Source: Picochlorum sp. SENEW3
Taxonomy: Eukaryota
NCBI GenBank assembly: GCA_034226945.1
Contig: CP120457.1
Coordinates: forward strand, 434,001-498,000
DNA length: 64,000 bases
Direction of reading: 5' to 3'
In this document: positions 1 through 64,000 of the stretch, piece by piece
How the letters are laid out: every line of letters starts with the position of its first letter
Numbering within the stretch: position 1 is the first letter of the stretch
Notes under the pieces: model-generated
What the model saw: the letters and a program-made list of their open reading frames with translations, nothing else
The model's database searches: none
What the model was told of the DNA's origin: nothing
Program-made: the position numbers and the translations under genes

Positions 1-943
1 ATGTGAGCCACATGCACAGTGAGGGGAGGAGAGATGGGTGACCTTGGGATCTCAATACATCCACCATGGCCGAGAGTTTCACTCAAATCGTATACGTACT
101 TTATTCATTTCATCATATTCTATGCATCGTTGTATCGTTGGTGGTTCAGGCGTGTGCGGCGAGACAGGCACTCACAAATGATGCCGGTCTGTCTGCCCCC
201 ACATGCTCCACTGCAGCATGATGTGCATTGTGTGTGTTGCGCGGAGAGTTTCCTTTTTAATTGTATTCTCAGATTTACTACTATACCATGACATGATATG
301 TAACGTCAGTATCCATATAGAATTGCCAAGGAGTACGAGTACAAGGAGGCCCTTTGTCGTAGAGATGCATGATGGTAATCTTGTGGCCACGGCAAGCACG
401 TGATGTTAATTCAGGAGGGCGTGGCCTGTTCCGTCCGGTCAACGTGCCGTCTTGAAAGGTTCAAGAAATTCCGGCGCTACCCTATCGCTCGATCCTCCTA
501 CAACATGAACTCTGTTCGCAACGGGATGGCATTCGTTAAAAAAGGTCCAAATATCAAGTTAATAGGAACTGTGGCTCGCAAGCAAGCTACCGTTGCAGAC
601 AAGAGTTGCTGACGGGTTGTACGACACAGATTGTGAGTCCCGAGTCTCGCGAGTTGTGCGTACTGAATACAGCGGGGTTTAGTTTTTTCGAGTGTAATAA
701 GCAGAGTAAGTATAGTTATGTGTGTGACGCGTGCGTTTTGTTGTGGGCCAGGCGTTACCTGGCCTTCCCCCTCTCGCCCGGATATGGACGAGGTTAAAGG
801 TCCTCCTGACACGGCAACTGGATTCATTTTGGTACCAGAGTTGTCGTAGGGCGCGTATTGTATGTATGCATCCTCTGACCAATATTGTATGTTTACATGC
901 AGAAGAGAACGTACAAAGTTGAAACGTGATACAGAGAAGAAGA

Positions 944-2008
944 ATGACCTCTCCAGACATGATGCACATGAAGCACGAGGAGGCATACCTCGTTGATCCT
1001 ACTCCTCCTTCCTCTGATGCTGCGGTTGTACGCGCTGATGATCGCAGAGAGGATGAAAACGTGGACAGCGAAGATGACACTACAGAAAGGGATAGCGAGG
1101 ATAACAATATGCAAAAGGATAGTAAGGATCCTGCACCTGTTGATGGTGTATCAGGCACCATTATACTACCAATGCAGGGGTCTGAGTTTCGTAGGAATGA
1201 CAAAGGAGACGTGCTATGCCATGTAGAGGGTTGTGAAACAGTCATGTCTGACGAGACGGCGTATTTCAGACGGTACAAAATCTGCCGAAAGCATCTCAAG
1301 TCAAACTATTTGATTGTGGCTGGAATACAGCAGCGCTTTTGCCAGCAATGTGGCAAATTTCATGAAGTGGAAAAGTTTGATGGGACAAAGAGAAACTGCA
1401 GAGCGACGTTGGTGAGGCATAACAGACGGAGAAAAAAGACGAGCAGAGCAAAGAGGAAGAAATCTGCGAGTGAGGATGAGGACTCTGGCACGAAACAGCC
1501 AAACGTAACATGGGAGCATCCTGGTATGGGTGCCATGCTCAATTCCTCTCCTGTGAATGTGGATATCCTGAAAGCCTATTATGGTGTGCCCAATCCGAAC
1601 GATGCCTTCCCACCAGAACTCGTGAACACGATTGCTGAATTGGAGCGATTGATTGGGCGAGAGGTGATTCATCACTGTTTGCAGTCATCACAGCCACCTC
1701 AAATGTGGCAACAGAATGGATATGCCACCAATAATATTTTCCAAGGGAACGGTATGCATAGGTATTCACCTGCGCCAGTGCATCAGTCTCCGCCCATGAT
1801 GAATGTCTTCCAACAGTATGGAATACCAAGGTCAGCCCCTCAGCACCCATATACATCTGGAGGAATGCCCATGCCCCCACCATCCGCGAGAAAACAAGTG
1901 CCCAAGGGAGCTTCTGATTCGATGATGGACCAAACCGCGAGTGATATTCTGATGCGGATGAAGAATTCTATGCCCCCAAAGTCTCAGTACATGAGAATGC
2001 CCATGTAA
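944..2008 (+). CDS. SBP (SQUAMOSA promoter-binding) domain transcription factor
   Basis: SBP signature CHVEGC...YFRRYKICRKH...QRFCQQCGKFH...FDGTKRNCR...HNRRRKK. First ATG at 944. TGTAA overlaps the stop. Confidence 0.93.
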   Translation: MTSPDMMHMKHEEAYLVDPTPPSSDAAVVRADDRREDENVDSEDDTTERDSEDNNMQKDSKDPAPVDGVSGTIILPMQGSEFRRNDKGDVLCHVEGCETVMSDETAYFRRYKICRKHLKSNYLIVAGIQQRFCQQCGKFHEVEKFDGTKRNCRATLVRHNRRRKKTSRAKRKKSASEDEDSGTKQPNVTWEHPGMGAMLNSSPVNVDILKAYYGVPNPNDAFPPELVNTIAELERLIGREVIHHCLQSSQPPQMWQQNGYATNNIFQGNGMHRYSPAPVHQSPPMMNVFQQYGIPRSAPQHPYTSGGMPMPPPSARKQVPKGASDSMMDQTASDILMRMKNSMPPKSQYMRMPM

Positions 2009-2091
2009 TCTGTCGCCCATCTTCCTTCCTTGTCTTACTTTCGCATTTATATTGATATATATGAACAGTATTTGTAAATAGTCGAGCACAT

Positions 2092-2842
2092 ATGGCGACG
2101 AAGAGGTACGAGGGGGTTATTCTGTAATGTCAAACGTCCATTGACACCAATTCACAGTCATCGCCGATGCTGCAGTATATTGACAAGACGTAATGTAGAA
2201 TTTGCCTTTCATGTTGCCGCATTAGTTTTATATTCACGTGTATGGCATTGGCATACCACACCAGCTGCAATTGTTCTCCCTGGTGCAACAGGTTTTGGCT
2301 GGTTTTTTAGATATTTAACCTTCTGGTCCTACACATTGCAATTGATACAGTTTTTACTGTCTGTATTATGCCGTATTCTTCCATCTTCAAAGGCACGATA
2401 TGCCACAGCGATTGCTGCTGATAGACTTGCGTGTGCAGTCTTTGGACTGGCCAACACCATATCAGCCATGTTTTACGCAATAGAGTATACAGGGAAAGGG
2501 CTACTGGATGCTGATCACGAAGGCAAGCCATGGTGGTTGGCAGAGACGGTGCATTTGTTGAACAGTATCATTGCTTGGGTGGATCTCTTTCTTGTTGAAG
2601 AGAGGACTTTTCATGGAAACTCGAGGCACCTGGTTGTCTTCTTGGTGATATCATACTGCAGTTGGGCACTCGTGGTCAAGCATATCTATGGAAAGTTTCC
2701 GTATCCTATATTGAACAAGTTACCATTCCCGTGGGGTTTTATTGCGTTTGTTCTGACAGGAACAGCAATTTTATTAGCAATTTTTGAGATGGGCAAGTTT
2801 GTCAAGCGCAAATGCTCAAAAACCAAAGAAAAGACGCAGTAA
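2092..2842 (+). CDS. FAR-17a/AIG1-like multi-pass membrane protein
   Basis: FRYLTFW, H..NS and FPYP motifs plus about 6 hydrophobic helices. Exon 1 is 2092-2105, and a GT-AG intron at 2106-2157 joins it in frame. Confidence 0.8.
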
Positions 2843-2882
2843 TACAACAATTTTCATCGTGTACTATATGCAATAATGATTA

Positions 2883-3815
2883 TTATTCAAGTTCACCACG
2901 AATAGTATTGCACTGCAATCTGCCCATGGGTTCTCTGAGGCAGTTGTCAATGGCTGCCACAGCATTCACAATTGCTACATCTTCTCCATTATCTGTCCAA
3001 TAAAACTTGTTTCCGAAACGTCCCGAGAGCTTACTCCAAAAGGACTGCATGAATATGTATATACATGTGAGAGATGGATGGATGATACTATAACACAGGG
3101 CAGACATACCCGTGGGACACGGAAATCAACATTTGTTCCCACATTAAAGTTGAGAATATTCCCAGTATTCGGATCCGCACTGCATTCGCATCACACTTTT
3201 TTATCACAAAAAGGAAAAAACATCACTTCTCACTTCTCACGACACAAACACACGTACACAAACACAACAGTATCATCATCCACACCCCAGTACTCTTTGA
3301 TGGCAAGACCTGGCGTGTCTGGATAATTCTGTGCAAGGACTCGAAGCTTCACCCCCGTATCCTTTTCCAGATTCTCTACTCGTGTCTTAATACGGGCTTC
3401 TTCTCCCTCCGTCAGGAAACCAGCAACATCAATCACGGGAGTCACAGGACCAGGTGGCAGCAACTCTGGCTTATTCACCCCTTCCATCCGAGCATGCGAC
3501 ACACCTGCATTGTGTGTGATGACATTACACAGCATCGATCAATGCAGTCATGAACGGTGAAGAAAAGAAAAACAAACCTCCAGACAAAAGCAAGACCCCA
3601 ACTAAAGACACATGTCCAACAGCTGCCCCAATCTTTCTCGCCAATACTCCTCCATCAACCATCAATGCAGTGGCCTTTCTCGGTTCAGCATGTACCACTT
3701 GAGATGCTCTTGGAGACCGTTCAATGTGCAATGGCAGTACTTTCGTAAAACCATTGGCTCGGAGACCACCAACATCCTGTCGATGACACTTCATCACACG
3801 AGCATTCCCCAACAT
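2883..3815 (-). CDS. TPM-domain thylakoid lumenal ~15 kDa protein (multi-exon)
   Basis: ARMEGVNKPELLP...VIDVAGFL...LRVLAQNYPDTPGLAIKEYW...FWSKLSGRFGNKFYW...AIDNCLREP. Transit-peptide-like first exon. Confidence 0.85.
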
Positions 3816-3904
3816 TATACTCTACACAGATATTCGATAGGAGAAAATGCACCAGTAACGCAATCTATACACCCATCGAGATGATACCCAAGCCAGTGTC
3901 CTAC

Positions 3905-3950
3905 TTAAAACATTAAAAACCATCGGCCGATTAATTAAAACATTAAAAAC
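3905..3950. repeat. 16-bp direct repeat TTAAAACATTAAAAAC x2 in a divergent promoter
   Basis: Copies at 3905-3920 and 3935-3950. Confidence 0.8.
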
Positions 3951-4024
3951 ATCAACAAGTAACGCATTCATATCCCTGGAAACGCCACACGCAGACTGGT
4001 AATTAATATTTTATCTAGTATAAA

Positions 4025-4718
4025 ATGGCAGAAGAAAACGTTCTATCAGCCCCAGAAGGCGAGCAGGTCCCCACTGGAGAACAAGGGGGAGTCAATGAAA
4101 CCGTGCGTCGCCTTTGCTTACTGACCTAACACACGAACACATACATATATTTCTAATTCCTTGTCATAATTTACATTGCAGGAAGAGGAGCTTGCAAGAC
4201 TCAAGGCTGAACTCGCAGACATGGAGGCAGATGCTGGTGGCAATGCCACAAACACCAAAGAAGGAGATACCGCCACCGAAGCTGGTCCAGGGAAGGATGA
4301 CTTGGATAGCAGATCAGTCTATGTGGGTAATGTAGACTACTCATGCACCCCCGAAGAATTACAAGCTCATTTCCAAGAGTGTGGCACTGTGAACCGTGTC
4401 ACAATATTGACAGACAAGTTTGGCAATCCAAAAGGCTATGCATACGTGGAATTCCTTGAGGCAGATGCTGTGGAAGCTGCATGTTTGTTAGAGGATTCAG
4501 AGCTGAAGGGAAGGAAGATCAAAGTGCAGCCAAAGAGGACAAACGTCCCAGGGATGCGACGTGGCAGAGGCCGAGGCCGAGGCCGAGGCTATATGATGCC
4601 CATGATGCCGCCTCCATACATGTGGGGTGGGTATGGGTACATGCCTCCCATGCGGGGTCGAGGTGGTCGACGGGGTGGCAGAGGCCAGTCGCGAGGAGGA
4701 GGATTCTCGCCATACTGA
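4025..4718 (+). CDS. PABN: Nuclear poly(A)-binding protein (PABN/PABPN1 type)
   Basis: [12 protein letters not shown]...[20 protein letters not shown]...KRTNVPG, RGG tail, FSPY end. Intron 4103-4181. Confidence 0.93.
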
Positions 4719-5300
4719 TTGTTGTGTTGAGTACATGAACATGTCCATGTGAAAGAAAACTAACTCACTGTATAAAAAAAGGTTTTTATACCGTTTGAAC
4801 ATTGAGTGTGTCCATAACTTGTTGTATACCATGAATCAATCAATCAGTTCCCGCTGCTTGCAATGAATAATACTTGCATGCTCCAGCCAGCTGGAGGATC
4901 CGACCGATGGGTGCATGGGAACCATCTCGTATACCGGGTTCCACCCACCATATCCGACACGCACGGCCACTCAGACTACACACCTAATTTTTATTATTAC
5001 ATTCAATACGAACAAGGTATGTATTTTAGAAGCATCAGACACGGATATTCCACATCTCCGCCGTTTTACTTGACACTCGCACATCTACCCCACAAGGAAC
5101 GATGTGCAGCATATATCCCATTGAAAATATATGATATATTTTTCATATATGAGTGGGGTGCTTTTCTAATGGGTTTGATCGGGTCAACCGAGGCAATCTA
5201 TGTCTCATGCGTTGTCGTCTCGTGTCGACCATGCCGAATCTAACACGACACTCTATACACTGCAGGATACGGTACCAATAATATTCATACCTCTTTGTGA

Positions 5301-5762
5301 ATGATGGAAGAGGCAAAATCGACAGGATCAGTGAAATGGTTCAACGTCACCAAGGGGTATGGATTCATTACTCCAGACTCTGGAGGTGAAGACTTGTTCG
5401 TTCATCAGTCGGCTATTCAGTGCGACGGGTTCAGATCCTTACGCGAGGGAGAGCCAGTTGAGTTCACTGTAGAGACGTCTGAAGACGGACGTGCCAAGGC
5501 GGTGCAGGTTACAGGACCAAATGGAGCTCAGCCAGAGGGTGCTCCACGCCGCAGGGTTCAGCACAATAATGGATACGGTGGTGGATACGGCTTTGGTGGA
5601 TTCGGCGGTAACGGTGGTGGATATGGAGGAGGTTCCTTTGGTGGAGGGCGTGGTGGTGCCTATCCTCCAGCCGGAGGATATGGTGGTCCCCCACCAGGGC
5701 ACGAGGGAGGATTCCCACCTCCACAGGCGGGGCCACCAGGAGGATATGGAGCTGGTTACTAA
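5301..5762 (+). CDS. Cold-shock domain glycine-rich protein
   Basis: [18 protein letters not shown]...DLFVHQS...GFRSL...VTGP followed by a Gly-rich tail. Confidence 0.95.
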
Positions 5763-6024
5763 CGCCCGAGTCGAGCATGTGATTTGATGATGCCATACTA
5801 TAGGCGTGACAAAGAGACGAAGAAGAAGATGTAGATCCATTATGCACGTATTTCAGTCGAATAAACGAATGCTCAAGTGTTGTTATCACATACAATGTGC
5901 GAGTGAGAGAAATACACCTTTTTTGTGTTGTGTCTTTTCCGAATACTTACTGAGAACTTTTTGTTCGTCTTTTGTGTAATATTTCAAATCCGACGATCTT
6001 GGTTTTTTTTTAAATTATAGTAGT

Positions 6025-6938
6025 ATGGCAAAAACGGTATTCATAACCGGTGCAACTGACGGCATTGGTCGCCACACAGCTCTCTGCTTGGCTGACAAGG
6101 GGATGAATGTCATTCTTCACGGAAGGTATCGCTCTATGACTGTTTGCTGGTTCTTTCATTCAATACGACTACGAATGACATTATGTAATAATAATAATGC
6201 AGGAATATGGAGAAATTGGAGCGCACACGGCAGTCCTGTATGGACCACAACGCTGGACGGGTTGACCTTGTCCAGGCTGATTTTGCATCTCTGGACCAGG
6301 TGACATCCATGTGTCATACTGTGGTGGATATACTTGAGAGGAACAACAACACGCCTTCCTTGGATATACTTATTAATAATGCCGGTGTGTATACGGATAC
6401 GTTTACGAGAACCATGGATGGGTTTGAATTGACCCATCAAACAAACGTTCTGGTACCTCATATTGTCACCTGCCTCTTGGCCAAGCAGATGTCACGGCAT
6501 GGGCGAATCATCAATGTTGCGAGTCTATCCGCATCATCTCAAATAGATCTGGCTGCCCTGAGGGATGTGACGGAGAGTACCTTTCGAGGACACAAGGCAT
6601 ATGGGGATTCAAAGCTGTGCAACATTATGCAGACGATTGAGCAGGCACGGGTGATTCCTCAAGAGGCTGCAACAGTGAATTGTCTCGACCCTGGAACCGT
6701 GAATACCAAGATGCTTCTTCAGGGCTGGGGACCTATCGGTATCGAAGTGTCTGATGCCAATAATGAGGTGTACCTGGCAACACACGAGGATGTTGCATCC
6801 AGTCATGGAGAGTATTTTGTGAGTTGTAGGCCAACTACTCCACCCCGACCGGCATTGGATGAGAGTATCAGGCGTGATATGATGCATATGATTGAAGAAC
6901 AGACTGGCATTGCACTTGCATATCATGATGATGCCTGA
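6025..6938 (+). CDS. Short-chain dehydrogenase/reductase (retinol-DH-like)
   Basis: TGATDGIG, NNAG and YGDSK motifs. Intron 6126-6202. Confidence 0.9.
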
Positions 6939-7329
6939 TTTTTTTTCATGAAGATATTGAAGAGGAGATGTAGCGGGCCACGCCGATGTTGGTAAATATA
7001 CGTTGGTGTGCGTGCCATCCACCCATTAATTATCATGTTTATTTTATTTTATGTTCAATATAGATGCTGCATAGAGCATTGATTCGGCAGGAGTAGTAGT
7101 AGTAGGCCGGTGTTCATTTCCCAGCGACTGACTCGTTGCAATACGTGCTTGTTATTATTCTTACTCAACAGAGCATTGCATGTATAGATAATTAGAGAGA
7201 GAGAAGAACACACAAAAGAAGTGTTTTTTTTAATTCTGTAGCCATATACGATCGCTGCGGCGGTCTAAAAAAGAAAGAAGAGAAGAGAAGAGTCCTGACC
7301 AAAACCTAGCGGTAACCAAGAGAGAAGCC

Positions 7330-7590
7330 ATGAGGAAGGAACTGCACCCACTTATGCGTCGCATGACAGTGGTCATGCGGAATGGGGCATCATTCAATGT
7401 ACAGACAGTGATGCGTACATCAGCTCCATATGCTCTCCAGGTTGATACAACCATGCATCCAGCGTGGACAGGGGAGACTGAAGGGATCAGTTTGGAAGAC
7501 GAAAGGATCATGAGACTGATGAAAAAGTTCCAGGGGATGCAGGGATTTGGAATGGATTCGAATCCCGCTGATACTCCATCTGAAAAATAA
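7330..7590 (+). CDS. Organellar (probably mitochondrial) ribosomal protein bL31
   Basis: MRKELHP...V.M.NGASF...L.VD...HPAWTG bL31 pattern. Confidence 0.8.
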   Translation: MRKELHPLMRRMTVVMRNGASFNVQTVMRTSAPYALQVDTTMHPAWTGETEGISLEDERIMRLMKKFQGMQGFGMDSNPADTPSEK

Positions 7591-7621
7591 TTTATAATTC
7601 TTCTTTTAAAGGAAGAAGACC

Positions 7622-8957
7622 ATGTGGGATCGACTAAAAACCTATGTAAACGACGTCCTTCCAGCCTATCAGGAACGACTGTCGCAACGCGTATCAAGTT
7701 GGCGGTCAGGGGATGATTCTTTTCTTGAAGAGATTGAAATAGGATCAAGAAATGTGCGGATATTGAATAAGATTGCGGAAGGGGGGTATTCGTGCGTATA
7801 TTTGGCAGAGGAGGTGGTTGGTGAGGGGACTTCGTGTGGGGGTCCACGGTATGCGCTCAAGAGGATTGCGTGTGGGGGGAGAGAGCAATTGGCTGAGGCG
7901 AACAAGGAGATTGATGTGATGCAGTCGTTGGAGCATCCTAATATACTGGTGTTGAAGGGGCATGCTGTGGTTGCAGCAAAGGCTGGTCCAGCGACAGAGA
8001 TTGTGTACATGTTGTTTGATGTCTATGTGCGTGTTTGATTCTCTTGCTTTTCAATGTTTGCATCGCTTGATAATAATATCCATAATATCACATATATATA
8101 ACAATACTGTATAGGATGGGAATATGTGGGATATTGTACAGAAGAGGATGGAGGCAGGGAGGCCACTGCGGCAAGAAGAGGTTATGCATATTTTTGGTGG
8201 ATTGTGTCGAGCTTTACAGGCAATGCATGGGAGATATAGTCATAGGGATGTCAAGCCACATAATATCATGTTGCGACGGAAGCGTGGTGATTGGGATGAT
8301 GTGTCTGATGCGGATGTGGTGTTGATGGATTTTGGGAGTGTGCAGGCTGCAGAGCAGCGTGTTGATTCACGTCGTGATGCATTAAAGGTGCAAGAGGATG
8401 CCGAGGTATGTTTTCTTTTTCCATGATTTCGGATGAACATATTGATAGGTGTGAGTGCGTGAAATATACGCGTGTTTGGTGTGTAGAGGTATACGACGGC
8501 ACCATATAGAGCTCCAGAGTTGTGGGAGGTGCCATCGAATTCTGTGATTGATTGCAAGGTGGATGTATGGGCAGCTGGATGTGTCTTGTATTATCTTCTT
8601 GTAGGAGAAACACCATTCGAAAGAATAGCGAATGAGGCTGGAGGCAGTTTAATGTTGGCTGTGTTAAAGTATGTGTCTCTTTACATGGTACTCTCTGCTC
8701 ACTCAGACATGGTATTTGCACTCTTGCTCATAATAACAAAATATATTATATGTGTATGCAGTGGATCGTACTCGTGGCCAACGAGGAGAGGAAACGAGGT
8801 GCCAGAAAAATTCAAAAATATAGTGGATGCATGTCTTCAACCACATGCAAGCAACAGGCCGTCAATTGACAGTGTCCTGTTCATGCTTGAGGGGGCGATA
8901 CAGCCCCCTCAACATGCTACTACCACCAGCAGCACACCGAATCTGATTGATCTGTGA
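7622..8957 (+). CDS. Ser/Thr kinase, STK16/NAK family (4 exons)
   Basis: IAEGGYSCVYL, ALKRI, HRDVKPHN, DFGS, YRAPEL and KVDVWAAG across consecutive ORFs separated by GT-AG introns. Confidence 0.9.
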
Positions 8958-8960
8958 TAA

Positions 8961-10328
8961 TTACACTGCTCCTTGATCCATAACGGCAGAACCAACCTTT
9001 AGGAATGCATATATGTTTGCTCCATCGGCGAGACTGACATTATAATCTTCAGCACACTTTTTAGAATGTACATACACTTCCCTCATAATCTTTTCCAACT
9101 TTTCGTACACTTCTCTTCCTTCCCAAGCCAACATGGAGCGATTTTGAGCCATCTCAAGTCCACTCACTGCGACACCTCCGGAATTGGCCATCTTGCCTGG
9201 AACAAATCCAAGCTTGTGTGCCAATGCCCTGTCCACCCCCGCAGCAGTCGTTGGCATGTTGGCTCCTTCAATGATGGCCTTGCATCCCTTCTTCACAAGA
9301 GCATCCACGTCAGCCTCATCGAGCTCATTCTGTGTTGCACAAGGGAATGCAACATCAATCCTCTCCAATTCTTTTGCTTGCCATGGCTTTTGCCTGTTAC
9401 CCAAGTAGACACATGTGTCTGACACGTAATCCTCAAGAGATCCATTGTGTGTCGACTTGATGTCGCGAACCTGTTGCAACTGTTCTTTCGTGAAACCATC
9501 CGGCTCAATCAGCGTTCCCTTGGAATCACTCATCGACACAACCTTGGCTCCACTCCACTCCAGTTTGGAGGCACAGAATCGAGCAACATTCCCACTGCCA
9601 CTCAATGCACAACGTGCCCCCTTCAATTCCACCCCAATATCAGGCAAAAACTCCCGAGCAAGAAAGACCACCCCAAATCCAGTAGCTTCCGGACGGCACC
9701 ACGATCCTCCATACGACATGCCTTTGCCAGTCAAGGCTCCCTCAAACTTGCCACCATTCAACCTCTTATACTGCCCATACATGTACCCAATCTCCTTTCC
9801 ACCCACACCGATATCTCCGGCAGGAACATCAACATCACCGGCAACATACCGGGCCAGTTCCGTCATGTAACTTTGGCAGAACCGCATAATCTCTCCATCA
9901 GATTTCCCTTTTGGATCAAAGTCAGACCCACCTTTCCCTGCCCCCAACGGCAACGTGGTCAAGGCATTCTTAAACACCTGCTCATATCCGAGCATCTTAA
10001 TGATGGAAAGATTCACGCTTCGATGGAATCTGGTACCCCCCTTGTATGGCCCAATGGCAGACGAGAACTGGACTCGATAGCCTCGGTTGACCCGCAGGTT
10101 ATTCTGGTCATCAAGCCACGGAACCCGAAAGATTATTTGTCTCTCAGGCTCACACATTTGAGAAAATATTGGGAGATATCTCTCATCTGTGTCCAATAAT
10201 GGCTGAATTGATTTCGCAACTTCATTCACAGCATTAAGATATTCTGGTTGATCAGGGTCTCTGGCGTAAATTCCCTTGAGAATCTCCTTCAATTTTTCAT
10301 TGGTAATACCGTGTAAAATAGAATCCAT
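8961..10328 (-). CDS. gdhA: NADP-specific glutamate dehydrogenase
   Basis: GPYKGG, GGSDFDPKGKSD, DVPAGDIGVG, RPEATGFG, GSGNVA, EGANMP. Intronless. Confidence 0.95.
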   Translation of the reverse strand: MDSILHGITNEKLKEILKGIYARDPDQPEYLNAVNEVAKSIQPLLDTDERYLPIFSQMCEPERQIIFRVPWLDDQNNLRVNRGYRVQFSSAIGPYKGGTRFHRSVNLSIIKMLGYEQVFKNALTTLPLGAGKGGSDFDPKGKSDGEIMRFCQSYMTELARYVAGDVDVPAGDIGVGGKEIGYMYGQYKRLNGGKFEGALTGKGMSYGGSWCRPEATGFGVVFLAREFLPDIGVELKGARCALSGSGNVARFCASKLEWSGAKVVSMSDSKGTLIEPDGFTKEQLQQVRDIKSTHNGSLEDYVSDTCVYLGNRQKPWQAKELERIDVAFPCATQNELDEADVDALVKKGCKAIIEGANMPTTAAGVDRALAHKLGFVPGKMANSGGVAVSGLEMAQNRSMLAWEGREVYEKLEKIMREVYVHSKKCAEDYNVSLADGANIYAFLKVGSAVMDQGAV

Positions 10329-10631
10329 GGTTGCAAGTATTTTGAGAAACAAATCAATAGACTACTGAGTGGGATTGGGTGTCGGAACCATGTGATGGTG
10401 GGTTTTTTTACTCAATTCCAAATGTAGGAACTTTTGTTTTTTTTGAGTCGTATTAAGGAGAATTTCTGTGTGTGTTTCGAATCTGATCAATCTTGTACTA
10501 ACTGGGGAACAAAGCACAGCGTCTTGTACACAAATATCCCTTTTATTTTTATCTCATACAACTACTACACATGTATAGATCATAGATTTGCGCGTACAGC
10601 ACACTTTGGGTGATCATCTTTTGAATGAAAT

Positions 10632-11882
10632 ATGAATCATCCACATCCTCATTCTGTTCCAGGAAGAGGAAGCCACGCTACGCATGACAAAATAGAAGAA
10701 GTAACACATCTCTCTGTCAAGGGAGGGAGTATCAAGGCTACGCTTGGGTCACATGCGACACACATGTGTCCATGTGTCCATGAGAATCGACAGGCCAGAT
10801 GGAATGACATTCCAAAAGCGACACAGGAGGACTTTAAGGGGACACGGTGGTTGAGAATGGTGAAGGCATCGTGCCATGGGGATCGTCCATTGGACACTGT
10901 GACGTTTCATTTGGACCCTGGGGCACAGACGGACAGCCTTCGGTTTGCCCTCAAGGTGATGTTTCATCAGCTACATAGGCTCAATTATCAGCCGACGTTG
11001 AACAATTTACGAAGAAAGATGACACCAGAGGATAGAAGAGACTTTGATCAGTGTCTTCATGCGTCGGACATTTCCGTACGGAAAGGCAGTGAAGCATACT
11101 TTATCAAAGAATTTCAGGTTTTGGATGTCTTCTGGTTGTCCAAACCACGGCCCGAAACTAATTATGTGGGCATTTATGTGGTGTGTGATGGGTTTATGAA
11201 CGATAAAGATCTCGATGATAATCCCGTCATTACAGATTTGTTTTCCAAATATTATGGGAATGGTCTACCGTATGTCTTTGGCGGAGATTGCTTTATTGGT
11301 AAAGCGAAATACAGAGACTATGTATTTGAGCCTGATATAGCAGAATCAAGAATGATGCCATTCACAGAGTTATTGGATTTGTCATGGGTGGATATAGATA
11401 GAGATTTTCATGAAGGAATCATGCTGCAGATGGATGCACTGAAATGGAATGCATCCCAACCCTGTCTGATTCGCTGCAATTATACGATCGAGCAGAAGCT
11501 ACAAATAGTCAAGAGAAGTCGAGTAAATTCCTACAAAACTGCAGGGAATGGATACATCAAAAAGGGAGAGTATGATAAAGCTGAGAAAGAGTACACCAAA
11601 GCTCTCTCTGAGTACCCAATGTTCTTGTCAGCAAGGAACAATAGAGCGCTGGCACATTTGAAATTAGGAAACTATGACGAGGCTGTGTGCGATGGTAGAT
11701 TAGTACTAGAGATAGATCCATTGAATGATCGAGCACTGATGCGGGTTGGTACCGGATTAAAAGCCTTGGGAGATGGCACGAGTGCTGAAAAGATGTTGAG
11801 AGATTTTCTCTCAAGTCCTGATGTGAGCGATATAGAAAAGGTTCCCGTTCGAAAGAAACTAAAAGAAATTATTGAAACATAA
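10632..11882 (+). CDS. Protein with C-terminal TPR repeats and an uncharacterised N-terminal domain
   Basis: KTAGNGYIKKGEYDKAEKEYTKAL...NNRALAHLKLGNYDEAV.D...LEIDP. Confidence 0.8.
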   Translation: MNHPHPHSVPGRGSHATHDKIEEVTHLSVKGGSIKATLGSHATHMCPCVHENRQARWNDIPKATQEDFKGTRWLRMVKASCHGDRPLDTVTFHLDPGAQTDSLRFALKVMFHQLHRLNYQPTLNNLRRKMTPEDRRDFDQCLHASDISVRKGSEAYFIKEFQVLDVFWLSKPRPETNYVGIYVVCDGFMNDKDLDDNPVITDLFSKYYGNGLPYVFGGDCFIGKAKYRDYVFEPDIAESRMMPFTELLDLSWVDIDRDFHEGIMLQMDALKWNASQPCLIRCNYTIEQKLQIVKRSRVNSYKTAGNGYIKKGEYDKAEKEYTKALSEYPMFLSARNNRALAHLKLGNYDEAVCDGRLVLEIDPLNDRALMRVGTGLKALGDGTSAEKMLRDFLSSPDVSDIEKVPVRKKLKEIIET

Positions 11883-11936
11883 TAGTAGAGTAGTGTAAAT
11901 GTAGAGGAGAAGGAGAGAATACTAGCATTACTAACA

Positions 11937-12632
11937 ATGTCGCTCTTTTCTTCTGGAAATGTGTCCCACATGACCAAGGTTCTGAGGAAAAAGACGGCAA
12001 AATCCGTCGAAATATTCTTCCCAAGAGGTAAAAAATCATCTAAAGAAAGTGATCAATCAGAACCTGAGGCATCAGCGGAAGAAAGCCATCCAAGGAATCT
12101 TTCTGGAAAAAACACGACCAAGTCTTCTGCGTTGCTCCCTGTACAACAGCGTGATCATGCTCATCCACACGATAGAAAACCTCTTGGGAAAAAGGATCTA
12201 GTAGCAGCATTACCAGTGTATTTTCCTGAAGATGCAGTGGTCGCAGTCTTCCGGGAGCAAGGGGGTGTTTGCTTGAGTCAGAACTATAACCACCAGAACC
12301 ATGTGGGCGACTTTGAGAGTATTACACGTAGTGTTGATGGGGGTGATCGGGATGAGGCCATTCGACAAGGGATTATGTTCCAAGGAAGGCGTTTTGAAGT
12401 ATATCGATATCACCCACCTCTTGTCTATGGTCGGGTTGCGGGGGTGCCAACGAGCGAGTCTGTGGGGATTGCTGTGATCAAGCACACCATCATTCACCAT
12501 GATTGCTTGACTGAGGATGGTGAAGAGATTGACAAAGGAACGTATTGTTACATGGTGGTGACATATATATTGCCAGAGACATCCGCTAGAATCTTGACCC
12601 AGGCACTGTCATATTGCTCCAAGTTCCTCTAA
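11937..12632 (+). CDS. Profilin-like fold protein (divergent)
   Basis: GIMFQGRRFEVYRYHPPLVYGR...GIAVIK...MVVTY.LP resembles the profilin core. Confidence 0.5.
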   Translation: MSLFSSGNVSHMTKVLRKKTAKSVEIFFPRGKKSSKESDQSEPEASAEESHPRNLSGKNTTKSSALLPVQQRDHAHPHDRKPLGKKDLVAALPVYFPEDAVVAVFREQGGVCLSQNYNHQNHVGDFESITRSVDGGDRDEAIRQGIMFQGRRFEVYRYHPPLVYGRVAGVPTSESVGIAVIKHTIIHHDCLTEDGEEIDKGTYCYMVVTYILPETSARILTQALSYCSKFL

Positions 12633-13573
12633 GCTGCTTGTCAAGAGTGCATTGTGTTCAAACCATGTCGATGCGTGAATAGTCTCGTCAGAGAACCATT
12701 CCTCATGAAATCGTCGTCGAAAGGCTGCTGACGTAAATATATCTCCCTCCTCTGGGGCACAGATGATGTTGATATCCTCACCATGGAGCCTGAATCGTAT
12801 TGCTGCTGCATGCAAGTATCCCCGCTCTGGGCTCTGGGCACGTGTGCCATATCTCAAGTCCCCAAGTATGGCAGAGCCGATAGATTTCATACTCACGCGT
12901 ATTTGATGGGTTTTGCCCGTACTAGGTTTAAGTAGAAAAGAATATACAGGGGCTTCGGATTCCGTTATCACAAGTTTTGACGACACAAACGCCGTCATTG
13001 CTGGGCTGTCCATGCTTCGAGCAAGTTTGTACGATCCCCGTCTCGATTTCAGAATATCACCTCGAATTCTTCCCATTTTCTTTTTTGGTTTTCGATCAGA
13101 AATAGCAACATAATATCTGTATTGTATGTCATACAAGTCGAGTCTGTATATATATATGTATACATGTGAGCAAAGAAGAAACATACTTGTGTACTGAATT
13201 TGATTCAAACAGAGCACCCATCTCTCCAGCAGCTTCCTTGGACTTTGCACACAAGAGCACACCCGATGTGATAGAATCCAGCCTGTTAACATAGACACAA
13301 GGTCGTTGTGAGAAGGATCCTTGACAACAGATTGTATACAATAGACGATACCCACCGATGTACCGGAAAGAGGTCCGTTACTGACTGATCATGGAACCTC
13401 TCGTCCATCAGAACCTCTTTCATCGATTGAAAATACCCTTTTGATGTTTTTGATGAGTGAAATGATGCATTTGGATGCTTATTCAGCGCAATGACATGCG
13501 CATTTTCGAAAATGACTCGCGGACTATGCATGGACTCGTTTCGTATCAACCCTGACGATGGCCTTCGTAACAT
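12609..13573 (-). CDS. RluA-family RNA pseudouridine synthase (3 exons)
   Basis: ALNKH, PVHR|LDSITSG, TGKTHQIRV, ILGDLRY, LHA. Confidence 0.9.
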
Positions 13574-13709
13574 TACATATTCAGTTGAATCTTGATTAAA
13601 TACAGATGAATAAAGTATCAGATTATTGACCTGTCCGTATCACGTCTTTATCATGAAATAAAAATGCGTCTTCGTTCTTGGTGGTGGAAAACCCATGTCA
13701 TGACCATCA

Positions 13710-14893
13710 TCATCGTCGTCGTCGTCTTCCCCATGTATGTGTCCAATACGTCAACACGTACGCATCTGGATACTCCTCACGACACATCTTTGTCACCTTT
13801 TCCGTGTGAATCTCCTTTGGCTTGCACTTCTCCCTGAATAATTCTCTCTTCTCTTTACCCTCATATGCATGCCAATCATCCACAAACACCTTGCCAGCCT
13901 TTACTATTGTAATTGTTGGGTCATCGCCTCGAATACTGTTCCACGCATCCACAGCTTGTTTCAAAATTATAGGACCAGTGAGTTGCTCTGGTTGAATATA
14001 CTCTTCCGGTTCTTTGGCAAACAGCAGCTCTTCAATCAGTGTGGTGAAAAAGATCCAGAACGGATGCCCTGGGCTTGATGCAAACCATGCATTCTGCATC
14101 ATACATCAATTATTATCTTGTATCAACTAAATGTTAATACATATACAATGGAAAACAAGTGCACGCACCGGAATGTTGTGAGAAAAGTCGACATCTGTTG
14201 ACATTTCAGCCAGATACACTGTGTTGTCCGTCACCAATCTATCCATTGGCCTCAGGCACCATGTATCCAAATCAGCATACACACCTCCATACTTGTGCAT
14301 ATACAATCCTCTGCACATATACATGCGTAGACACATGTGATTGACGATACATGCACCCAATGCATGTATATATCATGCTGGTACGCACCTGATCATATCT
14401 GCCCTGTTAATCGGATACGGCATTCCTTCATACGATTTCAAGAACTCGGGATAATACTTTTTGACAAACCTGTCATTATCGGCATCAGTCCAGAATCTAT
14501 ACTCCCAGGTGGGATTGAGTTTCTTCCAACTCTCTGACCTGCATCATACCATCATCTATCAATACCTGATGACAGATCATCGCAGTATCAATCACCATAC
14601 CATCTCTTAAAGTTTTCAGGAATATCCTTATTCTTCCATGACTGATGAATAATCTCAGGCACAGGCCCAGCCTCCCAAGCCTCTCCAAGCACACTCTTTC
14701 CATACGCCTCACACACCGCATCATTGTCCAACTTTGCCACCCAGAACGAGATATCTCCAGACTTTGCCCTCCTCTTACAGCTTGCCACATCCCATTGCAC
14801 CTTGTATTGGTGTAATGTTGGCCCTCGCAGGAGGACCAGCCCGCCAGTCAACGCCAGCGCAACTGCGACGGCCAAGAACCTAAGCGATAGCAT
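13710..14893 (-). CDS. Glycosyltransferase family 32 (OCH1/SUR1-like, DxD), multi-exon
   Basis: N-terminal signal anchor, VPEIIHQSWK, YGGVYADLD, NAWFASSPGHPFW, TGP. Confidence 0.88.
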
Positions 14894-15348
14894 TTTTATC
14901 AGCGTTCCTGTGACGATTAATTAGATAATATCTATTGATGACCTATGAATCGCTCATAACCGACTCTGGAAGTACAATGAGCCACACGTGTTTTCTTGAA
15001 CAACGCTGCGTCGTTGATTGGGGATCTGTGACCCTGTATGACCAGATTGGACGATCTGGTTCTCTTCAAATGATATTCTAGTACACTTTATTATGTATTA
15101 GATATCAATGGGCGACTATTATTAACCATCATCTTGGTCATGGGGAGAGTTCCACATCGCACAGTCCAAGCCATGTCTGGGGGCGGCATCCACATCAGCA
15201 TGACCATGGTAACGAGTCATGCCAACATCATTCATGACATGTTAACACGAATAACGCAATACAATACAATAGAGGAGAGAGAGAGAGCGCGCAAAAGAGC
15301 AAAGACACACGTGTTACAGGAAAAAGAAAAACTACATGGTGGTTGAAC

Positions 15349-15754
15349 CTACAGCCCTGGGCTCTCTTTTGGAACATACACGAGCTGCTTTTCTTTGACA
15401 AATGGCCTTCTAGATTCTGGATGTGATGCTGTTGTTAATGCACCGAGAGCTGCAAACGATAAGAGTCCTCCAGCCAGCCATGTCAGTGCATATCGCGGTG
15501 TCACCTGTGTGTAGTCGTCCAGACAAGGTTCTGGCACAGTGGTCCCATCATCCCATGTCCTGCAAACCAAATGCAACCATATAGCAAAAATACGATCGTA
15601 TACACGAGTGTTATAAAACCTACATTTCATCCTGCTCCGCCAAGGGCTGAGAAGGTGGCTCTGGACGGGCCAAAGGTCCCCCACCTCCACCCCGAACAGC
15701 AATAGCATTCCTTGCTTGCCGTGCACTTCTAGAGATGGCAACAATGGATTTCAT
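15349..15754 (-). CDS. NDUFB8: Mitochondrial complex I subunit NDUFB8/ASHI
   Basis: MKSIVAISRSARQAR...PLAEQDE|WDDGT..PEPCLD...ALTWLAGGL. One intron. Confidence 0.8.
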
Positions 15755-16109
15755 TTCCCAATTTGTATATATATGTGGTAGTAATCAATGTCTACGGTGC
15801 TACGTCGTCGTTGAAATCGCTGCTCAAGGATTCATGAATGGCTCTCTGCGATAGACGGGTTGGTATTGATAGGCGATACTGTTGGTTATTATTAAAATAC
15901 AATTTTTTCGATTCTGTGAAGATGACGCATAGGTTTCTTCTATTTATTGCCGAGAGGGAATCAGTCCCATCAAGGTTTTGGCTGTTTTAATGTTCTATTT
16001 ATGAACAGAGAGGATCTCGAGAGAGCTGGCCATGGTAGGTAGGCCACATGTGGTATCCATCTTGAAAATCATCATCATCATAGGACACCAGTCTATACAT
16101 ACGCATGTA

Positions 16110-16194
16110 TAGTAGTAGTAGTAGTAGTAGTTCACAGTGTTACCAACCTATAATAATAATGAAAACATCATGTATTGATGCAAAATGAAACAGG

Positions 16195-16229
<35 letters not shown>
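16110..16229. repeat. Microsatellites (TAG)n and (TTG)n
   Basis: The agt run at about 16110-16131 and the ttg run at about 16198-16229. Confidence 0.9.
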
Positions 16230-17831
16230 CAAAAATCCCAAACGGCTTTCGCTCCTGCCAGTACTGTCCATGCCTCTCCTTGTCTGACTGCCACCATACC
16301 AGGGTGGCATGACATTCCATTACCAAGATCGAATTCCGTCGAAAACTCGAGAGTATCGGGTCTCATGTCAACTGCATTTGATGATGTGTTGACCATGCTC
16401 TTTCCCATGCTGGCCACCCATCTGGCAAATCCGTCAGCCATCTTGTCACCGACTGAAACATTCCATGTGGTTGTATTTGCATTCATCATAGTTTTAGGAG
16501 AATCGCTTGCCATCCATCCATGGACGGCGAGATTCTGTCCTAGGGAGAGGGCAAAGCTGGTGCTCACCTCCACTGCGGGAGTGGCACCATCATTCGATAC
16601 CCTGGAGGATGTCAAAAAGTCTGCGGCGTATCGAACCAGGTTGGACCCCTGATCTCCTTGTTGAGATTCTAATAAAGATATTCCAATCGATAGCGCTTTG
16701 GTTGGCGCAGCGAGAAGTTGCACCAGGGCCTTATCATCTGCCTCCTCTCCTTCATTCTTGAAATACGCTCCAGTGAACCAGAGTCTCGATGAGCTCAGCG
16801 TCGCTCCGACCACGGATCCTCGCCCCCTATCATGTAATAAAGGGTTGCCTTCTGAAGTCCCTGCTGTAAGTCCACGTCCAGAGAATGGATTCAGTGTGTA
16901 TGTCACATCATTCCCACGAGCACCAAATGGTGCAAACATGAGCCTGACATGTGGACTCAACCCAAATGAATACAAAACCTTTTGAAGATTAAATTGATCT
17001 TCTGACGAACCGTCAATATCAACATCAGCGAGAATGAAATCTTTACCTTGCCGGAACTGCCCACGCGTCTGCAATGTCAATGACGTTCCCAACTGCATCC
17101 CAGTCTCAACCAGAGGATCCACAGTAGAGTCTGGATCGCCACCAGACCACAGCAGCCCCCCACCAAGAACAAGTCTTCCACCAACGGATCGCATCAAACC
17201 GCTCCCGGATCGCTGCACATCCACGTTCCTGTGCGCTCCTGACGATTCCTTGTGTGGAGAAGACACCCGAGAGGCATGCATCCCTGGAGCAGCATCCTCA
17301 TCATCACGTATGATACCCAATCGCTCCTCTACAGCAGATAATCGCTGCCTCACATCAACATCCTTTTCGAACAACTCACGCACAAGGCGTTTCAATGCAT
17401 TGATAGGATCCCTACACAGTCCATAGATATTGTTGTTTCAATTGTTCAACATCCATACACATTGCAGTGTCCACGTACGAGTCATACCCACGCTCTTCCT
17501 TCTTCTTTCTATCCCTCATCGATTTGAAATAAAAGGATGGTATACCAAGGACCATCAAACCAAGTATAAATGAGATGGAATCGAATCGTCGTTTTGGTTC
17601 GTCGTCGTCGCCAAAGTCGTCCCTCCAAAAGTTTTCACTTCCACCTCCACCTGGAGGACCTGCTCCATTGCATCGTATACGATTATGAATAGGTTTAGAT
17701 GTTTTTGATGGGAATGGAACTGAGGGAATCACTCTGATCACCCGAGTAGTAGTCCCTCGAGGAAACACTCCCGCCTTGGGACCGAAAGAGACCGCCACGT
17801 TTCCTCCTGCTCCTCTTGATATCCGGTGCAT
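16229..17831 (-). CDS. Plastid-targeted predicted beta-barrel, cyanobacterial-porin (OprB/SomA)-like
   Basis: Exons 17831-17479 and 17411-16229 join in frame (511 aa). Transit-like N-terminus, one hydrophobic helix, a coiled coil, then amphipathic strands ending in WDF. Confidence 0.6.
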
Positions 17832-17878
17832 CGCAATATATAAGGTATTATTACTATTGAATACTGAATGGCTCAATA

Positions 17879-19166
17879 TTACATACAGATGCAGGCGTGG
17901 CATTGTTGCCAATCTTTTGTCATCCTGCTATTTTTATTCGGATTCTGCCTGCTGTGTTGTTGTTGTTGGGTCTTGTTCGCACAATGGCAATCCTCATCAT
18001 AGTATCTCCAAGACCCGTATCCATACACACGAGCCATAATGGTGGCAAGTCGAGGATCATGCTCTATCAATCGATCACGAGTCTTGATTCCAGACGTCAC
18101 ATCATCCCTCTTGGTTGCATGAAACCACGCCTGAGACATTTCAGCCCAGTACTCTTCTGGATTGGCCATCACATAGCTCTGTGGATCATACATATTGTTC
18201 CGAAGGGCAGCATAGTAGGCATCCTTAATACCACAGTACAAGTCTGTATCATTATATAGTCCCAGATTCATGACGGCATGGGCGAATTCGTGAACTAGTA
18301 TAGATTCGTATGGATACCTGTCTTTTCCCACCACCCCAAGAATGTTGTCTTCTCCACAGCTGAGGACAGGACAGGCAACCGTCGCACCCAAACCGCGAGT
18401 ATCATGTTCAAATGATCTTTTTGAACTCGTGGAGGAACGAGTAGCATGTGATGGTGGCTCTATGTACTCTCCCCGCAGATGCGCATGAGCAGGTATATCA
18501 GTTGTTTTCTGATCACGCCCAATGATGGCAACTTCCAATCCCAAGCACAGCATGGAATCAATCATATGAAGAGGGACAGATTCCAACATCCGATCTATAA
18601 TCTCTATGGATTTCTCTACCGCAGCATACTCGACTGCATGCACAAAGGAACATATAGGTATCCCATGCGCCGTGGCCCCTCGGCATGTGTATTGTCCCCA
18701 CTCCTCATCCCGTGGACTCGGTAGACAGGAATGTATATGATGCAGTGGCACCAAGGCATCATGGCTGGTTACTTCTACGACACACATGTCCTGGGTGTTC
18801 GTGTATATAGACACTGTGCTGTACGAATCCTGCGCACAAAATCTACCAATGACCTGTCCCTGAGGATACAGCCGTACCACCCACGAGTGATTCACATACG
18901 TCTCTGCACCATTAGGGTAGTAGTACTGTTGATATACCAAGTATTCATAAAAATGAAGAAGAAGAAGAAGCAAACGAAAAAAGAGAGAAAGCAAAAGTTG
19001 CCGTACGTTGGGTATACACCTGCCCAGGGCAAATCCTTGTATACAGCCTCTCCTCTCCATCATGATGGATCCAGTACAAAGCCACCCCCTGCCCATCCGT
19101 CACATTTGATACTCGCACTAGAGCATGATCAGCTCTCCCTCTCATCTCTTGATCACTCCTCTTCAC
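17879..19166 (-). CDS. VHL-beta-domain plus zincin metallopeptidase (HEFAH)
   Basis: VALYWIHHDGEERLY...PGQVYTQ|QTYVNHSWVVR (VHL beta), then ILVHEFAHAV...EEYWAE...HDP. Start codon uncertain. Confidence 0.75.
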
Positions 19167-19527
19167 ACTGACTCCAACAAGGGACGTCCCCTCTGCTCTG
19201 TTCTTCCCTCGTGCATATTATTACTATCATAGATATGTAGGGGTGTATGCCCTGCCCGGCATGTATTTTTCTTCTCGTTTTCAAATTAATAGCATTACTA
19301 GTATTAACAAATCATATCACACTATGAGGATGGAACAGAAGAAGGACACGTTTATTCTAGTTTTTCAACTTGCTTCTTCCGTATTTTTAATATAAAAAAC
19401 TGCAGTCGTGGACCAACTTACCATAGCACATGCTCTTCTCTTACAAAGACCAGTAATACCTAATAATACACTCCGATCCATACATGAATTAGAACTTATG
19501 GAATAATAGTCGATAAAAATCATCATC

Positions 19528-20966
19528 ATGGATCCATTTTATGTCGGGTTTGCCATGTCAGGTACGTGTCTAAGAAAATACCAAGAAGGAACGATTATCA
19601 ATGCACTGCATCATCAGCAGTATCATGATGACATACATAATCCATCCATCTTCATGTAGTGTATCAATGTAGCGGGGATGAAAAGGGGTCGCCGTCGAAT
19701 TGGGGACATTGGAATGACACATGGAAGACCATGTTTGGGAGAACAAAGATTGCAGGTGGTCGGACATGCGGTGAATCGAATGATTTCTGGAATTTATACA
19801 AAGAGGATATAGATCGGGCTGCTGAGATGGGGTCGAATGCGTTTCGGTTGTCTTTGGAATGGAGCAGATTGCAGCCCAAGGGGCCTGGGCAGGATTTTGA
19901 CTCCAAGGCGGTGTCTCGATTCCATGAGATTTTGGATTATTTGATAGAATCCAAGAAAATGGAGCCGTTTGTGTCACTTCATCACTATGTTCATCCGCAA
20001 TGGTTTGAATCTCTGGGTGGGTTTACCAAACGGGATAATATTCGGTACTTTGTAGACTACTGCACAGCAGCGTACAAGGAGTTTGGGAGCAAGGTGAGGT
20101 TTTGGTGTACATTTAATGAGCCAGGGGTAGCTTCTTTTGCTGGATTTATACACGGATCGTTTCCCCCTGGGAAACTGATGAGGTTTCATGGATATGGCAT
20201 GCATCTGAGGAATATGCTTATTGCTCATACGGAAGCGTATGATGCGATAAAATCTCTTCCTGGTGCGTCCTCAAGCTCTATAGGAATAGTTCATAATTGG
20301 TTTTGGTTTGAACCGGTCAAGCCTGGGTCGTGCTGCTGGTTCACGCCTCCATATGTCACATGCATGGCAAACCTGTTGAATAGAATGTGGGGGAATGATA
20401 TTTTAATACGGTACTTGAACACTGGTGAATTTGATTACAATCCCTTGTGGGGATTGTATGGTAGAATACAGTATACAAACCCTGGGGGCAAGCCAGGCTG
20501 CGACCATTTTGGGCTCAACTACTACTCCAGGGGACTCATGGATTGGAAACTGGCAGCGAGTAAAAACCCAGGGGAGATGATGACGGATATGCCGTATGCA
20601 CTGTATGCAGAGGGTATCTTTAAAGCGCTTGAAGGGATTAGCGTGCTCAATATACCCATCTATATCACAGAAACAGGTGTTGCTGATTCGGGTGACTCTG
20701 TCCGTCCTGTCATGATTCAAACATACATGTCAGCCATTGAGCAGGCTATTCGTGCTGGACATGATATTCGAGGAGTGCTGTATTGGTCATTGGTAGATAA
20801 TTTTGAGTGGGCATTCGGATACACGATGAAATTTGGGATATACGAGTGGGATGCATCGTCTCAGCAACGACTCTGTCGTCAGAGCGGACAGTTGCTCAAG
20901 CATTGGTTTAAACGACTCGTCCAACTTTCTGCTGCACGACCAGTCCCTGCTCTGATGAATTCATAA
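19528..20966 (+). CDS. Glycoside hydrolase family 1 beta-glucosidase
   Basis: FRLSLEWSR, TFNEP, YITETG, WSLVDNFEW. Short first exon from ATG 19528. Confidence 0.93.
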
Positions 20967-21051
20967 GTGATAAAATTGTGTTTTGTTTTACTATTGAGAG
21001 AATTTCACCATCCATGGTGTTTTAATTCACTAGTTCTCGGGAAGAGTGTCA

Positions 21052-22501
21052 ATGTCGTCGACAACGAATCATCAGTTTGAACGCGTTTTCATCCTCTTTT
21101 GTTTCATCCTCTGCCTTGTTGGGGTGGAGGGTACCATTTGGAACCCAGATATTTTCCCCAACCCTAAACGTGACACGTATTTGTGTGGAAGGAATGGGCG
21201 GAAGAGTAATATTTGTGACCCAGACTCTGTTCTCTCGACCAGAGCGGCAGACAGGATAGAAGGCATTATTCAAGATGTGCAGGAAGGCATGTCTCCGTAT
21301 CGACAGGATCAATGCGGGTCGAAAGGAGTTCAGGGATACCAGGTAGGTCGACGGTGTTTGGAACAAGAAGGCACTGAGCTTCTTCTTCTTCGTACCTCTG
21401 ATGATGTGATATGACATGTAGATTGCTGTGGCAGTGATGAAAAAGATGAAGGTGGAGCACAGTATGGATCCACAAGGTGCGGCGAGAGAGTTTGCCAAAC
21501 AACTTCATGCACGGTGGGGTGTTGGTATGGCAGAGTGTGATAATGGGGTGTTGGTGTTGCTGTCTGTGGGGGATCGGCAAGTGTATATATCCACCGGGAA
21601 ACAATCAGCTACTGTGCTGAGCACAGATAATCTCAACCTCATCATCTCATGGATGATTCCGTATTTGAAGAATAAGAATTATGATGAAGCTGTGATTCGA
21701 GCTGTGACAAACATTGGTCTTGGGTTGAGTGGATGGGAGTTGTCCAAGGATGATCCTGCCTGGAGTGCTGGACTCCTCTTCTTCCTGCTTGTCTTTGGCT
21801 TTGTCGCATTTTCATTGATTTCTGGCAGTATAGCATCTAGAAAAAGGAAAAAGCGATTAGAAACGTGCAAGGATGTGCTCAAGCGCATCAAAGAGGAGCA
21901 AGACAAGGTGCAGAGTCAGGAATGGTCCCAGCACAAGACCTGTCCCGTGTGTCTTGAACCATTCCATGATGATTGTGATGAGACGCAGATCGAAGAAGAT
22001 GAACGACAGGAACTCACAGCGACTGAGAGACGTCGTATCATATTACAATGTGGACATGCTGTGTGTGAACCATGCCTACAAGCATGGATGGAACAGAGCA
22101 GATCCTGTCCAGTATGCAGACAAGATGTGGAAGGCAACGATGATGACGATAGAAAACGTTCTGAGCGATCAGAAGCGCCCTCATCGTCATCTCGTATCCA
22201 AACAATGGGCCATGCGCTGGCTGGTGATGCCCTGGCAGCAGACCTGATATACCGCCTCCGCAGAGCTCAACGCATGTATCCAGAGTACATTACAGACGAT
22301 TTGATTGACGATTGGAATACAGATACATCTCAGACAGGAACATTCAATTTCGGTAGGTTCTCAGACCATCAGGTGAGGCATCAAGCCATTGCTGCTGCTC
22401 AAGAACGATCAGGCCATTTTGGGAATGCTGCCTCATTTGGTGGTGGTGGTGGTGCAAGTGGTGGTGGTGCAAGTGGTGGGGGCGCAGGTGGCGGTTGGTA
22501 A
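21052..22501 (+). CDS. Signal peptide, TPM (MOLO-1-like) domain, TM helix and RING-HC protein
   Basis: ICDPD, W.VG...CDNGVLVLLSVGDRQVYISTG, a TM helix, CPVC...CGHAVCEPC...CPVC and a Gly-rich tail. Intron about 21343-21421. Confidence 0.85.
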
Positions 22502-22567
22502 TTCAATTACACTATCATTCATCATGTAGTATATATAAATATTTAAAAAAAGTATAAGTAAAAAAAT

Positions 22568-23221
22568 ATGAAGCAGCAGTATGTCCTTGTACAGTGTTTG
22601 GAATGTCAACTGTTTCAGGTACACATTGAGAAGAAGAAAACACATGCGAAATTCACCTGTACAGTCTGTCGTTGCATTCAAACAATAAAAAGAATATTTG
22701 CGAAGAGTTGTAAAGCCAGTGATTGTAGAAAATTGTGCCAAGAGTATAATGCACGGCCACAACCGTTCAACGCAACGGCAACCGAAAACGACTCCATCCA
22801 TACAGAACCGGCCCAGGATGATGTGAAAGAAGATGATGATGATGCGTTTGATGGATGGGCTGGGTTTGTGAGCGAGGAAGAGAGAGAGGACAGGGTAGGA
22901 ATGCCTGGGCAGGGAGGAATGCAGTTGGGAGACAACAGCCGGTGGGGTGAGGAACGCGATGATTATGCCACCCATCCCACAAACAAGAGAAAGAGAGATG
23001 CTTTGCCTCCGTCACATGGGCCGAGGGCGATGGGTCATTGTCGGGCATTGAGTCCTTACAACACAGAGAGACCACAGCAGCAGCAGCAGCAGATGTGGGA
23101 GGACAAGGGACTTTCTGTTCTAGATGGCGCATCACATGCTTGTACGAGGGGTATTGATACACAGAATGGCGAGACGCCTGCTCAGGATGGGGATGCGTGG
23201 TTTGCCGAATACTTGGCCTGA
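22568..23221 (+). CDS. MRNIP: MRN-interacting protein-like (UPF0544)
   Basis: VQCLECQLFQV..KK...KFTCTVC...QTIKRIFA...ASDCRK.CQEYN. Confidence 0.8.
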   Translation: MKQQYVLVQCLECQLFQVHIEKKKTHAKFTCTVCRCIQTIKRIFAKSCKASDCRKLCQEYNARPQPFNATATENDSIHTEPAQDDVKEDDDDAFDGWAGFVSEEEREDRVGMPGQGGMQLGDNSRWGEERDDYATHPTNKRKRDALPPSHGPRAMGHCRALSPYNTERPQQQQQQMWEDKGLSVLDGASHACTRGIDTQNGETPAQDGDAWFAEYLA

Positions 23222-23434
23222 TTTGAGAAGAGGGATCATGGGACGAGGATTTGGGCGCTGGCGGGAACTTTTTGAAAAATTTCAAACTCCATCCAGGATC
23301 CAATGTGATGGCTGGGTTGGACCCCGATGTCTCATAAATTGATTGTCATTTATTTATTTATACACATAATACTCAGTTGAGTGTAATTGAAGTTGTTAGA
23401 TTTGGCCCTTGAAGCTCCTCTGTCGACGCGCAAG

Positions 23435-23451
23435 CTCCCCGCGCATTTGAA
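23435..23451 (+). promoter_or_regulatory. CDE/CHR-like cell-cycle element (GC-rich box plus TTTGAA)
   Basis: CTCCCCGCGCATTTGAA about 90 nt upstream of the KEN/D-box gene. Confidence 0.3.
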
Positions 23452-23537
23452 ATTGGCAAACCCTGCACGGCTACTGTGAGACCCGATTGCGTTGCATTTC
23501 AACACACTCATATCATATATACATTAATTGATGGGAA

Positions 23538-23930
23538 ATGGAGATATATAGGGACGAGCTATCTGAGCATCGCCAGCAGTCCTCTAGGGCGGGGCAGGCT
23601 GTTAACAACACCAAGTTTGGCGAGAATAAGGAGAATCAGGAGCAACGACGTGAGGGCTCTGATGAAGTAGTAGTTATGAATGCTGCACAGCAGTCTCCTT
23701 CTAGAGGACGGAGGAATAACCGCAAGGACACTGACGTGGTCCAGAGGACTGTGCTTGAAGATGTGACCCATAGATACACTGGTAGTGGAGTGCAACAAGC
23801 CACCATGACTGATGACGTGATAGATGGTGGACATCAGCAAGAGCCGCTTGCCCTTGAAAGGCGAGATGAAGGTTCTCGCCCTAGAAGGCCTAGGGCACCT
23901 CGCAGTAATTTTACACGGATGATGCGGTGA
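23538..23930 (+). CDS. Small KEN-box/D-box/MR-tail protein (OSD1/UVI4-like candidate)
   Basis: NKENQ, SPSR, RTVLEDVTH and a C-terminal RMMR. Confidence 0.6.
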   Translation: MEIYRDELSEHRQQSSRAGQAVNNTKFGENKENQEQRREGSDEVVVMNAAQQSPSRGRRNNRKDTDVVQRTVLEDVTHRYTGSGVQQATMTDDVIDGGHQQEPLALERRDEGSRPRRPRAPRSNFTRMMR

Positions 23931-24037
23931 TGTTGTGTGTCAACCGCATCCTTTTGTGTGTAGTACAGATGTCATTTGCATACATGTATACACATGATGT
24001 AACTACACTATCGATTAAATATTGTACAAGTATAGAT

Positions 24038-24988
24038 TTATGCCTGTTTACGTTGCAAGGCCAGGGTGACTGCTGCGAGACCTGCAGATAGCTTTGGCGA
24101 GATTTCCTCATAAATTGTCCATACAAGGGCAGTTTGTAACGTTCGTTTGATCATTCTAGGAGCTGATCCTACCAATAAACCTGAAAATCCTTGACTTTGA
24201 ATAATACTCGTCATAATGGCAAATGTATTCTTTGCATGCTGTGCTGATGCTGGTGATGATGATACCAAGTTGAGTTGCATCCTCGTCCTCACAACATCTG
24301 CTGGCTGTGTCAACAGCGTCGCACCGATTGCAGCTATTGTGCTCGAGGAAAGATTCACTGCTACTTGGGGCATATCCGTTTGTTGTAATCTCGACTGCAG
24401 TCGTGTATAAAACATGTAGTAGAGTGCAGAAAAAGGAGTATTGGATAGAATTGTTGGTCCCAATCCTTTATACAATCCTCTGAACCCTTCCTGCCGCGCA
24501 ATCGTTTTCAACGCATGTAATGTATTTTTATATACAGGAACTGTAGATGGCGCTCCTTGGCTACCTATGTATTCCATCCGAGTCTTTACAACTGTGATTG
24601 GGCAAGACACCACAGCAGCCATGGCTCGAGACAGGCCTCCAGTCATGGCTGCCCCCCAAATTCCCAAAGAAGACTGCCCATCCTTGTTTGTCTCAAAGAT
24701 TGGTTTCAATGTCTCCAGGAAAAAGAAATGCAGCCCAGCACCAACACCCAAACGGACGACGGTGGGTTGGGTTCCCTGCCACAGAGCCTTGATACCATTT
24801 TCTCCAACAATCTTCCGAATTGTACCAGTCGTCGTAACAGCCAATCTTTGGGCACTATCAGCTTGCATTCTAGTCCTAATTACATCCAATGGCTGCACAC
24901 AGGCACTCACCAAGGCGCCCGAGAGTGACCCAGACAAGGCCGAAGCTAGTCTGCTGGGCTTTGGCTCTCGAGCCACCGATGTCGTCAT
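24038..24988 (-). CDS. Mitochondrial carrier, SLC25A38/Hem25 glycine-transporter-like
   Basis: Three PxDxxxTR-type repeats (QPLDVIRTRMQ, CPITVVKTRME, QPADVVRTRMQ), and WTIYE. Confidence 0.88.
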   Translation of the reverse strand: MTTSVAREPKPSRLASALSGSLSGALVSACVQPLDVIRTRMQADSAQRLAVTTTGTIRKIVGENGIKALWQGTQPTVVRLGVGAGLHFFFLETLKPIFETNKDGQSSLGIWGAAMTGGLSRAMAAVVSCPITVVKTRMEYIGSQGAPSTVPVYKNTLHALKTIARQEGFRGLYKGLGPTILSNTPFSALYYMFYTRLQSRLQQTDMPQVAVNLSSSTIAAIGATLLTQPADVVRTRMQLNLVSSSPASAQHAKNTFAIMTSIIQSQGFSGLLVGSAPRMIKRTLQTALVWTIYEEISPKLSAGLAAVTLALQRKQA

Positions 24989-25295
24989 TCTCGGTTAGGT
25001 ATACGCTTGTATGGAGTGCATTTTTATTAATAATTAGTTTAAAATTGGTACAACGATCAGATCGGGGCATGGTATTGGTAGAAGGGGAGAAGGAATTTTA
25101 AACATCTATTTACGGACTTTTCTCACGACGAGCAATTCTTGTTGGATGGACTGGACGCATTGTATGCATTACAAATAGAATATATTTCATTACTAGAATG
25201 GTATTTCAGGGATAGATAGGGACTGTCGTGACTATAGACAGCGTGGACTGCATTTTGTGCAATTAATTTCTGCTCAAATAGGCCACTGCGATAGC

Positions 25296-27680
25296 ATGGA
25301 GCAGAAAAAGAAGAAGAAACGTTCTCTAAGGAAAGTTAGGCCTAGTTTCATCGACAGCCAGGATGAAGAGGCAAGCGAAGAAGAGACAGGTCTTAATCTT
25401 GCACCGGCAAGCATACTTGCTGCTCGGAAACAGAAGAAAAAGGATGGTTTGGTGAGAACTAGTACAAAGACGAATGAAGGAAATCGAATAGAGGTCGGTG
25501 CGTCAACGCATGCGCCTCCTGTAGGCATTTCTTCTGAAGGCAAGGCAGGTAGTTCAGTGTACCAAAGTGGGGAGGATTACAGTGCGGAGCGGCTGAAAGA
25601 ACTGGCTCAGATGACATCTCGACGACCTGTTGATAGGCGTGAAGATATTGAAGTTAGAGTGAGTGGGTCGTTCAAAGGGCAGGGTGGAAATGGGTATGCT
25701 AGGGAAGCTGTGTCAACTGCTTTTAGAGCTGTTGAGGAGGTGATGGTTGAAGACCAAAGTGTTCAGCCTATGGAGGAAGAGGATGATATCCCAGATGAAG
25801 ATGCAATACGTGCAGCCAAGCAAAAGAGGGAGAGGCTTCGTAGTAATGGGGGTGTGGCAGTTGATTATATTCCTCTGGTTCCTACAGATGAGCAAGGTCA
25901 TGGTGTGCGTCCGTCTGATGCTCCAGGAGCAGTGGGTGGTGATGTTGGATCTGATGAAGATGCTGCTGCTGCATTTGAGGAGTGGAGTCGAGATCAAATA
26001 CGCAAGGGTATGAGCTCTGGATTTCTGAGAGAGAGTGATCATGTTGCTGTGCAGCCTCACTCGGTGCCTCAGGCACCTGCAAACAACAAATTCTTGCGTG
26101 AGGATTCTTTGGATCCAGAAGCAATAGCAGATAGAATTCTAGAGAATATTGATTCTCAGCTGCATCGGATCCATCTTGCATGTAAGCAGCATGAGAATGG
26201 GATATCTCGTGCAGCACTAAATCTCAAGGATATTGGCGCGCGGATCCAGGAGGATGAATCTTTGCTCCATGAACTGAATGCCGAATTTTTACAGGCCCAA
26301 CAGATGAAGAACTATGTCGAAGCCCTGTGCTCGTTGTTGGAGGAAAAGTCTCCAATCATTGAGGAGTTGCAGGATCAGCTACTGAAGAGCAGGAGCTCAA
26401 GGGCAGCGTCCAAAGCCGAGAGGCATCGAATTCGTCTGCAGGAGTTGCTTCTATGTGCTTCTAAAGGAGTAGAATCTGCAGCCGAAGTGCTCGGCAGGGG
26501 TGGATTGGAAACAGAGGCAAGGCTAGCTGCTGATAAAGCAGTTTCTGAAGCAGAATCTGATCTGTGTGATGGAAAGCATATTCCAGTCGAGTTGGACGAG
26601 TTTGGTCGGGATTTGAATATTGATAAACGGATGAAAATCAAAGATAGAATAGTGTCCATGAATGGCGTGTTCGCGGCGATGGATATCACCATTCAACAAG
26701 ATGGCGTCATAGGAGACGTTTCAGATGATGAATCAGATGGAGAGGTGGCCGAGTTCCAACAGAGGGCGCAGGACATAATGACCGAAAGAAGAACCCTATT
26801 CGATGACTCAAAAGAAGAATACTGTGATATTGAAGCAATCAAAAAGAATTTGGAGTCCTGGAAGCATTCATACGCTGGTCAATATGATTCCACCTTTATG
26901 GGGTTGTCTGCTCCAGCATTGTTTGCCCCATTTGTCAGATTGGAACTACTCTCATGGGACCCCTTGAACCCGATGCAACCATCATTCACGCAGCATCATT
27001 GGTATACAGTGCTCTTCAACTACGGAATCCATGCTCCCGAGTCCGATCCAGATCACCAATTGATACCCACCCTTGTAAGGAGTATTGTGCTCCCAAGCAT
27101 TGTGGACATGGCAGAACGTGTTTGGGACCCGTGCAGTGTGGCTCAATCTCGGTCCCTCTCTACTATCTTTGGAGATTCAATGGTATATCTTGATCCGCAC
27201 GATGAGAAAATTGTAGAGATGGTGGATGTCATTAGGAAAAAAATGATGGCTCAGGTAGAGGCATTGCATCCTCTATCATGGCCCCCATCAGCCATGGCAG
27301 TAACCACACGAGCCAAAACCAGCTGGTCCATCCTCTTCAGGAAGAACCTTAATGTATTGAAATCTCTTGTCAGTTTTTGGAACATTCTGCCCGTCAACGT
27401 CTTGGACAGCGTTGCATTTGCTGCATTAGGAAAATCAATTGTGCAATTGATCAGAGCTGTCCTCTTGGAGAAGAATACATGCATGGCGATGGTGTCTGAA
27501 ACTGCTAATGCCCTTCCAAAAGATCTTCTTGAAGCCAAAAGCCATTATCCCGGACTCGAAGGATTTGTTGGCGAGCTCTCAGCCATCCTCAAAGCCATCT
27601 CTGATGCTAGTCCGCCAGATGATGCCGTTGCACAATCGTCTATAGATGCGTTGCTCGCCACATTTGGTGCTACAAAGTAG
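25296..27680 (+). CDS. GCFC/PAXBP1/ILP1 (NTR2-like) spliceosome-associated protein
   Basis: AAKQKRERLR...DYIPL, LDEFGRDLN, FAPFVRLELLSWDPL, WDPCS. Confidence 0.88.
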   Translation: MEQKKKKKRSLRKVRPSFIDSQDEEASEEETGLNLAPASILAARKQKKKDGLVRTSTKTNEGNRIEVGASTHAPPVGISSEGKAGSSVYQSGEDYSAERLKELAQMTSRRPVDRREDIEVRVSGSFKGQGGNGYAREAVSTAFRAVEEVMVEDQSVQPMEEEDDIPDEDAIRAAKQKRERLRSNGGVAVDYIPLVPTDEQGHGVRPSDAPGAVGGDVGSDEDAAAAFEEWSRDQIRKGMSSGFLRESDHVAVQPHSVPQAPANNKFLREDSLDPEAIADRILENIDSQLHRIHLACKQHENGISRAALNLKDIGARIQEDESLLHELNAEFLQAQQMKNYVEALCSLLEEKSPIIEELQDQLLKSRSSRAASKAERHRIRLQELLLCASKGVESAAEVLGRGGLETEARLAADKAVSEAESDLCDGKHIPVELDEFGRDLNIDKRMKIKDRIVSMNGVFAAMDITIQQDGVIGDVSDDESDGEVAEFQQRAQDIMTERRTLFDDSKEEYCDIEAIKKNLESWKHSYAGQYDSTFMGLSAPALFAPFVRLELLSWDPLNPMQPSFTQHHWYTVLFNYGIHAPESDPDHQLIPTLVRSIVLPSIVDMAERVWDPCSVAQSRSLSTIFGDSMVYLDPHDEKIVEMVDVIRKKMMAQVEALHPLSWPPSAMAVTTRAKTSWSILFRKNLNVLKSLVSFWNILPVNVLDSVAFAALGKSIVQLIRAVLLEKNTCMAMVSETANALPKDLLEAKSHYPGLEGFVGELSAILKAISDASPPDDAVAQSSIDALLATFGATK

Positions 27681-27781
27681 CATTAAATTTTATTTATTTA
27701 TTTATTATGGTACAATAGATGCACCTAAACTATTTATAGTCCGAATGCGTAGAAATCTAAGTTGAAAAAGAAAACAGGTAC

Positions 27782-28673
27782 ATGTTGAGTGCACAAGGAT
27801 TTCGTCGTTTTGCGAGCCTGCAAAAGACATGCACGTATTTCCGCACTAGAAAATGCACAAGATCACATTGTGTCTCGGTGGATGCTGTGCGGGGGCGTGT
27901 AGAGGCAGAGGAAAATGTTCGTTTGTTCCCAGAGCTCTATGAAGAAACTGCCTGCAAACGAATTCTTCTATCCATAGATCCTGACATCAACGGTGCTCTC
28001 TCGACATTTACTTGGAATGAAAACCAAGATGTATCGGGCCTCTCGCCGTATAACATGATTAGAACAGCTGACATTCAGGTATTTGACATGCCAACTGAAA
28101 TCTGGCAGATGCGTAGCAGAGAGAAGCGAAGGCCGTCTCCAGAAGCACTCGTGTCTTTTATGAAGCAGCATTTAGAAATTTCTTGCGACAAAAGTAATGT
28201 CGTAGCTCGGGCCGCCGTCGAATTCACAACTCCCACGCATTTGAGTGGGAAGTTTGCATGGTATGATTCTGGCTTTGCCTCTGGAATGTTGTACGGCATC
28301 TTCCATGCCATGGGCATTCCATATGAACGCGTTCCTGTATCCTCATGGAAGAAAGACTTTATGTTGACAAAATTAGGAAAGCCAGGTAGCATGGCATTAG
28401 CAAGGGAATTATTTGCCCAACAGAGTGATGAATACTTGCGGTATGTTTTGATGATGCAGACTCCACAAGAGTTTTCTTCCTTTAAAAAATGAATCCATCA
28501 TCATCATCATCATCATCACCCTCTTACGTTTATTATCCATGTGTAGGCGGAAGAAAGACCACGGTAGAGCAGAATCATTATTAATAGGAGCTTGGGCACT
28601 GGGTCTGCGACCAGGGGGCAGTAGTGATGATTGGGAGTGGCCAGACATTGAATCAATGATTGATGACACATAA
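27782..28673 (+). CDS. MOC1: Plastid Holliday junction resolvase MOC1 (RuvC fold)
   Basis: SIDPDINGAL, VFDMP, VE, WKKDF, R|RKKDHGRAESLLI. Intron 28441-28546. Confidence 0.88.
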
Positions 28674-28805
28674 TACTACCAGCCGCATGAACACAACAAG
28701 GCATTGTTCTTTCGTCAGGAAATGTCTTGACTTGCAGAGATGTATCTCTTGTATATTATTACAACAATGAAAGAAACAAAAGTTATGCAATGGTTATTGG
28801 AACAC

Positions 28806-29807
28806 CTACGACGCATCCCGTATACCCTCTTCTCCCCACGATTCAACGCTACTTGTATCTTCTGGCGTTATAATACTATACGGCGACGACGCATCCTTCC
28901 CACTATGCGCATGTTCCTCATGCATGTGATGCTGATACAACATGGCACGCCCCTTTGCTTGATCCACGCACATCCTAGCCTCCTCCAACTCACAATAACA
29001 ATCCTGATATCGTAGTATACCTTGTAATAAATCGATGAATGAAAACTCTGGCCACAGCTTGGGAGAAAAATGCAAAAGACAGCACTTGCTCTGTCGCATC
29101 ATGAAATCACTCAACCGAGTCTCTCCAGACGTCCGTATAAGCAAATCAATCGGCGGGCACCCCGCCGTATATAAATATTCATCCATATGACTACACACTC
29201 CCCGCATGTTGTCCGCCGCAGCCAGTCCTGATGCATGCATCATCTCTTCACTAGACCTGCACATCCACATACGTATCACATCAACCATTGCCACAAAACC
29301 GCCGATATACACATCCCACACGTACGTATATGAAAAGCAAATGTTCAAAGTACATCGATCATTATCCCGGGTAGCCTCTGCCACACGCTCTGCTGCCTCT
29401 TGCACCCGCTTTGGTGCCAACGACACATCACCAAGAACCTGCACCCGAATGCCTCGCTCTCTCAATGTCTCAGACTCTCTACACAACTCTAACAGTTTTG
29501 ATTCCCCCAGATCCATCAATGTATCCACCTCCTCTTCGCTACGCTTGTAATTATCAATACTAAAGGCATAGACACTAACCACAGACACCTTCAACTCCAA
29601 GCACCACTGTAAGCAGTCTAGCAGCACCTCGTACCCAGCTGAATGCCCCAAACTTGTTCGTATACCTAATTTCTGAGCATATCGTCTATTCCCATCCATA
29701 ATGAACCCAATATGCCTCGGCGTGGTTTTGTAACACACGACTGCAGCCAACAGTTTCCTCAAAGCTTCCTGCGCTTTGGCAAACAACCCATCTATATGTC
29801 CATTCAT
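28806..29807 (-). CDS. cis-prenyltransferase (DHDDS/UPPS family)
   Basis: PRHIGFIMDGNRRYA, YAFSIDNYKRS, DLLIRTSGETRLSDF, WPEF. A probable in-frame intron near 29255-29327. Confidence 0.93.
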   Translation of the reverse strand: MNGHIDGLFAKAQEALRKLLAAVVCYKTTPRHIGFIMDGNRRYAQKLGIRTSLGHSAGYEVLLDCLQWCLELKVSVVSVYAFSIDNYKRSEEEVDTLMDLGESKLLELCRESETLRERGIRVQVLGDVSLAPKRVQEAAERVAEATRDNDRCTLNICFSYTYVWDVYIGGFVAMVDVIRMWMCRSSEEMMHASGLAAADNMRGVCSHMDEYLYTAGCPPIDLLIRTSGETRLSDFMMRQSKCCLLHFSPKLWPEFSFIDLLQGILRYQDCYCELEEARMCVDQAKGRAMLYQHHMHEEHAHSGKDASSPYSIITPEDTSSVESWGEEGIRDAS

Positions 29808-29993
29808 GGTGAAATTAAGCTATCTGTTTCATCAATAATACAATATGAGCCATGTTTGTGTACTTTGAGTGATTGGAATCAAACAAGTCAATGCCGCCCA
29901 CTGTATTGCCTAGATCACAGAATAATGCACAACATGATGAAAATTAAACAATAAAAGTGATGAAAAAATCAAAGAATCGGTGGGAATGCAAAT

Positions 29994-31632
29994 TTACTCT
30001 TCTGAGGGGAGATTGCTGTCCTCCTCCTTGGTTTCATCCTCTGCAGAGGGCTTGATGAAGGACAAGGATTTGGTGGTTGAATTCAATGCTTTCGAATCGC
30101 ATACCAATCCGACGCTTTCAAACAATGCTCCCAAGTCTCTCTCAATATAATCTCGATAGAATGGTTCATTGAAATCACCGAAATTGCCCAATGTGGCATC
30201 CATGGATGGTCTGTCTCCCAACTGCGCAGAGTCTGTCAGAACAACCATGCCTCCTGGTTTCAATACTCTGGCCATCTCTGCGGCAGCTTTTTCCTGAGAT
30301 TCAGCTGGTAACTCATGGAAGAGGTATACGCTGTAGACCACATCCATGCTCTCTGATGGAATGTCAAGGTCTTCTGCTGGGGTTTGGATGAAGCTGACTC
30401 CGTTCCCGTCAACGCCTGACAAGCTCAACGAAGGACTTCTCTTTCTTTTCCAATACTTGAGGTTATTCCTTGCTTCTTGGAGATAGAATGGAGACAGATC
30501 AGTCACCGTCAAATCCAGGCTAGGGTAATTGTCCTTGACAAAGGTGGCAAACCTTCCTGTTCCACATGCCACTTCCAATGCTTTGATCTGGGATGCATCT
30601 TTTCCTCTCATATAATCGCTCAAAAGCAGCAGTGTTGTTCTCTGCATTGCATCTTGGCGTCCTACGAACAACGTCTCTGTGGATGCTTCATACACTTGGG
30701 CAGATCTGCTGCTCATCCATCCATCGGTTTGGTAGTGAAAGGTGTTTTGGAAGTAATCAGGGATATTGAATCCTTTGATCCACACATCTTCCACTCGACC
30801 TTCTTCCCTACGACGCAACGTATCTGTTGCTTCTGTCACAAAGGCTGCTGCTTTGCGGGCAATATACAGAGGATTAAACTGTCTGTGTGACGTGGTCACC
30901 ATGTCCCATGGCAATGTATATCGACCCTCTTTGATGTTCTCATAATCCTGGTAGTACGACATACAGGCTTCTGCCAATGGACCTTGCCATCCATTACGCG
31001 CAATGGCTTCCATACGCGTCAGGACGTCTGTACTTCTCGAATCCCTGTTGGCAGCTGATCTGGCATAGGACAATCCAAGGATGGCTTGCACAGAGAAGAA
31101 CCCAGAACGGAGTGCGTGGTACGCCCAATACTGCGCCGCTTCAGTGCTCTGCAGAATAGCAGAGCTCGACAAAGCTTTTGTCACAGTCTCTTGGAACGCA
31201 CGCAGTCTGTCACTCACAGGAGATGCTTCATCCAAGACATCCTTGAGAGCTTCCCTGGAGCTGAAATTCTTCCAAAACTCCACACTCCAGTGCTCTGTGA
31301 ACTTTTCAGCATCCAACTCCGCAGGATATACAGCAGTATCTCTGTCTGATCTGTCACTGGTATCCAAACGATCATCCTTCATGGTGACCACGTCCTCGAG
31401 GGCTGCCATGGTCCTCGTACCAGCAAACCTGCTGCTGCTTGGTTTTTGACCATGAGAGTTTCTCCTTCGTGCTCCCTGCGTGCAATTATACCCATAAATC
31501 CTTATTAAATACAGAGTATCGTATATATTAACGGTATTACAGACACTGTCGTACCTGCTGGAAAGCGAGGCGGACATGTGGAGTGGTTGCTTTGCCACGT
31601 GAGGCAATACGAGCTTGTCTACACACAAGCAT
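29994..31632 (-). CDS. Class I SAM-dependent methyltransferase, predicted plastid
   Basis: FHYQTDGW, LEVACGTGRF, DLSPFYL, YLFHELP, RVLKPGG. Transit-peptide exon 31632-31555, intron 31554-31476. Confidence 0.88.
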
Positions 31633-31888
31633 TCTCCTATTACTACTACTACTACCCTAAGGTATTTGTAAACAACAAATGATTTTACGTATACTTTACA
31701 GAGGATGGATGGTCAAGAATGGAAAATTCTGAACACAGAGGATGCCATGCGCGGTGTGTGGTCCTGGATGCATCTCATCCCGACGAGATGATCTGGTGTT
31801 GCTGTTCCAACAACACGAATGCCAAGGTCTCGGGTGACATGGCCAAAAAGAAACCTCCATCAGTGCACCATATTTCTATTACTACTAT

Positions 31889-33284
31889 TCATGGGGATTT
31901 GGTTTCTTTGAGTTGCCGAATTTCTTCCATCAATGAATCAATGATTTGATTCTTTCTCTGCAATTCTGCTCTCAAGGAACTGACAATGGAAACATCATCT
32001 TCTTCATCGTTTTCTTCTCCTTCTTCATCTTCTTTAGTACACGCCATGGTCATCGATCGAGTCAATTCTTCGGTTTCTGTAAATCCCAAGCATTTGAGAG
32101 GGAACACAAGACACGGGCAGGACACCTTGTTGATCAGGTATGAGCTCACACTGCCTCCTGAAAAGGTTTTCCTCAGTCGTCCCGCGCTCCGGGAACTAAT
32201 AATGAGCAAATCAATGTGCTCTTCTTCACAAAATTGGGCGACACCTTGCTTTGGATCTCCCTGCACCATGGCATAAAGATTCATAAAGATTCACTCAGTA
32301 TACCCATGTATTCACTACAATCTGTGACGTGAAGAATACTCATACCTTTAACACCACATCCAAGTGGGCATCATAATCGTTCAACGCCTGCGCTACCAGG
32401 CCTAAATGCTGCACATTGAGTGTACTAGGAGATGCAACAGCATCTCCTGGGCTGCCGACAGGCAACCCAATGTTGGATACACGCTTCAGCAAAGACTTTG
32501 TCTGTTTATATACGGCCGCAGCCTTCTTTCCAGATGCAGAACAATGCACCATGAATATCTCGTCATTTGCCAGCAAGACAAGCCTCTTAGCAAGCTCCAC
32601 CATGTGATACCCAACCTCGCTTGAAGAGTATGCAATCGCAATCTTTCGTCTCGGAGCATCATCCGGAGACAACTGTGCTCCCATTGACATCCGACGGGTG
32701 GGAGACATGGGCTTGTCCTGTGACGATATCCTCAGCTGACCAGACACAACAGAGTCCTGCCGAACAATAATAAAAGGCCTACTTACATGAGTCTTCACCC
32801 ACTCGCTCGCTGACGTCACTCGAAACCCCCCTTGTCTGGGAAAATCATCCCCCACAAGAACCAAACTGATGTCATAACGCTCCAAAAACTCTCGAATATT
32901 GCTCTGTAAGCTACCATGCAGACTCACAACACTGTAGTTCCACCCCTGTAAACACGTCTCCAAGTTTGCACACAACGGCCCTGCCATATCCCATGATTCG
33001 TTTTTACCAGTATGAACAATCACTATTTCATCCAAATCTTTCTACAGTATGGAGATGGGCGAGTGGTTTTTAATTTCATTCAACACAAAGAAACAGCGTG
33101 GAATCGCGGGTTTGACAAAGATAAACAGCATAAAACCATGTATATGAATTACATGTTACAAACATACCCTTAAGAAGTACTGACGAAGCCACGCCCATGC
33201 TAAAACCGTTGTCTGGTGACTCCATTGCGCAACGCAGAGAGCGACCCTCCTAGGATTGGTCTCTGTTGAACTCTCTGGTCCCAT
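31889..33284 (-). CDS. Tandem universal stress protein (USP) domain protein
   Basis: RRVALCV, RRKIAIAY, GDPKQGVAQF...DLLIISSR...GSVSSYL...CPCLV. Multi-exon. Confidence 0.8.
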
Positions 33285-33380
33285 AGATCAGTTATTATGC
33301 TACAATCAATGAACTAAATGATTTACCACAAGGCTAAACGGCGTCAATCTATTGATTGAAACAATCTACACCCCTATGTC

Positions 33381-35117
33381 TCAGAAGAGATGAAGCAAAA
33401 CTGAGATCAATACTGCTATCAACGCAAATGCATCTGATCTCTGATAATTGCTGCTTGATGGCTGACTTGGGGCAGCATTGCCAAGGGTTTCCTTGAGCCA
33501 TGGGAAGACAGCCTCTGCCTGAGTCTGCAAGGCTCCAGATTGGCTGTGCAAAGCACCTCCAGTCTCTGCAGTGAAATTCACAAGCTTGGATACATCTTGT
33601 ATATCCTGAGGTAACTGATTGAAATACTCCTCTTCCTGGCCACCCATGAGGTTGTCCTGGGTTCCGCTAAGTACCAAGATGGGGATTTTGGTGGTTGAGA
33701 TGTCTGTATTGGTAAAATTCAGGACTCCTTGGTATCCCAGGTATGTTGCATCAATAATCTCTGTAACGTTGGAGGTGACGATTCCAGCGTAATCCATGAT
33801 CGAATACACATAGTCTGGAAGCACATCGATGAGTTCATCCGGAGACGCATCGAACATGGTTGTCCAGATGGAGCGTGCAGCAGAATCATCATCACATTCC
33901 TGAAGTAATGGCCTCAGAATCTTGTCCACCACAGTCGTTGAATTTTGGAGGGCCTCAGCATAGCCTTCTGGTATATCAGATGAATTCAATTTTGCCATGG
34001 GGACGAACAGTTTCTCAATCAAACCATTCGCATACGGTGGAATCATGCTGACAACGGCAGGAGTGACAATGCATGCTTTGAGTGAATCCTTTGGCAGCAC
34101 ACTGCATGCTTTCCCAACCAAATATCCACCGAGAGACACCCCCCATAGAACTATATCATCCAAAGAGACGTATCTCTGAATATTTTCATTCGTTTTCACT
34201 TCAGATAAAACCGACTCGATCACAGTCTCCCAGTCAGGCACCAATGGCATGTAGGGTTCTTGTCTCTTGACCTGACCCTGCCCAGGTCCATCAAAGATGA
34301 GCACAGCATAGCCATTTTCTAGGGATTGGGACCCACCGAAAGGAAAAATGGCTTCTTTAGGATAATCTGTTCCAGTATTGAGGATGACTAACGGCAGCTT
34401 TTTGGTAGGGTCAGGAGTGATGAACACGCCTGGGAGGTCTACAGACACTGTCCCATTTGAGAAGGGAATGTCGAGATATTCGACAGTATACCCGCGAGAC
34501 GTTTTGAGATTCGTCAAATAATCATCAAACGCTTTCGTTGAATTCTCAGCTGCACGCAAACCTCCTTCGCTCACAGGGAATGGCCATTGTGAGATGAAGT
34601 AGTACTGACTCGCTCTGTACAGCATTGATGCCTTTGCTTCATCGCTCAACTGACTGGCATCATTGGATGCTGTTGCCACGAGTCGATTAGCCAAATCCAC
34701 CCAAGAATCTCTCCAAATATCGAACACATCAAGGACATTATCCTCATACTGTGTCAAGTTTCCCAACCTGTCGCTTGCATTAAGCCTGTTGACGACATTG
34801 AAAATCTCCCCTGGCTCTGCCCCGCCATATGCTGTTGCTCCAAGAAGCGCTTGAACTTGGAATGCAACCCATGGTAATTGAGGCATCACCTGGATTAAAT
34901 CAGATGTGGATGGCTGCTGCTCCTCGTACTGAATGGCTGCTTCACCCAAGAGTTCCTGCGCAGCTGTGTTCGTGTCCGCTTGGTCCAAAACCCAAGAGGT
35001 TATTGCGATTGCTTGCTCACATGATGAATTTTGACAAAAGACAGCCACTTGAAGAGTGGATATAATGCTATACAAGACAGCAAACCGCTGAAACGAAAAA
35101 GTCTTGAACGTAAGCAT
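33381..35117 (-). CDS. Secreted, probably GPI-anchored alpha/beta hydrolase (FrsA/DHPON-hydrolase-like)
   Basis: GAEPGE, RASQYY, FDGPGQG, GVSLGG nucleophile elbow, HSQ. Signal peptide and C-terminal hydrophobic tail. Confidence 0.82.
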   Translation of the reverse strand: MLTFKTFSFQRFAVLYSIISTLQVAVFCQNSSCEQAIAITSWVLDQADTNTAAQELLGEAAIQYEEQQPSTSDLIQVMPQLPWVAFQVQALLGATAYGGAEPGEIFNVVNRLNASDRLGNLTQYEDNVLDVFDIWRDSWVDLANRLVATASNDASQLSDEAKASMLYRASQYYFISQWPFPVSEGGLRAAENSTKAFDDYLTNLKTSRGYTVEYLDIPFSNGTVSVDLPGVFITPDPTKKLPLVILNTGTDYPKEAIFPFGGSQSLENGYAVLIFDGPGQGQVKRQEPYMPLVPDWETVIESVLSEVKTNENIQRYVSLDDIVLWGVSLGGYLVGKACSVLPKDSLKACIVTPAVVSMIPPYANGLIEKLFVPMAKLNSSDIPEGYAEALQNSTTVVDKILRPLLQECDDDSAARSIWTTMFDASPDELIDVLPDYVYSIMDYAGIVTSNVTEIIDATYLGYQGVLNFTNTDISTTKIPILVLSGTQDNLMGGQEEEYFNQLPQDIQDVSKLVNFTAETGGALHSQSGALQTQAEAVFPWLKETLGNAAPSQPSSSNYQRSDAFALIAVLISVLLHLF

Positions 35118-35842
35118 GACGCCGTGGACGGAGTACAAAACTTCTCGTGAATACCTTGGTGTCCACTTTTCTGTTAATCTGTGCAATTTGCTGTAAGCAT
35201 TTATTTTAAATTTGGATGAGCATTTATGATCAGTTCGTCATCATTCACTATAGCAAGTCATAGCAAATCATCGAACACAGAATCTGAAAGGCAATACAGA
35301 TGTGAATCCCCAAGACCCACATCAAAACTTTGCTTTGATAGGAGAATGGATGTATTGACACCATGTATCACAAAATCAATCGTTATCCAGGTCGTCTTAC
35401 AGATGATTAAAAAATTCCAGAGGGGTTCCCACAAGGATGGCCTCCTATTCAACCACACAGGACAGAACCAGTCTACTATGGATAATGAGCAGATATGGAT
35501 GTGTCGGCCCCATTTTATCGGAAGGCAAAGGTACAATGGCTTGCATGAACTGATCCAGAGGCTACCATGTCAACAAATATGTATATTCCCGACGTTGAAA
35601 CGTCAAAGCCCTTCTGAATTATGTATTATTAATTATGAGGCACTTGGCTGAATAATAATACTGTAGCAATCCAAGAGAATCCAGCACTGCCATTAGATTA
35701 CTACTATAGTTGAACACGATTTAAAAGCATACGCTTGAGTTTTTTCATGAACTAGCATCAGTTATCATACACATGGAAACAGGTGTTCCAATATAGCTTG
35801 GCATGGACGTCCACAGATCCAAGAGGATGTCTCTCTACCGGG

Positions 35843-36256
35843 TCACACATCCTGCTGAATACTAACAAACGTTCCATCCTCTGTATTCCTCTCCATGGGA
35901 ATGATCTGTGTTACTGCTGATGGGTTGATTCCACCATAAATGTGAGGAAATACAACAATTGCATCGGCATCATCCTTTTGGAACGTCGTTGTTTCCTTAT
36001 CCCCCACAGGTGCAGGAGATTCATATGTAACAGGGGACGCCAGTCGATCTACATCAATGCATAGCACAACCCATTCCTCATCCAAAGGACTATCCGTATA
36101 GAAATGATTTGCTACAGACAACAGCATAGATGGGTCTTTCGTGGCATGAATAAATCCGTCCTGCTCAAATGTGGGTGGATAGTAATACTCGACTGCAGAG
36201 TTGACAACCTCAAGCCACATCCGTTTCGCACACATGTGATATATATAATCAGCCAT
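35843..36256 (-). CDS. DUF952 family protein
   Basis: IYH...W, DGFIHAT, VANHFY, V.YE, FPHIYG.I. Confidence 0.88.
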   Translation of the reverse strand: MADYIYHMCAKRMWLEVVNSAVEYYYPPTFEQDGFIHATKDPSMLLSVANHFYTDSPLDEEWVVLCIDVDRLASPVTYESPAPVGDKETTTFQKDDADAIVVFPHIYGGINPSAVTQIIPMERNTEDGTFVSIQQDV

Positions 36257-36641
36257 ACTTGAGATATTACTATTAAACAACAATGCAATACTATACTATG
36301 GTCGACATTGGTCTTGTGTCGTCGCAGAGGAACAAAATCGCGAGAGAATTTTCTAAATAAATACATCTGCGTTTGAATTTGAATGGGGATGCAGCATCAA
36401 TCCACTTTTGGACCTCTCTGTGGTCTTGCGTTATGTTGAATTAATGATATAAAATGAACGTATAGAGAATATACAGGTACGTGTGCGGTTGTGTGGCGGC
36501 AAAGTCGGGTTGTTGCACACCGCATGTTTTCTGTTTTGATTTTTTTTTTCAACTCTCCCTGGAGACCAATAAATACAAGCCATCGTGCTTGATTAATAAA
36601 TAAATTCCAATAAATAAATACGAATAAAATAAACGTGCGCC

Positions 36642-37556
36642 ATGGGGGTCAAGAAGAATGCACGACAGAGCACTGTTGCTCAGTTTGGCCCAGACGCCTC
36701 AAGGCCACGCTTGGCACATCAGGAGGCGCCTGGCAAGCGACAGAAGGATGCCAAGACCTCACATGAGAGACTGTTGACTCTTGTAGTCATCGGTATCGCG
36801 CTGATCCGCTTGGGGTTTCGTTGGTATACCAAGCCTCAGACGATGATTTCCTGTACTCCTGAGCAAGAGCTTGTTCAAGTATTCACGGATTTCCTTCCTC
36901 GGCATGAATTTGAGGCGCTCACGTCGTGCACATTGGGCCATTCAAAGTTGCATGTTCAGAGTGCGTTGGGGGACAAAGCCTTTGGGAAGACCAAGGGTTT
37001 TGTGGTGAAATTCAACAATGATGGTGTGTCAACATTTCTGAATCACCCAGACTATGGGGAGTGTTTTGGCAGTTTATTTGAGAGGATGCGTCTGCCAGAG
37101 ACAAATGCGTATGTATTTAATGCGCTTTTGTGTGAATTATCAGACTATGAATCCTGGAAAAGCAATAAAACATCAGTTGGACTGCATTTGGATCAGACTG
37201 TTGGTATGAGGCAGCACGTTCATTCAATAAGCGACTTTTTGGCGCATCAGGTGAATGTTTTATACATTGATATTGCGGATGATATGGTTGGTGGGGAGCT
37301 TGAGGTGTGGTCCTATGGCAATGGTGATTGGACGTCTCTTGATTTGCGCCAACCAGACCGCAGTATTACACCTGAAATAAATACAATGGTTGCCTTTCGG
37401 GGTGACGGCTTTCATCAAGTGAAAGCATATCATAATGCACACGGAAGCACGAAGAAGAGGTTGTCACTTGTGTTGGAACAGTACAAGATTGACACGCAAT
37501 ACTATGCAAATACAATTGAATGGGCTGAGGAGCAAAAGGCATCATATACTGATTAA
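36642..37556 (+). CDS. Membrane-anchored 2OG-Fe(II) oxygenase (prolyl-hydroxylase-like)
   Basis: HLD...GGEL...FRGDGFHQV...RLSLVLEQY facial triad and RxS motif. N-terminal TM helix. Confidence 0.8.
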   Translation: MGVKKNARQSTVAQFGPDASRPRLAHQEAPGKRQKDAKTSHERLLTLVVIGIALIRLGFRWYTKPQTMISCTPEQELVQVFTDFLPRHEFEALTSCTLGHSKLHVQSALGDKAFGKTKGFVVKFNNDGVSTFLNHPDYGECFGSLFERMRLPETNAYVFNALLCELSDYESWKSNKTSVGLHLDQTVGMRQHVHSISDFLAHQVNVLYIDIADDMVGGELEVWSYGNGDWTSLDLRQPDRSITPEINTMVAFRGDGFHQVKAYHNAHGSTKKRLSLVLEQYKIDTQYYANTIEWAEEQKASYTD

Positions 37557-37735
37557 GATCTTCTTCTTCTTCTTTTTTGACTTGCTTCGACCTACTATTA
37601 CTACTACTCACGTTGCATGGATGGTATTTTGTATCGATGGAATACCATCTTGTCTTGTCATTTTTTGAAAATGTCAGGAATAATTATTACATTACGTATA
37701 TATGTATACATTTTTTTGTGAGAACATATCATGCA

Positions 37736-38400
37736 TCACAGACACCCACCACCACCATGCATGGGATACAGTGGATATGACGACGGCTGCTGCTGCTGCT
37801 GCTGTTGCAGAATATTTTGCGCAATTGCATTCACATCAATACATTGACGCCTCCTATAATCTTCTATCAAGTATCCTAATGCCACAGTCAGATCCATCCT
37901 CCCTGGCAAAATTGCTGACATGGCATGAATGGCCTGTGCTGCCTCCATCACAATCCCTAAATCTTCCACTCGTGACTCTCCAGACAACATATAATGAGCA
38001 AATGCAAGAGCAAATCCCACATCACTCTCTGTACATGCAGAAAAACCCTGCCCTGCCTGTGCAAACAGGTTGCTGTACCTATGTGAGGCATGCTGAGATG
38101 TCTTGGCCTCCTTCACCACATCCGCCATCGCCCGTCTCCTCTCAACCATTGCCAACTGATCCATACATTCCTCAACCTCATCCCGCTCGTCATTCCCATT
38201 CCCCACCAAGGGGTAGTATCGTTTTTGGGGTGGAGGAACCTGCACATGGTAATAATAGAACCATCGTCATCATCATCCACACAGATGTCTCCATGAAAAT
38301 GATATATACATACAGGAGGTGCCATTCTATACTTGTCTGCAATCTTCACCCGAGGAGGGGCATACCCCAGGTGGGATGTGTCCTCTTTCCTTTGAAACAT
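37736..38400 (-). CDS. Hypothetical protein (2 exons)
   Basis: ATG exon 38400 to about 38314 and a long 3' ORF, with GT-AG boundaries. No family recognised. Confidence 0.5.
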
Positions 38401-38502
38401 GCGAGTCGTGACTCAATTGTTTCTTTCTCCAGTATCAATGCATTCTTACTACGACGTTGTCCAACAACAATAAATAATTTATTAATAAATAGCCATACTT
38501 AT

Positions 38503-39528
38503 TTAGAGATACCGCCAATGGATACCCCGATGGTTGCCAAATGGCTGAACCTCGGCATACAATATTTCAATCAGGCTCTCCCAAGATGCCTGCAACAGAG
38601 GACCTGGGCGACTCAGCATCCTCACCCCATCCATAATGGCAATCCTCCTCTGAGGCAACTCTTCACTTGTTGTATTCTTCTTTGATAGCGATGACACGAC
38701 TGTCCGTGCACACTTTTCTGACACATCGAGGCCCAGACCACACAGGGCAAACACAATGGTGTCTGCAGTTGCCATGGCATCTGGCTCAATGGTACCCCCA
38801 GGGCCTTGATCTCCAGCGACGACACGCGCTCCAATCATCTCGAGAATTTCTGGGACCCATGCACCGCACGTCATGAGCGGATTTGGCCACTGTATGCATG
38901 CCACGTTGGGATGGCCTCTGCCCTGACAGACCTGTCTGGCAGTCTCGAAATTCTCCTTCATGGAGGCAACAATCTCTTGTCCGGTAGTCGATACATCCAA
39001 CGCGTCTGCTATTCGCTGCATATCGTCATATATACTATCCAACGTCTGTCCATTACAATGCACCACGCGTGGTTCATAGCCCAACACAGACTCAAATGCA
39101 CAGGCACACAGCTCTCCTTCCAAGATACAGGAATGGGCCGTCTGAAGACACGTCAGAATCACATCAGGTTTAAGCTCATGCAAGGTATTAATCTTTTCTA
39201 GATGGTACACTGATAAACCGTATTGTAATAACGGCATGGCCAGGCCTGCACCCAGCATCTGCATCTCTTCTATGGCTGCTACAGATGCACTGAATACATT
39301 CTGAATCTCCTCAATGGGGATGCTATCTCCTATTCGATTCGACGTGAGAACTGGGATGCGAGATGCATCGAGTGATTCCACATCGCATTCATGTGAACAT
39401 CCTATTAACTCGAAAGGTCGCTGCTGGGGAGTAGAGCTTTGTCCCTCTGCCAAGAGCTGCAGTTGCTTTTCCAACGCAACCACCGTATCGGTTGCACTGG
39501 GTAATAAACTCACCACACGAAGAACCAT
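38503..39528 (-). CDS. BtuF/TroA-like (cobalamin/Fe-siderophore) periplasmic-binding-fold protein
   Basis: RVVSLLPSATD...LIGCSHECD...LKPDVILT...W..PLM..G.WVPE...SRPGP. Confidence 0.82.
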   Translation of the reverse strand: MVLRVVSLLPSATDTVVALEKQLQLLAEGQSSTPQQRPFELIGCSHECDVESLDASRIPVLTSNRIGDSIPIEEIQNVFSASVAAIEEMQMLGAGLAMPLLQYGLSVYHLEKINTLHELKPDVILTCLQTAHSCILEGELCACAFESVLGYEPRVVHCNGQTLDSIYDDMQRIADALDVSTTGQEIVASMKENFETARQVCQGRGHPNVACIQWPNPLMTCGAWVPEILEMIGARVVAGDQGPGGTIEPDAMATADTIVFALCGLGLDVSEKCARTVVSSLSKKNTTSEELPQRRIAIMDGVRMLSRPGPLLQASWESLIEILYAEVQPFGNHRGIHWRYL

Positions 39529-39804
39529 GGATGAATGTATTTATATATATATTAAAATAAATAATACATTGTATCAGGAAAAAGGGTAGTCTATGCAAAA
39601 AAGTGCATGTTCAAGATTGTTTCATTTACGGAAATTTGGTGGGTGGGTTGTTTTTCATGCACCGCCGTCTTTGACTGATTCAAGGGCAATATCGCAGGAA
39701 AATGCCGATGGAATTTTTAAATACATAGTATTTGTTACGGTAGTAGAATGCATCGATTCGGAATTCAATCGACAGGAGGGAGTTTGAAGACTGGGACGAC
39801 GACC

Positions 39805-41659
39805 ATGCTGCTTTTCCAGTCTCGGTTGACGCAGTCTTTGTCCTTCTATATGCGACAGCGGTGTTATCGTCAGATATCAACTTTTACAGTGAAATCTCAG
39901 GATGTGGAGAATGCGTCAGTCGAGTATGTTGAATGCCAATCTATGTACTCTGGTTTCTTTTAATCTCTCTCTCTGGTTTTTTATTTAGTAGTATTATTAT
40001 TGAGTGTATGTGACATGCAGGGTGAATCAGAAGAAGGCAGCAAAGAATAGTAATGGTGGTTCGAAAAAGGCAAAAAAGAAGCAGGGCAAGGGGGATCAAT
40101 CATCATCCTCATCTATTGAAGAGATTCGAGAGTTGAGGATATCAAAGGCACAGGATATTCGGGAATTAGGGCAGAATCCTTACGCGTATACATACTCTCG
40201 GACGCACTCGGCGCAAGAATTACAGGATTTGTACTCTGAGTTGCCGAATGGTGAGCAGAAGGATGATGTGACGGTGTCTGTGGCTGGAAGAATCATGATG
40301 CGTCGTGTCATGGGCAAGTTGGCCTTTGCCAAACTTGTGGATGGGAGTGGGTCCATACAAATGTATGTGGATAAGAAGATTCTCGAGTCAAGTCAAGAAG
40401 GAGGGTTTCAGATGTTCAAGCAGCTGGTGGATGCTGGGGATATTGTTGGTGTGACTGGAGGGTTGAGGAGGACAGACAAGGGAGAGTTGTCTGTTGTGGT
40501 TAAGAGCCTGCAGGTGTTAACAAAAGCGATATTGCCTCTTCCGGATAAATATCACGGTCTGACGGATGTCGAGTCTCGATACCGTAAGAGATATTTGGAT
40601 ATGATTGTAACGCCTGGGGTTGCACAGACGCTGAAAGCACGGTCCTTGGCGGTATCGACAATCAGGAGGACATTGGAGGATATGGGGTATTTGGAAGTTG
40701 AAACGCCAGTGTTGGAAAATTCAGCTGGAGGAGCTGATGCAAGACCTTTTGTGACGTATCATAATACGCTGGAGAGGGATTTTACTTTGAGGATTGCGAC
40801 GGAATTGCATTTGAAACGGCTTGTTGTTGGGGGCTTGGAAAAGGTGTTTGAGATTGGCAGGATTTTCAGGAATGAAGGTATTTCATCCAGGCATAATCCA
40901 GAATTTACTTCTATTGAATTATATGAAGCGTATTCAGACTATAATGATATGATGGATTTGACAGAATTGCTGATTCGAGCGGCAACTCGCGCTGTGACAG
41001 GATCGCTCCGGGTCATGTATCAGGATGTTGAATTGGACTTTGAAAGTCCATTTGTCAGAGCAACCATGCATGATTTGGTACAACAAGAGACTGGAATTGA
41101 CTTTACAAAATACTTCACGGAGCAAAAGGACGATGCGGCGCTGGAAGAGGCGAAGAAGGAGGTCTTGGCAGCATTTTCAGACAAGGGGGCAGATGCTGCA
41201 GCTGCTGCCAAAGTGAGGGATGCACCATCAGTTGGCCACGTGCTCAACGAAGCGTTCGAAGAGCTTGTCGAACCAACATTGATCCAACCCACATTTGTAT
41301 TAGACCATCCCGTGGAAATATCACCCCTCGCCAAACCCCACAGAGAAACTGCTGGTCTGGTGGAGAGATTTGAGCTGTTTGTCGCAGGCCGTGAGCTTGC
41401 CAACAGTTTCAGTGAGCTCACTGACCCAGTAGATCAACGAGCTCGACTCGAAGCCCAAGTGGCAAATCATAGAGACATGAAGGGTAAGCCATCAACAGAC
41501 GAAGAGTATGACATTGCCGTAGATGAGGACTTTTTGGCTGCTTTAGAGCAAGGCATGCCTCCAACAGGAGGCATGGGTATGGGTATTGACCGCCTCGTCA
41601 TGCTCCTGACAGACAGCCCCAGTATCAGGGATGTCATTGCATTCCCACTTATGAAATAA
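39805..41659 (+). CDS. lysS: Organellar lysyl-tRNA synthetase (class II)
   Basis: OB-fold domain, [42 protein letters not shown]. Targeting exon, then intron about 39923-40020. Confidence 0.95.
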
Positions 41660-41712
41660 TAATTATACACCATCTTGTTATTCTTATGCGTCTTGTATCA
41701 AATAGTTTATTA

Positions 41713-42089
41713 TTATGAGCAAGCAACACCACCAACCCTGTCCCTTGGAATCAGTCTCAGTTCAGACCCATGCTTCAAAAACACATTCCCCGCAGTCTGC
41801 TGAGGGTTGATACCCACCCCATCATTTGTAATAATGGCACTCGTCTGAGATGGTACTTTGAACTCTTCTGCAGCGAATTTAAGCACAGCAGTAAAAGGTG
41901 CTTCCTCTGGGACACTAAAAACTCTAAAAGGCAACTTTGGATCAGACGTCAGGACCACCTTGAACGTTACTTTACTCCCTCCTCCTTGAGCCCTACAACA
42001 GAACATAAAAGAACATGTTAGAATGCATTCCATCTCAAAGTCAGCTCGGGAAATTGTCGATCACTCGAAGAATCGTTGCCAACGTACAT
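41713..42089 (-). CDS. UFM1: Ubiquitin-fold modifier 1
   Basis: [16 protein letters not shown]...[16 protein letters not shown]...[13 protein letters not shown]. The ATG is split by intron 42087-41993. Confidence 0.95.
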
Positions 42090-42318
42090 AATTATTATCT
42101 CTCCTAAGCAACGAATATGCTCTTTTCGGCAATTATTCAATTAAAATAGTATTGTATCAACAAGAACACTGGATTTCCAATGGACATATGAGCCAAGAAT
42201 CGTCTGCTCTTGGAAGGAGCGTATCCGTAAATAGAACATTAAATCATCCTTCATGTGATTCGAATTCTCCCCCTCCACCCTGACCAATCAAAGCAGATCA
42301 TCAATAAATGTAAATACT

Positions 42319-45300
42319 ATGGGTAATAGTCAGAGTAGGAACAAGAACGGGGCCACTCTGAGCAGTGGGGTGTTGGTGGACAATGGGTCCCTCGTCTCGT
42401 TGATACGAGGTGGAGGTGGTGGGAAGATTACCCGATCTTCATTGCATCAGATGAGTATTGAATTTTCCAATGTGCTTCGAGGGAATGGGATCAATCCTGG
42501 GGATGTGGTGACTGTGGTTGATTCTAACACGATCGACTTTGTGGTGGCCTTTTTGGGAGTCACATATGCTCGTGCTGTTGCTGCTCCTTTGAATCAGAAT
42601 TACACTGCGGTACGGATTTTGATTCTTGATGGATTTGAAGAGTTCTCTGTGTGACGTGGAGTGATGGTTGCAGGAGGAATTCAAGTATTACATGGAGGAT
42701 GCCAAGTCAAAGTTGCTTGTTACAGGTGCACAGGGAAATGCGGCTGCAGAGAAGGCCGATGTGGTTCCCTGTATGTCAGTAAAGATCTCAATAGATGCTG
42801 AGACGTCTATGGGGAGATTGCATGTGACTGGAAAGTCAGAGGTGGACTTGAAGGTGGAGGATGTGTTTGCCAAGGATCCACCAAAGGCTGATGATGTGGC
42901 TCTCTTCTTGCATACCTCTGGGACGACATCTAGGCCTAAAGGTGTTCCATTGACTCATGGAAATTTGATGGCGTCGTTGGAGAATATTCGGGAGACGTAC
43001 GAGTTTACCACAGAGGATGTGTCTCTGCTGGTGATGCCTTTGTTCCATGTGCATGGGTTGATGGCTGGCTTGCTGTCTCCTTTGTCCGCTGGGGCATCGG
43101 TTGTCCTTCCAGAAGCTGGAAAGTTTTCTGCTGGGACGTTTTGGAAGGATGCTGTTGAGCACAAGGTGACGTTTTATACTGCTGTGCCAACAATGCATCA
43201 GATCTTGGCGTCGCGAGCAGAGCAAGATTATCCAAAAGATAATCCTCTTCCTATCCGAGTGATTCGTTCATGTTCTTCATCTCTTGCTCCAGCAACGCTG
43301 CATCAGGTGGAAAAGCTTTTTGGAGCGCCCGTGTTGGAGGCGTATGCAATGACTGAAGCATCACATCAGATGACATCAAATCCTCTTCCAAAGCATGGGG
43401 AGAGAAAACCTGGTACTGTTGGGAAGCCGCAAGGATCTGTAAAGGTTGCGATTTTGAGCGATTCGTGCAAGGTTCTTGGTGCAGGAGAGGTTGGCGAAGT
43501 GTGTATTCGAGGGCCAAATGTGACCAAGGGGTACAAGGACAATCCAAAAGCAAATAAAGAAGCGTTTGCTGGTGGATGGTTCCATACTGGTGATCAAGGA
43601 TATTTGAGTGAAGATGGTTACCTCACACTGACAGGAAGAATCAAGGAATTGATCAACAGAGGTGGTGAGAAGATTTCACCCTTAGAGGTATGTAGGTTGT
43701 ACTCTTTGGCATTAGAAATGAAAATGTCTGAGCTGGTGTTAGTATGTGTAGGTTGATGCCACTCTTCTTGCACATCCATTGGTGGGAGAAGCTGTATCTT
43801 TCGCCGCCCCGGATGAAAAGTATGGTGAGGAAGTAGCAGCGGCAGTTGTGCTCAAGACTCCAGATGGTGTCAAGGAGCTTGAATCAAAAGGCGAGGAGGA
43901 TATCATCAAATCCATCAAAGAATTTTGCGGTGGTAAATTGTCGGCGTTCAAGATTCCAAAACAGATTTTCATTACTGATACTCTACCAAAGAATGCCACC
44001 GGCAAAATCCAGAGGAGATTCATGGTGGATGCTTTCATCAACAAGAAACCTTCTGAGAAGGGTGAGTGATACGTTGTAGACTGCATAGATGTATTTCGAT
44101 AGTTGCATGTAAATGAGGACTATATAATAATCAAATACAATTTTGCTCTTCAGGTCCATCGACAGTGACCATTACTGGGTATGACCTTGCTGCCACAACC
44201 CTGCACAAGCTTGGTATCCGTTACATGTTTGGTGTTATTGGTATTCCTGTGACACAAATGGCTTCTGCGGCACAAGCAGCTGGTATTCGTTTCATTAGCT
44301 GTAGAAATGAACAAGCTGCTGGCTATGCTGCCGCTGCTGCTGGATTTTTAACCGGCAAGCCTGGGGTGTTGTTGACAGTGTCTGGCCCTGGGATGGTCCA
44401 CGGTATAGCTGGACTCTCTCACGCCAAAGTCAATAACTGGCCATTGATTTTGATCAGTGGAAGTTGCGAAACGGTACGTGTAGAGAGTTTTTAGTGCATC
44501 ATATACTTGAGAGCAGCATGTCAAACCCTTGGGTGTTTTGCAGAATGAGGTTGGCAAGGGAGCCTTCCAGGAACTGGATCAATGTGCGGCAGCCGCTGCG
44601 TATACACGGGTATCTGTGCAAGCCAAATGCCTTGAAGATATCCCGTCGTGTATCGAGTCTGCATGTAGGGCTGCAATGTCGCATGGGTATGGGGCGTCGT
44701 ATGTTGATGTTCCATCCAATGTATTCATGAGCACGCTTCAGAATTCTGACGCAAGCCAGGCGCTTTTGAGCTCTATCTCAGGCGTTGAAGCCAAGGCAAA
44801 AGTAGAAATAAAACATCATGCAGTATCAAAAATAATTCGTCTGATCGGATCATCTTCCAGGTACGTCTTACATTCTTTCCTCATACCACCATGGTGGACC
44901 ACCAATTGCAAATGATGAAACACATGTATACGTTCCATTGTCCAGGCCATTGTTGGTATTAGGAGTTGGATCAGCCATGGATCGGGCAGAAACAGTACTA
45001 CGAGACCTGGTAGATACATGGAAAGTGCCGTTTATATCTGCATCAATGGCCAGGGGCGTTGTGCCAGACAGCAGTCCATACTGTGCTAATGCTGCTCGCT
45101 CATTGGCATTGGCCAAGGCAGATACAGTCCTCGTTCTAGGCAATGGACTGAATTGGCAGTTGCACTTTGGCGAAGCTCCTAAATGGTCGAAAGATGCGAC
45201 CTTTGTGCTGATTGATGGTAAAATTTGCAGTCGAGACAAAAAGGTTGCACACATGGCAATCGAGACATCTGTGCAACAGGCTGTCAGGGATATGCTTCAT

Positions 45301-46038
45301 GCAAAAGACACAGTAGACTCGGACGCATGGGTAGCATGGAGGCAAGAAATAGAGGCAAGAGTATCATCTGCCAAGGCAAAACTTTCCATCAAGCTTGCCA
45401 AGACTATATATCCCCTCAATTATCACACTGCCCTCCGTGTTATTCGCGATGAAATTGCAGACATAAAACCAGCACCAGTCGTCATAGCAGAGGGTGCCAA
45501 CACAATGGATCAAGCAAGAATTCTTCTCGAGCCCGTGGACTCGCCACGCTGTAGATTGGATGCTGGAGCATGGGGCACGATGGGGATTGGTCTTGGGAGT
45601 GCCATTGCTGCTGCTGTTACCACAGATCGCCTTGTTGTGGCTGTAGAAGGTGACTCAGCCTTTGGATTTAGCGGCATGGAAATGGAAACTATATGCCGAT
45701 ACAAATTGCCCATCATTGTGATTGTCTTCAACAATGGTGGCATCTACGGTGGTGATAGAAGGCCTGAAGCACTGTGTCAAGCTGCAAGAGCTGGCTTGGA
45801 ACAGGCCGGCTATGCCCATGACCCAGCCCCCACATCGTTCGTCCCCCATGCTGCATATGAATCTCTATCCACTGCTTTCGGAGGACAAGGAGCACATGTT
45901 GAAACTGCAGAGCAGCTCCAAGATGTACTCCACAAGGCAATCTCGGACAGAAAACCAATGCTCATCAATGTTGCCATTGACCCCACAGCAGGCGTTGAAA
46001 GTGGAACAGTCCATGCATTCAATGCACCCAAAAAATAA
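42319..46038 (+). CDS. Predicted bifunctional oxalate-CoA ligase / oxalyl-CoA decarboxylase (HACL1-type) fusion, 1114 aa
   Basis: Exons 42319-42609, 42674-43687, 43752-44061, 44154-44473, 44544-44860, 44946-46038. Ligase motifs: LHTSGTTSRPKGV, RSCSSSL, EAYAMTEASHQM. TPP-enzyme motifs: MFGVIGIPV, RNEQAAGYAA, EGANTMD, RLDAGAWGTMG, EGDSAFGFSGME. Confidence 0.8.
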
Positions 46039-46107
46039 TTTCAATCTATTACACTAGTAATATTTACAGCAATGGTCATGGTCAAATGTACTTTTTTAAA
46101 GTTCTCT

Positions 46108-47169
46108 TTATGTAGTATTGCAAGCCGCAGCATTCGACATGATGGCAGAATTTGCACGAGCGCGAAGCACATCAAGCTTCTCTCCATTCCATGATACTTC
46201 CTTCCAACCATCACACGATTGCCTCGACGGATTCCTCTCTCGTAAAACAACAAGTGCAAACTTTGACACAGCTCTGTAACGAGAGCCGGCGTAATTGATT
46301 GCTCCATCCTCACCAACAGATGCCCTCACCTCTGCATGCCCAACAGAGAACTTGTGCTCCCCAGGCTTCATAAAACCAGCACTAACAAGCTCACAAAAAC
46401 TAGGCCTTCCTTTAGATTCATGACGAGCGCTTGTAGCTCGAATCGCTTTCGCTCCTCTCGTTTTCATTGCGAAGCGAGATCCTGTGCCTCTATTGCTCAA
46501 CTCTTTTCGCTCAGGACCCTTCTTCTTCAATATCTTGGTACTTTTGCCCACGGTAGAACTAGAAATTTGATCGCTTGAAGCACTTTTTGCAGCCGGAGAT
46601 TTCGACGAAGACAGTGAGGACGATGGTAGCCGCACCACACCATCAGCCAGCCGCTTGGGGACACTTCTATTCCTCTTGCTTGGAGGGCGCCGTGCAATTG
46701 GCGCCCCTGTTCCCTGTACCGGCACAGCCTTCACTCCATCTCTATCCTCATACCGCGTAAATGAAGAATCCCGAGGGCTGTCATCCGACTGCTCGTCCAC
46801 ACCACTCCGTGCATCATGCAAAGAAGACCCATCCAGCAGTGGTTGTTCCTGTTGCTGTGGAAATTGGATGAGAGGAGGAGCATCGTAGGGCTGCACCTTC
46901 TGACCATCCACCAGTTCACCCGCGTATGGATCCATACCATCTCCCTCTATACATGTTCCACTGGTATCATGGAACAGATCCACCCCAAAACCCAAGTGGG
47001 CACCCTCTTGGTCATCATTCCAACCAATATGCGTCCCCATAGACTCAAACATCAAAGGGTCCGACTCGAACAATTTCTGCCCAAAGCAATCCTCTGTTCC
47101 ATGAGCATTCACAGTATCGACAGTCGACCACCCATCCACATCAGCATCGAGACCCATAGGCATGACCAT
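46108..47169 (-). CDS. RAMA-domain (MPND-like) putative DNA-binding protein
   Basis: LVSAGFMKPG...A.V.EDGAI.Y.G..Y...SKFA...NP...CDGW..V.WNG..L..LR after a disordered acidic/basic region. Confidence 0.7.
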   Translation of the reverse strand: MVMPMGLDADVDGWSTVDTVNAHGTEDCFGQKLFESDPLMFESMGTHIGWNDDQEGAHLGFGVDLFHDTSGTCIEGDGMDPYAGELVDGQKVQPYDAPPLIQFPQQQEQPLLDGSSLHDARSGVDEQSDDSPRDSSFTRYEDRDGVKAVPVQGTGAPIARRPPSKRNRSVPKRLADGVVRLPSSSLSSSKSPAAKSASSDQISSSTVGKSTKILKKKGPERKELSNRGTGSRFAMKTRGAKAIRATSARHESKGRPSFCELVSAGFMKPGEHKFSVGHAEVRASVGEDGAINYAGSRYRAVSKFALVVLRERNPSRQSCDGWKEVSWNGEKLDVLRARANSAIMSNAAACNTT

Positions 47170-47708
47170 CCTGCGCTCCCGTTGGAGACGGATACAAAAA
47201 CCTTCCAGACAAATCGGTCGCCCAAAGGTCCTGTCCTTCCCCTTCGACTATAACCGCGTACAAATATTCAACTCTGCACATATACACCAGACCACTATCA
47301 AATCCACCCTAGGATCTCCGATCAACGTCAATCTAGGACCACGCCAGGGCCCGTCACCAGTCACTCTGTGCCTGAATCCGATCTCTGGCCAATCCACGCA
47401 TGCTTTGGAATAGTCAAACATACCTTTATTAGGCAAGTATTTCTGTGTGTGATTGCCTCACCCACGTATGCCAGATCGGATTTTTTTGTCGGGGCAAACG
47501 TCGCCACAAGCCTCACCCGTGACACACCAAACCGGGCCTACGCAAACCTTATTTGACACGAATACGATATAATTGACTATTTTTGGTATCTGAAGGATAC
47601 GAATCGGTGCAACCTATATCGGTTCGTTGAGTTTCGGTCGCCGCAGTTGCGTCATCCAGAACCGGCGCGCCGTGACTTTTTTTTTCCATTGTTCTTTTTA
47701 CACACGTG

Positions 47709-49217
47709 CTACTCGATGACGCGAGATCGATCCTCCCATCGCTGTTCTCCGATGAGCCAGACACGAGTATCTGTGCCATCGACAGCAAGGTCTTCGTCAT
47801 CGCTGTTTCCGCTCTGAATAGAGTCTATATCACTGGGAGATGCATTCTGACCCAGGAGCAACTGCCAGATGGTCTCATCACATGCACCGCTCTCGGGCAG
47901 ACCATTGCATGCTTGGCATGTTTTAATAGCTGTTACTGTAGAGTCACCGTACTGCCACCACTGGAGATCGTCTTCGCCGGGCCAGTACCCTGCGTTCTCG
48001 AGAAGGACATGGAGAGCATGGACTTCCTTGCCACCGTCACCTTCCAGGAGGACTGGCCACTCTGTTCTTGTCGACACCTTTTCCTCAACCTCCACGGAAT
48101 CTGTGTCTTCTATTTCTATATGACCATCCTTGAATATCTTTTCATCGTGGGAATGGGTCTCCTTCACCGATGATGTGGTTGACCCGTGGGTCACATTGAC
48201 CTGTACCGTCTCTGAGGAAAAGAGTTCTGCAAACGGCTTTTGTGGTTTTGTTGTTTCGGTTGCTTTTGATTCTGTCAAAGGATTCATATCTTCTGTCAAA
48301 TCTCTCGACGTTTTATGTTCCAGATCCTCTCCAAGCAGTTCCACCCAGGTGGCCATATCTGCCAAGCCAGACTCTGGGATTCCACTGCATGCCTGAAACG
48401 TCAACAGCGCGCTCTGCGTGGATTCTCCGAATATAAAATCATCTATATCTTCATCTCCAGGGTAGAATCCAGCGTCTACCAGGGCTACATGGAGCTGATT
48501 CACCCAGTAGATGTCATCATCTCCAACCGTCAGGGTGGGTGGTGGGCCTGTAGGAATGACGGGAGTTTCCGCATCGGATACGTCCTCATCAACCAGTACA
48601 GATGTATCTTCTACGCGACCTTTAAAACTCAACGGATCATCTTTTAATATATCCCCATTCTCCACTGCTGCAAAAGCAGCAGCAAAATCATCTTGAATAC
48701 TTGATGATGATGGCCTCACATCCTCCTCATCCATGGATGCTTGTTCCGGAATAACCCCAGAAGCAGCCGTCCCATCAATCCAAGTATCATCTGATGCCTC
48801 GAGACTGCGCATTCGAGACATGACATACATCAATGTATTCCTCAGCTCTTGGTTCTCCTTTGCCAATGACTCTTCCCTCTCCAACCACATCTTCTTCTCC
48901 GCCATATGGAATTCTCTCAATTCATTATACGCCTCTTGTAATCCCTCATACATGGTGGATGCATTCTTGGACATGGATGTGTATAATTCCACCTGTCTAT
49001 CCCATAGTTCAGACTCTCTCTTGTTCAGTTCTGCCGTTCGCTCATCCTCTGGACCCGCTCGGCATATCTTCTGTATGTCTGTAAGTTTCGTACGAGTGCC
49101 TACGAAAGGTGTATGAATGATTCCTATGCGTGCTGACGTCCTATGACCACCGAGGCTCTTAACGACACCCGAAAGACCCGGTGCTCTCGCACGAGGGTGT
49201 ATCGCCAGAGGATTCAT
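47709..49217 (-). CDS. pTAC5-like plastid protein with two peptidoglycan-binding-like domains
   Basis: Transit peptide, coiled coil, two repeats of L..GD....V..LH..L..AG.YPG..D....FG.ST..A..TFQA..G.PESG..D..TW..L, and RVWLIGEQRWED. Confidence 0.78.
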   Translation of the reverse strand: MNPLAIHPRARAPGLSGVVKSLGGHRTSARIGIIHTPFVGTRTKLTDIQKICRAGPEDERTAELNKRESELWDRQVELYTSMSKNASTMYEGLQEAYNELREFHMAEKKMWLEREESLAKENQELRNTLMYVMSRMRSLEASDDTWIDGTAASGVIPEQASMDEEDVRPSSSSIQDDFAAAFAAVENGDILKDDPLSFKGRVEDTSVLVDEDVSDAETPVIPTGPPPTLTVGDDDIYWVNQLHVALVDAGFYPGDEDIDDFIFGESTQSALLTFQACSGIPESGLADMATWVELLGEDLEHKTSRDLTEDMNPLTESKATETTKPQKPFAELFSSETVQVNVTHGSTTSSVKETHSHDEKIFKDGHIEIEDTDSVEVEEKVSTRTEWPVLLEGDGGKEVHALHVLLENAGYWPGEDDLQWWQYGDSTVTAIKTCQACNGLPESGACDETIWQLLLGQNASPSDIDSIQSGNSDDEDLAVDGTDTRVWLIGEQRWEDRSRVIE

Positions 49218-49526
49218 TTTTTCAACAATACATGAAATTCAATGGCATACCCAGGACGAGTCTGATGAAAGGACATCGTGGTTTTCATGTAATGGACAAG
49301 GATTCGGGAATACAAGAATTCCGTATATAGATATATAAAACTTCGCCAACGACCACCCCACGTGTATCCGAGCGCGTTGGCTCACGGATTAGAAGTTTCT
49401 CTTATTTTTATCGATTAATCTAGTGTATTGATCCATCAACACCGTGTCATTGCGAACGAGACAGGAACACGCGGATCTCAACGTCGTACAAGCAATCCAC
49501 TCCAGTGTGACGCATCAAAACACACC

Positions 49527-50272
49527 ATGGCAGATGCAAAAGTACAGAATAATTCTGGAGGACAACAGCCAGAGCATTCTGTTGCATTGGCGCCCCACTC
49601 AGTGGACGAGAATGGGGATGACATTGTTCAGCAACAGAGCAGGTTCAAGGCCCTGACGGATGTGTTTAGTAAACTGCGTGATAATGCTGCTCATAATTTC
49701 AAAAATGTGCGTGAGATTTTGTTTTCCATCAGTGGAGAAGAGGATGCTCATCTGTGTTGTGTGTGTAGGCCAAGCCCATGTCAGAAGTGTTTGACATGAC
49801 CATGTTTTCAAAGCCTAGCTCATTTAATGATGTGCTGTCGCGATTGAGGACGAATGCGACGTATTTCAAAACAAATTATGCTGTGTTGGCAGTAGGAACC
49901 ACAGCGTTGGTGATGTTGTTGAATCCGTGGAGTTTGATTGTGTTGGCTGTGCTGGCATTGGTGTGGTTCTACATGTATGTGATTAAGACGTCGGCTCTTG
50001 TGATTGGAGGAAGAGAGTTTTCTGATAGGGAAAAGTTTTGGTTGATGAGTGGAGGGTCACTATTTGTGATTTTCTTCCTGACAAGTGTTGGGGCGACAAT
50101 CTTTTACTCTTTGGGATTGAGCATGGTGATGATTGCGGCCCATGCGAGTATGAGAATTCCGGATGATACGACGTTGTTTGAAGAACAAGTGCCGGATGAA
50201 GCCAGTAGTTTGACAGGGCTGTTGAGCATGTTCCGACCCAAGGCATCCACTGTTTTTGGTGATGCTGTTTGA
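49527..50272 (+). CDS. PRA1 (prenylated Rab acceptor) family protein
   Basis: FSKPSS...RLRTNATYFKTNY...HASMR. Intron about 49707-49768. Confidence 0.9.
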
Positions 50273-50383
50273 TGATGACTAGAGATTGACAATGATAGTG
50301 ATTGGTATTTTATTCGACTCGTATAATAATAATAGTCATGGTATTTCTCTATTTGTTTTGCATCAATCTAGAATGGCGACGCA

Positions 50384-51459
50384 CTACTGTATTGGATGGC
50401 AGGGTGATGACTGTGCCAAGAGAGGCATGTGGTGGCCTGTCAACACAGGTTCACTCGTCAGATGATGCGTTGTGAATGTATGTACCGTGTGCCCACCCTC
50501 AGCACATAATGCTCCTACATACCCAGGTAGAGGCTCTACAAGTTGGAAGAACCAACAATCTCTTGTGCATGGTTCCTTGTCACTGGGACGGAAATCAATC
50601 TGTTGATGTGCTATATCCAAGACAAATCCAAAAGAGGACATTCCAGGGTGAGCTCCAATCCCACGCCCGATAGCTTTCACGTATGCTTCCTTGAGCGTCC
50701 ATATCCTAACAAACATGCTACGTCTCTCCGGCCCAGGAGGAATATCTGCACGTGACACCAATTAAAATCACACGTCGTGGGCACATGTATTGGTATTCGC
50801 AGCATACCTTGAAGCACTGCCAACTCATCCTGCGAAAAGTATTTCTGTGCTAATTTCATCTCGCGCGTTTCTCTTGCTTGCGCTTCGACGTCAATACCAA
50901 TGGCATTTTCTGTTGATACAGCCACCCCCACAACTCCCCTTGTATGCGTCAGGTTGAACCGGATGGGCGACGGTGCATCCCCACATACCAGCTCGGGCTT
51001 TCCATGCTTGTTCCTAGAAAACACAAGATCGCAAGGACTCGCCGTCATGGTGGGGTATTCCGCCAGAACCCGTCTCAGATAGGCTCGAGCAACAAGCCTA
51101 TCAACCACAGGTTGCTTCCCTCTAGAAGACTGCGCTATGGCGGCGTTCAATTCATCCACCTCTTCTTGATGCAATACGTCTCTACACTCTGTATACGTGC
51201 GCTCTCTCACGTCGATATCGTCGACCAAAGGCATCGGCAACCACCAGAGATGCACATGTCCTGGCAGAGGTGCATCTCGATTCCCAATACTGCGTGTACG
51301 ATCAACTCTGAAATCATCCGTGTGAGATTTTGATTTGACACTGGATAGAGACGTGGTATGTATATATCGATGATACCAATACCGGTGTACAGGTGTCGTC
51401 CTGAGTCGAACAGACATGCTGCCCAAGAGAAGGTGCTTTACCATTGCCATGTGTTTCAT
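50384..51459 (-). CDS. Sfp-type 4'-phosphopantetheinyl transferase
   Basis: HGKP, FNLTHT, IGIDVE, WTLKEAYVKAIGRG. One intron. Confidence 0.9.
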
Positions 51460-51725
51460 GTGCTACAATGATCATGGCCCATTTCTATTCTGGATGATAT
51501 CAAAAACCCATGTCAAAAATACCTTGAGAAATAATAATAGAACGCCAGGGAGGCCTATGCATCTCATCATCACGATGACGCTCTTGAAAAACATCAATCC
51601 CAGCAGAGATGCAGCTCATCATCCCGATTCTGCAACAAAATGGGATTTCCATACCATGTACACTTTGCATCTACTGTATTATTGATGATTTTGAATAATT
51701 AATGGCATAGAAAGCGGTCTGCAGG

Positions 51726-52429
51726 ATGGTGAACATAAAACTTGAATTCAGGTGGGTTTTGCATGTCAGTAGTACGCAACCTTTTTTATGAAGATGTATA
51801 GCATCTTCTAGTTGCGTCGATCATATAGACCTAGACTGATCAAGATCTCGTGTGTCTTGGATATCGCACGAATACTAGCAATCGACAAGGAGAACCTGTC
51901 TTGTTGTTGTTCCATATTTCTCAGAACAATAACAATATTGCTATTGCAGTGGAGGGATGGAGTTGCTATTCGACAACCAACGCAGCATAGATGTAGATAT
52001 TCCTATGACTGCAGCGATAGGTAGTGATATGACTGTCAGAGATGCGATGATATGGATGCGAGATCATCTATTGAAGGAGAGGCCAGAGATGTTTATGAAG
52101 GATGATACAATGTATGTGGTTTGATGGCTCAACGCATGTTGTACGAGTGCTAATATATAATCGTATATGCAGTCGGCCTGGTGTGCTTGTTTTGGTGAAT
52201 GATGCGGACTGGGAGCTCAGGTATGTGTCTGTTGGCCTCTTCTTCTTCTCATCCCCATGGTGGTGGTGGTGGTATGAGAAGCGCCGTGCAACATAATATA
52301 TATTCCACGCGGCATGATGCACGTATTCTATCCATCATGAATCTTCTTCTTGCGTGCAGTGGACTAGAAGAATCGGTGATTGAAGATGGGGACACACTGA
52401 CCTTTATTTCCACTCTTCACGGCGGATGA
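51726..52429 (+). CDS. URM1: Ubiquitin-related modifier 1 (4 exons)
   Basis: MVNIKLEF|GGMELLF...LLKERPEMF...|RPGVLVLVNDADWEL|...FISTLHGG*. Confidence 0.92.
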
Positions 52430-52904
52430 GCTGCCATGGCCATGGCAAGAATCAGCGCGCCAATCGGATCGTCGTCGATTCCAATGATACGCAGTCTCAC
52501 CTTGACGCCTGTCAATGCAATGAATGAGGCAGCCACGTGGCAAATGCATAGACCCGCCACCGGTGATCACGAGCAAGTCGGGATTGATCAGTCCCCCCAT
52601 TCGATGGCCAAGCCCCCTGGGGGCCCCTTTGGATCCAGGGGGGGGACAAAGCACCAGTACCATCCAATGTTGGTATATTCTCTTCTTGAGAGAGCCTATC
52701 ATTCTACGTACTTTATTAATGATGAATCAAGTTTAAATCTTGCGACAATATTCTCAAGAGTGTGATACATCCAAGCGTGTACAGTTGAACCCGTTGCTGC
52801 GCTGGCTGCTCGACCTGGCCGTGTTTGAACACAACTCCAAATACAACGCAGAATCGTCATCACAGACGCGTGATTCATCATTCCTCAGCTAGTTTATTCA
52901 TACA

Positions 52905-54015
52905 ATGGTATATATCCATGTATTCCGATGGCTAGTAGTCACATTATTCGCCATAGTGGCGTCATACCCCGTGCTTGGTAGAAGGGATCTCTTGAAGAGG
53001 ACCAAAAGGGGGAAGGGGGGTTGGACGCTGATATGGCAGGATGAGTTTGACTTTTTTGATACCAACAAGTGGGAACATCAATATGAAGATGGTTGCCATA
53101 TTGGCGTGTGTCAATGGGGCAATAGAGAGCAGGTGAGTGATGGGAAGGCCATGCCTGTAGTGCCTCCTGCCATGTCTATGCGATATTCGATTCTAAAACG
53201 AGCATGATGTCTTGCAGTCTTGGTACACTGATAAAAATGCCATGGTTAATGGAGGTAGGCTGCGGATTCAAGCGCGAGAAGAAAAGGGGCAACTGCGTGG
53301 GAGGGTCCAGCAAAACTGCTGGGACTATTGTGGACACTTGTGTGCTCAAAAGGGATTAGTTGGAGACGTCCTTTCTGGGTGCGTCCAAGACTGTGGCGCC
53401 AACAGGTGTCCTCAGGCCCGCTTTACCTCCTCGAGAATACGAACATTTGGAAAATTCAGCATTGCACCCAGTGACACCTACCAGGTGGTCAGGATTGAGG
53501 CCAGGATCAAGCTGAGCTCTGGCAAAGGGCTCTGGCCAGCCTTTTGGATGCTACCAGAAGAAGGGGCAAGACCAGATTGCTCAGGGTGCGGAAAGTATGG
53601 CGAATGGCCTGCGTCCGGTGAGATTGACATCATGGAGACGTTTGGCCAGATGAAGGGTGTGAATGGGACTCTTCACTTTGGAGGGGTTGGAGCATGGTCT
53701 CATCTCACGAGGAGCACAGAGCTCAAGCCTGGATACCATGTATACGCCCTGGAATGGGAGAGAGATGAAATCAGATGGTATTTAGATGATGAACAGTACG
53801 GTCGCGTTCGTCGAGCGACTATTTCCACTCCTGGGTGGTGGACCACTGGCTCTGAGACTGGGCCATTCGATGTCAATTTTCACATTCTTCTCAACCTCGC
53901 CATTGGCGGAGAGTATACAGGAAATGTATCACCTGATGAGATATCTAGAACCCTCGAACAAGGCCAAAATACCATGGATGTAGACTTTGTGAGGGTGTAT
54001 GGCAAGAAACGATGA
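52905..54015 (+). CDS. Secreted GH16 beta-1,3-glucanase (laminarinase-like), copy 1
   Basis: Signal peptide, WQDEFD, WGNREQ, GLWPAFWMLP, WPASGEIDIME. Intron 53133-53217. Confidence 0.92.
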
Positions 54016-54274
54016 CCATGAGTCATGTACTGTGTTTGAACATTGATTGTCGGAACGAACAACCTGAACTGTTACGTCACTCTCGTTATCATTACTTGTA
54101 TTATTATTATTCCTTTTTTAAGACATATTCGATATCCATAAACTGCAGAGCACGCAGAAACAACAAGATTCTCGGCACCACAATGCCGGTACTTTCGATC
54201 CACCAGTCATCCAGAGTCTCGTACAGTATCGCATATCTACTACGCAGATGAATTCATTCACAAGAAGAATCAGA

Positions 54275-55446
54275 ATGAGAAGAAACGAGGGTGGCGTGAT
54301 TGCTTGGGTTTCTGTTTTCGGACCATGGTGGTTCTTGTTGTTGTTGGGGTGTTTGGCACACGTGGCAGAGGCTGAGGTTGTTGTGTCCTGTGACTCATCT
54401 GGATGGAAGACGCTTTGGCAGGACGATTTTAATGGGAATGAATTAAACCCAGATGTATGGAAGTATGAATTGTATGATGCGTGGCAGTATGGGTTTGGGA
54501 AATGGGGGAACAAGGAAGTGCAGTTTTATACAAAATCTAATGTCAAGGTGGAGGATGGGGTGTTGAAGCTGGTTGCCGAGTATGAGCCCGACTCGGATCG
54601 GTTGTTTCAATTATGTTGGGATGAGTGTTATCAGCGTTGCGTTGCTGATGGGAAAGTTGAGGGAACGGATGGGTTTCGGTATGTGTACACACAAGAGACA
54701 CGGTTGGTAAATTTTTTCATGTGTGCTGTTTGCTCTTCAGGGGTTGCATGGATGGGTGTGGCAACACTGGAAATAGATGTAACAATGTTCGGTCGGTTGG
54801 GATTAGCTCTGGGCGGGTGTACACGGCATCTGAGCGCTTTCAACCTACAGTAGAATACCCAGTGCTTCGAGTGGAGGCAGAGATTCGGGTTCCAGCTGGC
54901 TTGGGATTGTGGGGGGCATTTTGGATGTTACCGTGGTCAGAGTACCTAGTTGATGTGGCTCCTGGAGAGGGTATATATGGCCCTTGGCCGGCATCTGGAG
55001 AAATTGACGTGATGGAGACGACAAATGATATGGACTTTGTGAATGGGTCGATTCATTTTGGGGGGCCTTTGGAGGATGGATTGCACCAAATGATTGTTTC
55101 TTCGACTCCATTGGATCCTCCTGCAACAGAATATCACGTGTTTGGGGTGGAATGGCATTTTGGATTGGTTCGATGGTATGTTGATGGGGTGTATTATGGG
55201 CATGCAACAAGTCAGTATGGTCCTCAGTGTGTTTCAGATAGACAGTGGTTTACGACGGCAGACTGGGGCAGTGAGCACAAGCCTTTTGATCAGCCATTCT
55301 ACCCGTTGCTTAATTTCGCTGTTGGTGGGTACTATCCAGAGCAAGCGGCAGGAAGACCAATTAGTGTAGAAGAGTTGCAAGAGACATTAAAGACACCCAA
55401 AGTCATGGAAGTGAATTACATTAAAGTGTGTGGATTTGAAATCTGA
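54275..55446 (+). CDS. Secreted GH16 beta-1,3-glucanase (laminarinase-like), copy 2
   Basis: WQDDFNG, WGNKEVQFY, GLWGAFWMLP, WPASGEIDVME, PFDQPFY. Intron about 54679-54740. Confidence 0.92.
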
Positions 55447-55482
55447 TACTGTCTACTCAAACAATGTAAGAATACATTGTCA

Positions 55483-58400
55483 TTACGCTCTTCTCGATGA
55501 CCGGGTTCTTCTTGTGCGTGTTTGAGGGGCTTGCTCTGTTGCTGGGCAAACAGCCTGTTTTCCCTTTGCAGCCCTTTTTGGTGCATTTTCTTTCGCCTTT
55601 TTAGGTGCTGGTTTCGAGTCGTCGCTTGCAGCGTTTCTCTTTTTTCCTCGTTGAGATGTCTGTTTCGGAGCAACGTTTGCTGCTTTCTTGGCTTCTTTGC
55701 AGTCTTGACAGAACCAGTCACCCTTGGGCACACGCTTGCGGATTGGCTTGCAACAGTGCAAGTGGCATGCATTGTCACACGAATCGCATAGTAAGAGAAT
55801 GTCTCCATCATTTCCAGTTTTGCAGACATGACAGATATCCTCTGGTGTGTCCTCATTCTCGTCTTCAGAGTGAGAGTCCTCATGATGTTCCAATGGGGGC
55901 ATCTCCTCGTCATTGTTGCCGTCATCCATGTCCTTTTCAAGGTCTCGGTCCTCCTGCTCTTCGTTATCATATATCCATTTTGGCATTTTAATGTCATCCA
56001 AGAAGACTTGCATCTCGTCTCCATTGGAAATTCTGCGAACACTCTTGCACAGTGTCCTGACAGAGCGAGGTGGTCTCTTGTTGATCTTGATTGTTTCTGG
56101 AGTCACCATTTCAGGTCTTGCAGCTTCCGGTCTCACAACAACAACGCTTCCCGCAATTTCAACATTTGTAGAGGGCACTGCAGGTGTATGAGCAACGACA
56201 ATGACTCTGGATTCCTCTTCCATGGGTGCTTCTTCCTCTTCCTCCTCGCCCTCTGAAGGGAGGTCTCTCTCTTGGTCTTCCCTAACTTTGATCAGTTCTT
56301 TCAGTGTATTTTGCAATTCTATGCGCTTAGCTTTTTCAGCTTTATATTTTGAGGATAAAATTCTGGCTGTCGCCCTCATTTTGGCGAACCGTTTTGCAGA
56401 GCGTCTCAGATGCTTGCCCAAAACCAATGCTTGGGATCTGTATGCTTTTGCTTGAACCATGACAGTTCTCAACCCATGGGCACTGCGAGATGCCTTCTTT
56501 GGAATAACCTTGTTAGCGGGTGATGCTTGTTCCTCAGGCATGCTGTCTGCCTCGGCACCAAACACAAGTCTAACCTGTGGGTTGTCAGTCTTGAATGTGC
56601 TTCCCTTTTCAACAATGGCAATACGAACTCCTGGAGTCTTCCGTGCAGATTTCTTCACAGATGCTACGCGATCCATTGCGTCAGCCAATTCGTGCACAGC
56701 ATGGCCAACACTTCTCAATGTTGCAATTTCCTCAGCTCCATCCTCTGTTGCCTCGTGGATGTCTCCAATCTCCGACATGGACTTTTCCAAATTCTTCAAC
56801 GCTTTCACTGCAGATTTTGCTGCAGGAGTCCATCTCATAAAATCTTCTGGCAAGTCGTACTCAATTTTCTCTGATGGAGTTTTCGACTTTTTACTGGCAA
56901 CTGTGACTGGTGTGAACCTCATGAAATTTTTTGGCAAATCATAGGCCATGCCATTTGTCGAACTGGTCTCCTTCTTCGTCGATGCCATGGGAGTAAATCG
57001 CATGAATCCTTTTGGTAATTCGTACTCCATATCTTCCAGACCACCGCTGGCAGATTTAATGCTCTTCCTACGCTTTGGCTCTGTGAGAGGAGTGAACCTC
57101 ATGAAGCCCTTGGGCAAATCAAACTCAACACTGCCTTCCTCCGAATCTTTCCCCTGGACAATCTTAGTAGGGGCTGACATTGGTGTAAATCTCATAAAAT
57201 CCTTTGGTAGATCAAACTTGACATCTCCATCTTCGTCGATAGATGACATTGAGAGCCGTTTGCTCATATCTTTTAAGGAGTGAGCCCCATCAGAAGATTT
57301 TCTCTTGGACTTGGTCGTGGACATGGGAGTAAATCTCATAAATCCTGCAGGAAGCTCAAACTGTACATCGTGTTCCTCAGCAATCTCTCCGAGTTTCGTC
57401 GCAAGCGCGTTAAAATCCACTTCAGCTCCCACGTTGTTGACTGTAACATGCTTGGATGCTGTCACAGGTGTAGATGCCGGGGCTTGAGCTCCATTCTGTT
57501 GACATCCTGGTGTATTTTCTACGCCAGCACCATCAAACTCAAGCTTACTGGATCTCTGCATTGGAGTAACGCTTTTGGCATGAACGTGTTTTACAGACCC
57601 AGGGGTATCCTGCGCACCCAGGGACTCTTTCTTGCTTTGTTTTGAGACCACCGTCTCAACGTGTGCCTCCTCTTCCCTCTCATCCTTCTCCATGGTGGCA
57701 AATCCCCATTTTGAGAACGCAACAGTATCATCCTCAACAAGTACACTTTGTTCTCCTTTTGGGACACAGCGAATAGTCATTGTCGCATCACATGCTTGAC
57801 CTTCTGGTGTGCCAGCCACAAATCTCACACTCTTCCTCTTTGACTTGCCCACATTTGGGGTCATTACATGTGCCGCATTTTCAGCTGCAACAACAACCCG
57901 CTCAAAAATTCTCTGCACCATGTCTGACACCATGCCTGAAATCACAGCCATGTCCTCACTGAGGACAGGGTCATCATCACAGGGGCTGTCATCCTCCATT
58001 GGATCTTTTTCCTCTTCAACATCTTCCTCCATGACATCTGGCGCCTCAACATGCTCTTCTTCTTTGTGAACATCTGGTGCCTCAATATGCTCTTCTTCTT
58101 TTTGAACATCTGGTGCCTCAACATCTCCTTGCATTGCGACTGGCGCCTCTTCAACCTTTTCACCAGCATCTGGCAACTTGATGGCATTGTCGTGGCCCTC
58201 CTCCTCCTTCTTTTCCTCTTCCATGACATAATTATCAGCAGGAGCAACCATAGCATCATGGTGCACCTCCTCAGGAATCCTGTTGATCACACTTGACGCA
58301 GCCAAAGGAGACCGCACCTTGTCCACTCGACTCACCCCCTGGAAGTGAAACTCTCTCGTTCTCCCTTCCAAAAGCACCTCAATCGTATCCTTCGTCTGAA

Positions 58401-58747
58401 GCACCTTGGACGACAACACCTGTTCCCCATTCAATAAAACAGGCTCCCGACCCAAGCTTCTGATACAGACATTCCCATCCTGATTGACATACACTTCCAA
58501 GTGTCTCCGTGACACTTCTTTGTTAACAATCCTAATATCACATGCTTGATCCCTGCATTCATGACACAGAAAGAGGAGATGAAATCGCATCCGACCGGTC
58601 CAACCACCTCGTAACCGTCTCGACCCAGCGAGAGATTCGCACGTGACCGACTTACCTTCCGATCAGAACACTCTCCTTCTCAATAGGATACTCTAATTGA
58701 GATTTACCATTCTTATTTGGAATCAGCAGCGTTCCATACAGAACCAT
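55483..58747 (-). CDS. FHA, repeat and PHD-finger protein (Ki-67-like architecture)
   Basis: Exon 58747-58656 joins 58552. FHA motif LIGR|DQACDIRI...VSRRH...NG, KSVRF motif, 6 repeats, PHD finger CHVC...LLCDSC...HLHC...PKGDWFCQDC. Confidence 0.82.
56822..57362 (-). repeat. Six coding repeats (F/Y)(E/D)LPxxFMR(F/W)TP
   Basis: FELPAGFMRFTP, FDLPKDFMRFTP, FDLPKGFMRFTP, YELPKGFMRFTP, YDLPKNFMRFTP, YDLPEDFMRWTP. Confidence 0.95.
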
Positions 58748-59154
58748 GGTGAACAATGGTCGGTACCGGTCTCAATGAAATTGGATTTGGACTCGTTCAC
58801 TCTTGTACTCAGAGACTACAATATCCTATGTATGTATAAAACACATGTACTATATAATTACAAATAGATCTGGACCATGGCGATTGATGTTGCATGGATC
58901 CATGTGTATGTCGTCATGACATTGGGGTTCGACGTAACGAACCCCATCAAGCATGGGCTTTGACCGACCTCATTTTTTTATTAGTATGTGTTACATTCTC
59001 ACAGTACACAAGGAGTAGAATAGAATAGAATGATGGAGAAGAAGAATATGTATGTATGTATAAATGTCTTCTCTCTCTTTTTTGCTCACTTTTCCAACAC
59101 TGAGCATGCATCATGTACTGCTGTTGCTGGTTGGGGCCTTAAGCCCACAAAAAA

Positions 59155-59985
59155 TCAAGGGCGGGCTTGGTGTCCCAACATATCTAGCAAGGATCGCACT
59201 TTTCTGCTTAATCCTGACAATCTTCTCTTGGATGCTGATGGACCTGATGATGTATTATCCCGAATATCCACCGATGTTGGCCTGTCCTGTTGCTGCATGC
59301 CACCAGGCATGGACACATGCCTCTGCAATGGCTGCTCTGGCGTGGCTGGTTGATAAACCCCACATGGCCTGCTATCGCTATAGGAGGCATATTCGACACC
59401 CTCAGGCTCCTCAATACCCTCACTTCTCATCTCCCTATCAAAGTTCACTGGCAATGAACTGGTCCTGATTGGACCATGATATGGCTGATGGTGATCTGTC
59501 CCCCCAGGGGAAGAAGCTCTGCGTGCAGCAGACAGCGCAGCACAGTGCACAGCAGCATCATATGCACCAGCACCTTGTAAAGTAAGCAATGATCCCAGTT
59601 CGGGAACTGTAGGCTCGTCACATGTAAACGTGATGTTCAACTCAGAGTCCTCTGGAAGATTAAATGCCCTTCTAATTGCCTCTGTGAACTTGGCATACCC
59701 ATCTGGTCCTGGCTCAACCTCAAAGCTGTATGTCCTTCCATCAAAATTGACATTCATAATAGCTGGAGGAGTCTCGTCGGCAGCAGCCGCTGGAGTCAGA
59801 GTCTTCCTCCAATCGGGAAGCGCCGTGTCACAAAATTCACAGTGGGTCTCTCTACGTGTCCCAGCAGACTGAAGCTGCCACCGCGCAAGGCAACGCTTGT
59901 GCGCTGTTCTAGGACATTTACACGGGTATATAAGTTCACCTCCGATGTCTAGGCATATCCAACACAACGGAGCGTCGTCCTGCAT
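59155..59985 (-). CDS. RING-CH (RINGv) E3 ligase with PB1/ubiquitin-like domain
   Basis: CWIC...PCKC...H..CLARWQLQSAG...CEFC, then F...IRRAF.L...LNITFTCDEP...YDAAVHCA. Confidence 0.85.
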   Translation of the reverse strand: MQDDAPLCWICLDIGGELIYPCKCPRTAHKRCLARWQLQSAGTRRETHCEFCDTALPDWRKTLTPAAAADETPPAIMNVNFDGRTYSFEVEPGPDGYAKFTEAIRRAFNLPEDSELNITFTCDEPTVPELGSLLTLQGAGAYDAAVHCAALSAARRASSPGGTDHHQPYHGPIRTSSLPVNFDREMRSEGIEEPEGVEYASYSDSRPCGVYQPATPEQPLQRHVSMPGGMQQQDRPTSVDIRDNTSSGPSASKRRLSGLSRKVRSLLDMLGHQARP

Positions 59986-60940
59986 ACCGCAATGTTGTCA
60001 ATGAATAATGTGTATTCAATCCAGTCCCTACACCTAGTAGCAACTATATCCTAACGAGCTAACTCAAACATTGCTGAATGAAATAAAATATATATGCAGT
60101 GTGTGTTCTTGTGCTACGATATGGAATATCTCTTCGAGACAGAATGGAAGGGGGGGAATTCCGATGTGACCCCTCACTGGGTGTCTGTCCCCCCGAGAGT
60201 CTTGGGACGTGACACCCACCCATCCAAGCCCTGCTCTGATGGACACCGTCTTGGTCGAACCAACACACACCCCAACCCTGGGTGAATCCATCGCAAAGGA
60301 TCAACACATTGGTCTTCAATGCTCTTCATCCCTTGACTGCGATATATTTCACCCCCCACCCATCTCGGTATTTTGCCAGGTGGACCCCAACCCGACCTCC
60401 ACCTGGCAAGGGTACCCTCTCCGCCATGCTCCAGACAACCACGCACCTCACTCCCGACACTAGGGCCAGCCATGGCCATGTATTTCACGATATTATGTAT
60501 AAATCAGAATGATATCAGATCAAGCAGATGCTGCCTCGTGGAGGACAGGCACTTGCGTTTGAAATGCCCGTCTCTCGACCTCGCTCCCGTGCGTCTGTGC
60601 TGACGTGGGCACCGCAACCTATCGCTGAACAGGCTGTGCAATATATTTCTAAACTTCTATAAATCAACGAGTTTGGGTACTATCGGAGGATTGATGCTGG
60701 GAGGTTTTTGTCATGTTCCGAGAATGTGTCCAATCTAGAGTGGACCGATCCAGATGGATCGCCAATTAGTATCGGTACAGACCATGGTACGATGGGAGGA
60801 TGCAATCGATGCTATCTTCCACAGTAGTGTCCCATCAACGCATGATTTCATCGGAAGCATATGCACAGGTGTCGACGATGGGTGCAACACATGTGTGCCC
60901 TGCACAGGACATCCAGAATAATGCATAATTATACAATTAG

Positions 60941-62407
60941 ATGGTTGTGTTCAACTCATATGCGTCTGTGCCTGTGCAGCGAGCACGCGTCTTGTGTCGT
61001 ACGTCGTCTGTGGGATCCAGTGGTTCAACGGCACCACAAGAGCGCGAAAAACACGTGGATAATACGAGCTCTGCTCATTCGCAACGGGTAAATAATACCA
61101 TATATGAAAAGGGTTTATCGACAGCTACTGTGACAGTGGGTGATATATTGCGAGGAGGTCTGTCTCAACAGCAGCAGCAGAATGCCTCTGCTGCTGTTTC
61201 AACGTCTTCGCGGCAGGATGGGACCATGGATATCACGCGATCGTTACATGGATGGAAGAAATGGTCTGTGAATGTGTTTGGGAGTCATTTGAATCATGAT
61301 GCGAAGAGCCATGGGCGAGCTGCTCACGAGAGGCAGTGGAAGTTTCTGCGGGAGGCGAGAATGTGTTCCAGGAAGGATCCAGTGCCCCTTCTCAGAGCGA
61401 GCACTGGCTCATCTTCCGATGCGAGCGACACCGAGATGGATATGGCATCCAAGATGACACAAGTGTTGAGCTGGTTGTATATCGCAAAGGGGCGTGTTGT
61501 AGGGGATCAGCTTGAAGAGCTTGCTGGTAGGTATGCCTATGAGCGGATTCACGTGATTGATGTATCTGCGATGGAATCGACGGAGACTATTGCGGCGGGG
61601 GTGTGTTGGATGGGAGCTTCAAGACTTCCATCTGGCCCTGTATGTATAGCAGCGTATTTGAATCGACTGAAGCATCGGTTTACACAGCGGTATAATGATG
61701 GACATTCTATTGTCATTGTCACTTATGATGCCTCCACATCGTACATGACACTGCACTCTCTCGCGCTCTTCTTCTTCATGTATTGTGGAATGAATCAAAG
61801 GGATTCTCGTACCTTGGCGGCCACGTTTGTGGAAAAGCAAGTACCTCCTGCTACAATCATTGAATCTGGGGTGGAGGAATTGGCGCTTGTGGGATTGGGA
61901 TGGATCCAACGGGTGATTGTGGAATGGCCGTATTATGCCGCATCTGCGGTGAATATAGCCGGTGATATAGTCGGTGGGTGGCACGTGACCAAACGATTAC
62001 ATCGAGATGAAGCACACTCCAGATGGACGCTGCAACTGTGGGGATTGCCTCCTGGTAACTACTCATTCAAAATGATTGTTGATGGTGAATGGTGTGTTGA
62101 TCTCTCCAAACCGTCGACGGTAGATGAATGGGGAAATAGCAATAATACCGTGTCTGTTCTATCCTGCGCTGGAGCCTTGCCAGAAAGCCGTCTGCATGGC
62201 GATGGCATGGCAGTCTCACCAGCCATGCTGGAGGAGTACCCAGAGAGCACGACAACTGAAGGTGATGGTGATGATGGTAGTAGTGATAACGAGTTCAATC
62301 TGGATTTGAACCAAACAACGGATTCGTCGCATGTTTATTCGGCCGAAGAGAGGCTGAGATTGGCTCGATTTGGCGCAAGTATATTGTCCTACTATAAAAA
62401 AGTTTGA
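60941..62407 (+). CDS. Plastid CBM48/AMPK glycogen-binding protein with degenerate DSP-like domain
   Basis: W...ASAVNIAGD..GGW...LPPGNYSFKMIVDGEW...GNSNN. Transit-like N-terminus. Confidence 0.75.
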   Translation: MVVFNSYASVPVQRARVLCRTSSVGSSGSTAPQEREKHVDNTSSAHSQRVNNTIYEKGLSTATVTVGDILRGGLSQQQQQNASAAVSTSSRQDGTMDITRSLHGWKKWSVNVFGSHLNHDAKSHGRAAHERQWKFLREARMCSRKDPVPLLRASTGSSSDASDTEMDMASKMTQVLSWLYIAKGRVVGDQLEELAGRYAYERIHVIDVSAMESTETIAAGVCWMGASRLPSGPVCIAAYLNRLKHRFTQRYNDGHSIVIVTYDASTSYMTLHSLALFFFMYCGMNQRDSRTLAATFVEKQVPPATIIESGVEELALVGLGWIQRVIVEWPYYAASAVNIAGDIVGGWHVTKRLHRDEAHSRWTLQLWGLPPGNYSFKMIVDGEWCVDLSKPSTVDEWGNSNNTVSVLSCAGALPESRLHGDGMAVSPAMLEEYPESTTTEGDGDDGSSDNEFNLDLNQTTDSSHVYSAEERLRLARFGASILSYYKKV

Positions 62408-63167
62408 CCGATTTCCCATCCTGCATCTTCCGCTTCTTGATGATGGTAACCATGAATGTCTGGTTTAGTGTCGAATCCTTCTCTATTGGATTGCGCGTGG
62501 CTTCTGACACATCAGCGAAGAACCTTGGTTGGTGACTATAGAGCCTTGTTCACAAATACATGCCGATGCCCACCCAGTGCATTGTACAAGCCCTTCACCT
62601 ATGTAATAAAACCCTCCATCGAGTGCCACAGAAGGCACGTCATCTGTTGATCTGTTGGCCCGTCATGTTGCGTGGATCAAAACTGTAGACACTTCCAGAG
62701 TCTTCTATGCCTACCCACAGATCTCTTGATGAAGAGATCTCCCTATCCGGTAGATCTCTCTCCATCTACCTTTACTAGACCGAGTCAACAACATTCGTGA
62801 ATGCCATACTTCAGTGCCATACTCACCATATCCAATCTAATACATAGCTAAAAATTGAATTGAATTTTGCTTGAATACCTTTGTCTGGGTCATCCTGGTA
62901 TACTACAAGAGTCGTTGCGATTTCTGTACTCTTGAACCGTGCTTCAGACAAGGGTTTTTGACTATTGCAACAAAGCCAGACCAGAGAGCTACTGTGGCAA
63001 CCATATAGTATTCAAAATCAAATATTGGCAATATTTACAGCCATCGTATAGCTTGTCTGGAACCAGTTTGTACGTTGGAGAGGTACTGATCTTTTCCTGT
63101 CGGAACTGTCGAGCAAACCTCGGTATTCCTCCTACATATGCAACGTCGTGCTAAGAAAATGAATACT

Positions 63168-64000
63168 ATGATTTCGAAAACATTTTCCATTCAAAATAGA
63201 AGAGCGAGAACGGTGGGGACTGTGGTAGAAGCCACGGCCGAGGGACAAAGGAGTCGTTTGAGGTGGGCTTTTTTTTAATTCCTCTTCTATTGTCGCCAGT
63301 ATCTGACGCAGAGCATGCACTTTATTTGTACTGCAGGGGTTCAAAAATGAAAAATCATACACACTCGCCTGTTCTGGTACCCCAACAGCAACAGAATTAC
63401 CAGCAGAAGCAGGGTCTTTCGTCCCATGCTGCAGTTGGAGCATCTGCTGCGGGAATGACAAGCCCAGCAAATGTGGCGTACAATATTTTGAATAGGTATA
63501 GGGCATTGGTGCTTGATGCGAGTTATCGTCCTATTGACGTTATTAATTGGCAGAGGGCAATTTGTATGGAGTTGCTGCAGAAAGCTGATGTGTTGGAGTA
63601 TTATGATACCGCCATCAGCTCTGTGAGCGAGCAATTCTTCCTTCCTGCTGTGATGAGGGCGAGATGGTACGGTGGGAATGTTGGGAGATTTAGCAGAGTA
63701 CCGTTTAATAGAAGGAATGTGATGCTGAGGGATGGGCTGATGTGCCAGTATTGTGGAAAGACAAAGGATTTGACATTGGATCACGTGATTCCTCAGAGTA
63801 AAGGTGGTCCAAATACCTGGGAAAATCTCGTTACCGCGTGTTCTCCGTGTAATACACGCAAAGGAGACTCTACACTTCGAGAGCTGCGTTGGAAATTGAT
63901 GAAGAAACCAAGAGAGCCAAGCCCTTGGGATATGGGCATCATTCTCTCCGGGTTGGGTATCTCTGATGTGGAAAAAGTGCCAGCAGAATGGTCGAATTAT
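63168..64000 (+). CDS. HNH endonuclease-domain protein (plastid-type), truncated by window end
   Basis: Exon 63168-63262, intron to 63336. Then LVLDASYRPI...RRNVMLRDG..CQYCG...LTLDHVIPQSKGG..TWENLVTAC..CN..KG. Missing from the ORF track because there is no stop in the window. Confidence 0.88.

Follow-up and report, generated by a model that had tools for sequence, protein, structure and literature searches.

A probable green-algal ortholog of the plant envelope protein UP1/BUL16 in Picochlorum sp. SENEW3, a porin-type barrel with a coiled-coil stalk of likely cyanobacterial descent

Introduction

Solute channels in the outer envelope of chloroplasts are held to be untraceable to cyanobacteria (10.1101/2025.06.18.660430, excerpt; "excerpt" marks a source available in part), and chlorophytes are described as having almost no solute barrels besides OEP21 (10.64898/2026.07.15.738633, excerpt). 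A TCDB survey gives, in the part available, only bacterial phyla for family 1.B.23 (PMC4827864, excerpt). Three outer-membrane proteins have been reported as conserved across cyanobacteria (PMC4365693). In another bacterium, Veillonella parvula, the outer-membrane protein OmpM1 is both a trimeric porin and a tether (PMC10628300, excerpt).

The Arabidopsis protein At1g11320 was given as a homologue of cyanobacterial SomB by Imai et al. in 2011 (PMC3045335, excerpt). Under the name UP1 it has an enrichment factor of 8.0 in the envelope proteome, and in 2019 UP1-GFP was reported to label the Arabidopsis chloroplast envelope, the excerpt not specifying which envelope membrane (PMC6601204); UP1 serves as an envelope marker (PMC13263057). 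A 2026 preprint describes the BUL16 family as 16-stranded, with a variable and low-confidence N-terminus, and states that it is restricted to Magnoliopsida and absent from Chlorophyta (10.64898/2026.07.15.738633, excerpt), and a further preprint treats At1g11320 as a GDSL lipase and reports that its association with the envelope depends on cold (10.1101/813725, excerpt).

Here we describe a related gene in a 64,000-nucleotide stretch of the green alga Picochlorum sp. SENEW3 (the window; GCA_034226945.1, contig CP120457.1, positions 434,001 to 498,000, forward strand). An initial annotation had read this gene as encoding an endosymbiont-derived porin of the plastid envelope. The core of that inference is correct but not new, because it had already been published for Arabidopsis, as the SomB homology of 2011 and the envelope GFP localization of 2019. 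The best explanation overall, to which we give a probability of about three in four, is that the gene encodes a nuclear-encoded, porin-type 16-stranded barrel with a coiled-coil stalk, of cyanobacterial descent and orthologous to UP1/BUL16.

Results

The gene lies on the minus strand at 17831..16229, precisely where the initial annotation had placed it, and consists of two exons, with the ATG at 17831 and the stop codon TGA at 16231..16229. The joined coding sequence of 1536 nt encodes 511 amino acids plus the stop. Exon 1 (17479..17831, minus strand), defined by its open reading frame and sequence, holds codons 1-117 and two bases of codon 118, and encodes the transit-like N-terminus, the Gly-rich/acidic stretch, the hydrophobic segment and the basic cluster. 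Exon 2 (16229..17411, minus strand, with the stop at 16229..16231) encodes the coiled coil, the linker and the barrel; its product, P0001, corresponds to 16232..17410. All motifs quoted in the initial annotation (RQRLSAVEERL, LQKVLYSF, GARGND, TLNPFSGRGL, GNPL, LEFSTEFDLGNGMSCHPG and GAKAVWDF) occur in the translation.

The 67-nt intron (17412..17478, minus strand; GTACGT...TGTAG) is indicated by a frame change, by the junction in the homologues and by a public contig of run X3. The first open reading frame ends at 17412 and the second is in a different frame; removal of the intron joins the two as ...RGYDS/DPINALKRLV..., in agreement with the "GYD.DP..LKRLVRELFEK" of the homologues. The X3 contig omits exactly these 67 bases (17478..17412), which on the plus strand end in CT..AC, and they are retained in a contig of run X2. 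The four runs are contigs of uncertain kind, so that evidence was taken from the spliced joint of X3 alone and depth was left uninterpreted. The frame break between the two reading frames had gone unmentioned in the initial annotation.

The chosen ATG at 17831 is a putative start; a second in-frame ATG lies 24 codons upstream, and the stop of the upstream gene is just 48 nt from the chosen one. A public gene model (P0013, eukprot Picre1) fuses the gene with this upstream neighbour and lacks the N-terminus as well as the last 200 residues. We rejected it because the homologues are stand-alone proteins and the X3 contig is unspliced across the proposed fusion intron. A search for a second copy (paralog) within the window found none.

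Residues 1-57 (17661..17831, minus strand) are basic and hydroxylated, with no acidic residue, and form a candidate plastid transit peptide. The first 66 residues contain one acidic (E66), 10 basic and 10 Ser/Thr residues, a composition that fits a transit peptide, as had been supposed for this N-terminus, and comparable N-terminal extensions exist in homologues of other chlorophytes. Residues 55-82 (17586..17669, minus strand) form a Gly-rich (NGAGPPGGGG) and then acidic (SENFWRDDFGDDDEPKRR) stretch. The "poly-Gly" of the initial annotation is thus present as a Gly-rich region and not as a long run, the Gly run being only GGGG in this alga (6 G in 15), against 9-12 G in 15 in homologues. Of the 17 chlorophyte models whose N-terminal extension reaches 72 amino acids or more, 16 have a Gly-rich stretch (6-12 G per 15), as do Tetraselmis, Cymbomonas, Mesostigma and ferns; the angiosperms are without it (12/12). 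The order of a basic N-terminus followed by a Gly-rich stretch is kept across the algae, with the Gly run short in Picochlorum sp. SENEW3.

The hydrophobic segment FDSISFILGLMVLGIPSFYF (17526..17585, minus strand; residues 83-102) is directly followed by the basic cluster KSMRDRKKKEER (17490..17525, minus strand). FDSISFILGLMVLGIPSFYF holds the top Kyte-Doolittle 19-mer of the protein, at 1.57, a moderate to borderline value for the hydrophobic helix of the initial annotation. Equivalent segments score 1.56-2.71 in all 17 long chlorophyte models, and the Gly-rich plus hydrophobic module is missing from angiosperms and Welwitschia (13/13). FDSISFILGLMVLGIPSFYF may stay in the mature protein as a membrane helix instead of being removed with a signal sequence. 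In the literature searched, we found no mention of this algal N-terminal module that is absent in seed plants.

Near the start of exon 2 is the coiled-coil or stalk helix (17318..17407, minus strand; P0001 residues 2-31, residues 120-149 of the full-length protein), helical in both AlphaFold models, with pLDDT values of 92, 93 and 76 for its successive 10-residue blocks in model 2. It is opened by the most conserved stretch of the family, LKRLVRELF, and was aligned with the coiled coil found after the SLH domain in cyanobacterial porins, which agrees with the coiled coil of the initial annotation. A variable linker (17198..17311, minus strand; P0001 residues 34-71), poorly conserved and with pLDDT below 50 in both models, leads to the 16-stranded β-barrel (16232..17188, minus strand; P0001 residues 75-393), which both models predict. 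Second in conservation within the family is APFGARGNDVTYTLNPFSGRGLT (16865..16933, minus strand; P0001 residues 160-182), which covers the last part of strand 5 and the first part of the long loop leading to strand 6, and which was aligned with the cyanobacterial porin motif D-D-V-T-x-T-I-N-P-F-D-G. We take the position of this loop to be equivalent to that of the pore-constricting loop L3 of 16-stranded porins. The last strand and the C-terminus, ...LAGAKAVWDF (16232..16273, minus strand), make a candidate β-signal with a terminal Phe. The C-terminal W-x-F occurs in 21 of 24 chlorophyte models (two of the other three are run-on gene models); the angiosperm C-terminus is mostly W-S-L. The algal ...KAVWDF end was aligned with the ...R-T-T-F-x-F of cyanobacterial porins, and the comparison of their terminal Phe made in the initial annotation holds.

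Both AlphaFold models show a 16-stranded barrel with an N-terminal helix. Model 1, from an alignment without cyanobacterial porins, has a pLDDT of 66.9; model 2 has a pLDDT of 85.2 and a pTM of 0.77, its agreement with porin folds being not fully independent, because its alignment included cyanobacterial porins. The closest solved structures (VIA-align) are OmpM1 (Z 19.5, rmsd 3.6, 262 residues aligned), OprP (19.4) and OprB (19.0, rmsd 3.2, 238 aligned), in line with the β-barrel that had been anticipated. As OmpM1, OprP, Omp32, OprB and DcaP are tied at Z 19.0-19.5, the fold indicates a 16-stranded porin and not OprB specifically. Porins overall score 18-19.5, 18-stranded porins 15-16 and Omp85-type barrels 12-14. 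In sequence searches of the PDB, neither P0001 nor the family profile retrieved a meaningful match (best NanC, E 0.026 over 70 residues).

Comparison by hhalign of the eukaryotic family with 25 cyanobacterial SLH/OprB porins gave a probability of 99.8% (E 1.9e-28, 374 columns), and the alignment extends from the coiled coil to the last Phe, starting after the SLH part of the template. The motif pairs named in the initial annotation for its likeness to SomA/B (OprB-family) porins are mutually aligned. In a control, profile A2 against four cyanobacterial Omp85 barrels reached 0.2%. Profile A1 alone gave a weaker match to the cyanobacterial porins (94.7%, barrel only), and identity to these porins is just 13-19%. 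Among 18,950 NCBIfam models the sole match of P0001 is NF033921, por_somb (E 6e-9), with a score of 35.1 bits for the algal protein, below the curated cut-off of 100. The same model, and no other of NCBIfam, was matched by 18 of 19 close relatives. It was also matched by 45 of 67 more distant ones (E<=0.01; the Arabidopsis-like P0118, described below, is among the 22 without a match), which gave only two other NCBIfam matches, weak and unrelated (E 5e-4 and 4e-3). The relatives match profile positions 50-120 of NF033921, in keeping with a coiled-coil stalk.

Searches of 5.8 billion proteins with the family profile returned a single match outside the family, a cyanobacterial SLH+OprB porin (E 3.6e-4). 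The nearest ESM Atlas clusters (0.95-0.96) are OprB or "iron uptake porin" and mostly cyanobacterial, and a tblastn search of plasmids with a cyanobacterial porin found cyanobacterial porins and just two SLH-region matches from other records. All OprB sequences compared were cyanobacterial, so the assignment to a cyanobacterial source rests on the shared coiled coil and on the proteins matched. A Pfam search of both exon products (P0001 and P0002) at E<=10 found no family, OprB (PF04966) included. The SLH domain (PF00395) was found neither in the two exon products (E<=10) nor in the 67 relatives, and the alignment begins at the post-SLH coiled coil, in keeping with the loss of this domain that had been proposed. 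We conclude that the algal protein is a divergent descendant of SLH/OprB porins and not a member by the curated rule. To judge from the sequences, stalk and barrel would have been retained in this lineage, whereas the SLH domain, which binds peptidoglycan, would have been lost.

The likeness to porins could in principle have arisen without endosymbiotic descent, from a generic barrel and coiled-coil composition or by gain from another bacterial group. The low identity of 13-19%, the missed curated thresholds and a sample of bacterial porins that was itself cyanobacterial would agree with this. We regard it as very improbable, since the alignment covers the whole length between the stalk and the terminal Phe and keeps conserved motifs in register, whereas the control against another 16-stranded cyanobacterial barrel family stayed at 0.2%; por_somb is the lone NCBIfam match of P0001 and its close relatives, and the lone outside match among 5.8 billion proteins is cyanobacterial. 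Moreover, the within-family tree reproduces the green-lineage phylogeny, as expected of an ancient vertical gene.

Another explanation is that the protein acts chiefly as a tether of the envelope, pore formation being either no function of it or not its only one: FDSISFILGLMVLGIPSFYF would be an inner-envelope anchor, the stalk and linker would cross the intermembrane space and the barrel would sit in the outer envelope. A membrane anchor retained once the wall was lost would then have replaced the ancestral anchorage of SLH to peptidoglycan, and seed plants would have lost the anchor later. The hydrophobic segment is located a short way N-terminal to the stalk, on the same side as SLH in the cyanobacterial porins, and, like the Gly-rich stretch, it has been conserved across chlorophytes, Tetraselmis and Cymbomonas. 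A 30-residue helix and a linker of about 45 residues could, by our estimate, plausibly bridge the intermembrane space, and the best structural match, OmpM1, is itself both tether and porin (PMC10628300, excerpt). On the other side, the segment is just moderately hydrophobic in this alga (1.57) and the basic cluster C-terminal to it would face the intermembrane space; all 13 angiosperm and Welwitschia members are without the module, yet UP1 reaches the envelope, and it is just as possible that the module is a Toc75-type sorting signal that is cleaved off (PMC5147994, excerpt). We consider a predominantly tethering role unlikely, and prefer to read the protein as a porin-type barrel.

The algal protein has 20 close homologues (E 1e-227 to 1e-54), and a profile built from these, run against 1.84 billion representatives, retrieved 139 proteins at E<=1e-3, well beyond what chance would give. 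Named members come from Coccomyxa, Ostreobium, Tetraselmis, Cymbomonas, Chlorokybus, Mesostigma, ferns, Welwitschia, Amborella and other angiosperms. The groups in the tree match species groups, with a chlorophyte core of 23 rows (support 100) and a group of ferns, Welwitschia and angiosperms (support 100). The tree is unrooted and contains 87 of 106 rows, 19 angiosperm rows having been thinned out; its split between cyanobacteria and eukaryotes is trivial and was not counted toward the origin.

P0118 (424 amino acids) contains SDGRTIGL, the motif reported for At1g11320 by Imai et al., and its termini, MDPIAS and LKSHWSL, are those encoded by the published UP1 cloning primers (translated by hand). 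Judged by length, motif and primer-encoded termini, it is At1g11320. hhalign of A1 against P0118 gave 96.8% (E 2.2e-10, 350 columns), and against P0222, which is PIA58738.1, the BUL16 representative of preprint 10.64898/2026.07.15.738633, it gave 98.4% (E 8.4e-15, 346 columns). We conclude that the algal gene is the chlorophyte (Picochlorum-like) ortholog of At1g11320/UP1, the BUL16 family. The restriction of BUL16 to Magnoliopsida is contradicted by the algal gene and by the wider set of homologues. The literature searched held no account of chlorophyte membership in the UP1/BUL16 family.

Several family members bear other names in NCBI and UniRef, GDSL esterase/lipase (At1g11320 and several orthologs) or the Omp85/D15 "bacterial surface antigen" (UniRef), and the lipase is discussed in 10.1101/813725 (excerpt). 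That these names are correct is extremely improbable: P0001 has no Pfam match at E<=10 and none of the 67 relatives matches a lipase or Omp85 model at E<=0.01, PF01103 and POTRA included, hhalign against Omp85 gives 0.2%, and the Z of 12-14 with Omp85-type barrels compares with 18-19.5 for porins. Both names were therefore rejected.

Green-algal transit peptides resemble mitochondrial presequences. This likeness leaves some room for a barrel that sits elsewhere, for instance in the outer membrane of mitochondria, or for dual targeting, the N-terminus then being a mitochondrial presequence. Imai et al. were undecided between chloroplast and mitochondrion for At1g11320 (PMC3045335, excerpt), and the 2026 preprint calls BUL16 "of unknown localisation" (10.64898/2026.07.15.738633, excerpt). 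We think such a location quite improbable, as UP1-GFP and envelope proteomics place the Arabidopsis protein in the chloroplast envelope (PMC6601204, excerpt), the ancestry is cyanobacterial, and BUL16 passed the mitochondrial filters of the same preprint (10.64898/2026.07.15.738633, excerpt).

Discussion

We propose the following working for the porin-type barrel in the plastid envelope. The precursor is synthesised in the cytosol, because the gene is a spliced nuclear gene, and the basic N-terminus would direct it to the plastid. The Gly-rich/acidic stretch and the hydrophobic segment may then act like the bipartite signal of Toc75 and hold the remaining chain in the intermembrane space, from which side the C-terminal aromatic signal would lead to insertion of the barrel into the outer envelope. 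To judge from homology and fold, the product would most likely form a trimeric pore through which small solutes or ions diffuse, and the highly conserved loop that joins strands 5 and 6 presumably determines its selectivity. Conduction of solutes by the algal protein and a Toc75-like action of its Gly-rich stretch are both plausible by analogy, and a homotrimer would follow solely from the example of OmpM1 and the classical porins.

A green-lineage-wide family that descends from cyanobacterial porins and has an envelope member in Arabidopsis is a strong candidate for an ancestral diffusion pore of green plastids. The analysis joins four records that do not cite each other, the SomB match of 2011, the UP1 envelope marker of 2019 and 2026, BUL16 of 2026 and the wrong GDSL lipase and D15 names; no paper tying UP1, BUL16 and the algal proteins together was found in the literature searched. 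Searches under the porin names combined with plastid brought up no plant homologue in the papers examined, and the relevant papers surfaced via At1g11320 only. The algal N-terminal module bears on the sorting of barrels to the outer envelope.

A more speculative picture, which we hold to be doubtful, is that a porin tethering the outer membrane to the wall was rebuilt as a bridge between the two envelope membranes, pore and contact site at once, in green algae and ancestral Viridiplantae, with a trimeric stalk anchored in the inner envelope by a retained hydrophobic helix, a barrel in the outer envelope and an anchor that seed plants dropped. If it were true, the porin would join Toc75/OEP80 (Omp85) and TGD4/LPTD1 (LptD), and all three outer-membrane proteins conserved across cyanobacteria (PMC4365693) would survive in plastids.

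For the porin-type barrel that we favour, the closest described proteins are At1g11320/UP1 (Q9SXB7) and BUL16. They share with the algal protein the start of the coil (L-K-R-L-Q/V-R-E-x-F), the 16-stranded barrel, the P-x-G-A...D and N-P motifs and a W at position -3. Seed-plant members have about 40 residues before the coil, with neither the Gly-rich nor the hydrophobic segment, whereas the alga has a module of 118 residues, and their C-terminus is mostly W-S-L instead of W-D-F.

OmpM1 of Veillonella parvula (PDB code: 8BYM/8BYT), the best structural match (Z 19.0-19.5, rmsd 3.5-3.6, 254-262 aligned residues), has the same layout of a stalk helix ahead of a 16-stranded barrel. However, no sequence relationship between the two barrels was found, and OmpM1 is anchored to peptidoglycan via an SLH domain that the algal protein lacks. 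OprB from Pseudomonas putida (PDB code: 4GF4), also 16-stranded (Z 18.2-19.0, rmsd 3.2-3.8, 238-248 aligned), is the founding member of the Pfam family that includes the cyanobacterial homologues, but it is without the coiled-coil stalk present in the alga. Toc75 resembles the algal protein in its bipartite transit peptide, where an import signal and then a Gly-rich stretch precede an outer-envelope barrel (PMC5147994, excerpt); it differs in that the alga has just a short Gly run (GGGG), with an acidic patch and then a hydrophobic segment after it, and in its barrel, which is of the Omp85 and not of the porin type. Unlike cyanobacterial SomA/SomB (NF033921; TCDB 1.B.23, the CBP family), the algal protein lacks both a signal peptide and an SLH domain and is the product of a spliced nuclear gene. 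It nevertheless has in common with them the order of a coiled-coil stalk and then an OprB-type barrel, the motif that covers strand 5 and the next loop, and the terminal aromatic residue.

Gene structure and genomic context

The gene (17831..16229, minus strand) is composed of two exons. An ORF runs from the ATG at 17831 to a stop at 17412, and a second one, in a different frame, extends to the stop codon at 16229..16231. Removal of a 67-nt intron (17478..17412, minus strand, GTACGT...TGTAG) results in a 1536-nt CDS of 511 codons with an exon junction (...RGYDS/DPINALKRLV...) that agrees with the conserved GYD.DP..LKRLVRELFEK of the homologues. The intron is supported by public assemblies: one contig of run X3 (~98% identical to the window) omits exactly those 67 bases, the gap ending in CT..AC on the plus strand, that is GT..AG on the gene strand; the intron is kept in one contig of another public run, X2. 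The closest named protein to the exon-2 product (P0001) is an entry of eukprot 'Picre1' (99% identity), the nearest strain, which we take to be Picochlorum renovo, a trebouxiophyte green alga. The public Picre1 gene model P0013 (16800-19096 of the window) joins an upstream ORF to the porin gene via a predicted intron, has no transit-like N-terminus and ends mid-barrel. This splicing found no support, the X3 contig with the 67-nt gap being continuous and unspliced from 17478 to 18100, and P0013 is probably a chimeric, truncated annotation.

Glycosyl hydrolase 1, TPR and TPM+RING ORFs, all ordinary eukaryotic genes, lie nearby. The upstream gene (17879-19096, minus strand) is an ORF of 405 aa. 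It contains an HExxH-like motif, H-E-F-A-H, and matches no Pfam family; its stop lies just 48 nt before the ATG of the porin gene. An RNA-like X3 contig is unbroken across both genes, therefore their transcripts may overlap. Immediately past the porin stop codon begins a perfect trinucleotide repeat (16196-16228, (CAA)n on the gene strand), the opposite strand of which carries a spurious ORF (16185..16652) with a poly-Val run; contigs from three runs all finish at 16238, the repeat being skipped in the comparison.

The 511-aa protein begins with a basic, Ser/Thr/Pro/Gly-rich N-terminus (residues 1-57; one acidic and ten basic residues among the first 66), followed by a Gly-rich, then acidic stretch (55-82), in which the Gly run is merely GGGG in this species, a hydrophobic segment (83-102, Kyte-Doolittle 1.57), a basic cluster (103-114), a helix (120-149) with a poorly conserved linker after it, and the barrel (193-511). 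Every motif quoted in the initial annotation is found in this translation.

Homology to cyanobacterial porins

Among 18,950 NCBIfam models, NF033921 (por_somb, 'iron uptake porin') is the sole match of P0001 (E 6e-9; 35 bits, below the cut-off of 100). The same model matches 18 of 19 close and 45 of 67 further relatives, and these matches jointly span positions 50-464 of its 485, coiled coil included. The diverse green-lineage family profile (A2) had a single out-of-family match in a 5.8-billion collection, a cyanobacterial SLH + OprB protein (E 3.6e-4), around which 25 cyanobacterial porins were gathered. Comparison of A2 to these by hhalign gave 99.8% probability (E 1.9e-28, 374 columns) in an alignment that starts at the coiled coil right after the SLH domain and ends at the terminal Phe. 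It sets in register the motif pairs pointed out in the initial annotation: L-x-K-V-L-Y-S-F with L-D-x-L-x-Y-x-F-P, T-L-N-P-F with T-I-N-P-F, and L-E-F-S-T-E-F...H-P-G with E-A-F-Y-Q...T-P-G. The narrow algal profile A1 reached 94.7%, over the barrel only, while A2 against four cyanobacterial Omp85 barrels (16-stranded too), taken as control, gave 0.2%. In the ESM Atlas, the neighbours of P0001 are OprB/'iron uptake porin' clusters, mostly cyanobacterial (0.95-0.96). As judged from these profile comparisons, the stalk and barrel are homologous to those of cyanobacterial SLH/OprB porins, and the NF033921 match and the hhalign result support the descent from a cyanobacterial porin proposed in the initial annotation. 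In cyanobacteria, the SLH/OprB porin genes often stand as tandem pairs on one contig (L009/L005, L013/L014, L012/L016), and at least eight OprB matches lie in a single Nostocales genome (G002).

Predicted fold

AlphaFold2 models were built from 19 sequences (pLDDT 66.9) and from 106 sequences including cyanobacterial porins (pLDDT 85.2, pTM 0.77); in both, a single long N-terminal helix and a disordered linker precede 16 strands. Porins with 16 strands were also matched by Foldseek, with E 4e-9 at best. In the all-against-all structural search, OmpM1 (Z 19.5, rmsd 3.6, 262 residues aligned), OprP (Z 19.4), Omp32 (Z 19.2) and P. putida OprB (Z 19.0, rmsd 3.2, 238 residues aligned) were followed by 18-stranded porins and Wzi (Z 15-16) and by Omp85-type barrels (Z 12-14). 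The top matches being tied, the fold indicates a 'trimeric-type 16-stranded porin' and nothing finer. The predicted barrel, with OprB among its best matches, is as the initial annotation had anticipated.

Besides the start of the coil, the best-conserved stretch of the family is APFGARGNDVTYTLNPFSGRGLT, which closes strand 5 and opens the long loop leading to strand 6. Classical porins have loop L3, which narrows the pore, at this strand 5-6 loop position. The conservation of APFGARGNDVTYTLNPFSGRGLT at this position is thus the best indication of a putative defined channel under selection.

Distribution in the green lineage

A search with the exon-2 protein retrieved 20 proteins (E 1e-227 to 1e-54), the profile of which had 139 hits at E<=1e-3 in a set of 1.84 billion representatives. 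Pfam OprB, SLH, Omp85 and lipase domains were found in none of the 67 longer relatives examined. Named members come from algae (Coccomyxa, Ostreobium, Tetraselmis, Cymbomonas, Chlorokybus and Mesostigma), the ferns Adiantum and Ceratopteris, Welwitschia, Amborella, Carex, Coptis and many further angiosperms. In a maximum-likelihood tree of 87 of the 106 rows (19 angiosperm rows were thinned out), core chlorophytes form one group and ferns, gymnosperm and angiosperms another, each with support 100; Mesostigma, Chlorokybus and Cymbomonas are not separated at the base. The tree groups mirror the organism groups, in keeping with a gene that is old in Viridiplantae and was passed on vertically.

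A hydrophobic segment (1.56-2.71) occurs in each of the 17 chlorophyte models that extend 72 residues or more upstream of the coil; in 16 of them a Gly-rich stretch (6-12 G per 15) precedes it. Six shorter chlorophyte models are without this N-terminal module and look like truncated gene models starting near the exon-2 boundary. Both elements are present in Tetraselmis, Cymbomonas and one further alga; in Mesostigma and the ferns the Gly-rich stretch is accompanied by weaker hydrophobic segments, and neither element occurs in 12/12 angiosperms nor in Welwitschia.

Several models are irregular. In the chlorophyte proteins P0018, P0019 and P0021, an insertion or run-on after ...QWTV, where others go on LAGAK, precedes the last strand and has the look of an intron missed close to the 3' end. 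Five fern proteins (P0054, P0066, P0088, P0082 and P0079) measure 700-950 aa, of which 266-506 aa are N-terminal extension; several copies occur in Adiantum. In P0055 (1331 aa) a fusion to reverse-transcriptase RNase H domains is seen, which is probably a retroelement insertion or a model artefact.

Relation to UP1 and BUL16

Arabidopsis At1g11320 (Q9SXB7, 424 aa) was predicted to be a barrel and, by HHomp, a SomB homologue (probability 100%), its assignment to chloroplast or mitochondrion being left undecided in that report (Imai et al. 2011, PMC3045335). Named UP1, it was 8-fold enriched in envelope preparations and its GFP fusion gave a signal at the chloroplast envelope only (Bouchnak et al. 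2019, PMC6601204); in a 2026 paper it serves as envelope marker (PMC13263057). P0118, a member of alignment A2, is this protein: it has 424 aa, contains SDGRTIGL, and its termini (MDPIAS and LKSHWSL) are those of the published UP1 primers, translated by hand. By hhalign, P0118 matches the algal profile at 96.8%, and P0222 (PIA58738.1), the BUL16 representative (10.64898/2026.07.15.738633), at 98.4%. The BUL16 preprint gives its localisation as unknown and its distribution as Magnoliopsida only, absent from Chlorophyta; its main text does not contain 'OprB', and the one occurrence of 'cyanobacteri' is in a general statement about envelope origin (10.64898/2026.07.15.738633).

Most family members are labelled hypothetical or uncharacterised. 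Wrong names are spreading as well: the Arabidopsis locus and several orthologs are called 'GDSL esterase/lipase', UniRef uses 'Bacterial surface antigen (D15) domain-containing protein', and 'Clusterin alpha chain like' also occurs. Based on the lipase name, At1g11320 is treated as a lipid enzyme in one preprint (10.1101/813725).

Proposed function and novelty

The observation behind the initial annotation is confirmed and its interpretation as an endosymbiont-derived OprB-type porin of the plastid envelope is supported: this is a spliced nuclear gene of the UP1 family with a confident 16-stranded porin model, its presumed envelope location being taken from the Arabidopsis ortholog UP1 only (PMC6601204). 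We propose that the basic N-terminus would carry the precursor into the plastid and that the passenger would stay in the intermembrane space owing to the Gly-rich and hydrophobic parts, by analogy with Toc75, the N-terminal extension of which is described as an import signal plus a polyglycine-containing envelope-sorting signal (PMC5147994). The C-terminal aromatic signal would then direct insertion into the outer envelope, where a trimer would form and conduct solutes or ions. The hydrophobic segment may be cleaved off together with the signal, or it may be kept as an inner-envelope anchor, in which case the ancestral tether-porin, which linked wall and membrane, would have become a link between two membranes.

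That a SomB homologue resides in the chloroplast envelope is already published for Arabidopsis. Four points were not found in the literature searched (mostly open papers and the main texts of preprints): the family spans the green lineage, with members in chlorophytes, prasinophytes, streptophyte algae, ferns and a gymnosperm; UP1, BUL16 and the algal proteins are a single family; the stalk of the cyanobacterial porin is kept and the SLH domain alone lost; and algal and fern members have an N-terminal module missing in seed plants. The gene adds a new member with a fuller architecture to a family that is known but functionally uncharacterised. Scattered records of this family are joined, and erroneous database names and an erroneous distribution in print are corrected. 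A TCDB survey gives the cyanobacterial porin family as bacteria only (PMC4827864), and the solute channels OEP21, OEP24, OEP37 and OEP40 are described in a preprint as untraceable to cyanobacteria (10.1101/2025.06.18.660430); beside these, the present family offers a candidate ancestral porin of plastids that can be tested.

Follow-up and report, generated by a model that had tools for sequence, protein, structure and literature searches.

A six-exon gene for a predicted bifunctional enzyme

Six exons on the forward strand of the 64,000-nucleotide stretch of DNA that we analyzed (the window) join into a reading frame that begins with a ligase and ends with a thiamine diphosphate (TPP) enzyme. 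Direct reading, three-frame translation and scripted joining of the exons gave 3345 nt, or 1114 codons, with zero internal stops, and so bore out the exon count and length proposed in the initial annotation. All five introns have GT..AG borders, and Pfam places AMP-binding and AMP-binding_C domains across exons 1–3 and TPP_enzyme_N, M and C domains across exons 4 and 6; exon 5, searched alone against Pfam, gave zero matches. The features are as follows.

42319..42609, + strand: exon 1, start ATG and first part of the AMP-binding domain (PF00501, 4.9e-12)
42610..42673, + strand: intron 1, 64 nt, GT..AG; removed in an X2 contig of depth 165.2
42674..43687, + strand: exon 2, predicted oxalate-CoA ligase core with 7 of 8 oxalate-pocket residues (PF00501, 1.6e-62; 6qjz, 4.4e-116; 5ie0, 7.6e-115)
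43688..43751, + strand: intron 2, 64 nt, GT..AG; removed in an X2 contig of depth 515.8
43752..44061, + strand: exon 3, ligase C-terminal subdomain with the catalytic Lys (PF13193, 6.1e-15); ends in phase 1
44062..44153, + strand: intron 3, the junction intron, 92 nt, phase 1, GTGAGT..CAG, GC 0.33
44154..44473, + strand: exon 4, short linker and TPP_enzyme_N (PYR), including the first helix upstream of the ATG at 44225
44474..44543, + strand: intron 4, 70 nt; removed in X2 contig 12
44544..44860, + strand: exon 5, end of the PYR domain; Phe-Gln where O. formigenes OXC has Tyr120-Glu121
44861..44945, + strand: intron 5, 85 nt; removed in X2 contig 12
44946..46038, + strand: exon 6, TPP_enzyme_M and TPP_enzyme_C, Tyr483/Ser553 equivalents, OXC-type C-terminal lid; stop TAA at 46036–46038

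We consider it quite likely that this is one gene of a Picochlorum-like green alga, encoding a 1114-residue bifunctional enzyme that takes oxalate to formyl-CoA. The first ~538 residues would form an AAE3/Pcs60-type ligase that converts oxalate, ATP and CoA to oxalyl-CoA. After a linker of ~12 residues, interrupted by a phase-1 intron, the last ~565 residues would form a TPP enzyme of the plant OXC (oxalyl-CoA decarboxylase)/HACL (2-hydroxyacyl-CoA lyase) group that converts oxalyl-CoA to formyl-CoA and CO2. Splicing of intron 3 would be the step that joins the two halves. The neighboring genes encode a class II aminoacyl-tRNA synthetase, Ufm1, a RAMA-domain protein and a PG_binding_1 protein, and we found no oxalate link among them.

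The ligase half

The closest matches to the N-terminal half are oxalyl-CoA synthetases (6qjz and 5ie0, listed above, and 8aff at 1.3e-90), by a clear margin over the next-best class, the feruloyl and fatty acyl-CoA synthetases (4e-38). Excerpts of PMC8905533 describe the oxalate pocket of Arabidopsis AAE3 as Val215, His216, Cys288, Ser289, Ala313, Met314, His319 and Lys500. In HMMER alignments to 5ie0, with positions counted by hand, all eight residues are identical in the window protein. Exon 3 aligns to residues 426–513 of the 514 in 5ie0 and ends a few residues beyond the end of the solved AAE3 chain. Zero oxalate-CoA ligase models of NCBIfam were passed by these proteins. Judged by its pocket and its closest matches, the N-terminal half is an AAE3-type oxalate-CoA ligase, as originally claimed, and is expected to act on oxalate.

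The TPP half

In addition to its three TPP domains, the C-terminal half carries the ThDP-binding GDS..NN motif, the Tyr483 and Ser553 equivalents and the OXC-type C-terminal lid, the last three features being read from an alignment to 2c31. Among solved structures, exon 6 has its best matches in the OXCs (2q27, 4.6e-78), and the scores of exon 4 are higher for HACL/S chains than for OXC chains. Tyr483 and Ser553 hold the proton-relay water in OXC, and human HACL1, which has very low OXC activity, carries Phe-Gln at the OXC Tyr-Glu position (extracts of PMC7154664). The TPP half has the same replacement of Tyr120-Glu121 (O. formigenes numbering), as do all 34 of the other green-lineage, red-alga and Chromera rows in our motif table. 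In NCBIfam, where the window protein was scored exon by exon, two close relatives, P0128 (533.8) and P0005 (564.9), fall below the 739.4 cut-off of the OXC equivalog TIGR03254. NF006721 (cut-off 557) accepts both P0128 (568.7) and a fish HACL1 (562.5), which means that these models cannot tell OXC and HACL1 apart. The window TPP half also contains the motifs FQELDQ and AGVESG. In a quick IQ-TREE run, from which the Arabidopsis sequence was absent, the Archaeplastida rows and Chromera form one branch with a support of 95. By these comparisons the C-terminal half belongs to the plant-type OXC/HACL group, and we take the plant-type OXCs to be the group of AtOXC and maize OCD1. The Arabidopsis orthologue turns oxalyl-CoA into formyl-CoA and is co-expressed with AAE3, according to the accessible part of PMC8004701. 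The label of oxalyl-CoA decarboxylase in the initial annotation therefore draws its support from orthology to the plant enzymes rather than from the bacterial signature, because Phe-Gln in place of Tyr-Glu is the HACL-like state. We infer that the TPP half acts on oxalyl-CoA.

The two ends of the protein bear on its location. The N-terminus reads Met-Gly-Asn-x-Gln-Ser, a myristoylation-type motif with like counterparts in P0031 and P0207, and the Met-Gly type is common only to the closest relatives. A PTS1-like end is absent from the C-terminus of the window protein; 18 of 36 fused relatives end in such a tripeptide. On a speculative reading, the enzyme of this clade would have lost a peroxisomal signal that many relatives carry and gained a myristoylation-type N-terminus, perhaps relocating to a cytosolic membrane surface.

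The junction between the two halves

Intron 3 opens with the donor AAG G/GTGAGT (GT at 44062–44063) and closes with an acceptor AG at 44152–44153. Joining G 44061 to GT 44154–44155 creates a Gly codon that carries the frame on into the TPP enzyme, and both sequence reading and scripted joining reproduce the splice sites and the in-frame join that had been proposed. The further claims that the TPP enzyme has no in-frame ATG for its own start, and that the ATG at 44113 ends after four codons, also hold on translation. The TPP frame has a stop at 44114–44116, and its next in-frame ATG comes only at 44225, within the conserved first strand; with no in-frame ATG between these positions, the TPP half as read here cannot start alone. 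Compared with L002, one of two related metagenome loci that we examined, the 17 codons before 44225 include 5 identical, 5 with synonymous changes only and 7 that change the residue, and these codons evolve as coding sequence. The helix that precedes 44225 is included in every free-standing relative of the alignment.

Both metagenome loci, L001 and L002, have the same phase-1 junction intron, of 81 and 215 nt where the window has 92 nt, with an AAG G/GTGAGT donor, a phase-compatible CAG acceptor and a TPP half without its own ATG. L002 is intron-poor, and this is the sole intron seen in its gene; in the spliced translation, the ligase continues directly into the TPP enzyme. A gene model with the same join exists in P0031 (eukprot jgi/Picre1; 96–99% identical in parts), which counts as weak support because the model is faulty elsewhere. 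P0136 holds ligase, linker and TPP_N within one uninterrupted ORF. The ~12-residue linker of the window protein is the shortest in the set.

We compared four sequencing runs (X1, X2, X6 and X15), none of them recorded as RNA. Only X2 is RNA-like; X1 and X6 retain introns and are DNA-like, and X15 is near-identical DNA from which the window may come. X2 consists of assembled contigs from a related strain that is 95–99% alike. Among the contigs listed, introns 1, 2, 4 and 5 are seen spliced, four of the five. Spliced RNA across 44061/44154 was not confirmed: this joint was not seen among the X2 contigs listed (4 of 16 records), and a contig of depth 377.7 runs instead from exon 3 across the donor to ~44118, 6 nt after a TGTAA at 44108–44112. 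The contigs listed give no cover over 44119–44200, where gaps prove nothing, and the next begins at 44201. Depth climbs toward ~44118 and once more toward ~46208, and is near-equal for the ligase body (165.2) and the TPP body (165.9), but per-contig depth cannot rank gene parts. From the reading frame and the conserved join, we infer that intron 3 is spliced in this alga.

Alternative readings of the locus

The unspliced ligase frame meets a TGA at 44067–44069, two codons beyond the donor, so a ligase-only reading is also open, and the gene may yield a ligase-only mRNA as well. In this scenario, a poly(A) site in intron 3 would yield an mRNA on which translation stops two codons after the donor, and splicing would produce the fused enzyme; it adds to the fused-gene explanation and does not exclude it, and we entertain it as a tentative possibility that falls short of probable. 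TGTAA is the green-algal poly(A) signal. The copy in intron 3 lies 39 nt after the unspliced stop and 6 nt before the end of the X2 contig that crosses the donor, one of the two points toward which contig depth climbs. The motif is present in the junction introns of the window, L001 and L002 and in 0 of 4 other introns, against a background of 0.00087 per nt that predicts ~0.08 copies in 92 nt and 0.19 in 215 nt, and it is enriched after long ORFs in the window (10 of 29, compared to a random mean of 3.6). L001 and L002 also keep the stop right after the donor, ORFs of the more distant relatives P0207, P0209 and P0210 end the same way, and L002 retains this intron alone. However, contigs cannot show RNA ends, X2 lists no poly(A) loose end at 44118, the body depths do not suggest abundant extra ligase-only RNA, and GT-GAG-TGA may merely mirror the donor consensus. 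A more thorough separation would make the locus two tandem genes, with the ligase ending at the TGA and both its poly(A) site and a TPP promoter packed into the 92-nt spacer. X2 lacks a junction contig, with one contig ending at ~44118 and the next beginning at 44201, as at a 5′ end; a TATATAA-like run at ~44122–44128 lies ~30 nt upstream of exon 4; and spacers of 57 and 70 nt between convergent neighbors show that intergenic distances here are very short. Nevertheless, the first in-frame AUG of a separate TPP mRNA would come only at 44225, overlapped by a 23-codon ORF that opens out of frame with an AUG at 44181, and the product would lose a first helix that all relatives keep and that evolves as coding sequence. 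No start is present in L001 or L002 either, where in-frame splicing holds across spacers of different lengths, and the fusion is general in the lineage, all of which make tandem genes improbable.

A different kind of objection accepts one protein and questions its substrate: the ligase and a 2-hydroxyacyl-CoA lyase could together serve α-oxidation or small 2-hydroxy acids rather than oxalate. The HACL-type Phe-Gln, the preference of exon 4 for HACL/S structures and the database name of the relatives, 2-hydroxyacyl-CoA lyase, are consistent with such a role, as are the PTS1-like tripeptides of the fused relatives, which recall peroxisomal HACL1. Yet the ligase has the complete AAE3 oxalate pocket, the lid and FPQ motif of animal HACL1 are absent from the window protein, and the same Phe-Gln and lid occur in vascular-plant orthologues, including the AtOXC group that, in the portion of PMC8004701 cited above, is active on oxalyl-CoA. 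We regard a role outside oxalate metabolism as unlikely, and the database name is probably misleading for these algal proteins. A real fused gene, an ordinary member of a known architecture, is probably what lies at the locus.

If the fused gene also has the ligase-only output, the junction intron could be a conserved switch, in which splicing gives the bifunctional enzyme and cleavage at the intronic TGTAA gives a free oxalyl-CoA synthetase, in a clade whose enzyme would also have been relocated through loss of the peroxisomal signal and acquisition of the myristoylation-type N-terminus. This combined proposal is doubtful. If it were true, the cell could set the share of oxalyl-CoA that is destroyed at once and the share that is released.

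Distribution of the fusion

A domain-architecture search identified the ligase–TPP fusion in chlorophytes and streptophytes, with both domains in 44 of the 120 long relatives listed (41 with PF00501 and 3 with PF13193). These include many green algae, streptophyte algae, gene models from three bryophytes (Marchantia paleacea, Calypogeia fissa and Sphagnum fallax), Galdieria and Chromera, and 26 fused relatives align collinearly with the window gene model. One fused relative is a UniRef Polytomella entry (P0028), and P0033 comes, by its record name, from a Trinity transcript assembly. The best 150 matches in a whole-library search with exon 2 were mostly multi-module NRPS-like proteins (11 checked with Pfam). 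Six TPP-only ORFs of close relatives (P0126–P0131, 577–623 residues) were considered as free-standing enzymes and rejected. Their clusters are found on metagenome contigs as long as 225 kb, so genomic DNA is the most likely source of these ORF calls. P0126 reads through an apparent acceptor.

The statement that the two enzymes are separate in plants is thus limited to the vascular plants of our set, because the three bryophyte gene models are fused. Nor is the fusion new, a point that the initial annotation had left to a search: dozens of algae and mosses already have the same architecture, unremarked, in public protein sets, and our finding is a confirmation rather than a new kind of enzyme. 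In the main texts of the open-access literature searched, we found no published description of an AAE3–OXC fusion, and matches to “fusion” were tagged proteins. The available text of PMC9090294 places Chlamydomonas and Physcomitrium OXC in a tree with the fusion unmentioned, and that of PMC5755239 lists the Chromera protein as an α-oxidation enzyme. The broad spread across chlorophytes, streptophyte algae, three bryophytes, a red alga and Chromera suggests that the fusion is old. In the quick tree, unfused tracheophyte rows are nested among fused streptophyte rows, which points to a later split toward vascular plants; no paper stating either view was found.

Comparison with known systems

The nearest characterized counterpart is the CoA-dependent oxalate catabolism of plants, in which Arabidopsis AAE3 (PDB 5ie0/5ie2/5ie3) and AtOXC (At5g17380) carry out the same two chemistries in the same order. 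The ligase half aligns along the whole solved AAE3 chain and matches its pocket, and the TPP half shares with unfused vascular-plant orthologues the FQELDQ-type motif, the NNGG(I/V)Y motif and the DPxAGxESG lid. In Arabidopsis the two are separate, co-expressed cytosolic proteins (available sections of PMC8004701), whereas in the window they would form one polypeptide, which could allow channeling between the halves. As a natural “Rosetta stone”, the fusion links AAE3-type ligases with the green-lineage OXC/HACL enzyme, and therefore supports the oxalate role worked out in Arabidopsis. It leaves the known chemistry unchanged, but a natural single-chain oxalate-to-formyl-CoA enzyme is of possible interest to builders of one-carbon pathways.

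Among fused public proteins, the Chlorella sorokiniana “2-hydroxyacyl-lyase isoform A” (P0005), the Coccomyxa “probable 2-hydroxyacyl-CoA lyase at C-terminar half” (P0011) and a Marchantia paleacea protein (P0026) have the same domain order, motifs and size (1100–1150 residues). The window protein differs from them in its shortest linker, its lack of a PTS1-like end and its myristoylation-type Met-Gly N-terminus. Animal HACL1 belongs to the same superfamily as the TPP half and has Phe-Gln at the same place, but it reads FQE(F/Y)PQ rather than FQELDQ, has a different C-terminal lid without the AGxESG found here as AGVESG, and is placed by the quick tree on the other main branch (support 95). 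The bacterial OXCs of O. formigenes (2c31), E. coli (2q27) and M. extorquens (7ayg) share the fold, the ThDP motif, the Tyr483/Ser553 equivalents and the C-terminal lid, and differ in having Tyr120-Glu121 in place of Phe-Gln. Bacteria activate oxalate by a CoA-transferase and not by an ATP-dependent ligase. In the metagenome Frc–OXC fusion P0068, the oxalate-activating enzyme is likewise fused N-terminal to OXC. A transcript of the glaucophyte Gloeochaete wittrockiana (P0224) encodes an AAE3-type ligase with full oxalate-pocket motifs and an OXC/HACL-family TPP enzyme in one ORF, but in reverse order, with the TPP enzyme first and the ligase last, an SRL end and a TPP half without the plant-type motifs. 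These two cases lend further weight to the earlier argument that the fusion favors an oxalate role for the HACL-like half. The same enzyme pair has been fused independently, in reverse order in Gloeochaete and as Frc–OXC in metagenome proteins.

Gene structure and reading frame

The initial annotation described a ligase and a thiamine-dependent (TPP) enzyme joined by splicing into one polypeptide. Using direct reading, three-frame translation and scripted joining of exons by coordinates, we recovered all of the sequence features it listed, including donor, acceptor and frame. The six exons total 3345 nt, or 1114 codons (1114 aa), with no internal stop.

Exons of the proposed fusion gene, joined by coordinates
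42319-42609, + strand, exon 1
42674-43687, + strand, exon 2
43752-44061, + strand, exon 3
44154-44473, + strand, exon 4
44544-44860, + strand, exon 5
44946-46038, + strand, exon 6

Introns 1-5 are all short and bounded by GT..AG (64, 64, 92, 70 and 85 nt). Pfam assigns exons 1-3 to AMP-binding and AMP-binding_C, and exons 4 and 6 to TPP_enzyme_N, M and C. Intron 3, which separates the two halves, is in phase 1; its donor reads AAG G/GTGAGT (GT at 44062-63), its acceptor ends at 44153, and joining exon 3 to exon 4 restores the TPP frame. The TPP half indeed lacks an in-frame ATG of its own, as had been claimed: its frame meets a stop at 44114-16 and the next in-frame ATG only at 44225, while the ATG at 44113 closes after four codons. 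Retention of intron 3 would end the ligase frame at a TGA at 44067-69, two codons past the donor, a feature absent from the initial annotation.

Comparative evidence for the join

Two metagenome loci, L001, which is very close to the window, and the more distant L002 (65-77% amino-acid identity), carry a ligase directly upstream of the TPP relative on the same strand. Both share with the window the donor AAG G/GTGAGT followed immediately by TGA, and in both a CAG acceptor brings ligase and TPP enzyme back into frame, across junction introns of 81 nt in L001 and 215 nt in L002 compared with 92 nt in the window. In L002 (44-3648) each gene half is one uninterrupted exon and the junction intron is the only intron seen; once joined, the exons give one continuous translation in which an Ala/Ser/Pro/Thr-rich linker connects ligase and TPP enzyme. 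The N-terminal region of L002 carries a Ser-Thr repeat, made by a run of GAGTAC-type hexamers at the contig end. No in-frame ATG precedes the conserved TPP-domain start in L001 or L002, nor a GTG or TTG in L002. In the 20-codon stretch that closes with the first in-frame ATG region, window and L002 have 6 identical codons, 7 with synonymous changes only and 7 that change the residue; the stretch thus behaves as coding sequence. The first TPP helix is present in every free-standing relative of the alignment. A ligase also lies directly upstream in loci L006, L023, L024, L035, L036, L043 and L050, and three ORF calls of other relatives (P0207, P0209 and P0210) end as the unspliced window ligase does, which fits a conserved donor at the end of exon 3.

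Relatives were sought with exon 6 among proteins longer than the free-standing enzyme. Among the 120 matches listed, PF00501 and TPP domains occur together in 41 proteins, and AMP-binding_C with TPP domains in three more. By their source names, the fused chlorophytes among these matches include Botryococcus, Micractinium, Chlorella, Trebouxia, Coccomyxa, Symbiochloris, Chromochloris, two Chlamydomonas species, Polytomella, Ostreobium, Chloropicon and Auxenochlorella. The same matches include several Closterium, other streptophyte algae whose JGI/eukprot codes we take to be Mesotaenium, Chlorokybus and Spirogloea, the bryophytes Marchantia paleacea, Calypogeia fissa and Sphagnum fallax and, outside the green lineage, the red alga Galdieria and the alveolate Chromera. 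Pfam verified the order ligase, then TPP, in three fused relatives. Some fused proteins come from transcript assemblies, judged by record names. P0136 has ligase, linker and TPP N-domain without a break, in a single ORF of a 2.4-kb contig. The closest named protein, P0031, comes from eukprot (JGI set 'Picre1', presumably a Picochlorum) and shows 99% identity over exon 4 and 96% over the covered part of exon 6.

We conclude that the fusion is real in the lineage. Its novelty had been overrated: the window gene is one more member of an architecture plainly visible already in public protein sets from dozens of species. In full-text literature, whose cover stops short of subscription journals and supplements, we found no published description of an AMP-binding plus TPP fusion, and the accessible portions of two papers treating algal or Chromera members are silent on it.

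RNA evidence and possible alternative products

Four sequencing runs were aligned as contigs. None is annotated as RNA; X2, from a related strain, was taken as RNA from its behavior, X15 is near-identical DNA and possibly the source, and the X1 and X6 contigs retain introns. In the X2 contigs, introns 1, 2, 4 and 5 are missing at precisely the modeled boundaries. The intron 3 joint was absent among the 4 of 16 X2 records listed, which derive from a related strain and as contigs drop minor forms. For the 44061/44154 junction, where the initial annotation had called for RNA evidence, one contig (depth 377.7, ~43892-44118) instead runs across the donor into intron 3, with two differences inside the intron. 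X2 cover is then missing over 44119-44200 and resumes in a contig starting at 44201 (depth 165.9); such holes in contig cover prove nothing. The X2 result goes against constitutive splicing of intron 3, or at least fails to support it. Overall, the structural reading was right, and its key splice remains a prediction at the RNA level.

Some transcripts may end within intron 3 and encode the ligase alone, which we regard as possible but on the unlikely side. The X2 contig ends 6 nt 3' of a TGTAA (44108-12), the motif we take to be the green-algal poly(A) signal. TGTAA lies within the junction introns of the window, L001 (twice) and L002, is absent from the gene's four other introns, and is expected ~0.08 times per 92 nt at the window background rate. 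Of 29 long window ORFs, 10 also have a TGTAA no more than 150 nt beyond their end, against a random mean of 3.6 and maximum of 9 (200 trials), in a rough test, as some long ORFs are internal exons. Together with the stop codon right behind the donor, these data suggest that a fraction of transcripts terminates there. A stricter explanation posits two separate genes, with a promoter inside the 92-nt spacer; it agrees with the X2 contig pattern and with a TATATAA-like run at ~44122-28. Under this explanation, however, the TPP enzyme would have no usable start, and the comparative data would go unexplained. The spliced fusion is the probable reading.

The genome is compact, with 57 and 70 nt between convergent neighbors. 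Among the neighboring genes (a class II aminoacyl-tRNA synthetase, Ufm1, a RAMA-domain protein and a PG_binding_1 protein) we found no link to oxalate. Only 70 nt (46039-46108) separate the stops of the fusion gene and the convergent RAMA-domain gene, and the 3' UTRs of the two genes must therefore overlap. Past the fusion-gene stop, TGTAA first occurs on the sense strand at 46275, 237 nt away, and antisense copies occur at 46049 and 46064. Upstream of the start codon (42000-42242), related-strain contigs diverge from the window, with loose ends at 42242 in X2, preceded by 162 letters unlike the window, and at 42011 in X1 and X6. A 5' UTR intron is one possible cause; another is variation between strains within the 260-nt divergent spacer that lies between this gene and the Ufm1 gene.

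Assignment of the two halves

For exon 2, matches to solved oxalyl-CoA synthetases (grass pea, Arabidopsis and yeast) range from 1e-90 to 4e-116, and the next class stands at 4e-38. Eight residues shape the oxalate pocket of AtAAE3 in the available part of its description (PMC8905533), and in the printed alignments all eight are identical in the window ligase. The solved AAE3 chain ends where the window linker starts.

The TPP half is mixed. Exon 6 is nearest to the solved oxalyl-CoA decarboxylases (OXCs) of E. coli, M. extorquens and O. formigenes; both residues holding the proton-relay water, a Tyr and a Ser, are retained, and the OXC alignment extends through the C-terminal lid, whereas solved HACL/S chains score lower and their alignment ends before the lid. 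Over exon 4, HACL/S chains outscore OXC chains. Bacterial OXC has a Tyr-Glu pair where the window has Phe-Gln; according to excerpts of PMC7154664, human HACL1 departs from M. extorquens OXC in exactly this way and has very low OXC activity. NCBIfam models did not separate OXC from HACL1. In a 44-row motif table, all green-lineage rows, those of the unfused Selaginella, fern and grass enzymes included, have the same three motifs as the window; two of these motifs are different in the animal HACL1 rows. In our view this table settles the mixed signal and places the TPP half with the plant OXC group. In a quick tree (42 rows, SH-aLRT support only, P0069 and P0037 left out for aberrant tails), it groups with three metagenome ORFs, then Chlorella and Micractinium; unfused vascular-plant rows nest among fused streptophyte rows, and the other branch holds animal, fungal and HACL-like bacterial rows. 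The Arabidopsis member of the plant group converts oxalyl-CoA to formyl-CoA in vitro and is cytosolic and co-expressed with AAE3, according to the available sections of PMC8004701. The oxalate role proposed for the fusion is reasonable.

Proposed mechanism, location and related fusions

The N-terminal half would adenylate oxalate and transfer it to CoA, and the C-terminal half would decarboxylate oxalyl-CoA on ThDP to formyl-CoA and CO2. Formate would next be made from formyl-CoA, an established step of the plant pathway. Fusion would fix a 1:1 ratio of the two activities and keep both sites near each other; true channeling of oxalyl-CoA is only a possibility. The window linker, at ~12 residues, is the shortest among 27 fused rows aligned.

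Scored against what we take as the PTS1 consensus, C-terminal tripeptides are PTS1-like in 18 of 36 fused relatives. No such signal is present in the window protein, which has Lys-Lys at its end and begins (42319-42340) with Met-Gly-Asn-x-Gln-Ser, a start that fits the N-myristoylation pattern. This start is kept in P0031 and the more distant P0207, and is retained in a relative despite differing residues after it; the clade that has it lacks a PTS1-like C-terminus. A myristoylated, non-peroxisomal location would be a guess from these termini. Fused streptophyte forms have a C-terminal end like that of the cytosolic plant enzyme.

Other partners occur in the family. Metagenome proteins P0068 and P0102 fuse a family III CoA-transferase (Frc-like) to classical OXC, in both orders, and P0042, a 920-aa Trinity transcript protein, has a formyltransferase (PF00551 + PF02911) ahead of a plant-type OXC. 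Proteins of Aspergillus and related fungi (P0073-P0098 region, about 1230-1260 aa) have a different architecture, HACL-family enzymes fused to long TPR-repeat regions. NRPS-like modules are common among the best matches to the AAE3-like adenylation core (P0400-P0436, about 860-1070 aa), with an A domain, a carrier domain and then a thioesterase, condensation or reductase domain; carrier-protein-loading enzymes are thus close relatives of the oxalate-ligase core. Finally, a transcript of the glaucophyte Gloeochaete wittrockiana (P0224, 1127 aa, ending SRL) carries the same pair reversed, TPP enzyme first and AAE3-type ligase last, and looks like an independent fusion of the same two enzymes.

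Follow-up and report, generated by a model that had tools for sequence, protein, structure and literature searches.

An FHA–PHD protein of trebouxiophyte algae with a Ki-67-like layout, a candidate chromatin-anchored PP1 scaffold

A gene within a 64 kb stretch of DNA from the green alga Picochlorum sp. SENEW3 (the whole stretch analysed, hereafter the window) encodes a protein with an FHA domain from residue 1, a downstream RVxF motif, TP-rich repeats and a basic, chromatin-type C-terminus. This layout, which was recognised in an initial sequence-only reading of the locus and is upheld here (Table 1), raises the question of whether the protein is a homologue of Ki-67, a convergent analogue of it, or something else. 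The evidence presented below is considered to give about even chances to a chromatin-anchored PP1 scaffold of trebouxiophyte algae, possibly one that also docks Aurora, whilst membership of the Ki-67 family is not supported by the sequence comparisons.

Table 1. Coordinates, within the window, of the FHA–PHD gene and its features, listed in the direction of translation
Feature	Position	Strand	Details
Whole CDS, ATG to stop, FHA–PHD protein	55483..58747	-	1,053 aa, two exons
Exon 1	58656..58747	-	aa 1-30 plus two bases of codon 31 (R); encodes MVLYGTLLIPNKNGKSQLEYPIEKESVLIG; first FHA beta-strands
Intron	58553..58655	-	103 nt, GT..AG, phase 2, within Arg codon of FHA 'GR'
Exon 2	55483..58552	-	gene model
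FHA domain, split by intron	58330..58747	-	aa 1-105; Pfam FHA E 4.8e-9
36-nt tandem repeat, 2.5 copies	58034..58124	-	acidic APDV(Q/H)KEEEH(I/V)E units, acidic linker
KSKRKSVRF, RVxF-type PP1-docking motif	57820..57846	-	K271-S-V-R-F275, basic N-flank, Ser272
Conserved module after RVxF	57691..57810	-	T279-P-E-G ... DATMTIRC ... EDDTVAFSKWGF; blocks aa 268-289, 304-314
Double-TP motif TPG..G..APASTPVT	57460..57513	-	T378, T392; block aa 390-395
Six repeats x-E-[FY]-[DE]-L-P-x-x-F-M-R-[FW]-T-P	56824..57372	-	LP at aa 431, 479, 510, 543, 570, 598
Repeat units	57325-57372, 57181-57228, 57088-57135, 56989-57036, 56908-56955, 56824-56871	-	
Mid module ...EEIATLRSVGHAVHELADA... + KTPGVRIAIVE	56557..56820	-	includes T670; family conservation
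Basic helical region, putative coiled coil	56260..56481	-	aa 722-795, conserved core AEKAKRxELQ
RV(I/V)VV...AGxVVVVRP module	56131..56211	-	family conservation
PHD finger, Cys4-His-Cys3, no aromatic cage	55693..55836	-	Pfam PHD E 3.8e-7
Lys/Arg-rich tail	55486..55692	-	ends in conserved TRxTRSxRR-type motif

The gene is real, transcribed and spliced, and its domains, motifs and their conservation are established. A single spliced contig of 4,524 nt from run X3 (study P1) covers the whole coding sequence, and exactly 103 nt (CT..AC on the plus strand) are missing from contigs of this run and of X7 (study P4), which confirms the phase-2 intron in the GR codon proposed by the sequence-only reading. 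Exon 1 agrees with the start of P0011, a full-length Picochlorum homologue, and in Chlorella variabilis an identical intron position is implied by the 27 aa that model P0025 has inserted relative to P0023. In public gene models of close relatives exon 1 is missing or the intron is read through, and the FHA domain is therefore truncated in databases. No E2F-like site is present in the 400 bp upstream region of the gene. Family members occur in the trebouxiophytes Picochlorum, Nannochloris, Chlorella, Micractinium, Auxenochlorella, Prototheca and Elliptochloris, with identity to the window protein (P0001) falling to 24–32 % in the most distant. The window also contains an SBP-domain gene which, together with these named homologues, bears out the green-algal origin first proposed. 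The window protein is acidic (pI 5.59, net charge −29; family pI range 4.9–6.9), and around 20 % of its residues lie within conserved blocks, the PHD finger among these; the other 80 % or so shows weak conservation and is likely to be disordered.

With regard to the FHA domain, the N-terminal example described previously is a Pfam match, and 23 of 24 family members carry the domain. Residues G30, R31, S45, H48 and N72 are retained, and R36, E37, P38 and N42 (P0001 numbering) are invariant or almost so across the family. The canonical loop Asn is replaced by Glu67, inside the motif 'GREP', and for this reason pThr binding is not assured. Among solved structures, the complete domain is best matched by human Ki-67, both for a profile of four homologues searched against the PDB (42.9 bits, next 28.3) and for the P0011 domain alone (32.2 bits, next 23.4), and identity to fish Ki-67 is 30–33 % over 99–103 aa, the alignment starting at residue 1 in each. 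Furthermore, a tree constrained to place algal and Ki-67 FHA domains in one clade is not rejected (p-AU 0.647), and has a likelihood 6.17 units above that of the free quick tree. Such results would suit a true, highly diverged Ki-67 homologue, descended from an ancestor with FHA, PP1 motif, repeats and chromatin-binding C-terminus, and organising the mitotic chromosome periphery, in which the PHD finger replaced the LR domain in the green lineage. This we consider distinctly unlikely. Bacterial-type tandem-FHA proteins score equal to or above Ki-67 against the algal domain, and the Ki-67 FHA is very consensus-like (61–65 bits versus the generic Pfam model), which can explain the PDB ranking. 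When the exon 2 part of the window FHA is searched alone, Rad53 comes first and Ki-67 is absent from the matches. Comparison with MKI67 by search and phylogeny, as advocated in the sequence-only reading, returns Ki-67 as the top solved match and a tree whose backbone lacks resolution, with a long Ki-67 branch of 3.55 changes per column.

Beyond the FHA domain, resemblance is one of arrangement. Neither PF15276 (PP1_bind/KiR-SLiM) nor PF08065 (KI67R) is found in any of the 24 members at E ≤ 0.1, the latter also being without a match in P0001 at E ≤ 1; PF15276 scores 47–54 bits in fish Ki-67, and is carried by all 120 fish Ki-67 proteins among those listed. Ki-67 and RepoMan have a second Phi-Phi residue and a KiR motif, the latter as depicted in PMC5005033, that the algal protein lacks, the sequence after KSVRF being VAGTPEGQACDATM..., and an hhalign comparison of the algal and Ki-67 RVxF regions aligned 15 columns at a probability of 2 %. 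In BLASTP comparisons of two algal–fish Ki-67 pairs only the FHA domain is significant (E 4e-10 and 8e-12; next segments E ≥ 0.42), with no counterpart to the Leu/Arg-rich (LR) domain, at whose place the PHD finger and basic tail are located. Whilst both proteins carry an FHA domain from residue 1 with an RVxF downstream of it, contain repeats and numerous S/T-P sites and end in a basic C-terminus, the algal protein is acidic (fish Ki-67 pI 8.95–9.99 in three proteins), one third of the length of Ki-67 and equipped with a PHD finger, and its repeat measures 14–16 aa, compared with 112 positions in the Pfam KI67R model. In favour of homology, a June 2026 preprint (10.64898/2026.06.18.733134) accepts homologues down to 17 % FHA identity, and also an acidic Drosophila protein (pI 4.5) with a basic C-terminus; from its list of features, the algal protein has the FHA at the N-terminus, the PP1 motif, the repeats, the S/T-P sites and the basic C-terminus. 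The same text, however, considers an Ostreococcus FHA–PHD protein and concludes that there is likely no plant Ki-67 homologue. Of the original proposal of a homologue or convergent analogue, it is the convergent analogue that survives; homology is not demonstrated, as bacterial-type FHA domains score as high or higher and the Ki-67 modules are absent.

A feature that the family shares with PP1-targeting proteins is KSVRF, the only RVxF-type site in the window protein, which conforms to the pattern [RK]-x(0,1)-[VI]-{P}-[FW]. As 64 % of shuffles contain a loose RVxF pattern (9.8 % a stricter one), the weight of the motif comes from conservation only. At the site aligned with it, 22 of 24 relatives keep the pattern and two do not; conservation of K, S, V, R and F is 90 % or more at every position. 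The KRKSVRF motif picked out at first sight is thus a retained feature of the family, and the window protein probably docks PP1. The conserved module that follows has no PDB or Pfam match. Of the TP sites adjoining the motif, TP279, four residues past it, is retained in all 24 members and TP262 in 15. These parallel the sites of RepoMan (CDCA2), where Cdk1-phosphorylated S/T-P residues beside the RVxF are described as reducing PP1 binding (PMC5874294). The principle proposed is also alike, namely an RVxF that brings PP1 to chromatin and H3, gated by adjoining S/T-P and basophilic-kinase sites (PMC5874294, PMC5005033). Despite this, no sequence relationship was found: RepoMan is without FHA and PHD, and its KiR-SLiM is absent from the algal protein.

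The abundance of S/T-P sites reported at the outset exceeds expectation, with 20 present versus 7.8 ± 2.6 in 5,000 shuffles (maximum 19), and a bias to TP (17 TP versus 3 SP-type; binomial p 5.6e-5). Of the 24 members, 20 retain S/T-P at the first site of the double-TP motif and 21 at the second, and 21 retain TP670 of the mid module. A union of FHA and RVxF in one protein, as observed here, is also a property of NIPP1 (PPP1R8), a nuclear PP1 regulator whose FHA recruits phosphorylated clients for PP1; it is not known to have a PHD finger or repeats. The FHA profile matches 41 solved sequences at E ≤ 10, none of them a NIPP1 chain.

A means of holding such a protein on chromatin is suggested by its C-terminal end. 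The PHD finger, found by Pfam in 23 of 24 members, has as its top PDB matches BAZ2A (5.4e-12), ORC1b, BAZ2B, ATXR5 and KDM5B PHD1 (the last described in PMC4225485). Alignment with BAZ2A pairs GNDGDILLLCD with GDNDEFLLLCD, and VPKGDWFC with VPEGDWFC, and the only Trp of the algal finger sits in GDWFC. The BAZ2A and BAZ2B fingers are described as readers of unmodified H3K4 that have no aromatic cage (PMC4291147) and, by the features given there (Cys4-His-Cys3, an acidic N-terminal part and absence of a cage), the algal finger is of the unmodified-H3K4 type. That it reads the H3 tail is, on this resemblance, fairly likely. The basic tail that follows (aa 986–1053) has a net charge of +17 and a pI of 11.7, with R1015 and R1018 (P0001 numbering) at least 90 % conserved. 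Both elements were correctly noted in the sequence-only reading, whose suggestion of the PHD finger as a chromatin anchor is plausible.

An FHA at the N-terminus and a PHD near the C-terminus also characterise TCF19, a proliferation-linked protein of 345 aa (PMC13114050), and the algal protein might similarly be an interphase regulator of chromatin or transcription, with its RVxF and repeats serving non-mitotic partners or none. The two-domain architectures are indeed alike, and a mitotic role is nowhere indicated by the present results. The TCF19 finger, however, is reported to read H3K4me3 through a Trp cage (W307 and W316; PMC13114050), which the algal finger, being nearest to the unmodified-H3K4 readers, lacks; the algal protein is three times as long, and neither a PP1 motif nor repeats are described for TCF19 in the accessible text of that study, whilst KSVRF and the TP sites are conserved throughout the algal family. 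A TCF19-like role is accordingly regarded as quite improbable, and the PP1 scaffold is preferred.

It is the repeats that might extend the scaffold beyond PP1. All six LPxxFMR(F/W)TP copies were located, and of 20,000 shuffled versions of the protein only 3 contain one or more F[FML][RKQ][FW][TS]P cores. The copies differ in synonymous codons with the motif unchanged, indicating selection on the repeat motif. Although initially not recognised as a described element, the repeat resembles the Pfam family Aurora-A_bind (PF09041, TPX2 M1) rather than the Ki-67 repeat: taken as a whole, the region aa 423–613 scores 28.1 bits, a sum over the repeat copies, against a cut-off of 21 (E 2.2e-6). Three of ten homologues tested likewise exceed the cut-off (P0020, 26.7; P0019, 24.8; P0021, 23.8 bits), and an independent, precomputed annotation assigns PF09041 to P0019 and P0020. 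Every match falls at profile positions ~4–30, and the next Pfam family has an E-value of 0.13. Matches at E ≤ 0.1 are confined to 7 of 24 members; at E ≤ 1 there is none for whole P0001, nor for P0008 and P0022 (four units each), and none of the six single units searched alone against Pfam gives a match.

The M1 motif of TPX2 is given as 7-YSYDAPSDFINFSS-21 (PMC8786283), with Y8, Y10, F16 and F19 as its anchors (PMC12953601). Gap-free alignment of the algal unit with M1, by which TPX2 engages the Aurora kinase N-lobe, places F/Y at Y10, D/E at D11, P at P13 and F at F16 and, further, V/M/I at Y8, Met at I17 and F/W at F19. Set against this likeness at the aromatic anchors and Pro, and the regional score above the Pfam gathering threshold, are several differences. 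TPX2 has one M1 copy compared with six in the alga, the algal units end in an invariant Thr-Pro, and an M2-type Trp/Phe aromatic helix is absent from the sequence after the units; nor does Pfam reveal, in the window protein or the 24 members, any of the TPX2-family domains for microtubule or importin binding. Copy number varies from one to seven in Picochlorum and Nannochloris lineages, Chlorella retains a single degenerate copy, and no strict copy is present in Auxenochlorella, Prototheca or Elliptochloris. From these comparisons it is tentatively proposed, at somewhat less than even chances, that the repeats dock an Aurora kinase.

Instead of docking Aurora, the repeats could be proline-directed phospho-sites for the protein's own FHA domain, providing self-association or multivalency, or could bind a partner of an unrelated kind, for example one with a GAT domain, as Tollip does. 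In TPX2 M1 there is nothing equivalent to the invariant R-[FW]-T-P part, a TP bias suits a pThr-specific reader, and single units are without a Pfam match. In addition, a profile of the six units did not reach TPX2 chains in the PDB, its sole match being the Tom1-binding segment of Tollip, ELPQDFLRITPTS. This match has an E-value of 1.3, however, and a trafficking partner is ill-suited to an FHA–PHD protein. Moreover, the aromatic-acid-x-Pro part of the unit, upstream of TP, is conserved as strongly as TP itself, which a bare phospho-site would not require, and we therefore hold these alternatives to be very improbable.

Possible Aurora docking also invites comparison with BORI, the Viridiplantae protein described as having an N-terminal FHA that binds H3T3ph, a conserved C-terminal helix and a variable size (PMC9680938). 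The algal protein has, alongside the FHA at its N-terminus, a basic helix that is long and conserved; the basic region before the PHD finger, another element of the sequence-only reading that stands, carries a net charge of +13 and a pI of 10.5 over aa 701–800, with E, R, E, L and Q of its core conserved. A CPC-linked reader of the BORI/Survivin type would place the FHA on H3T3ph and the helix in the Borealin/INCENP bundle, with Aurora-docking repeats fitting a CPC role. By description, the only basis on which BORI1/2 are compared here, the two diverge in that some 260 residues, including the PHD finger, follow the algal helix (aa 722–795), whilst that of BORI is C-terminal, and in that the algal protein possesses a PHD finger and a PP1 motif. 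As the main text and first supplement of the BORI study, which collected chlorophyte orthologues, mention a PHD finger 0 times (PMC9680938), BORI is probably a different gene, and a BORI-type role is viewed as remote.

Returning to the scaffold reading, we infer the binding partners, chromatin location and any cell-cycle role of the protein from the above features. The PHD finger and basic tail would hold the protein on nucleosomes, where the RVxF would recruit PP1. Docking would be gated by CDK-type, proline-directed phosphorylation of the TP sites, and perhaps also by a basophilic kinase acting on Ser272; phosphorylated TP sites could double as ligands of the FHA, and Aurora kinase might be gathered on this platform by the repeats. 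The protein would in this way act like RepoMan and Ki-67, which target PP1 to chromatin in animals. A more ambitious version, considered rather unlikely, would see in this one polypeptide a complete phospho-switch on the H3 tail, with clustered Aurora docking, a gated PP1 site, a pThr reader and a reader of unmodified H3K4; as a hybrid, it would unite what is divided in animals between TPX2/INCENP and RepoMan/Ki-67, and it would be the green lineage's missing PP1 chromatin-targeting factor, perhaps sharing an ancestor with Ki-67.

A search of the literature found no PP1 chromosome-targeting factor of the Ki-67 or RepoMan type for plants or green algae, and the locus tags of six family members do not appear in the literature searched. 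The sole paper found on a protein of this type is the June 2026 preprint cited above, with its Ostreococcus FHA–PHD protein. The algal family, in which a near-invariant PP1 motif is joined by a histone reader and possibly by an array that docks Aurora, is a concrete candidate for PP1 chromosome targeting in the green lineage. It also demonstrates that a Ki-67-like layout exists outside of the lineages with proposed Ki-67 homologues, be it by descent or convergence. A final observation concerns the acidic linker between the FHA domain and the PP1 motif (aa 106–255; net charge −34), where run X3, from a related strain, has one unit fewer of the 36-nt repeat.

The studied region holds a single gene on the minus strand, with a spliced product of 1,053 aa (P0001), its long frame resuming after the intron with DQACDIRI. 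The phase-2 intron that the sequence-only reading had placed in the GR codon is borne out by both the gene model and spliced contigs. The N-terminus of P0011, a full-length Picochlorum homologue (MNGTTLFGTLIIPNKTGTSQLEYPIEKKSVLMGRDKSCDIRL), is colinear with exons 1 and 2, and contigs assembled from two public sequencing runs of two different studies (X3, from study P1, and X7, from study P4) skip exactly the 103 nt of the intron, with one X3 contig of 4,524 nt spanning the whole coding region. Because of this exact skipping, and the colinearity of P0011, transcription and splicing as predicted are confirmed, at least as regards closely related strains; the RNA label of the runs is a guess by the tool, and it is the spliced joint that shows them to contain transcripts. 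A DNA-like run, X5, reads into the intron. Within the window, an E2F-like pattern is as frequent as chance would give, and it has no instance upstream of the FHA-PHD gene. With regard to public annotation, a number of models from close relatives (among them P0003, P0004, P0005, P0012 and P0013) start within the intron, without exon 1, and P0025 from Chlorella variabilis carries a 27 aa insertion exactly after LIGR that is absent from its sister model P0023, implying that in Chlorella, too, an intron interrupts this codon. With exon 1 missing or the intron kept, the FHA domain is therefore truncated or interrupted in these models.

Features of the FHA-PHD gene and its surroundings (positions in the window)
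Feature	Position	Strand	Remarks
Stop-to-stop frame	55483 to 58662	-	
Exon 1	opens with ATG at 58747	-	92 nt; last residues G-R
Intron	58553-58655	-	GT..AG, 103 nt, phase 2, within Arg codon of FHA 'GR'
Conserved blocks			FHA; KRKSVRF with TPEG and following module; double-TP motif
Conserved blocks (continued)			helix and first repeat unit; KTPGVRIAIV; basic-helix core; VVVVRP module; PHD
36-nt tandem repeat	58034-58124	-	coding; 2.5 copies, 92 % matches
Interval skipped by X3	58067-58102		one 36-nt unit
Repeat unit (example)	57163-57234	-	Tollip-like
First GH16 gene	53197-54015	+	
Second GH16 gene	54122-55446	+	overlapping frames 54122-54853 and 54661-55446
RAMA frame	46108-47247	-	restriction-enzyme/methylase-associated
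PG_binding_1 frame	47709-49238	-	peptidoglycan-binding
HNH endonuclease frame	63200-64000	+	extends past window end

A search of 5.8 billion proteins returned 25 relatives of the window's protein at E ≤ 0.001, and further ones came from a profile search over 1.84 billion representatives. Named members come from Picochlorum, Nannochloris, Chlorella vulgaris, C. variabilis, Micractinium, Auxenochlorella, Prototheca and Elliptochloris, that is, from the Chlorellales and one other trebouxiophyte. Across an alignment of 24 members, identity to the window's protein is 24–32 % in the more distant ones; conserved blocks cover some 20 % of the residues of the window's protein (206/1,023), and a conserved Arg-rich motif closes the C-terminus. 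The central 706 aa drew no PDB match at E ≤ 10. All of the features initially read from the sequence are present, namely FHA and PHD domains (Pfam), KSVRF at aa 271–275 and six LPxxFMR[FW]TP units, together with a basic helical stretch, a very basic tail and an excess of S/T-P sites (20 versus 7.8 ± 2.6 in shuffles).

The 36-nt tandem repeat codes for acidic 12 aa units, APDV(Q/H)KEEEH(I/V)E, one of which is missing from the related strain of X3; this acidic linker is therefore length-polymorphic. Four Chlorella and Micractinium proteins (P0024, P0025, P0026 and P0027) possess a poly-proline run between FHA and RVxF and, after it, a motif of the WH2-like, actin-binding type (..LQDAIKAGVQLKKVQ..) that the window's protein lacks; one family member matched Pfam WH2, at E 0.069. 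The Nannochloris homologue P0022 harbours a separate internal repeat of about four copies (..APDTLLKAKAQVSKFVS.AIAAA..) at aa ~430–560, after the RVxF module and ahead of the first Aurora-like unit, which is likewise absent from the window's protein.

KSVRF is one RVxF-type motif, fitting [RK]-x(0,1)-[VI]-{P}-[FW]. Its presence alone means little, since this loose pattern is found in 64 % of shuffles of the protein, and a stricter one known generally, [HKR][ACHKMNQRSTV]V[CHKNQRST][FW], in 9.8 %. The motif gains its weight from conservation across the family, as 22 of the 24 members have an RVxF at the aligned position, with K, S, V, R and F each at least 90 % conserved. A basic run, KSKRK, precedes it, a Thr-Pro lies four residues past it in every member (24/24), and another TP is found upstream in 15/24. 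In RepoMan, whose complex with PP1 dephosphorylates H3T3, PP1 binding is reported to be lowered when Cdk1 phosphorylates S/T-P sites next to the RVxF, and likewise when Aurora B phosphorylates the motif itself (PMC5874294; PMC5005033). The classical mechanism, with Aurora acting on the 'x' residue, is inapplicable here because that residue is Arg; Ser272, within R-K-S-V, is a plausible candidate site for a basophilic kinase. Neither a PP1 gene nor a kinase gene lies within the 64-kb window.

The closest PDB relatives of the PHD are BAZ2A (E 5.4 × 10−12), ORC1b, BAZ2B, ATXR5, KAT6A and KDM5B PHD1. The PHDs of BAZ2A and BAZ2B are described as binding unmodified H3K4, with methylation weakening the interaction, PHDs of this class as being without an aromatic cage (PMC4291147), and KDM5B PHD1 as binding H3K4me0 (PMC4225485). 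The algal domain displays acidic GNDGD-ILLLCD and VPKGDWFC segments as in the BAZ2A/BAZ2B class, and has no cage Trp. These same features set it apart from its counterpart in TCF19, the FHA-PHD protein of animals, which reads H3K4me3 via W307 and W316 (PMC13114050). Despite the shared pairing of domains, an interphase regulator resembling TCF19 is a distinctly unlikely reading of a protein with a PHD of the unmodified-H3K4 type. The tail, with a net charge of +17, may contact the nucleosome or DNA.

We propose, at about even confidence, that the window's protein is a chromatin-anchored scaffold for reversible phosphorylation, with all of its bindings putative. The PHD and tail would anchor it on nucleosomes, the RVxF would recruit PP1, and the TP sites would serve as proline-directed switches and, possibly, as ligands for a pThr-specific FHA domain, whilst an array of Aurora-docking motifs would have been added in some lineages. 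TP outnumbers SP by 17 to 3 (p 5.6 × 10−5), and by 11 to 3 with the repeats left out (p 0.004). RepoMan and Ki-67, as PP1 chromatin-targeting proteins, are closest in function to this putative PP1 binder, and NIPP1 is a further precedent for FHA and RVxF within one protein. A CPC reader of the BORI/Survivin type (cf. PMC9680938) is a highly improbable alternative to such a scaffold.

The sequence-only reading had presented the protein as a homologue or convergent analogue of Ki-67; the analogue still stands, and what speaks for homology is the similarity of the FHA domain. Human Ki-67 is the first PDB match when four complete algal FHAs are combined into a profile (E 3.3 × 10−10, 42.9 bits, versus 28.3 bits for KIF13B in second place), the alignment being ungapped over 85 residues, and it is also first for P0011(1-112) alone (32.2 bits; Rad53, 23.4). 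By BLASTP, fish Ki-67 and the algal proteins are 30–33 % identical over 99–103 residues, both aligned from residue 1. An FHA tree of 73 sequences contains well supported algal and Ki-67 clades, although its backbone is open and the Ki-67 branch is long; the uniting of the two in one clade is compatible with the data (AU test, p 0.647), and the constrained tree is 6.17 log-likelihood units better than a free quick search.

Against a specific relationship, bacterial-type tandem-FHA proteins score as high as Ki-67 or higher. In a profile search of 1.84 billion proteins, with the 150 matches listed per domain rescored, approximately 45 family members reach at least 69 bits, below which tandem-FHA proteins score 40–54 bits and a fish Ki-67, among the matches listed, 39.8 bits. 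At least two FHA domains are present in each of the 57 non-family proteins inspected, with partner domains in the tandem-FHA proteins including cNMP-binding, VWA, TPR and trypsin-like; two of ten looked up carry names, both bacterial. Scored with an FHA model of fish Ki-67, the FHA of the window's protein reaches 30.7 bits (rank 4), other algal FHAs 20–32 bits and some tandem-FHA proteins 37 bits. The top PDB rank of Ki-67 may be explained by a compact, consensus-like FHA, since this domain scores 61–65 bits with the generic Pfam FHA model (algal FHAs, 37–49 bits). Moreover, the exon-2 part of the window's FHA (75/105 residues) finds Rad53 first in the PDB (E 0.0034), and Ki-67 is not among its matches at E ≤ 10. 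A June 2026 preprint (10.64898/2026.06.18.733134) names six residues as FHA hallmarks (G, R, S, H, N and N), and one of them is altered here, the loop Asn being replaced by Glu within a family-invariant 'GREP'. A protein-atlas search with the FHA returned only generic FHA clusters. An FHA of the NIPP1 type was set aside, the NIPP1 chain being absent from the 41 PDB matches of the FHA profile.

Outside of the FHA, no Ki-67-like sequence was found. PF15276, the Ki-67 PP1-binding domain, is carried by 120/120 fish Ki-67 proteins among the matches listed, but neither it nor the KI67R repeat matches any of 24 family members, and the published KiR motif, FDxxLP(P/A)N(T/S)PL(R/K)(R/K)Gx(T/S)P (PMC5005033), is absent from the window's protein. 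Profile–profile comparison of the RVxF regions of the family and Ki-67 (hhalign) aligned only 15 columns around the motif, with a probability of 2 %. The protein is acidic, with a pI of 5.59 (family, 4.9–6.9), versus 9 to 10 for fish Ki-67. In proposing Ki-67 homologues in many non-vertebrates, the preprint looks for an FHA at the N-terminus, a motif for PP1, disorder, repeats and S/T-P sites, and in most cases for a basic pI. These criteria are loose, an acidic protein from Drosophila that is basic at its C-terminus having been accepted, and the window's protein would qualify on most of them. The same source takes the view that a Ki-67 homologue is probably absent from plants, and describes an Ostreococcus FHA protein, with PHD fingers as its human BLAST hits, as lacking the characteristic FHA residues of Ki-67. 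True homology to Ki-67 is thus possible on the FHA match but unlikely overall, and membership should not be claimed.

Returning to the proposed scaffold, its six repeat units share an invariant L-P..F-M-R.T-P, always with an aromatic and an acidic residue ahead of L-P, and a conserved helix, ..KL.EIAEEHD.., always precedes the first copy. Since the copies use different synonymous codons, the motif is maintained by selection, not recent duplication. Copy number is 1–7 in Picochlorum-like members, 4 in Nannochloris and 1 in two further relatives; Chlorella and Micractinium have one degenerate copy, and no strict copy was found in Auxenochlorella, Prototheca or Elliptochloris. PF09041, the Aurora-A-binding N-terminus of TPX2, was matched by 7/24 members at E ≤ 0.1 in a Pfam scan, and is also in the precomputed annotation of two homologues, P0019 and P0020. 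Taken by itself, the repeat region of the window's protein scores 28.1 bits with this family (cut-off 21; E 2.2 × 10−6; next family, E 0.13), a sum over the unit copies, and three homologues also pass the cut-off, all matches falling on profile positions of about 4–30. Whole P0001 does not match PF09041 at E ≤ 1, nor do two homologues with four units each (P0008 and P0022) match it.

The M1 motif of TPX2 (7-YSYDAPSDFINFSS-21; PMC8786283) is anchored in two pockets of the kinase N-lobe, the Y pocket holding Y8 and Y10 and the F pocket F16 and F19 (PMC12953601). The unit x-E-[FY]-[DE]-L-P-K-[DG]-F-M-R-[FW]-T-P aligns without gaps on Y10, D11, P13, D15, F16, I17, F19 and S20, pointing to the units as candidate Aurora-docking sites, an assignment that we hold tentatively and at somewhat less than even confidence. 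No M2-type aromatic helix was found in the window's protein, and no TPX2 chain was among the PDB matches of the six-unit profile. That the units serve another partner would fit the failure of all six (0/6) to match Pfam singly, and a sole PDB match of their profile to a Tollip segment (ELPQDFLRITPTS; 9kzn chain A) at E 1.3, but is very unlikely. The resemblance of the units to this Tom1-binding segment of animal Tollip is probably due to chance. A search for the motif in other, longer proteins returned 21 matches, all from the family (21/21), a weak result as it requires shared five-residue words; a protein-atlas search with the repeats gave no match.

Searches of one literature collection by topic, and by the locus tags of six members, found no published description of the FHA-PHD family, with the one exception of the preprint's passing remark on the Ostreococcus protein. 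The component parts are all of known kinds; what is new is their combination of an FHA, a conserved PP1 motif, a TPX2-M1-like array, a PHD of the unmodified-H3K4 type and a basic tail.

With regard to neighbouring genes, two adjacent glycoside-hydrolase family 16 genes lie just downstream, the second of which is split over two overlapping frames, suggesting an intron or frameshift. Three other frames in the window encode domains commoner in bacteria and phages (RAMA, PG_binding_1 and HNH endonuclease), and may have been acquired horizontally by the alga or be mobile elements.
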